Source: a virus. Taken from it: a stretch of 37,480 nucleotides of DNA. This document shows positions 1 to 37,480 of the stretch, piece after piece (the first letter of the stretch is position 1; every line of letters begins with the position of its first letter). The notes below the pieces were generated by a model. The model worked only from the letters and a program-made list of their open reading frames with translations, was not told the DNA's origin and did no database searches. Made by a program: the position numbers and the translations under genes. The stretch lies in the IMG/VR virus record IMGVR_UViG_3300050505_000174; one strand, written 5' to 3'.

Positions 1-127
1 TCATGTGACGAGTAGTCTTGTGTAATAATCCAACTTGCTGTAATTCTTTCATCCAAAGATTCATGGTCTTTCGAGTACAGCCACCTAAATGAGCAAGGGT
101 TGTCTGAGTAGGATGAACCCAATGATT
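1..127. repeat. Terminal direct repeat, left copy (identical to 37354..37480)
   Basis: All 127 nt at the window start match the last 127 nt base for base when compared by eye. This is the usual signature of a circular or terminally redundant genome linearised by an assembler. Confidence 0.97.
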
Positions 128-262
128 TCTCATACTCCATTCTAATATTTGGAACAAAACTCTACGTTTATATTTAGGTAAATGGGAAATATATAATAGA
201 ATGCGGGAAAAAAAGTCTTTTTTGTCTTGACTTTTGCGATCAAGTGGTATAAATTTATTCAC
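1..262 (-). CDS. 5' (N-terminal) part of the wHTH replication-initiator-like protein gene; continues through the circular junction into 36617..37480
   Basis: The minus-strand frame stays open from 283 down to 1, in phase with ORF 36617..37417 through the 127-nt overlap. GTG at 262..260 is preceded by AAAGG (7-nt spacer). It translates as VNKFIPLDRKSQDKKDFFSRILLYISHLPKYKRRVLFQILEWSMRNHWVHPTQTTLAHLGGCTRKTMNLWMKELQQVGLL, which looks like a winged HTH. An alternative ATG lies at 133..131. Confidence 0.6.
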   Translation of the reverse strand, partial: MNKFIPLDRKSQDKKDFFSRILLYISHLPKYKRRVLFQILEWSMRNHWVHPTQTTLAHLGGCTRKTMNLWMKELQQVGLLHKTTRHM

Positions 263-356
263 ATATAAACCTTTTTTGGTTTGTTAAATCCTCTTTTTTA
301 ATGCTCTTTTTGTGAGTATTTAAATTCTGAGGGTGTCCGTGGAAAGACAAAAGATT

Positions 357-397
357 AAAAAGGGGCTTCTTCACTGAGGTTCCTTTTAATTTTTTTA
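357..397. terminator. Bidirectional hairpin terminator downstream of the leftward early operon
   Basis: Stem aaaagggg.../...ttcctttt (358-369 pairs with 376-387, including G-U pairs). It is followed by a T-run on the plus strand (390-396) and by T-rich sequence on the minus strand. It lies between the end of gene 468..818 and the start of the rep-like gene. Confidence 0.55.
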
Positions 398-467
398 ATT
401 AAAAACTTTATTTACAATTCAATTTGACCTATAAAATTTACTCTTCTGACAGAAAAAATCAAGTAAC

Positions 468-818
468 TTATTTTTTGAATATCTTTAATGCGGTATCAAA
501 CATGGGCTTAAACTCTTTAGTAAGAGCACCATTAGTAACATCTTCTAGTATACGATATAGTTCTATAATGCGTAGGTTACTATCCACATCTACACTATTT
601 AGTTTATCTTGATCAATTCCCTTAATATCATCTTCAAGAATCTTTAAAAAGAAAAGTTGTATTTCTTCGACGAGTTCAGCTGCAAATGAATTCCACTTTC
701 TTGCCAGATCAGGATATTTTTCAAATGAAGCAATCCACTCTTCACGAGAGATATATTGAGTTTCTGTATTATTTTTTTTATTTTTTGATTTACTAGATAA
801 ATTATTAATATTAAACAT
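468..818 (-). CDS. Hypothetical protein (116 aa), last gene of the leftward early operon
   Basis: ORF track. Lys/Asn-rich N-terminus followed by a helical acidic body. No family recognised. Confidence 0.6.
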   Translation of the reverse strand: MFNINNLSSKSKNKKNNTETQYISREEWIASFEKYPDLARKWNSFAAELVEEIQLFFLKILEDDIKGIDQDKLNSVDVDSNLRIIELYRILEDVTNGALTKEFKPMFDTALKIFKK

Positions 819-869
819 AATTAAAAATCCTTATTCTTTTATTAATATCACACTTTCGCTATAGCTTAC

Positions 870-1175
870 TCAGTTATTGTCTTTATCTTTTGACATATCT
901 ACACGCCAAGTTTCATTAATAATACGTGTGATTTCCGACTTAATTCCAACTATAGGTTCTATATTTTTGGCATCTGAAGGGGGGAAATATAAAATCCTTG
1001 CTTTAGGATAATCGGGCGTATACCAAGCAACCAATAATGGATGAGCCATATGTTTTGGCTCGCATTCATTGCAAAATACACCTCGTTCTTCAAAGTTAGC
1101 ATAGGGTACATATCCCTGTTTTTTATCACCTAAGCTCTGTTTACAGTCAACACAATTCTTGTACCAGATATTCAT
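870..1175 (-). CDS. Small zinc-ribbon protein (101 aa)
   Basis: CVDC...CNEC cysteine pairs. Start is coupled (ATGA overlap) to the upstream gene. Confidence 0.65.
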   Translation of the reverse strand: MNIWYKNCVDCKQSLGDKKQGYVPYANFEERGVFCNECEPKHMAHPLLVAWYTPDYPKARILYFPPSDAKNIEPIVGIKSEITRIINETWRVDMSKDKDNN

Positions 1176-1555
1176 TTTCCTATTTTTCTTTTACATACGT
1201 TAATAAAAGTAGATGCAAAAACTTCTAATTTACTCTTATCTTGTTCTTTGCGTATCATTTCTTCTAATAAAACTTGGGATTCTTTTACGGTATGTTTTCT
1301 TTTTTCGGCATTAATTATTTGATGAGTAAAAGAAGCAAAAGAAGACATGATCTTAAATTTAATTTGTTCATCCATGAGATCAAAATCTTTCTTTGAAGCT
1401 ATATCCTGACAAAGTAAAGAATCATTGGTAAAAGCATCTTCTTTTACATAGAATAATTGTGGTTTTTTTTCTTTTCCTTCTTCATCTTCTTCTATTTGCC
1501 ATCTCAGATATTCTTTAGGAGATAATTTATAAATGAATCTCTGTTTAATACTCAT
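1172..1555 (-). CDS. Hypothetical protein (127 aa)
   Basis: ORF track. 4-nt overlaps with both neighbours suggest translational coupling. Confidence 0.65.
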   Translation of the reverse strand: MSIKQRFIYKLSPKEYLRWQIEEDEEGKEKKPQLFYVKEDAFTNDSLLCQDIASKKDFDLMDEQIKFKIMSSFASFTHQIINAEKRKHTVKESQVLLEEMIRKEQDKSKLEVFASTFINVCKRKIGK

Positions 1556-1776
1556 TTTCTATCCTCAGCTCGTGACAAAACCTCACGGACTGTTTCTTTC
1601 TTTCTTATTTCATATTTAGATAAGAATTGATCAAGAGTCATCTGAGGCACATCTTCTCCATTTACCTGTACTACTATCGGAACCAATGTGGTATTCATAT
1701 CCACTATTTGTTTGGTGCATAAAAATAGTAACATAATAAAAAGTAAGTCTTGGTGTAGATCGTCTCTATTGTTCAT
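1552..1776 (-). CDS. Hypothetical protein (up to 74 aa; start uncertain)
   Basis: ORF track. Several internal Met codons could be the true start. Confidence 0.5.
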   Translation of the reverse strand: MNNRDDLHQDLLFIMLLFLCTKQIVDMNTTLVPIVVQVNGEDVPQMTLDQFLSKYEIRKKETVREVLSRAEDRK

Positions 1777-1790
1777 TCATTTCCTTATGA

Positions 1791-2447
1791 TTATGTATTA
1801 ACTAATTTATATCTTTCTAATTCTTCTTTAAGTTTTTTATTTTCCTCTAAAGCATTCTTTGTATTGTAAGCTATGAGTTTCATGCGCTCACTTCTTTTTT
1901 TATGTCCACAGGTTTTACACCATTGTAAATTACCATTGAGAACGCGTTCAATTTTAAAGGTTTCCGTTAAACCACAATCACAAAGAAAGTCACCTAACGC
2001 AGGTCCTCGTGTGTTTAAAGGTATAGATTTAATACTTATGAGTTTAAGTTGATTAAACTTTTGCCCAAATACCCCTAAACAAGAATTGCATCTTTCTCTA
2101 ATGAGATATTTATTAGTTCTTTGCTCAGATTGACACAGAGAACAGATTGCTACCCAAGATTTGTATGAACGCCCTGAGGGTGTACTAAATGTTTGTTCTC
2201 TTTGGAATATAAGGCTGTTAATCACTTCACCTATCTTCACTTGCTCATACGGATTTAAGATAGGAACATTTTGAGGGTCTTCGACTCCACAATCTACACA
2301 GTGACCAGTAGTGTTTAATACTGCTTCTAAAGATCTTAAATGTATATTGGAACATACACATTCAACTTTTAATAAAGGAATTCTTTTTCTTCCAATCATT
2401 GGCGTAACTAATTCAAGAACAGTCCAATTTACATACGATAATGGCAT
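1791..2447 (-). CDS. Protein with three tandem zinc-ribbon modules plus a C-terminal coiled coil (218 aa)
   Basis: The pattern hydrophobic-strand...C-x-C...(H/Q/W)C-x2-CG occurs three times: ECVCSN..HCVDCG, AICSLCQ..RCNSCLG, LCDCGL..WCKTCGH. This is the repeat commonly seen in phage Zn-binding proteins. Confidence 0.7.
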   Translation of the reverse strand: MPLSYVNWTVLELVTPMIGRKRIPLLKVECVCSNIHLRSLEAVLNTTGHCVDCGVEDPQNVPILNPYEQVKIGEVINSLIFQREQTFSTPSGRSYKSWVAICSLCQSEQRTNKYLIRERCNSCLGVFGQKFNQLKLISIKSIPLNTRGPALGDFLCDCGLTETFKIERVLNGNLQWCKTCGHKKRSERMKLIAYNTKNALEENKKLKEELERYKLVNT

Positions 2448-2458
2448 AATCTATTCCT

Positions 2459-2713
2459 TTATTTCCCATATTTTAAAGGACAAAAACAGATTGTATTTAT
2501 ACGAACTCTTTTTCCTCTTTTATTTCTTAATCTTAATGAATTAAGGGGTGACGGCCACAAATTACAAAGCCAATGATCATTGGTTATTCTTATTTCTTGT
2601 GAAAATTTAAAACCTACTTCAACGTTTTCACTCTCTAAGGTTTCCACTTCTGAACCGCGTGGTACCCATATACATTTATTCAGGATATAATCTTTAGCAT
2701 TATCAGGAATCAT
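2459..2713 (-). CDS. Hypothetical protein (84 aa)
   Basis: ORF track; coupled to neighbours. Confidence 0.55.
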   Translation of the reverse strand: MIPDNAKDYILNKCIWVPRGSEVETLESENVEVGFKFSQEIRITNDHWLCNLWPSPLNSLRLRNKRGKRVRINTICFCPLKYGK

Positions 2714-2997
2714 TCTTTCTTATACTCCGGGGGTTGGCTGCTGTGTTTAGGCATAGGTTGATAAGGTAAAGGAAAAGGAAAGTCTTTAGCATATATCCAC
2801 CAGAACCTTGGCGGTCTGCCATTATTTTCTTTTAACCATTTCAAGAAATCTTCCCAAGTAATTTTTTCATCCCATTCTCTCATACCCATGGTATAATATT
2901 CTTTAAAATCACCTTTATAAAATTCATATGGCTCATCCAATTGAATTATAACTGAACCATTTTCAGGTCTTTTATCTAATATGTGATTCCATTCCAT
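2710..2997 (-). CDS. DUF551-like small protein (95 aa)
   Basis: N-terminus MEWNHILDKRPENGSVIIQ and a Trp/Pro-rich C-terminus (FPFPLPYQPMP). This matches the DUF551 pattern M-x-W-I-x-x-x-D-x-L-P ... W-x-x-L-P. Confidence 0.65.
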   Translation of the reverse strand: MEWNHILDKRPENGSVIIQLDEPYEFYKGDFKEYYTMGMREWDEKITWEDFLKWLKENNGRPPRFWWIYAKDFPFPLPYQPMPKHSSQPPEYKKE

Positions 2998-2999
2998 AT

Positions 3000-3251
3000 C
3001 TATTCCTTAAACCAGTTTGGAAATTCCATCCAGTAATCTATCTCTCTATCCATAAGAAAAGATTCACAAAACTTATTGTCATGCCATAATGCAATATCAT
3101 ATTTACATCTCTTAAAGTTTAATCTATGTGCGTGGGGCATAATAAAAGTTTGTTGTTCATTTTTTTCACATTCTTCGCAAAATGTTAAAGACAGAACTAT
3201 ATAAAACATATCTTTTAAAGGCTTAGATTCAGAATATTTAATCCATTGCAT
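3000..3251 (-). CDS. DUF551-like small protein (83 aa)
   Basis: I use the internal Met of track ORF 3000..3320 (MQWIKYSESKPLKDMFYIVLS...YWMEFPNWFKE). This start directly follows the upstream stop at 3254. Confidence 0.6.
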   Translation of the reverse strand: MQWIKYSESKPLKDMFYIVLSLTFCEECEKNEQQTFIMPHAHRLNFKRCKYDIALWHDNKFCESFLMDREIDYWMEFPNWFKE

Positions 3252-3253
3252 AT

Positions 3254-3619
3254 CTATCTCAATTCTGCAGGTAACTCTGCCCAATAACGTATGTGAAATT
3301 TTTCTAAGAATGATTCCCATGGCATACCAAAAGAATCAGTATCAAGATCAATAGAAAGATAGAATTCATAGTACTCAGGATGAGATATAATAGTTTTCTT
3401 AACTATTTTCTTATTTCCTATTATTTCTTCTTCAGTTTTATGTTCTTCTTTTTGTTCCCTTTTATGCACAGACCCCTTATACAAACAATTACTCTTTGAT
3501 TCATAGTTATTACGATTTCCTATAAAAACAAATTTCCTGTCATCATCCGTAGACTGCGTGTGAACTACTTCTTCTAAAGGAAATGGTGTTTCTTTTATGT
3601 TATACCATGTCATATTCAT
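3254..3619 (-). CDS. DUF551-like protein (121 aa)
   Basis: MNMTWYNIKETPFPLEEVV ... RYWAELPAELR, with the same N- and C-terminal pattern as its neighbours. Confidence 0.55.
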   Translation of the reverse strand: MNMTWYNIKETPFPLEEVVHTQSTDDDRKFVFIGNRNNYESKSNCLYKGSVHKREQKEEHKTEEEIIGNKKIVKKTIISHPEYYEFYLSIDLDTDSFGMPWESFLEKFHIRYWAELPAELR

Positions 3620-3622
3620 AGA

Positions 3623-4048
3623 TTATTCCTTAGAATAAAATTTAAGTTCATATACATTGTTTCTTATATCAATCCATTCTTTCCATTGTTCTTGTTTGTA
3701 TTCCATTATTTCGCTAAATGTAGCCAATCTTATTTCACCGCCATAATAGGTGCTATCATGATGACTGCCAGAACTCACATTAGAATGCAGTGCAGAAATA
3801 GTTATAGAAAAGTCATGAGTTATTATTTTATATCCAAAATCTGATATTTTTTCGATTTCCTCAATGTCTCGCCAAGCATACGGAACAGAATTTAAAATAG
3901 AAATATTAATATCCTTAAACCTTGTTTCATTATGACAATCTCCATGGCCATAGAACATTAAACAACCACTAAAAAGATCAAATCTAAGCATTCTTTCATC
4001 AGAACTTAAATAAATATACCTAATTGTATGTCCAATCAATTCTTTCAT
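3623..4048 (-). CDS. Hypothetical protein (141 aa)
   Basis: ORF track. Contains FYGHGDCHNE. No firm family call. Confidence 0.6.
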   Translation of the reverse strand: MKELIGHTIRYIYLSSDERMLRFDLFSGCLMFYGHGDCHNETRFKDINISILNSVPYAWRDIEEIEKISDFGYKIITHDFSITISALHSNVSSGSHHDSTYYGGEIRLATFSEIMEYKQEQWKEWIDIRNNVYELKFYSKE

Positions 4049-4057
4049 GCCTATTCC

Positions 4058-4522
4058 TTAAAATGGCAAATCAAATTCTTCTTCAAAGTTTTGCTGCTGT
4101 GCAGGCTGCTGTCTTTGTGGTTGTGCTTGTGGCCTTGGTGCCTGTTGTGGTCTTTTTACTGGTGCTGTTGCAGGATCATGAAATTCTTCTCTAGCCAATT
4201 TATCGGGAAAGATAATATCTTCAGCCAATAATTCTATTTTCATTCTGTCTTGGCCATCCTTGTCTTTGTATTTAGAGCTACGCAAGCGTCCCGAAACAAA
4301 CAGCTGAGCACCCTTAAGTAGTAAGCCTAAACTCTCAGCTCTTTTGCCCCATGCAATAGCATCTAAATACAAAGGTTCTTCCTTAACTTCTCCCGTATTA
4401 GATTTATATTTATGATTGGAAGCTAATCTAAATCTATAACCAATCAGTTCATTAGCTTTAGAGTTAACAGGAATGGGGGCTTCTATAAGCCTGCCAATAA
4501 GAGTTAAACTATTGAGTGTCAT
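4058..4522 (-). CDS. ssb: Single-stranded DNA-binding protein
   Basis: OB-fold N-terminus (LNSLTLIGRL...PLYLDAIAWGKRAE...KGAQLFVSGRLRSSKY), a Pro/Gln-rich linker, and an acidic C-terminal tip EEEFDLPF as in bacterial and phage SSBs. Confidence 0.93.
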   Translation of the reverse strand: MTLNSLTLIGRLIEAPIPVNSKANELIGYRFRLASNHKYKSNTGEVKEEPLYLDAIAWGKRAESLGLLLKGAQLFVSGRLRSSKYKDKDGQDRMKIELLAEDIIFPDKLAREEFHDPATAPVKRPQQAPRPQAQPQRQQPAQQQNFEEEFDLPF

Positions 4523-4523
4523 A

Positions 4524-4769
4524 TTAAACCTTTCTTATGTTTTCATAATCAGTTACAAACTTATCTATCTTTAACAATGTATCTATTTTGGTCTTACTCT
4601 TTTTGGGGTTTAAAAAAGTACTGAGCGTTAAAGGAACAATATCCAACAGCCTTGCCACTTTTGATACTGTAAAGCCCCGTTCAGCTATGATCTTACTCAA
4701 CCTTTCTCTGAGTGAATCCTGGTTGGTAATAGACATAAATTCCATTACATTTTCAGTTATGTTATTCAT
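4524..4769 (-). CDS. Small HTH transcriptional regulator (81 aa), first gene of the leftward early operon
   Basis: Start taken at MNNITENV, preceded by AAGGA. HTH segment is FTVSKVARLLDIVPLTLSTFL. Paralogous to 8611..8865 and 6644..6889. Confidence 0.75.
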   Translation of the reverse strand: MNNITENVMEFMSITNQDSLRERLSKIIAERGFTVSKVARLLDIVPLTLSTFLNPKKSKTKIDTLLKIDKFVTDYENIRKV

Positions 4770-4794
4770 AAATATCCTTCTTTTAATAATAAAC

Positions 4795-4875
4795 TGTTTA
4801 TAATATAGCAACATTATATTATAATGTAAAGTTATATTATTATGTTGACATATTATGTTGTGTGTTTATAATATA
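4795..4875. promoter_or_regulatory. Divergent early control region with repeated 13-mer TGTTTATAATATA (4795-4807 and 4863-4875) and inverted repeat TTATAATAT/ATATTATAA
   Basis: Repeats read directly from the sequence. They lie between the divergent genes 4524..4769(-) and 4904..5146(+). The second 13-mer overlaps the rightward -10 element. Confidence 0.5.
4845..4872 (+). promoter_or_regulatory. Sigma70-type promoter for the rightward early operon
   Basis: TTGACA (4845-4850), 16-nt spacer, TATAAT (4867-4872), about 30 nt upstream of the 4904 start codon. Confidence 0.65.
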
Positions 4876-4903
4876 AGTATGTTTAATAATTAAATAACGG
4901 AGC

Positions 4904-5146
4904 ATGGATATGGATCATGAAAAACTAAAAAAAGATCATTTAGAACTCAGAATAAAATTCCTAGAACAGGGATTATCTAAGTTGACGCTTCAGAAAAGAT
5001 TAATTGAAGATGCGCTGAAAGATAAAGTAGAGAAACTTGAATTTAGTGTATATAGACACAACAAGTTATTTGAAGCTGGAATAGTAATTGTGCTTACCAA
5101 TACTATAGTCAGCATGTTTTGTTTTTGTAAGATTATATTTAAATAA
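4904..5146 (+). CDS. Coiled-coil protein with C-terminal transmembrane anchor (80 aa)
   Basis: Heptad-like charged N-terminal part, then the hydrophobic tail AGIVIVLTNTIVSMFCFCKIIF. ACGGAG Shine-Dalgarno upstream. Confidence 0.6.
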   Translation: MDMDHEKLKKDHLELRIKFLEQGLSKLTLQKRLIEDALKDKVEKLEFSVYRHNKLFEAGIVIVLTNTIVSMFCFCKIIFK

Positions 5147-5156
5147 TATACGGAGT

Positions 5157-5423
5157 ATGAATATGACTAAATGCTCTAAGTGTAACTCTCAAGAGTCGTG
5201 GAGAAATATATTCTTCAATCATGATTCTCACCCCGACGATGGTTGTTGGGCTGATTGTGAATTATATCTCTGTATTGATTGCTATGATAAAATTTATATA
5301 TTTGCTACCAATGGAGAAAAAACAAAAGATTATAAGCCGTTGCCTATGGGTAAAGATGGTGAATGCCAATGGCCACAAGAGTGTGAATGTGAAGATTGTT
5401 CCAACTATCATCCATTAATGTAA
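5157..5423 (+). CDS. Zinc-ribbon protein of the CxxC[FY][ED]K family (88 aa)
   Basis: CSKCNS ... CIDCYDKIY ... CECEDC. ACGGAG Shine-Dalgarno upstream. Confidence 0.65.
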   Translation: MNMTKCSKCNSQESWRNIFFNHDSHPDDGCWADCELYLCIDCYDKIYIFATNGEKTKDYKPLPMGKDGECQWPQECECEDCSNYHPLM

Positions 5424-5432
5424 GGATAATAA

Positions 5433-5636
5433 GTGAAGACTCTCATTCATAAATTATTTGGTATAGATTCAGATGTCTATTATATAGTATGGGGAATAAG
5501 GGATATTGATGAGGATAATCAAGAGCCTGAGATTAAACCTTGGGTTTGTCAGTGGTGGGAGTGTAGTCAACACTGGGTTTCTTGTTGTGGATATGTTATT
5601 ACAAACGTAAAAAAATATAAGAAGATTAGAGGATAA
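5433..5636 (+). CDS. Hypothetical Trp/Cys-rich protein (67 aa, GTG start)
   Basis: ORF track. AAGGA lies upstream of the GTG. Confidence 0.5.
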   Translation: MKTLIHKLFGIDSDVYYIVWGIRDIDEDNQEPEIKPWVCQWWECSQHWVSCCGYVITNVKKYKKIRG

Positions 5637-5639
5637 GAA

Positions 5640-5903
5640 GTGTTTGAAAATACACAAAGGATATACGAGCATGTTAGAGATGCATGCTTTTTCACCAGTG
5701 AAAGATTAGAATCACTAGCTGAATTTAATAAATTAGATAAAAACTTTAAAGACTTTCTTGTATATCAGATACTTGAAATAGATACTTTTGAAGATCAGAT
5801 TAATAAAAGTATAGATTTGCTACAATACACTAAGAGACAATTGAAGAGTAAGAAATGTCAAAATGCACTGAAAAAGATTAAAGAAGAATATAAGTTGGAG
5901 TAA
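5640..5903 (+). CDS. Hypothetical helical protein (87 aa, GTG start)
   Basis: ORF track; tight spacing with neighbours. Confidence 0.55.
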   Translation: MFENTQRIYEHVRDACFFTSERLESLAEFNKLDKNFKDFLVYQILEIDTFEDQINKSIDLLQYTKRQLKSKKCQNALKKIKEEYKLE

Positions 5904-5908
5904 CTTTA

Positions 5909-6106
5909 ATGCATAAAGAAAATCTAAATCACTTTAAAAAAATGATAAATGAAAAAAATTCTGATTTAGACAAATTACTTTGTAATGAAAATTGTAATGA
6001 ATGCCTAAAGGATCAGGTCAATGCAATAATGGATTATATTATTTCTAAAGATACAGATAGTGTCATTAACGTTAATTTAGATTTTACAAAAGATTCTCTG
6101 GAGTAA
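5909..6106 (+). CDS. Hypothetical protein (65 aa)
   Basis: ORF track. Confidence 0.55.
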   Translation: MHKENLNHFKKMINEKNSDLDKLLCNENCNECLKDQVNAIMDYIISKDTDSVINVNLDFTKDSLE

Positions 6107-6110
6107 TACT

Positions 6111-6323
6111 ATGACCCCTACTATTTGGTTGATAGTTTTTATGGGAAATTATGATATGCCTGATTTCTATATCAATCACGTTCCCTTTTGGAGTGATAAG
6201 TCTAGAACCTACTTTAGTGATCCTTTATCTCCCTATGATAGATGGGAAGAAGAGTGTAGAAAGTTTCATCAACCAGAAGCAGTTCAATATATATTAGCTG
6301 ATAGTGAAGAAGACTATGATTAA
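6111..6323 (+). CDS. Hypothetical acidic protein (70 aa)
   Basis: ORF track. Acidic C-terminus ADSEEDYD. Confidence 0.55.
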   Translation: MTPTIWLIVFMGNYDMPDFYINHVPFWSDKSRTYFSDPLSPYDRWEEECRKFHQPEAVQYILADSEEDYD

Positions 6324-6326
6324 GCT

Positions 6327-6611
6327 TCAATGAGATAAGTTTTGAGTAGCTCCCTCTTTCTTTAGGTCTTCAATAAAATCATTATAATCATTCACTGCAG
6401 TAACACAGAGCTTATAATTATGAATCACAAACTCCATAGCAGGATACATAGAAGCAAAGTTATCCTGAATCTTATTAAGCAAAGCATTCACTTCATTGAC
6501 TTGAGAACCAATCTCTTTGCCCGCATATTTCTGTAGATCTGTTTGTAAATCTCTATATTCTTGCCATTTAGTTACAAAATCATTTTGAAAATTTAAGAAG
6601 TTATCTTTCAT
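6327..6611 (-). CDS. Helical 94-aa protein, a lone minus-strand gene inside the plus-strand early block
   Basis: ORF track. All-helical composition. AAGGGA precedes the ATG. Only 32 nt separate it from the divergent HTH gene 6644..6889. Confidence 0.6.
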   Translation of the reverse strand: MKDNFLNFQNDFVTKWQEYRDLQTDLQKYAGKEIGSQVNEVNALLNKIQDNFASMYPAMEFVIHNYKLCVTAVNDYNDFIEDLKKEGATQNLSH

Positions 6612-6643
6612 TTGTTCCCTTTAAGTTATAGTAAAAGGATATC

Positions 6644-6889
6644 ATGAACATACAAGAAAAAAATAAAATAATAAGAAAAATTAATTACATAATTAAGTTC
6701 CGCAAAATCTCTAAACCTTCTTTCAATAGAAGAGAATTGTGCACAGAAATGACTTTATCCTATAAAACGCTCATAACTATGTTTAGTGATAAACAAAAGA
6801 AGTGGATGAACAGGAGTATTGCTAAAATAAACATGTATATAGATAAGTTCGAAAAACAATATGGCCCAATAAACCTAGATGCTGTATGA
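6644..6889 (+). CDS. Small HTH regulator paralog (81 aa)
   Basis: ELCTEMTLSYKTLITMFS...IAKINMYIDKFE follows the HTH plus C-terminal I-x-K-I-x-x-F/Y-[VI]-D pattern of 4524..4769 and 8611..8865. Confidence 0.6.
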   Translation: MNIQEKNKIIRKINYIIKFRKISKPSFNRRELCTEMTLSYKTLITMFSDKQKKWMNRSIAKINMYIDKFEKQYGPINLDAV

Positions 6890-6924
6890 TCTCATAATTG
6901 TTTATAACCATTACGGAGTATGAT

Positions 6925-7167
6925 ATGGACATAATAAGAAAGATCATAGCACCAACCAAACAGCATCATGAACCATTTCTGACTTTATGGATTGCAGATT
7001 TAGAAGAAGGCAAACAAATATGGATACAAACATCTAAAGATATTGACAAGCCACAATGGGAAAGAGCGGGTATGTTATTTGAAGAGTGTTCTTTAGAAGA
7101 TGAGGCTATCTTTTTAGCAGATGCTAATATTTGGGAAAATATTATACCTTCCAGAATTTATAAGTAG
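6925..7167 (+). CDS. Hypothetical protein (80 aa)
   Basis: Track ORF 6898..7167 begins at TTG. I prefer ATG 6925 (MDIIRKII...), which lies 6 nt after the conserved ACGGAG at 6913-6918. Confidence 0.6.
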   Translation: MDIIRKIIAPTKQHHEPFLTLWIADLEEGKQIWIQTSKDIDKPQWERAGMLFEECSLEDEAIFLADANIWENIIPSRIYK

Positions 7168-7183
7168 ACATTTAGACATGGAG

Positions 7184-7224
7184 GCAGGATCCAGAAATAA
7201 GATAAGGGGACAACTGGATCCTGC
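7184..7224. terminator. 11-bp perfect hairpin between convergent genes
   Basis: GCAGGATCCAG (7184-7194) pairs with CTGGATCCTGC (7214-7224) across a 19-nt loop. There is no clear U-tract on either strand. Confidence 0.5.
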
Positions 7225-7237
7225 TAAGGTATGAAGC

Positions 7238-8314
7238 CTACTCTTTCTCTTTTCCACATCTTTCAAGCGCTATAATCTTAGCACATAACGGCTTCATTTC
7301 TACGATTTCTTTTTTAAGCTTCTGTATTTCATTCAAGAGCAATGAAATCATCTCAGTGTATTTAACCCCTGCTGGATTTCCTTGTTCATCAACATTGACC
7401 AATTCTGGCATTATCGGTAAAACATCTTCCGCCAACAGTCCATAATGAACCACATCATCTTGTATACCCTTATAGTTAAATGAAACAGGCTTAAGGTTGT
7501 ACAATAATTCACTTGATGAGCTTATGTCTTTAATGTTTATTTTCTTTTGTATTGTTGAGCTTTGAGTGCCAAGCTGTCCCGTTTTGGTATTGATATATAC
7601 TGGTACCTCAGATTCACATACATTTCCAGCGACACCATGTATAAATGCCCTTTGTGATGCAGGGCACCCTGCAACAGAACCATCATTACCGATGCGCACA
7701 GTGTGAGAGTCATTTTCTTTTCCTGCATTACACCCAAGAATCACATTAAAGCTCTGGGATGAACTATAATTTGAACCAGCACTGGTACCTATAGTCGTAT
7801 TAAAAAATGCTCCAGAATTTAAATTTGAAGCGGAAAAAGCACCAACGCTGGTATTACCGGTTCCTTCTTTTAATTTTGAGAGAGATTGGAAAGAAAGTCC
7901 GGTGTTAAAGTTTCCTGAAACTAAGTGAGACAATGATGATATTGCTACGTTACCGTTAGCACCGCTCGCCTGGCTGAGTGACTGGTAACCAATGCCCACG
8001 TTTGATTCTGATGGAAGTGATACGCTGCCAGCATCAATACCGATATATAAGCTAGGAGCACCAACACTAAAAGAATGAATAAAAGTCTTACCGTTGACAT
8101 ACACAACCCCTTCAGAACCATCAAGGTTCGTTAAAGGCAATGATATCTTTTGCGTGGTAAGTGATTGCACTACAGGATTCTTTCCTGCCGTAATAAGCAC
8201 CGTGTTTGCTTTGCAGGCTGTTTGTACATTGATACCATCGCCTATAATATTAATAATATCACCAGCAGGTGTTGCTACACCTTGGTTCCCATCAAAAACT
8301 AATTTGTTTGACAT
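7238..8314 (-). CDS. Tail fibre/spike with C-terminal intramolecular chaperone (peptidase S74) domain
   Basis: Central G-x-x-N-x-x-x-G repeats. The C-terminus SSTIQKKINIKDISSSSELLYNLKPVSFNYKG...HYGLLAEDVLPIMPELV...VKYTEMISLLLNEIQKLKKEI matches the endosialidase-chaperone auto-processing domain. Confidence 0.9.
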   Translation of the reverse strand: MSNKLVFDGNQGVATPAGDIINIIGDGINVQTACKANTVLITAGKNPVVQSLTTQKISLPLTNLDGSEGVVYVNGKTFIHSFSVGAPSLYIGIDAGSVSLPSESNVGIGYQSLSQASGANGNVAISSLSHLVSGNFNTGLSFQSLSKLKEGTGNTSVGAFSASNLNSGAFFNTTIGTSAGSNYSSSQSFNVILGCNAGKENDSHTVRIGNDGSVAGCPASQRAFIHGVAGNVCESEVPVYINTKTGQLGTQSSTIQKKINIKDISSSSELLYNLKPVSFNYKGIQDDVVHYGLLAEDVLPIMPELVNVDEQGNPAGVKYTEMISLLLNEIQKLKKEIVEMKPLCAKIIALERCGKEKE

Positions 8315-8402
8315 AGAGTTCCTTAGTTTCAGTTGTCGACAGTTTGTCGGCAGTTAAATTTTAATGGTAGTATAGAATCAATACGAGACATAAATCAAAG
8401 TT

Positions 8403-8516
8403 TCATTTTTTTTTCTTATATTCATCCAAGAGTGAATGCAGAAATTCTTTCTCTTGTTCTATAAGTTTTACTAATAAAGCAGCGACTATCACAAACAAAA
8501 TAAATACTACTATCAT
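8403..8516 (-). CDS. 37-aa single-pass membrane peptide (below the ORF-track size cutoff)
   Basis: ATG 8516..8514 preceded by AAGGT. Translation is MIVVFILFVIVAALLVKLIEQEKEFLHSLLDEYKKKK. It lies immediately upstream of the S74 fibre gene. Confidence 0.4.
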   Translation of the reverse strand: MIVVFILFVIVAALLVKLIEQEKEFLHSLLDEYKKKK

Positions 8517-8545
8517 GTTATACCTTAACTATATTATTCAATAAC

Positions 8546-8573
8546 TTGACTAGAACAGAAGACCCATTAGAAT
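8546..8573 (+). promoter_or_regulatory. Sigma70-type promoter for HTH gene 8611..8865
   Basis: TTGACT (8546-8551), 16-nt spacer, TAGAAT (8568-8573). Confidence 0.55.
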
Positions 8574-8610
8574 GAAATGAGTAAGTAACACCTTTCCTAC
8601 GGAGCATTCT

Positions 8611-8865
8611 ATGAATCATAATACAAACTCACCCATAACTCACTACATATCTCCTGAAAATGTAGAAAATATCAGAGAAAGATTTGAGGGAGTTATAGAT
8701 CACTTCAAATATACACTCTCTAAAGTATCAGAATTAATAGATATTCCAGCCCCCACACTTTGCAAATTCATACGAGACCGACAAGAAATAACTTTTGTTC
8801 AACTCATAAGAATAGAAGATTTTGTTATTGATATGGAGCGCAATGTTAAAGAAAGCTTCAAATGA
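8611..8865 (+). CDS. Small HTH regulator paralog (84 aa), lone plus-strand gene inside the fibre locus
   Basis: IRERFEGVIDHFKYTLSKVSELIDIPAPTLCKFI...LIRIEDFVIDME aligns by eye with LRERLSKIIAERGFTVSKVARLLDIVPLTLSTFL...LLKIDKFVTDYE of 4524..4769. Confidence 0.75.
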   Translation: MNHNTNSPITHYISPENVENIRERFEGVIDHFKYTLSKVSELIDIPAPTLCKFIRDRQEITFVQLIRIEDFVIDMERNVKESFK

Positions 8866-8868
8866 AAA

Positions 8869-8891
8869 ACCCGGGAGAGTTAAGCCCGGGT
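8869..8891. terminator. GC hairpin ACCCGGG/CCCGGGT between convergent genes
   Basis: 7-bp stem with a 9-nt loop, read directly from the sequence. Confidence 0.5.
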
Positions 8892-8903
8892 AAATAAAAG
8901 GAG

Positions 8904-8928
8904 AACAAACATAACACATGTTTGTTTT
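8904..8928 (+). terminator. Rho-independent-type terminator after the HTH gene
   Basis: AACAAACAT (8904-8912) pairs with ATGTTTGTT (8918-8926) across a 5-nt loop and runs into TTTT. Confidence 0.55.
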
Positions 8929-8936
8929 GGAGTAAG

Positions 8937-9599
8937 CTAAGGGATAAAATAAAATCCATTTCCATATAATTCAGAATTATTATTAAAGTTAACATTTGTC
9001 AGTTGTGGATAATTTGTAGACATAACATGTGATAAACAATTTATAGTGTTGGAAGCAACCTGTATAGCCCCAATAACCGGTGTTACACCTGCAATGCCTG
9101 CTGCATTATATATAACTAATGAACAAGGAAATTGATCAGTACCCACTATAGTATTGGGCAATCCACCTATGAAAGCATTACCGTTGCCTGATCCTTTTGA
9201 AGACAAAGCGATATGGAAGCTAAAGAAAATAACGTTGCCCAGCATTAAATATCGCCCTGTTTGTGTTGCATAGGTAATACCAGCTGAAGATACTGAAAAA
9301 TTGAAAGTAGGTGTCCAGGGAATAGCAGCACCTACTAGACCACCTAAATCTACGGTGATATCTATAGCATGTGCAGCGTTAGCTACATTTATAGCTGTTC
9401 CTGGGGTAATGTTTGCCCATATTGGTGCACCCGATCCAGATCCTATTAATATTTGTCCATCACTCCCCACACCAAAATTATTAATTGCGCCAGCGCCATT
9501 ACCTTTTAAGGGAGCGTGATTTGTCAGAGTTACTTGTTGGGTGCCACCAAAAGAAGTCTCAAGGGGACTGCCACTTCCTATTGCATTTTTTGTAGCCAT
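8937..9599 (-). CDS. Short tail-fibre/receptor-binding paralog 1 (220 aa)
   Basis: N-terminus MATKNAIGSGSPLE is shared with the next two genes. Also carries the G-Q-x-L-I-G ... I-x-V module and a C-terminal W-T-P-T ... G-x-Y ... G-L-P domain. Confidence 0.75.
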   Translation of the reverse strand: MATKNAIGSGSPLETSFGGTQQVTLTNHAPLKGNGAGAINNFGVGSDGQILIGSGSGAPIWANITPGTAINVANAAHAIDITVDLGGLVGAAIPWTPTFNFSVSSAGITYATQTGRYLMLGNVIFFSFHIALSSKGSGNGNAFIGGLPNTIVGTDQFPCSLVIYNAAGIAGVTPVIGAIQVASNTINCLSHVMSTNYPQLTNVNFNNNSELYGNGFYFIP

Positions 9600-9608
9600 T
9601 TTTGCTCC

Positions 9609-10268
9609 TTAGTTCGTAAAGTAAAAGCCAGAAGAAAACAACTGCTTAGAACTACTTGCATTCACTTTTTCATCCCACAATGCGTTATTAACTGATGGTT
9701 GATTGGTAATAAAGTTTATAAGGCCCGTAGCGGTATCTAAATAGCCAAATGCTTGTGGCCAAGGAGCAGCATTAGGGCTTTTAGTTATAAAACCATTCAT
9801 AGGGAAATAGTAGCGGGTAATAGAAAGATCATAGTTGCCTGGTAAGCCAGAGATAGTCATGGTAGAAGGGAAAGTGTTTCCTGTGATGATGACATTGCAA
9901 CTCCAATAAATTAAGTTACCCACTTGCACATAGGAACCAAGTCTGGTGCCATAAGTAAAAGCTTTTGCGGGAGTAAAAGTAATAGTAGGTGTCCATGATT
10001 GTATAGTACCAACTGCCGCCGCTGATAAGGTCACTGAATTTACGCCAGGAGTTACCGTAATTGAACCATCACTTGATATAATCTGGTTATAGTCAGGATC
10101 ACTCCCGCTTGCACCTATAAATAAATCTCCATTAAGAGCTCCTGCAAGAGATGAAATTGCTGCAGTTCCTTGCCCGACTAAAATACCATTCTGAGTCAAT
10201 GTAGCTTGACCAGTGCCACCTTCAGGAACCGTTAATGGTTTATTTCCTATAGCATTCTTTATTGCCAT
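9609..10268 (-). CDS. Short tail-fibre/receptor-binding paralog 2 (219 aa)
   Basis: MAIKNAIGNKPLTVPEGGTGQATL ... SWTPTITF ... ISGLPGN, ending SSGFYFTN (compare NGFYFIP in paralog 1). Confidence 0.75.
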   Translation of the reverse strand: MAIKNAIGNKPLTVPEGGTGQATLTQNGILVGQGTAAISSLAGALNGDLFIGASGSDPDYNQIISSDGSITVTPGVNSVTLSAAAVGTIQSWTPTITFTPAKAFTYGTRLGSYVQVGNLIYWSCNVIITGNTFPSTMTISGLPGNYDLSITRYYFPMNGFITKSPNAAPWPQAFGYLDTATGLINFITNQPSVNNALWDEKVNASSSKQLFSSGFYFTN

Positions 10269-10278
10269 ATATATTTCC

Positions 10279-10983
10279 TTATGCAGTGAAATTTATACCG
10301 CAAATACGGTATGTGTTGGTATTGGTTATTTGACCAAAATATTCAAATGTTTGTTGTCCTGGAGGTGAGCATAATAAAGTACCACCACCTGCAAATACAA
10401 AAGCTGCAGATAATCCAGTCCAATTACCTAATGTAGTATCAGGAGCTGCATTCAATTCAATAGCCCATTGGCTGGTATAAGGGGATGCATTATTGTTAAT
10501 ACTATTAAAGAAAAAAGGAAGACCTGTTATACCTACATCATTACTTGGAGGTGGTACATTAATCACGGTGCCTTTGCTAGTCAAAGTTATTTCAGCAGTG
10601 TATATAGCGAGTTTACCAAACAGAATATATTTACCATTTTGGACTGAATATGTTGGCGGGGTTATAACGTTAGCAGGTGGCGCAATTGATACGCTGGGAG
10701 TCCAGTTTGTCACTACACCCGTACCACCACCCGTATAATTGACCGTAATAGTATTAGCGCCATTGACTACCGTTATATTAGGGCCTGCAGTAATGGTATT
10801 AAATATACTCACTCCCGTATTAGCACCAATCAGTGTCTGTCCATTTGCTGAGGCATTAATAGTGGTAACGGGATTTACCCCGTTACCTTGTAATACACCA
10901 TTAGCAGTATGAGTAGAAGCAGCCGTTGAACCAAATGGCACTTCAAGCGGCTTATTGCTTCCTATAGAATTTCTTGTTGCCAT
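10279..10983 (-). CDS. Short tail-fibre/receptor-binding paralog 3 (234 aa)
   Basis: MATRNSIGSNKPLEVPFG ... NWTPSVSI ... ITGLPFF. Same architecture as paralogs 1 and 2 but with a divergent distal half. Confidence 0.75.
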   Translation of the reverse strand: MATRNSIGSNKPLEVPFGSTAASTHTANGVLQGNGVNPVTTINASANGQTLIGANTGVSIFNTITAGPNITVVNGANTITVNYTGGGTGVVTNWTPSVSIAPPANVITPPTYSVQNGKYILFGKLAIYTAEITLTSKGTVINVPPPSNDVGITGLPFFFNSINNNASPYTSQWAIELNAAPDTTLGNWTGLSAAFVFAGGGTLLCSPPGQQTFEYFGQITNTNTYRICGINFTA

Positions 10984-10991
10984 ATAATTCC

Positions 10992-12935
10992 TTAAACTAT
11001 AGTGATGTTACCCATTGATCCTGGAACAGCAAACCAACCAGTATTAGCTACATTACATACAAGTACCACTGCATCACCAATAGCCGTAGAAGTAAGTGAA
11101 CCGCCAACACCAACGGTGGTAAGTGCATTGGTAAATCGTATTGATACTCCAGCAGTTTGAGCAATCTGGAATCCATTGGCATTCATAGCAGCAACAGCTA
11201 TAGTATCACCAACTGCAGCAACTGCAGGAAGAGTAACCACAACAGGAGCACCACCATTACAGAAATATCCTTGACCTGCAACGCCAGCTTGAGATGCTGT
11301 AATTACTGACCAGGTTACAAATCCACCACCGCCACCACCAGTTGCATTAATAGTTATAGTGTTACCTGCGCCAACAGTGGAGCAATTAGTACCACCCAAT
11401 ATTTGTAATACACCTGCTGCTGGTACAGCTGAACCTGCATCTGCATCAACTTCTAATATACCAACACCAGCACCTGAAACCAGATAACCAGCTACAAATG
11501 CATTAGCACCAAGTCCAATTACCTGATTGCCACCACCACCTATTTGATTGGTAGCTATAGTAAATGCAGCAGTATCTCCTGCATCCATATCAACTATTTG
11601 CTGAAATGAGAGTACACCAGAAGTACCTCCAGAATCTGCACCAAAAGCACCTGTACCTGAGAAATTCCATATATAAGTTCTAGCTGTGGTAACTATTTGT
11701 GCAGTACATGTTCCTACATTGTTTCCTGAATCAGAATCTACATTGGTAAGATCAACCGTTATTTCTAAATAATATTGAGAATTAGTAGGAGCAGTAAATA
11801 TGCCTGTTGCAGGATTAAAATTGTTACCCACATCAAATATCTCTACCAAATCTTGCGTAGAGCCATAGGTATATACAGTTCCATTTCCGGTTACATTGGG
11901 AACGTTAGGAGTATTTTGAGCCAAGAATGCACAATTGACTGCAGTGCCACCACCAGTTGATTCAAGATTGATAGATCCAGGACCATTCGTTATAGTGACC
12001 GTACCACCCACAGAAGTAAGATTGGCAAACACAGGACCAGTTCCTGTTGATCCTATAGGCAATTGTCCATTGGTACCACGACTCATTTTTACTACGTCAT
12101 TGGTATCTACAATCATTATACCATTGTTAGGATTAAGCGTATTGCTACTGGCAAATACACCACCCATGAAAACATTATTAACTTGACGAGTTCCAGAACC
12201 AGAAAGTCCTAAGCGCATAGTATTTGATTCACCAACTACACCAACGTTCTGCAGTAAAATATTGTTGCTTTCAGCTCCGGTATAATCTGAGCCAGCGCCA
12301 AATCCAAGTAGGAGATTGTTATCACCACTTAATAATTGTTGGCCACTTGCAGCTCCATATATTACATTGTTATCAGCTGAAGTAAGTAGAACTGCGCTAT
12401 TGAAACCTGTTGCAGTATTATTTGAACCAGTCAGCGTAAAATTACCTGCATCGCCAAGGAATATATTACCTGAACCAAACATCTGCACTGCGATAGAACT
12501 ACCAATACCCAGAACACCTGAAAGAGTATCAGCAGTAGTTTCTGGTAAGAATACTGAATTATTTAAATTAACGGTAAGTGTATTTAAAGTTCCTACCGTA
12601 TTGATATTTGCACCACCAAGTATATTTACATCACCCATTGCATCAGGAACTACATCTATACCGCTGTCAGGAATAATCGTTGAAATATTTCCACCGCCGC
12701 CACCATTTAAGGGAATCCAGGTTGCCAAGGGACCAGCAGAAGTTGAAGTTCCTGCAAGAGATACTAACACATATACTATCTGTGTCTGCTGATTAAGCCA
12801 TAAATCTAAAAGAGAATGATTAATATCATATTGCGTGGGGGCTGTATCGGCAGAAAAAACACAATCTGGTGGCTGTACAGCATTGGTACCTAGATATGCT
12901 GATCCTCGAGCTGATCCACCTAATCTGTTACTCAT
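10992..12935 (-). CDS. Large modular tail fibre (647 aa) with beta-repeat region, internal C1q-like domain and distal knob
   Basis: G-x-x-N-x-x-x-G repeats end in NTMRLGLSG, followed by the TNGQLPIGSTGTGP...GSINLE module. A C1q-like segment (residues about 333-487, CAFLAQ...IFDVGNNFNPATGIFTAPTNSQYYLE...FVAGYLV) follows. Poly-Gly linkers are present, and the C-terminal domain is paralogous to that of 13568..14212. Confidence 0.8.
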   Translation of the reverse strand: MSNRLGGSARGSAYLGTNAVQPPDCVFSADTAPTQYDINHSLLDLWLNQQTQIVYVLVSLAGTSTSAGPLATWIPLNGGGGGNISTIIPDSGIDVVPDAMGDVNILGGANINTVGTLNTLTVNLNNSVFLPETTADTLSGVLGIGSSIAVQMFGSGNIFLGDAGNFTLTGSNNTATGFNSAVLLTSADNNVIYGAASGQQLLSGDNNLLLGFGAGSDYTGAESNNILLQNVGVVGESNTMRLGLSGSGTRQVNNVFMGGVFASSNTLNPNNGIMIVDTNDVVKMSRGTNGQLPIGSTGTGPVFANLTSVGGTVTITNGPGSINLESTGGGTAVNCAFLAQNTPNVPNVTGNGTVYTYGSTQDLVEIFDVGNNFNPATGIFTAPTNSQYYLEITVDLTNVDSDSGNNVGTCTAQIVTTARTYIWNFSGTGAFGADSGGTSGVLSFQQIVDMDAGDTAAFTIATNQIGGGGNQVIGLGANAFVAGYLVSGAGVGILEVDADAGSAVPAAGVLQILGGTNCSTVGAGNTITINATGGGGGGFVTWSVITASQAGVAGQGYFCNGGAPVVVTLPAVAAVGDTIAVAAMNANGFQIAQTAGVSIRFTNALTTVGVGGSLTSTAIGDAVVLVCNVANTGWFAVPGSMGNITIV

Positions 12936-12998
12936 ACTAAATCCTTTATAATTAATCTTATGTAATAAAACAGCTTATTCTTCGCCATTATTTTCCTT

Positions 12999-13559
12999 TT
13001 AACCCAATCTATATGCACTAAAATAAGTATTATAAGGTTGTAACGAAGGTGATAGGATTCCCACATTAAGAGCAACTCCAAAAACTTGGATTGATATTTG
13101 AATTCCTGAAGTACCAGAAGCTCTAAAAATGAGACTGTTAGTTATGGAGAATCCGCCATCAAAAGAAACATTAAAAGGATTATAAGCCTGAAAAAGATTG
13201 TTGGGATTGATTCCTGAATCAAAATCAGAAAAAAATAAATTCATTCCTAAATTACTACTATCTATACCAGTCAGTGTGACTGAATAATTTACCATATACG
13301 TAGAATTAAGACCCGGAGTCCACATGCCAGTAGTAGAATCATATTCAGAACCATCATTCCATATAACTTGATCAAAAATTATAGGATATATTGTTCCATC
13401 ACCAGTAACATTTGGAATCCCTTCTCCTGAAATTGTTGCATTGAAACTCGGTTGATTTCCATTTGCATATACACCATCTTGTCCAAATACTGCAGGTTGA
13501 TTATTGCTAAATATTATCTGGCCAAATGAGGCATTATTAGCAGCATTATTTGTTGCCAT
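12999..13559 (-). CDS. C1q/TNF-like jelly-roll domain protein (186 aa), probable fibre tip or receptor-binding subunit
   Basis: SFNATI...IIFDQVIWNDGSEYDSTTGMWTPGLNSTYMVNYSV...YFSAYRLG follows the C1q pattern FSA...I-x-F-x-x-V-x-x-N-x-G-x-x-Y...G-x-F-x-x-P-x-x-G-x-Y...FSG-x-L. Confidence 0.6.
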   Translation of the reverse strand: MATNNAANNASFGQIIFSNNQPAVFGQDGVYANGNQPSFNATISGEGIPNVTGDGTIYPIIFDQVIWNDGSEYDSTTGMWTPGLNSTYMVNYSVTLTGIDSSNLGMNLFFSDFDSGINPNNLFQAYNPFNVSFDGGFSITNSLIFRASGTSGIQISIQVFGVALNVGILSPSLQPYNTYFSAYRLG

Positions 13560-13567
13560 GATTTCTC

Positions 13568-14212
13568 CTATTCAACTACAAGATTTCCTTGAGGACCAAA
13601 TTCAACTCGCCATTCTGTATCAGCAGTAATACATATCAAAGATACTCCATCACCGACTGTATTTCCTCCTAAGGAGCCACCTATTCCTGTAGTTGTTTGC
13701 TGATTACCAAAGTATATTGTTTGTCCAGTTCCACACAGAACAGCCCATGAACCTGATTTATGTAAAACTTGTAATCTACTAAATTGAGGAGCAGTAGCAG
13801 GAAGAGTAAGGAGTACTGCACCGCCTTCATTAATCAAATAGCCTGTATTTATATCCATAGCTTGACTAGAAGTAACTACTTCAACCCACGTAAATGTGGT
13901 TGCTGTTGCGGCTATAGTTATACTTCCTGCACCATTAGTTATTTGAATCCCATCTCCAGGTGTAAGTGCCGCTATGATGGGATTTGTCCCCGTATTTCCA
14001 ATTGGTAGTTGCCCGTTAGTAGCTGCCGTAAGAGAGCTAATTGAATTTGTTGCATTACCAATCAGAAGAGAATGATTAAAGGTACCAGAAACGTTTACCG
14101 TTGGATTTACTGCAGGATTACCAGTTATAGTAATATTATTTCCACCTGAAACACTCGTTACGGTACCACCTCCGCCACCACCTGATGAAGCAACTATTGT
14201 TACCTGTGACAT
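13568..14212 (-). CDS. Tail-fibre protein (214 aa) sharing two modules with the 647-aa fibre
   Basis: Poly-Gly SSGGGGGGT, then ATNGQLPIGNTGTNP...GAGSITIA. The C-terminus FTWVEVVTSSQ...LLTLPATAP...GIGGSLGGNTVGDGVSLIC...W aligns with FVTWSVITASQ...VVTLPAVAA...GVGGSLTSTAIGDAVVLVC...W. Confidence 0.75.
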   Translation of the reverse strand: MSQVTIVASSGGGGGGTVTSVSGGNNITITGNPAVNPTVNVSGTFNHSLLIGNATNSISSLTAATNGQLPIGNTGTNPIIAALTPGDGIQITNGAGSITIAATATTFTWVEVVTSSQAMDINTGYLINEGGAVLLTLPATAPQFSRLQVLHKSGSWAVLCGTGQTIYFGNQQTTTGIGGSLGGNTVGDGVSLICITADTEWRVEFGPQGNLVVE

Positions 14213-14221
14213 ACTCTCTCC

Positions 14222-14575
14222 TTAATCATTAGAAGCAAATATAATACCTAGAAATATTCCACCTTCGGTAGGCAAATCTGCTGAAGCTGTCACATACGCT
14301 TGGGTGTATTTAGCTTGTTCAAGTTGATCAGAACTTGCCTGTCTATTTGCGCCAAAGTCGTATACTCTGCCAGATTTAGCAGGACAATATATATGAGGAA
14401 TAACTCCATCAAATGAAACTAATAAAGGTTCATCAGTATCATTAAAAATATCAATTGCTCTTGCAGGATTTTCATATGGATCACCAATGGGAGTATATGC
14501 TAAAGATATATCTCCAAAAGCAACTCCTCTGAGTTCTTCAAAGCGAACTCGAGAAGCATTTGAATAATTCTTCAC
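14222..14575 (-). CDS. Hypothetical protein in the fibre locus (117 aa)
   Basis: ORF track. No family recognised. Confidence 0.55.
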   Translation of the reverse strand: MKNYSNASRVRFEELRGVAFGDISLAYTPIGDPYENPARAIDIFNDTDEPLLVSFDGVIPHIYCPAKSGRVYDFGANRQASSDQLEQAKYTQAYVTASADLPTEGGIFLGIIFASND

Positions 14576-14578
14576 GGA

Positions 14579-14761
14579 CTACTCCTTTGATTTCTGTTCT
14601 TCTGCTTTTATTTCTTCTTCAGCTTTCATTTTTTCAAACTCAGCTTTAAATTCTTCTAATACTTCAAATAGTTCTGTCCATGGTGTGCCAGGCTGCAGAT
14701 CTAATTTAAAAATTCTTTCATTCTTTTTAATCGCAAAATGATATAAAGCAAATTTATCCAT
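14579..14761 (-). CDS. Small acidic helical protein (60 aa), possible fibre assembly factor
   Basis: ORF track. C-terminal Glu/Lys-rich helix. The functional guess rests on position only. Confidence 0.45.
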   Translation of the reverse strand: MDKFALYHFAIKKNERIFKLDLQPGTPWTELFEVLEEFKAEFEKMKAEEEIKAEEQKSKE

Positions 14762-14775
14762 CTGTATCCTTTTAG

Positions 14776-15843
14776 TTAGGGAGCAATGTTAGTAAAATAT
14801 GGAACAAAAACAGCAACACTATTAACATAAAACTTCATAAATCCAGTATTAGTTCCTGAATTACCATTAGTAGAAAGAAGAGTGAGAGCTCCTGCTCCTT
14901 GTGTAGTATTAACTACATTGGTTATACCTGTTTCTCCTAATCCACCAACGCCTGGATCTCCTTGAGCAAAAAGAGCCTGTGTTGCAATAACATTAAGTTC
15001 TGCATCAACATTTCCAGCTATAAATGTATTTAAATGAGCGCCACTGGTACCTAATCTAATAGTATTATTATCCCCAGGTACACCAAAGTTATCTATGCAA
15101 ATATTACTTGTTTCAGTTCCTATATAACCTGAACCAGCTTGACTTCCAATTGCTATATTGTTGTTTCCATCTATAAGCTGCTCTAAACTTCTCCAACCAA
15201 TAGCTGTATTTCTTTCACCAATAGTAATTAAAACACCACTGCTACTTCCAACGAGTGTGTTGTTTACTCCAGAAATAAGAGCTCTGCCTGCAGAAGTACC
15301 TATTAATGTTGATTGTTCTGCTGAAGTTACATTAAGACCACTAAATGCACCCACGGCTGTCACATTTACTGCAGTAGTAATAGCGGGAACCGAAGAGTTT
15401 CCTATTCCTGTTATATTAATACCTGTTACGGTGAAATTACCACTCCCACTTCCAAGAAAAGTGTTTCGAGTACCAAAGTCACTCATAAATCTCACACCAC
15501 CAACATAGATGACGCCATCAGCACCACCAGCACTTGTTATGGGTAAAAATATTGAACCGCCTATGGTTGCATCGTTGGTAACGGTAATATTTGTGAAAGT
15601 TGCATCTCCGCCATTTCCAACAATCTGAACCCAATTAGCAACTGCATCTTGGGTTGAGGCCAGAATCCATATCTGATTTACGGGAGCTCCTGCTACATCT
15701 CTTGCCTGAATCCATATGGTAGATGGTTCATAGTTGTCGAATGCTGTTGGGGCTCTATTGGCATTAGTAACAGGTGCAGGATTGAGAGTCACAAATGGTT
15801 GTACTGAACCAGGCGCTCTTCTTTGAGTTATATTTGTAGCCAT
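14776..15843 (-). CDS. Tail fibre/spike-like protein (355 aa) with G-x-x-N-x-x-x-G beta repeats
   Basis: Start taken at MATNITQRR, preceded by AAGGAG (the track ORF starts 30 nt earlier). Repeats end in NNTIRLGTSG, like NTMRLGLSG in the 647-aa fibre. The N-terminal W-rich motif is also shared with that fibre. Confidence 0.75.
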   Translation of the reverse strand: MATNITQRRAPGSVQPFVTLNPAPVTNANRAPTAFDNYEPSTIWIQARDVAGAPVNQIWILASTQDAVANWVQIVGNGGDATFTNITVTNDATIGGSIFLPITSAGGADGVIYVGGVRFMSDFGTRNTFLGSGSGNFTVTGINITGIGNSSVPAITTAVNVTAVGAFSGLNVTSAEQSTLIGTSAGRALISGVNNTLVGSSSGVLITIGERNTAIGWRSLEQLIDGNNNIAIGSQAGSGYIGTETSNICIDNFGVPGDNNTIRLGTSGAHLNTFIAGNVDAELNVIATQALFAQGDPGVGGLGETGITNVVNTTQGAGALTLLSTNGNSGTNTGFMKFYVNSVAVFVPYFTNIAP

Positions 15844-15919
15844 TATTTTCTCCTTAGTTAATAAGATTTGCACCTATCATAGTAAGTAAAAGTTGCTTAA
15901 AGCAAGCTATAATTAGTAC

Positions 15920-15947
15920 TTGATATATACGTATATATGTATATATT
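15920..15947 (+). promoter_or_regulatory. Candidate promoter for the plus-strand island
   Basis: TTGATA (15920-15925), 16-nt spacer, TATATT (15942-15947). This would place a start near G15955, where the GC-rich element begins. The region is a (TA)-rich tract, so the call is soft. Confidence 0.35.
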
Positions 15948-15954
15948 TATATAT

Positions 15955-25099: not shown

Positions 25100-25118
25100 G
25101 GGGGGTGAAATACCCCCC
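25100..25118 (-). terminator. G6/C6 hairpin after the capsid/decoration genes
   Basis: GGGGGG-tgaaata-CCCCCC. On the minus strand it is followed by AATTTTAAT. Confidence 0.5.
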
Positions 25119-25131
25119 TAATATACTCTAA

Positions 25132-26133
25132 TTAAATGCCGTTGTAAGATTTACCAGCTACCCAGTAAATAACATCGCCATTTGATCCTACTGCTCCTTG
25201 AGCTCCTGCTCCAAGAGTCATACCGATCTCAGCAATATTAACTTCAGAATCACCTATAATATTAGTATTAGCGAAAATTGATTCTGCAGTATTCATACCC
25301 ACAGGAGTAACTTGTGGATAAGTGAATGCTGGATTAGCAGTCAATGGCCATGCAAATGCAGTGAAAGCACTTGTATCTACATCAACAGTAATAGTATTAG
25401 TTACACCATCAACATCAGCTTGACCAACAGCAACAATAGTAGCTTGAACTTCATTAAGTTCAGTCATACCAAATGCTGCTGCAGTTACGGTAGGGATAGT
25501 AAATCTAATGACTTGTCCTACGGTAAATGCATGAGTAACAGTGAGCGTTACAATTGCATTTGCCGCTTGAGAAATCTTAGAAATTACCCGAGTTGGTGGG
25601 TAGAAATAAGGGTTATATGGAATAACTCTATAGCTACCTGGACCAGCTGCAGCTACAATGGCTCTCATATAAGCTAAGTCAAAATGAGTTCCATCAATAA
25701 CTGAAATAGTAAAATCTAAACTACCAAGCTGTTGAGCTCCTGTAGTATTAAAGATTCTCACTACTTGACCGCTACTTAAAGCTGCCGTTGAAGCAACTAG
25801 TACGCGTGGAGGAGTAGCGTTAGAAATTGAAGTAAGTGCAACGCTTGGGCCAGGGGTATTGATAGAGCTATCAAATAAAGTAAAGCCTAGACCTGCAAAA
25901 GCATTACCATTTAAAACGTCAGTGGCATTAGTTTTGGTATATTTTATACCACCACCTGCAGGCATTCCACGTTGCCAATATGATTGAACTACTCTTCCTG
26001 GATTTTGTTGTGCAGCCATTTGGGTATAGTTATATACCCACATCCAATCAACATTGGATCTTAGAGGTATGTTTACTGCACCACCAGTTGAAACAAATGT
26101 ACCTTGATTAGTACCTGAAAAAACAACACTCAT
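25132..26133 (-). CDS. Capsid decoration/auxiliary head protein with two SH3-like repeats (333 aa)
   Basis: It lies directly after the MCP gene. Two copies of a pattern are present: VLVASTAALSSGQVVRIFNTTGAQQLGSLDFTISVIDGTHFDL and VTLTVTHAFTVGQVIRFTIPTVTAAAFGMTELNEVQATIVAV...VDVDTSAF. Confidence 0.55.
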   Translation of the reverse strand: MSVVFSGTNQGTFVSTGGAVNIPLRSNVDWMWVYNYTQMAAQQNPGRVVQSYWQRGMPAGGGIKYTKTNATDVLNGNAFAGLGFTLFDSSINTPGPSVALTSISNATPPRVLVASTAALSSGQVVRIFNTTGAQQLGSLDFTISVIDGTHFDLAYMRAIVAAAGPGSYRVIPYNPYFYPPTRVISKISQAANAIVTLTVTHAFTVGQVIRFTIPTVTAAAFGMTELNEVQATIVAVGQADVDGVTNTITVDVDTSAFTAFAWPLTANPAFTYPQVTPVGMNTAESIFANTNIIGDSEVNIAEIGMTLGAGAQGAVGSNGDVIYWVAGKSYNGI

Positions 26134-26142
26134 CGTATCTCC

Positions 26143-27093
26143 TTATGAATTTAATGTGCAAAGCATTTGTGAAATCCATAAGTCGTTGACTACACGGGTA
26201 ACTTCCGAGAAAGTTGCACCAATAGTAACGTTTTGATACAACGCATCAGAGAACTCAGGTCCACGGTATAGAATACGTGCAGAAAAGTTGTCTTGATATA
26301 CTGCAGCGTATGCTTCTAGACCACACACAAATACAGAATATACATCGTTACCCAATGCTGAAGCATGAGGACGAATAAGACCTTGACTTGAAACCATGAA
26401 TCTGACGTTATTTAGGGCGCCCCACTCTGCACCAACCTTAGCTGCTGATTGATTTGGATAATTCCACTTAGGTGTGAAATCATTCAAAGCATTCAAGTCT
26501 TTAACTAAGTTTGAGTGTCCCATTGCTAGAAAAGCATCACGAACAGGAGCGGTACCGAAACGTAACTCACCGATTTCACGATCAAGAATCATCCATGCAT
26601 CATTTGATAATAGACCTGTAGTAACTTCATCAATATCAGATACTGATAAGTTAGTTGGTCTATCACCATTGTTACCACCAGTACAGGTGTACTGTGTAGC
26701 TGATGCTGCCAAGGCATCTCGTGAAAGCTGATCTTCGGTCATTCTCATTGAAAGACCTAAGAGTTCAGAAACTTCCATCAAAACCATATCTTGGTTCTGT
26801 AGGAATACACGTTGGTTTATTGCTGTAAATTGACCATAAATGGATACTGTTGCATCGATGTCCACACGATTAAGAGGAACACCTGCAACAGGAACACCAT
26901 CAGGTGCAAGAGGTACAGGGAATGTAGGTAATCTATCATATCTACTCATACGCAGAGTAGTACCACCTTTAGCAGGCAAGTGTTTGACCGTAGCACCGAG
27001 TTTATGAATTAAACGGGGCGTACGGACGGCGAGTAGAACATCATCAGCCGTCTGTAACACTTCTGGTGGTAGATTATTAGGGCTATTTACCAT
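26143..27093 (-). CDS. Major capsid protein (HK97-fold type, 316 aa)
   Basis: It follows the scaffold gene. The pattern is capsid-like by eye: LRMSRYDRLP...APDGVPVAG..VDIDATVSIYGQFTAINQRV...LGLSMRMTEDQLSRDAL. The gene is visibly GC-richer, consistent with high expression, and has a structured leader upstream. Confidence 0.8.
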   Translation of the reverse strand: MVNSPNNLPPEVLQTADDVLLAVRTPRLIHKLGATVKHLPAKGGTTLRMSRYDRLPTFPVPLAPDGVPVAGVPLNRVDIDATVSIYGQFTAINQRVFLQNQDMVLMEVSELLGLSMRMTEDQLSRDALAASATQYTCTGGNNGDRPTNLSVSDIDEVTTGLLSNDAWMILDREIGELRFGTAPVRDAFLAMGHSNLVKDLNALNDFTPKWNYPNQSAAKVGAEWGALNNVRFMVSSQGLIRPHASALGNDVYSVFVCGLEAYAAVYQDNFSARILYRGPEFSDALYQNVTIGATFSEVTRVVNDLWISQMLCTLNS

Positions 27094-27129
27094 AGCAATC
27101 TCCAGAACAATAATATTTTATGTTATTTG

Positions 27130-27225
27130 GACTGGCTGGCGAGGCCTATACGCCTGGAGTTGGTGATGCTCCTTACACCCGTGACTGAGCGGCCGTCACT
27201 GATACGCTCAAGGGTAGTATAGGAT
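27130..27225 (-). ncRNA. GC-rich structured leader / candidate cis-regulatory RNA upstream of the capsid gene
   Basis: A 154-nt non-coding gap holds a GC-rich core. On the minus strand CCUAUAC (27223..27217) pairs with GUAUAGG (27151..27145). This helix encloses the hairpins GUGAC-9nt-GUCAC (27181-27199) and GGAG-9nt-CUCC (27156-27172). Confidence 0.4.
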
Positions 27226-27247
27226 AAGAAAATAAGATAAATCAAGT

Positions 27248-27565
27248 TTATATAGGGTACTGGGTATTATCTCTTATATATTGATACTCGTAATCATCTT
27301 CTATATCAGGAGAATTTCCATCAGCTCTTTTGGCAATTTCTTTTCCATCTTTGTCTTTGACTAAAATCCAAAGTACTTCTTTATCATCAAAGTAGGCAGT
27401 AGCTACTTCATCTCGAGGTATCATATGTTTATTTTTGAGATCTTGGACAAGTTTAATTTTTTCTTGATTGAGTTTAACAGTGTGTTCCTTGTTTATTCTT
27501 AACAGTGTAATAAAAACTAAAGCTATGAGGCACGCATTAAATATCATGACATTCCTCCTTCTCAT
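27248..27565 (-). CDS. N-terminally membrane-anchored protein (105 aa) between the scaffold and capsid genes
   Basis: MRRRNVMIFNACLIALVFITLLRI is a signal-anchor-like segment, followed by a charged soluble domain. Confidence 0.6.
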   Translation of the reverse strand: MRRRNVMIFNACLIALVFITLLRINKEHTVKLNQEKIKLVQDLKNKHMIPRDEVATAYFDDKEVLWILVKDKDGKEIAKRADGNSPDIEDDYEYQYIRDNTQYPI

Positions 27566-27586
27566 ATAGTTTCCTTCAGTGGATCA

Positions 27587-27628
27587 TTCCTGTGCCAGAA
27601 AAAAAGGAAAATCAAACTGGCACAGGAA
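27587..27628. other. 12-bp perfect hairpin after the scaffold gene
   Basis: TTCCTGTGCCAG (27587-27598) pairs with CTGGCACAGGAA (27617-27628) across an 18-nt loop. Confidence 0.6.
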
Positions 27629-27640
27629 AGTATGTGGTTT

Positions 27641-28351
27641 TTAACCTCGTTTAACTCTTTCCAGATATTCCAGAACTTGTTTTCGCCTTTCTTCTGTCAT
27701 TTCTCTTCTATCATAATCATTCAATTTAGATAAAGGAGTTTGTGGAGTCTGACCAGAATTACCAGGCGACGAGGGTTTAGACTTATTTTTATTAATCTTT
27801 TCTTCAGAGTCTTTCATACCTTTGGTATATATACCGTAATTTTTCATCATATTATACACCGTTTTAGATTTATTTTTAAGATTAGGGGATGACATTACTG
27901 ATTCGTAGTCTTCAGGATACAATCGAGCGAGTGTCTTTATATTATCATCAGTCACTACTTCATCGAAATCTTTAATATCCCTTAAAGCAGACTGCGCTTC
28001 ATAACGCTCAACTCTTTCGTGAAGTTCTTGCAGCCTACGCTCAGATTCTGAAAGCTTGGAAGTAATCTTAGAGGTATTCTTTTTAAAGTGTTTTACTTGA
28101 AGATAATCATCAGGATCAGCACTAAGATCATCGTCAACATTATCGTTACTTCCAGACGCCTGCGGCGCAGTGTTTGCGTATGCCGCTTTGGCCTCGAGTT
28201 CTTTAATCCTTCGCTCTGCAGAAATACGCGCCGCCTCTTCAGCTTCAAGCTTTTTCCTCATAGATATAATATTGGTTTCATAGTTCGATTTCTGTTCAAC
28301 TGGTTGTTCTTGAACCGTTTCTTGTACTACTTCTTGTGTTTGTTCTTCCAT
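27641..28351 (-). CDS. Scaffolding protein (236 aa)
   Basis: Acidic, Glu/Lys-rich coiled-coil composition. Position between portal and MCP. Confidence 0.6.
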   Translation of the reverse strand: MEEQTQEVVQETVQEQPVEQKSNYETNIISMRKKLEAEEAARISAERRIKELEAKAAYANTAPQASGSNDNVDDDLSADPDDYLQVKHFKKNTSKITSKLSESERRLQELHERVERYEAQSALRDIKDFDEVVTDDNIKTLARLYPEDYESVMSSPNLKNKSKTVYNMMKNYGIYTKGMKDSEEKINKNKSKPSSPGNSGQTPQTPLSKLNDYDRREMTEERRKQVLEYLERVKRG

Positions 28352-28359
28352 AGTTCTCC

Positions 28360-28851
28360 TTAATGTTCTTCTTTATGTTTTATTGATAAAGCAGCATCAG
28401 GCTTCTCGCCATTCTCTTTCTTAACCCACTTCAACAGCTCTCCCGTTTCCATTAATACCACAAATTGGCACAATCTTCGAGTTTCTTTGTTCTCATAATA
28501 GCGCTGTTTGTTATTAAGTATGTGATAATACTTTAACTTATCGGGAATAGTCCACAGGTATTCTATTGAATCTGAAGCATAATGGTACTTAAAAACGTCT
28601 TGTTTATAGACTGGCGTAGGACAAGATATCCTTGGCATAATAATTGATTCTGGTTGATTTTTTGAAGGATTGAAACGCTTTACTAAAACCATGTAGAAGT
28701 TTCTACCACTGTACTTCTGAGTCTTTTTAAGCATTTGAGACGCTTGAATCAAGTTTGTCCATAACTCTTTACCCCATTCTTTACTATACTCTCGCACATC
28801 ATCATCAAGTCCCATTGCTTGCAGATGTTTGATTGATATTTTGTTTGTCAT
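28360..28851 (-). CDS. Hypothetical head-module protein (163 aa)
   Basis: ORF track. GAGGAG Shine-Dalgarno upstream. Confidence 0.55.
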   Translation of the reverse strand: MTNKISIKHLQAMGLDDDVREYSKEWGKELWTNLIQASQMLKKTQKYSGRNFYMVLVKRFNPSKNQPESIIMPRISCPTPVYKQDVFKYHYASDSIEYLWTIPDKLKYYHILNNKQRYYENKETRRLCQFVVLMETGELLKWVKKENGEKPDAALSIKHKEEH

Positions 28852-28860
28852 GTTCTCCTC

Positions 28861-28904
28861 AAATAAAAAGCCCCAAGCTACCGTTATCGTAGTTATTTGG
28901 GGCC
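28861..28904 (-). terminator. Rho-independent terminator after the lysine-rich gene pair
   Basis: Minus strand reads GCCCCAA...CTAC-gataac-GGTAG..TTGGGGC followed by TTTTTATTT. Confidence 0.7.
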
Positions 28905-28926
28905 TATCAATATATCCGAGATTAAG

Positions 28927-29121
28927 CTATTTTTTCTTGCTTTTACCAGCTTCTGACAATGCGATTGCAACTGCCTGATCTCTTTTTTTAACCAGAGGGC
29001 CTTTTTTAGAGCCTGAGTGAAGCTTATGCTCTTTAAATTCGTGCATTACTTTTTCAACCTTACCTTTTGGTTTCATTTTATGCTTATGCTTCATTTTACA
29101 TGATTTCATGCAATATTTCAT
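28927..29121 (-). CDS. Small lysine-rich protein (64 aa), DUF6496-like
   Basis: KVMHEFKEHKLHSGSKKGPLVKKRDQAVAIALSEAGKS matches my recollection of the bacterial MHEFK-x-G-x-L-x-SG...R-x-QAIAIALSEA family. The family name is from memory and unverified. Confidence 0.6.
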   Translation of the reverse strand: MKYCMKSCKMKHKHKMKPKGKVEKVMHEFKEHKLHSGSKKGPLVKKRDQAVAIALSEAGKSKKK

Positions 29122-29312
29122 TTCTTTTTCCTTTTAGATAAACCTTTGAGAGTTTCTGCTAAACGTGCTCTTTTGCCCAACTTCCCTTTCTTCTTGGCAG
29201 CCTTTTTAAGCTTTGAAGCAGGAATCTTTTTACCTTTGGGTACATGTAGTTCTTCATGCAGAGCTCCCGGTTTCTTTATAGCAGACTGAATCCAGTTTTT
29301 CTTATGAGCCAT
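29118..29312 (-). CDS. Small lysine-rich protein (64 aa)
   Basis: KKPGALHEELHVPKGKKIPASKLKKAAKKKGKLGKRARLAETLK. About one third of residues are Lys/Arg. It is coupled to the next gene by an ATGA overlap. Confidence 0.6.
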   Translation of the reverse strand: MAHKKNWIQSAIKKPGALHEELHVPKGKKIPASKLKKAAKKKGKLGKRARLAETLKGLSKRKKK

Positions 29313-29399
29313 TTCAATCCTTAAAGTGCGTAACTATATGTCACGTACTGCTTTAAGGGGCACAGCCTTTTTTAACTGTACCCCCTCTAAAGTGAAGCC

Positions 29400-29549
29400 T
29401 TAACTCGTTGGTGAACTACCAATCTTCCATGACTCCTGTCTTTTCTCATTAGGAACTTTTTCGTTCTTTTGTCTGAGATCTTTAGGAGTATTGAGAAGCT
29501 TATAGTTTATCTTAGCCAACTTTCCGTATGGCCGCAACCATGCAGACAT
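29400..29549 (-). CDS. 49-aa basic ORF (below track cutoff)
   Basis: ATG 29549..29547 lies 2 nt after the upstream stop. Translation is MSAWLRPYGKLAKINYKLLNTPKDLRQKNEKVPNEKRQESWKIGSSPTS. Confidence 0.35.
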   Translation of the reverse strand: MSAWLRPYGKLAKINYKLLNTPKDLRQKNEKVPNEKRQESWKIGSSPTS

Positions 29550-29551
29550 GA

Positions 29552-29779
29552 CTAGAAATTTCTTGGTTTGGTCAAAGAGTTTATGTCTCTTTGATCTTCG
29601 TGCATAGTCTCTTCAACTAAATCATAAAGATCTTTAGGTCTGCCTGCTACAGTATTAGCTGCTTTTGACATATCAACTTCCTTCACGTGATAGCCGTAAG
29701 GCAATCCGCAAGGCTTTGACATGTCCTCATGCATGAGACCTCTGCCGTCATTCGGCATTTCGTATTTTCTTTTTGCCAT
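29552..29779 (-). CDS. Hypothetical protein (75 aa) downstream of portal
   Basis: ORF track. AAAGGG lies upstream of the ATG. Confidence 0.55.
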   Translation of the reverse strand: MAKRKYEMPNDGRGLMHEDMSKPCGLPYGYHVKEVDMSKAANTVAGRPKDLYDLVEETMHEDQRDINSLTKPRNF

Positions 29780-29823
29780 CGTGTGGCCCTTTCTAAGAAA
29801 CTGTAGTCTTTAAACTACAAGGT

Positions 29824-29851
29824 TTAAAAAATAACCTCTAACGTTAGAGGC
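29824..29851 (-). terminator. Terminator-like palindrome overlapping the portal stop codon
   Basis: CCTCTAACGTTAGAGG (29835-29850) is a perfect palindrome containing the portal TAA. On the minus strand it is followed by TTATTTTTTAAA. Confidence 0.55.
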
Positions 29852-31889
29852 CAACATCTTTATTACTTTCTGGATGTGGTTGTAATGATACTTCTTGCTG
29901 TTCTGAACCCTTCAATGCTTGAACCATCTCAATAAGTCGAGACAAGTGCTCAAGGTCCATTGTTTCAAGTTCTTTAAGTGCTTTAACTTTGTTGAGGGTT
30001 GCTTGTTCGTCATCTTTATTTGCTTCATGCAATTTCTGTATAGCCAAAGCTCTGTTCTCTTCAACTCGGGAAGTTCGTTCTGCATAGAGTCCCATATCGG
30101 CAGCTGCTCTAGCCTTGGACAATTGCGCACGAGCATCAAGTTCCTGCATCTGCACTTGCATTTGCATTTGTTGAGTTTGCTGTGCTTGTTGGGCTGCTTG
30201 CTGCATTTGTTGGAGCATTTTATCTTTATTCTGAAACGTAGCATCTTCAATCATTGCTTCATCTGGTATCTGTATTCCTGCTTTACGTAATTCAAGTTTC
30301 TGTGCAAATGCCATCTGTTTCTGTGTAATTGTGTTGAATCCTAACTCACAGGTAGATCTATATTTGCCAAACGCTTGGTTATAAAACAATGGTGCAGGAT
30401 CTTCACCCTCAAGAAGATCTTTAACTTTACCTATGGTGTAATTCTTTTGAGCTATTTCCATAGTAAGATCAGTAAGTCTACATTGTGCAGTATCCAGACG
30501 ATCAAAAATGGGCTGCATTGAAGTTAATCCTGCTCCCTGGCGCAAAGCACTTAAATAACCAGAAGCGTCGTCTTGGACTATTTTACCCATGTTTTCTTCA
30601 GAGATACCCGCACAGTTGTAGATCTCTTTATCAAAAGTCTCTTGCAGTGTGAAGAATGTAGGAGGAATATTAGGTGGTTGTATTTGCTGTATATCAGCGA
30701 TCTGTGCTTCACGTTTGACAGGTATAATTCGACCCTGGCCTGTTTGGAACAGATGTTTCACATCAACCGGCGCATTTTCCTTAAAGATCCAACCTGAATT
30801 GACTACTGACTCGCAATAATCGGCGGTAAGTATGACACGACGATTAAAGAGAATTTGAGGGTCTCGTAGGCCACGGTTCACGCCAAAGATTCTTTGATAC
30901 ATGTAGGGCATCTGTTTTACATAATACCCTACAAAGGCAGTGAATGGATAATCATCTATACCCAGAGGGTTAGGACCATCATAAAAGATTTCGTCTTGAA
31001 TTTGGATTGCAAGTCGAACGGTGGGCACCGTAACTTCTTGCAATCCGAGCTGTGGGTTTTCTGCAAGCATTAAATCTAAATCTATATTGTCTTGGTATGA
31101 GACATCAATGCATTGGCCTGTAGTCTTATCATACAGCTTTTTAGCCTTACGGTAATCACGATACCAATAACGATCAAATGCTACTCTGTTTCCTTGCGTA
31201 TAGGCAAATGCTTCTGGTTCGTATTGGAATCTACCGTCTCGAGCCATGCCTGTTGAATTTCCAGGTAACGACATTATGGCATCATAGTTCTCTGGAGGCA
31301 TGGCCGCAGCCGCTGCAGCATGAGTCATATATGAGCGTGTCATTATAAAGGAAGCATCTGATAATTTACTAATATCCCTAAAGTAGGGATCTATCATAAA
31401 CTCGTTATAGGCGTAGTGTTTGTACTTGATATCACCGTTCAAAGGATCATCGGTAAAATCTAAGTACGCTTCTATCAAGCTCATACCCGAAATGATCGGC
31501 CCAGCAAGGAAAGCCTCACTTATTAAATCATACACGTGTTCTTTGTTAAAGATGTTCAATATGATCTTTGTCCATTGATCAGCAGTTGCATTATCACCAT
31601 TCGATGAAGGAACTACCACCGAAGACTTACGGTTACGCATTTGGTAACCAGAGATCATATTATCAACAGGTAATACACGGTTAAAATAGTATGAATTATT
31701 AGAGTTAGTAACTATATTTTGATTAAGCTGCGCCATCAAGGAACTATCGCCTGCATACAAGCGCGTATCTATGTTACCTTGAGTCCAGAAAATAGACCAT
31801 AAAGAGATATTGTTATTATAATCATTGGTAATCTTCTGCTTGATTGCAGTATTATTACCCGGTAAAGTCTCAACAGAAGTTCTTACCAT
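29844..31889 (-). CDS. Portal protein (about 681 aa)
   Basis: Its size, its position after TerL and before the scaffold and MCP genes, and its long C-terminal Gln/Met-rich coiled coil (QQMQQAAQQAQQTQQMQMQVQMQELDARAQ) recall the P22-type portal barrel. The track ORF starts at TTG 31904. I prefer ATG 31889, which has GGAG upstream. Confidence 0.75.
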   Translation of the reverse strand: MVRTSVETLPGNNTAIKQKITNDYNNNISLWSIFWTQGNIDTRLYAGDSSLMAQLNQNIVTNSNNSYYFNRVLPVDNMISGYQMRNRKSSVVVPSSNGDNATADQWTKIILNIFNKEHVYDLISEAFLAGPIISGMSLIEAYLDFTDDPLNGDIKYKHYAYNEFMIDPYFRDISKLSDASFIMTRSYMTHAAAAAAMPPENYDAIMSLPGNSTGMARDGRFQYEPEAFAYTQGNRVAFDRYWYRDYRKAKKLYDKTTGQCIDVSYQDNIDLDLMLAENPQLGLQEVTVPTVRLAIQIQDEIFYDGPNPLGIDDYPFTAFVGYYVKQMPYMYQRIFGVNRGLRDPQILFNRRVILTADYCESVVNSGWIFKENAPVDVKHLFQTGQGRIIPVKREAQIADIQQIQPPNIPPTFFTLQETFDKEIYNCAGISEENMGKIVQDDASGYLSALRQGAGLTSMQPIFDRLDTAQCRLTDLTMEIAQKNYTIGKVKDLLEGEDPAPLFYNQAFGKYRSTCELGFNTITQKQMAFAQKLELRKAGIQIPDEAMIEDATFQNKDKMLQQMQQAAQQAQQTQQMQMQVQMQELDARAQLSKARAAADMGLYAERTSRVEENRALAIQKLHEANKDDEQATLNKVKALKELETMDLEHLSRLIEMVQALKGSEQQEVSLQPHPESNKDVGL

Positions 31890-31953
31890 AGACTCAGTCT
31901 CCAAAGTTTATTTTTTGGTCACAGTCTATGTCAGAAATGGGGTATAAAACAAG

Positions 31954-32169
31954 TTATTTGTTGAGAGTATTATTCCAAAGCCATTGTTTATTGAATTCGA
32001 AACTTTCTTCTTCGTATTTATCATAGCATGATTTACATACTACTGGTTCAGGCGAACATTCTTTATTTATAAAAATAGAATAATATCTCTGAATGAAGTC
32101 GGGTGCAACTCTAAAAGTACCATTGCATGTAGGACACTTGGGATCGGTCTTAGGGAAGTTGATGTTCAT
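31954..32169 (-). CDS. Zinc-ribbon protein of the CxxC[FY][ED]K family (71 aa)
   Basis: CPTCNG ... CKSCYDKYE. Confidence 0.6.
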   Translation of the reverse strand: MNINFPKTDPKCPTCNGTFRVAPDFIQRYYSIFINKECSPEPVVCKSCYDKYEEESFEFNKQWLWNNTLNK

Positions 32170-32172
32170 CTT

Positions 32173-32409
32173 TCATTCCTCCGGTTTTTCAATGATTGAA
32201 TAAAAGGTATACCTTCCAAGTATATGCTCATCAAACCATTCCAAGGTTCCGCATAAATCATCACCGCACCCAGTATGCCAAATTTGTTGTCCTTCGTTAG
32301 ACATGCCCCAGAAACTTAATATCTCGTAGTTATTTTCTTTTTCTAAAAAACAAATAAGTTTTTTATCTTTTGGTAAAACAGTACCACAATCAATTCTTAT
32401 CCAATTCAT
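32173..32409 (-). CDS. DUF551-like small protein (78 aa)
   Basis: MNWIRIDCGTVLPKDKKLICF... Preceded by the conserved junction motif. Confidence 0.6.
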   Translation of the reverse strand: MNWIRIDCGTVLPKDKKLICFLEKENNYEILSFWGMSNEGQQIWHTGCGDDLCGTLEWFDEHILGRYTFYSIIEKPEE

Positions 32410-32701
32410 CTATCGTACCTATATTTACTTTAGATCTCTTATAAAATTCTGTTTTTGCTCTATTAAGATTTATATGTGTAGTAAAATAAATTAAAATAAC
32501 ATATGAAATTAAACCTACTATAACTAAGTTAAGAATGCCGCTTATTAATAGGTTTATTTTTGTAGGTTCTTGGGTAAGTTTATTGCAGTAGTTATCATAT
32601 TTTTTTCCAGCACCACATTCTAAACAAATTGTATAATCGACTGGTACCGTGTTAATTCCACAACGAAGACAAATAAATTCTTTTTTAGATTATTCACTCA
32701 T
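32390..32701 (-). pseudogene. Zinc-ribbon plus transmembrane protein gene with disrupted initiation (nonsense-interrupted, recoded or assembly error)
   Basis: ATG 32701 (in the conserved junction motif), then AGT GAA, then TAA at 32692..32690. After that come 99 open codons with no ATG or GTG, and only a TTG six codons before the stop: SKKEFICLRCGINTVPVDYTICLECGAGKKYDNYCNKLTQEPTKINLLISGILNLVIVGLISYVILIYF... GTG 32697 in the +1 frame reads into A_AAA_AAG at 32686..32680. Confidence 0.55.
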
Positions 32702-32704
32702 CTA

Positions 32705-32896
32705 TCATACCTCTTTTATCAAAATAAATATTTGTCCCTTTAAGTATTCAATTATTATTTTAGATTCTTCTATTAGCTGATATCGCGCTGCATCATCATT
32801 ACAACAATCAATAGACCAATCTTCAAGACCTAAGACATATTTTTGTTGTTCGTTCAATAGTTTTTCAAGAAATAATATTTTTAATTCTTGGTTCAT
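32705..32896 (-). CDS. Hypothetical protein (63 aa)
   Basis: ORF track. Preceded by the conserved junction motif. Confidence 0.55.
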   Translation of the reverse strand: MNQELKILFLEKLLNEQQKYVLGLEDWSIDCCNDDAARYQLIEESKIIIEYLKGQIFILIKEV

Positions 32897-32911
32897 CTAT
32901 CATACCTTGCC

Positions 32912-37480: not shown

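What the first reader, a model, noticed from the sequence alone, without database searches (positions are those of the whole stretch)
7238..15843. Eight-gene tail-fibre/receptor-binding super-locus built from shuffled modules
About 8.6 kb, nearly a quarter of the genome, encodes eight fibre-like proteins plus two small accessory ORFs. Modules are re-used combinatorially:
- (a) The N-terminal anchor MA[TI][KR]N[AS]IG..PL..P.G is shared by three tandem paralogs (8937..10983).
- (b) A module N-G-Q-L-P-I-G-x-x-G-x-x-P...G-x-G-S-I-T-I occurs in five proteins.
- (c) G-x-x-N-x-x-x-G beta repeats ending in N-T-[IM]-R-L-G-x-S-G occur in 10992..12935 and 14776..15843, with a more diverged version in 7238..8314.
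- (d) The distal knob of the 647-aa fibre is duplicated as the C-terminus of the 214-aa protein.
- (e) C1q-like domains occur twice.
- (f) One fibre carries an S74 chaperone.

For a 37-kb podovirus-like genome this is an unusually rich set of receptor-binding proteins. It suggests either a branched multi-fibre adsorption apparatus or a broad or switchable host range.
Basis: partly seen in the sequence, partly recalled or inferred. Interest (0 to 1): 0.62.

Follow-up and report, generated by a model that had tools for sequence, protein, structure and literature searches.

The report
Modular multi-fibre host-recognition locus of phage
An uncultured 37-kb podovirus-like phage devotes about a quarter of its genome to eight tail-fibre-like proteins assembled from interchangeable parts, a rich but recognisable version of how phages build and swap host-recognition proteins.

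Summary
Ten tightly packed minus-strand genes (7238-15843) each have a Shine-Dalgarno site. Eight encode fibre or receptor-binding-like proteins, and all six claimed module sharings were reproduced.

Two corrections:
- Residues 11-88 of the three paralogs are not a separate anchor. They are one copy of a 77-aa fibre-shaft repeat, the same as module (b). This repeat is found in over 7,000 representative proteins, has no Pfam or PDB match, and only about the first 10 residues are N-terminus-specific.
- The "duplicated" knob is an old homologue (37% identity).

Models show a beta-sandwich head like phage receptor-binding heads in the paralogs, and a C1q/TNF jelly-roll inside the 647-aa fibre.

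Eight related about 35-38-kb metagenomic genomes carry the same syntenic locus with 4-11 fibre genes. Four N-terminal classes are conserved, while distal heads (knob, C1q, S74) are swapped among them, with the three measured breakpoints lying at glycine-rich linkers.

The most likely reading is a multi-socket adsorption apparatus with exchangeable heads. No switching machinery (reverse transcriptase, invertase, inverted repeats) was found. Co-assembly and branching remain inferred.

Earlier scan notes exist only for this same window. This is a new variant of a known kind, of moderate interest.

The parts
14776..15843 (-). J355: first fibre gene of the locus. It has an N3-class N-terminal domain of about 75 aa, a beta-repeat block (aa about 97-277) ending in NTIRLGTSG, and an 80-aa C-terminal part.
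   Evidence: PHROG 4636 'tail spike protein' 6.7e-11. Similar to E647 (5e-19) and A358 (1.7e-9). An N3-class protein is the first gene of the locus in all the related loci. dN/dS against G001 is 0.04. AAGGAG Shine-Dalgarno site before the ATG at 15843.
14579..14761 (-). I60: small acidic helical accessory protein, conserved right after the first fibre gene.
   Evidence: Orthologues of 59-71 aa sit at the same place in L004, L005, L007, L008, L009, L010 and L011. 100% identical to G001. No family hit.
14222..14575 (-). H117: conserved beta-rich accessory protein (candidate adaptor or assembly factor), function unknown.
   Evidence: 36-62% identity across six genomes. No Pfam, PHROG or PDB match. 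dN/dS 0.15.
13568..14212 (-). G214: short fibre. It has an N5-class N-terminus (MSQVTIVASS-GGGGGG), one 77-aa shaft-repeat unit (aa 45-104) and an E/G-type distal knob (aa 111-213).
   Evidence: Repeat unit at 5e-15. Knob similar to E543-646 at 3.5e-13. PHROG 31660 'tail fiber protein' 1.5e-5. dN/dS 0.14.
12999..13559 (-). F186: stand-alone C1q/TNF-like head protein with a MATNNA N-terminus. It is the fastest-evolving gene of the locus.
   Evidence: Pfam C1q 1.7e-5, 25.4 bits against a cut-off of 23.7. Similar to E345-401 at 7e-6. 87% aa identity and dN/dS 0.57 against G001, while its neighbours are at 98-100% and 0.00-0.15.
10992..12935 (-). E647: long composite fibre. In order: N2-class N-terminal domain (aa 1-77), GGGGG linker, beta-repeat block (aa about 126-262, ending NTMRLGLSG), one shaft-repeat unit (aa 270-330), internal C1q/TNF jelly-roll (aa 335-487), half-unit, GGGGGG linker, distal knob (aa 541-647).
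   Evidence: AF2 model has confident domains at 30-60, 335-487 and 541-647. Foldseek against PDB gives C1q/Caprin-2/C1QL/TNF ligands at E 5e-7 to 1e-5, TM 0.64-0.72. BFVD hits are uncultured-phage C1q proteins and an L-shaped tail fibre. 149 homologues, many on 34-42-kb contigs. dN/dS 0.06.
10279..10983 (-). D234: short knobbed fibre, paralog 1 of 3. It has the N1-class peptide MATRNSIGS, one 77-aa shaft unit (aa 12-87) and a beta-sandwich head.
   Evidence: The D orthogroup is separately supported (100/99) in the tree. The distal half of the head is replaced relative to the L004 orthologue.
9609..10268 (-). C219: short knobbed fibre, paralog 2 of 3, with the same architecture.
   Evidence: unit at 11-84, 6e-17. 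The C orthogroup has 100/99 support.
8937..9599 (-). B220: short knobbed fibre, paralog 3 of 3, and the last gene of the operon.
   Evidence: In the AF2 model, aa 91-220 form a beta-sandwich with pLDDT about 80, and aa 1-90 are not modelled as a monomer. Foldseek finds Noumeavirus NMV_189 (E 2e-3, TM 0.64), the Det7 tailspike, and TP901-1/PSA receptor-binding heads.
8870..8926 (-). Two tandem hairpin terminators that end the J-to-B operon.
   Evidence: The RNA fold has -19.6 kcal/mol, z = -3.7, and no shuffle out of 200 folds as well. Both stems are followed by U runs.
8403..8516 (-). 37-aa membrane-peptide ORF heading the separate transcription unit of the S74 fibre.
   Evidence: Read from the sequence. 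An orthologous 37-aa gene is called at the same place in L004.
7238..8314 (-). A358: fibre with an N6-class N-terminus (a half-unit of the shaft motif), a diverged beta-repeat block ending in HTVRIG, and a C-terminal Peptidase_S74 intramolecular chaperone with an SS..K..NI motif at aa 252-261.
   Evidence: Pfam PF13884 3e-9. Five PHROG tail-fibre or tailspike families plus one minor-tail family. Weak match to the T5 L-shaped tail fibre 8hqz. Motif alignment with relatives.

Best explanation
This is the host-recognition (adsorption) module of an uncultured phage that has a P22-type portal and no detected tape-measure or sheath gene.

**Transcription.** One late operon (J, I, H, G, F, E, D, C, B) ends at a double terminator. 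A separately transcribed gene pair follows (37-aa peptide, then the S74 fibre A).

**Parts.** The eight fibre-like proteins are built from a small parts list:
- N-terminal modules in a few classes: a roughly 70-aa domain in J and E; a roughly 10-aa peptide MA[TI]xN[AS]IG in B, C and D, with a similar MATNNA start in F; and MSQV..GGGGGG in G.
- Shaft modules: a beta-repeat block ending in NTxRxG, and a 77-aa GGTG...NGQLLIG...GSITI unit with its half-units.
- Oligo-glycine linkers.
- Distal heads: the beta-sandwich head of B/C/D, the E/G knob, the C1q/TNF jelly-roll, and an S74 chaperone.

**Shown.** The modules and their sharing are real, and the genes are under purifying selection. The locus and its four N-terminal classes are conserved and syntenic in 8 of the 9 genomes compared. 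Distal heads are exchanged among the N-terminal classes.

**Inferred.** The N-terminal modules dock trimeric fibres to distinct sockets on the tail or on other fibres, as in branched receptor-binding complexes. The distal heads bind different surface receptors. The S74 domain folds its fibre and is then cleaved off. Paralogs of one class (B, C, D) use the same kind of socket with different specificities. The particle would therefore recognise several receptors, either for a wider host range or for stepwise binding to one host.
For: **Phage context.** Portal hits Pfam P22_portal at 5.4e-48. Capsid and terminase hits were also found.

**Module sharing.**

**Folds.**

**Family hits.**

**Selection.** dN/dS is 0.00-0.15 for E, G, H, I and J, and 0.57 for the C1q protein F. 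This fits published hypervariable C1q receptor-binding genes next to tail fibres in pelagiphages (PMC3909814).

**Synteny.** The locus is syntenic in L004-L011, with 4-11 fibre genes covering about 25-29% of 35-38-kb contigs.

**Class and head combinations (unbiased clustering).**
- N-terminal classes N1, N2, N3 and N4/5 are present in 8 of 9 genomes.
- The E/G knob is paired with N1, N2, N4 and N5.
- S74 is paired with N1, N2 and N6.
- C1q is paired with N1, N2 and N5.

**Breakpoints at glycine linkers.**
- E against L005_707: identity drops after about aa 530.
- J against L005_326: identity drops after about aa 75.
- D against L004_223: the distal half is replaced.

**The N1 peptide.** It heads about 25 of the 150 best profile hits, in proteins of 212-1436 aa. 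This parallels the docking peptide of secondary receptor-binding proteins in KP32-type phages (PMC13352976).

**Three maintained paralogs.** B, C and D form three separately supported orthogroups, each with a window and an L004 member.

**Block inheritance.** The locus is 95.7% identical to G001, while head and tail genes are 89% identical and the ejection genes are unalignable. This suggests the locus is inherited or exchanged as a block.
Against: - There is no direct evidence that any of these proteins is in the virion. No relative with this fibre locus is among the 50,697 deposited phage records.
- No T4 gp10-like branching domain or known anchor domain was detected. The J/E N-terminal domain has no Pfam or PDB match.
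- Monomer models cannot show trimerisation or docking.
- The beta-repeat block and the E/G knob have no solved or curated relative.
- The host and receptors are unknown.
Confidence: 0.7

Rival explanations
1. Only one or two of the proteins are structural. The others are spare or alternative cassettes kept as raw material for recombination, or are made for a non-virion role.
For: Modules clearly recombine among genomes. The number of fibre genes varies from 4 to 11 among relatives.
Against: All the genes sit in one operon, each with its own Shine-Dalgarno site and intact frame. dN/dS is 0.00-0.15 for E, G, H, I and J. The three paralog lineages are maintained separately across genomes. The N-terminal classes are conserved, which is expected only if they are used for assembly.
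Confidence: 0.12
2. Some of the short knobbed proteins (B, C, D, F) are capsid or neck decorations (head fibres or whiskers) rather than tail receptor-binding proteins.
For: They are short: one shaft unit plus a head. Their docking partner is unknown. Trimeric knobbed head fibres exist in other phages (background knowledge).
Against: The genes lie after the ejection-protein genes, where P22-type phages encode the tailspike, and not beside the capsid gene. The head fold resembles receptor-binding heads of TP901-1, PSA and the Det7 tailspike. In relatives the same N1 peptide carries the E/G knob or an S74 C-terminus, which are otherwise found on long fibres.
Confidence: 0.12
3. B, C and D co-assemble into one heterotrimeric fibre, like the three chains of C1q, rather than forming three homotrimers.
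For: They are three tandem genes of nearly equal length that share the N-terminal peptide and shaft unit. They are conserved as a 1:1:1 trio in L004, and at least a D/C pair lies on a third contig.
Against: L005 has two N1 proteins with unrelated heads, and most relatives have only one. Structural matches of the head are to proteins known from the literature to be homotrimeric receptor-binding heads. No multimer prediction was possible.
Confidence: 0.08
4. The locus is a programmed host-range switch that works by a diversity-generating retroelement, DNA inversion or phase variation.
For: Several alternative heads share N-termini, which is the substrate such systems use.
Against: No reverse transcriptase, invertase or recombinase domain was found in the window proteins scanned. 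All the genes are on one strand. The only DNA repeats are 16-32 nt, and there are no long inverted repeats.
Confidence: 0.02

Closest known systems
Branched multi-RBP (receptor-binding protein) systems of podoviruses and Ackermannviridae (Klebsiella phages KP32/K11/KP34, E. coli phage G7C, CBA120 TSP1-4)
   Same: Several receptor-binding proteins are encoded side by side. N-terminal structural modules are conserved while distal specificity modules are exchanged. Secondary proteins start with a short conserved peptide (PMC13352976).
   Different: This locus has eight fibre-like proteins in a 37-kb genome, against two in the KP32-type podophages and four in CBA120. No T4 gp10-like branching domain and no T7-type anchor was detected. 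The heads are small knobs and C1q folds, not depolymerase beta-helices. Assembly is untested.
Tail fibre plus C1q-domain receptor-binding genes of HTVC010P-type pelagiphages and other uncultured phages (Mizuno et al. 2014, PMC3909814; cryoconite phages, PMC7468147)
   Same: C1q-like heads are encoded next to tail-fibre genes and evolve faster than their surroundings. Here F186 has dN/dS 0.57. YadA-like and S74 modules are reported in the same fibres.
   Different: The window has one stand-alone C1q protein and one C1q domain embedded in the middle of a long fibre that continues to a second distal knob. The phage lineage is different: TerL is only about 35% identical to pelagiphage terminases.
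Endosialidase / T5 L-shaped tail-fibre type fibres with a C-terminal Peptidase_S74 intramolecular chaperone
   Same: A358 carries the S74 domain with the SS..K..NI motif after a beta-repeat shaft.
   Different: A358 is short (358 aa) and has no enzymatic domain. It is transcribed apart from the other fibres, behind a convergent HTH (helix-turn-helix) gene and a membrane-peptide ORF.
P22 tailspike locus
   Same: The position is the same, after the ejection-protein genes and a small opposite-strand accessory region. The portal is P22-type.
   Different: P22 has a single tailspike with a head-binding domain. Here there are eight unrelated fibre-like proteins, and no head-binding-domain hit.

Membership tests
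Peptidase_S74 intramolecular-chaperone fibres | C-terminal PF13884 domain above the curated threshold | tested here: met
   A358 aa 257-306, 37.4 bits against a cut-off of 22, E 3e-9.
Peptidase_S74 intramolecular-chaperone fibres | Ser/Lys cleavage motif (SSxxxKxNI) at the start of the domain | tested here: met
   A358 has SSTIQKKINI at aa 252-261, with one extra residue compared with relatives that have SSKEIKTNI or SSRRFKDNI.
Peptidase_S74 intramolecular-chaperone fibres | Autoproteolytic release of the chaperone after trimer folding | not testable with these tools
   This needs expression and mass determination.
C1q/TNF-like jelly-roll heads | Sequence match to Pfam C1q above the gathering score | tested here: met
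   F186 scores 25.4 bits against 23.7, but only over profile positions 17-65 of 127. E647 has no Pfam hit.
C1q/TNF-like jelly-roll heads | Ten-strand jelly-roll fold superposable on gC1q/TNF structures | tested here: met
   E647 aa 335-487 (pLDDT 72-92 in most of the domain, dipping to 55-69 in a few stretches) matches Caprin-2, C1QL1-3, C1q, EDA and APRIL at E 5e-7 to 1e-5, TM 0.64-0.72. F186 itself was not modelled.
C1q/TNF-like jelly-roll heads | Trimeric assembly | not testable with these tools
   No multimer prediction was available.
Branched RBP (receptor-binding protein) complexes (KP32/CBA120/G7C type) | Primary RBP with an anchor domain plus a T4 gp10-like branching domain | tested here: not met
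   No Pfam or PHROG hit of that kind in any of the ten proteins. The J/E N-terminal domain has no Pfam or PDB relative. A fold-level search restricted to these domains was not possible.
Branched RBP (receptor-binding protein) complexes (KP32/CBA120/G7C type) | Secondary RBPs begin with a short conserved docking peptide, followed by variable specificity domains | tested here: inconclusive
   MA[TI]xN[AS]IG heads B, C and D. N1-class N-termini head 13 proteins in 8 of the 9 genomes and carry at least five different head types. About 25 of the 150 best profile hits begin with it. Its binding function is unknown.
Branched RBP (receptor-binding protein) complexes (KP32/CBA120/G7C type) | Physical interaction between RBPs and co-incorporation in the virion | not testable with these tools
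   No cultured member, and no multimer modelling.
P22-like podoviruses | P22-type portal | tested here: met
   PF16510 at 5.4e-48.
P22-like podoviruses | Tailspike with a P22 head-binding N-terminal domain | tested here: not met
   No such Pfam hit in any fibre protein.
YadA-like (trimeric autotransporter) head repeats, for the beta-repeat block | Sequence match to curated head-repeat families or solved YadA-like heads | tested here: not met
   No Pfam hit. A profile of nine blocks finds nothing in the PDB. The only links are names given by others to homologues (P0022; BFVD rank 27).
Programmed host-range switches (DGR, i.e. diversity-generating retroelement; Gin/Cin-type inversion) | Reverse transcriptase or invertase, plus template or inverted repeats flanking the variable part | tested here: not met
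   No such domains were found in the window proteins scanned. No long inverted or direct repeats.

The most novel reading that the evidence does not exclude
All eight fibres are mounted at once through a conserved 'socket code'. Four N-terminal classes would each fit a distinct docking site on the tail or on another fibre. The three paralogs B, C and D would fill one socket type, together or as a heterotrimer. That would give this 37-kb phage clade the most elaborate receptor-binding apparatus per genome size among podovirus-like phages. It would also provide a new set of docking modules unrelated to the T7-anchor and T4 gp10-branching system.
Probability: 0.25. Interest if true: 0.65.

Novelty: new variant of a known kind. 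Interest (0 to 1): 0.42.

Why it matters
Receptor-binding proteins set phage host range, and their modular logic is the basis of host-range engineering.

This locus, together with the eight related genomes, gives a clean natural data set. Conserved N-terminal classes can be separated from freely exchanged heads, with breakpoints at glycine linkers, in a clade that has no cultured member.

It also points to several abundant but uncurated fibre modules that annotation pipelines currently miss:
- a 77-aa shaft repeat present in over 7,000 representative proteins, with up to 49 matched stretches in one protein;
- the J/E N-terminal domain;
- the E/G knob.

If the fibres are co-mounted, the clade would extend the known range of branched adsorption devices.

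Tried and rejected
**Searches among cultured phages.**
- Megablast of the locus, and tblastn of the portal and of E647, against 50,697 phage records gave no match.
- Only TerL finds distant cultured relatives, at about 35% identity: pelagiphages and Alteromonas ZP6.
- HTVC106P was inspected and does not share the fibre locus.

**Host assignment failed.**
- The genome-contig scan with the portal found nothing.
- The viral-contig scans found only the near-identical fragment G001.

**Sequence searches of the PDB.** Searches with E647, J355, A358, the H family, the 77-aa unit, the J/E N-terminal domain and the beta-repeat block gave nothing significant.

**Domain-wise PHROG scans.** Scans of the knobs and N-terminal domains gave nothing useful.

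**Clustering.** A first, looser single-linkage clustering over-merged the classes and was replaced by a stricter one.

**Rejected ideas.**
- A programmed switch (no enzymes, no repeats).
- The locus being an artefact of low-complexity Gly/Asn/Thr-rich sequence. An independent profile and the purifying selection argue against this.
- The knob of G being a recent duplicate of E's (37% identity; a relative's knob, L008_233, is closer to E's at 55%).

Full report
**What is there**

The window is essentially a whole phage-like genome of about 37.5 kb. It has a large terminase, a P22-type portal (Pfam PF16510, 5.4e-48) and a major head protein. It also has several unassigned structural proteins and RusA and SSB genes. 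No tape-measure or sheath hit was found.

On the minus strand, downstream of the putative ejection-protein genes and a small opposite-strand island, lie ten closely spaced genes. In order they are J355, I60, H117, G214, F186, E647, D234, C219, B220 and, after a gap, A358.
- Every gene has an AGGA/AAGGAG ribosome-binding site.
- B220 is followed by two U-tailed hairpins (z = -3.7).
- Next come a convergent 84-aa gene on the plus strand and then a 37-aa membrane-peptide ORF (8403-8516).
- A358 follows, so it is a separate transcription unit.

**Check of the six claims**

BLASTP among the ten proteins reproduces all the claimed links:

| Link | Result |
|---|---|
| B/C/D with each other | full length, E 1e-18 to 1e-24 |
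| B/C/D with G46-97 and E270-333 | shared module |
| E with J | 5e-19 |
| A with J; A with E | 1.7e-9; 1e-5 |
| E543-646 with G111-213 | 37.5% identity, 3.5e-13 |
| E345-401 with F48-101 | 7e-6 |

Family hits agree with this:
- A358 hits Pfam Peptidase_S74, and F186 hits Pfam C1q above its cut-off.
- A358 hits six PHROG tail families (tail fibre, tailspike and minor tail).
- J355 hits the 'tail spike protein' PHROG at 6.7e-11.
- G214 hits a 'tail fiber protein' PHROG.

**What the exhaustive search changed**

A profile of the B/C/D family, searched against 1.84 billion representatives, found 7,229 proteins at E <= 1e-3.
- Nearly all of them match only profile positions of about 7-110. Many match repeatedly, with up to 30 matched stretches in a 2,511-aa protein and 49 in a 5,556-aa protein.
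- In P0134 the unit is an exact 77-aa tandem repeat: FPITVPEGGTG..HGILVGEG..NGQLLIGSTG..LTAGSGITITN..GSITI.
- A profile made only from four P0134 units finds exactly one unit in each of C, G, D, B and E. It finds none in A, F, H or J.

That peptide is nevertheless meaningful. About 25 of the 150 best hits, proteins of 212-1436 aa, begin with it at residue 1. The unit has no Pfam family and no solved relative by sequence. Its only annotation is PHROG 31660, 'tail fiber protein'.

**Folds**

- **B220.** With a 16-sequence alignment, the C-terminal 130 residues model as a beta-sandwich (pLDDT about 80). The shaft part is not modelled, as expected for a monomer of a trimeric fibre. Foldseek places the head nearest to Noumeavirus NMV_189. 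The next matches are the Det7 tailspike and the receptor-binding heads of lactococcal phage TP901-1 and Listeria phage PSA. E-values are weak (2e-3 and upward), but probability is 1.0 for the first six matches.
- **E647.** The model has three confident globular parts. Residues 335-487 superpose on gC1q and TNF-family structures. In the viral library the best matches are C1q-domain proteins of uncultured phages, a Xanthomonas phage L-shaped tail fibre and a 'YadA-like head' phage protein.

**Genes are real and constrained**

The IMG/VR fragment G001 is 95.7% identical over the locus. It is only 89% identical over the head and tail genes, and almost unalignable over the ejection genes.
- Against G001, dN/dS is 0.04-0.15 for J, H, G and E, and I is identical at the protein level.
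- The stand-alone C1q protein F stands out at 87% identity and dN/dS 0.57.
- This matches published reports that C1q-like genes next to tail fibres are hypervariable candidate receptor binders in pelagiphages and cryoconite phages.

**The locus is a clade trait, and the shuffling is real**

E647 has 149 homologues, many on contigs of 34-42 kb. Eight such contigs were fetched.

All have the same layout:
1. ejection-type genes;
2. a short opposite-strand island;
3. a first fibre gene;
4. a 59-71-aa gene in seven of the eight;
5. one or two genes of about 110 aa (H-like);
6. three to nine further fibre-like genes.

This takes 9-11 kb, or 25-29% of the contig, in the four loci where it was measured.

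The first 45 and last 100 residues of the 58 fibre-like proteins were clustered without prior labels.
- **N-terminal classes:**

| Class | Members |
|---|---|
| N1 | B, C, D type |
| N2 | E type |
| N3 | J type, always the first gene |
| N4/N5 | G type |
| N6 | A type |

- N1, N2, N3 and N4/5 occur together in 8 of the 9 genomes.
- **C-terminal heads cross these classes:**

| Head | N-terminal classes it is paired with |
|---|---|
| E/G knob | N1, N2, N4, N5 |
| S74 domain | N1, N2, N6 |
| C1q | N1, N2, N5 |

Concrete breakpoints:
- E647 against L005_707 is 43-90% identical up to about residue 530, at the GGGGGG linker. Beyond that point L005_707 carries a G-like unit plus knob.
- J355 against L005_326 is 57-80% identical up to about residue 75, at GNGG, and unrelated afterwards.
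- D234 against its L004 orthologue loses similarity in the distal half of the head.
- L008_233 joins the N1 peptide and shaft to a knob that is 55% identical to E's.

B, C and D fall into three separately supported orthogroups, each with window and L004 members. The triplication is therefore old and all three copies are kept.

**Mechanism**

The pattern of a conserved, syntenic N-terminal class with a variable distal head is the standard signature of structural attachment at the N-terminus and receptor specificity at the C-terminus. The closest worked example is the branched systems of Klebsiella podophages. There a primary protein carries anchor and branching domains, and a secondary protein docks through a 29-residue conserved N-terminal peptide.

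By analogy, I infer the following:
- The roughly 70-aa domain of J and E binds the tail.
- The short peptides of B/C/D, possibly F, and G dock to other sites or to other fibres.
- Several heads are displayed per particle.

This step is inference. No gp10-like branching domain or known anchor was detected, and the J/E domain has no Pfam or PDB relative. H117 and I60 are more conserved than the fibres and always sit beside the first fibre gene. That makes them candidates for an adaptor or assembly factor, but they have no detectable relatives.

Nothing supports a programmed switch.

**Novelty and score**

Modular, multi-copy receptor-binding loci and C1q or S74 fibre modules are known. Four things are new here:
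- the density, with eight fibre-like genes in 37 kb and up to eleven in a relative;
- a conserved four-class N-terminal scheme in an uncultured clade that shares no fibre homology with deposited phages;
- an internal C1q domain within a fibre that carries a second distal knob;
- several abundant uncurated modules.

I rate it a new variant of a known kind, with interest of about 0.4.

**Limits**

- The host is unknown.
- No multimer modelling was available.
- The earlier notes of this scan concern this same window only.

Noticed in passing
L003 476-864 (G001 = IMGVR_UViG_3300028381_000034), matching window position 26787 inside the capsid gene 26143-27093: In the close relative, the major-capsid gene is interrupted by an insertion of about 390 nt. 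The insertion carries an 84-aa Cys-rich (CxxC...CxxC) ORF and splits the frame into 122-aa and 215-aa parts. It may be an intron or a mobile insertion. No Rfam match at E <= 0.1.
   Followed up: partly
window 16621-19550: The putative ejection-protein genes (422, 401 and part of 217 aa) are almost unalignable at the DNA level between the window and G001, although both flanks are 89-96% identical. This block has been replaced or has diverged very fast.
   Followed up: no
window 8403-8516 (-): A 37-aa ORF (hydrophobic helix followed by a charged tail, ending in a run of nine A before TGA) heads the S74-fibre transcription unit. It is conserved at the same place in L004 (9575-9688).
   Followed up: partly
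L007 7216-8091, L008 12781-13476, L010 7228-8133: Relatives encode 230-300-aa proteins, inside the fibre locus, with up to nine consecutive glycines in many runs. Two of them start with the same MATNNAIN-type peptide as the window's paralogs. Their function is unknown.
   Followed up: no
window 7238-15873, upstream of all ten starts: Every gene has a strong AGGA/AAGGAG Shine-Dalgarno site despite the low G+C content (about 36-40%). From background knowledge, this argues against a host group that makes little use of Shine-Dalgarno sites, such as Bacteroidota. The host remains unassigned.
   Followed up: no
proteins P0127-P0274: The 77-aa GGTG/NGQLLIG shaft unit is present in 7,229 representative proteins, with up to 49 matched stretches in one 5,556-aa protein. 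It has no Pfam family and no solved structure by sequence. It is a candidate for a new curated repeat family.
   Followed up: partly
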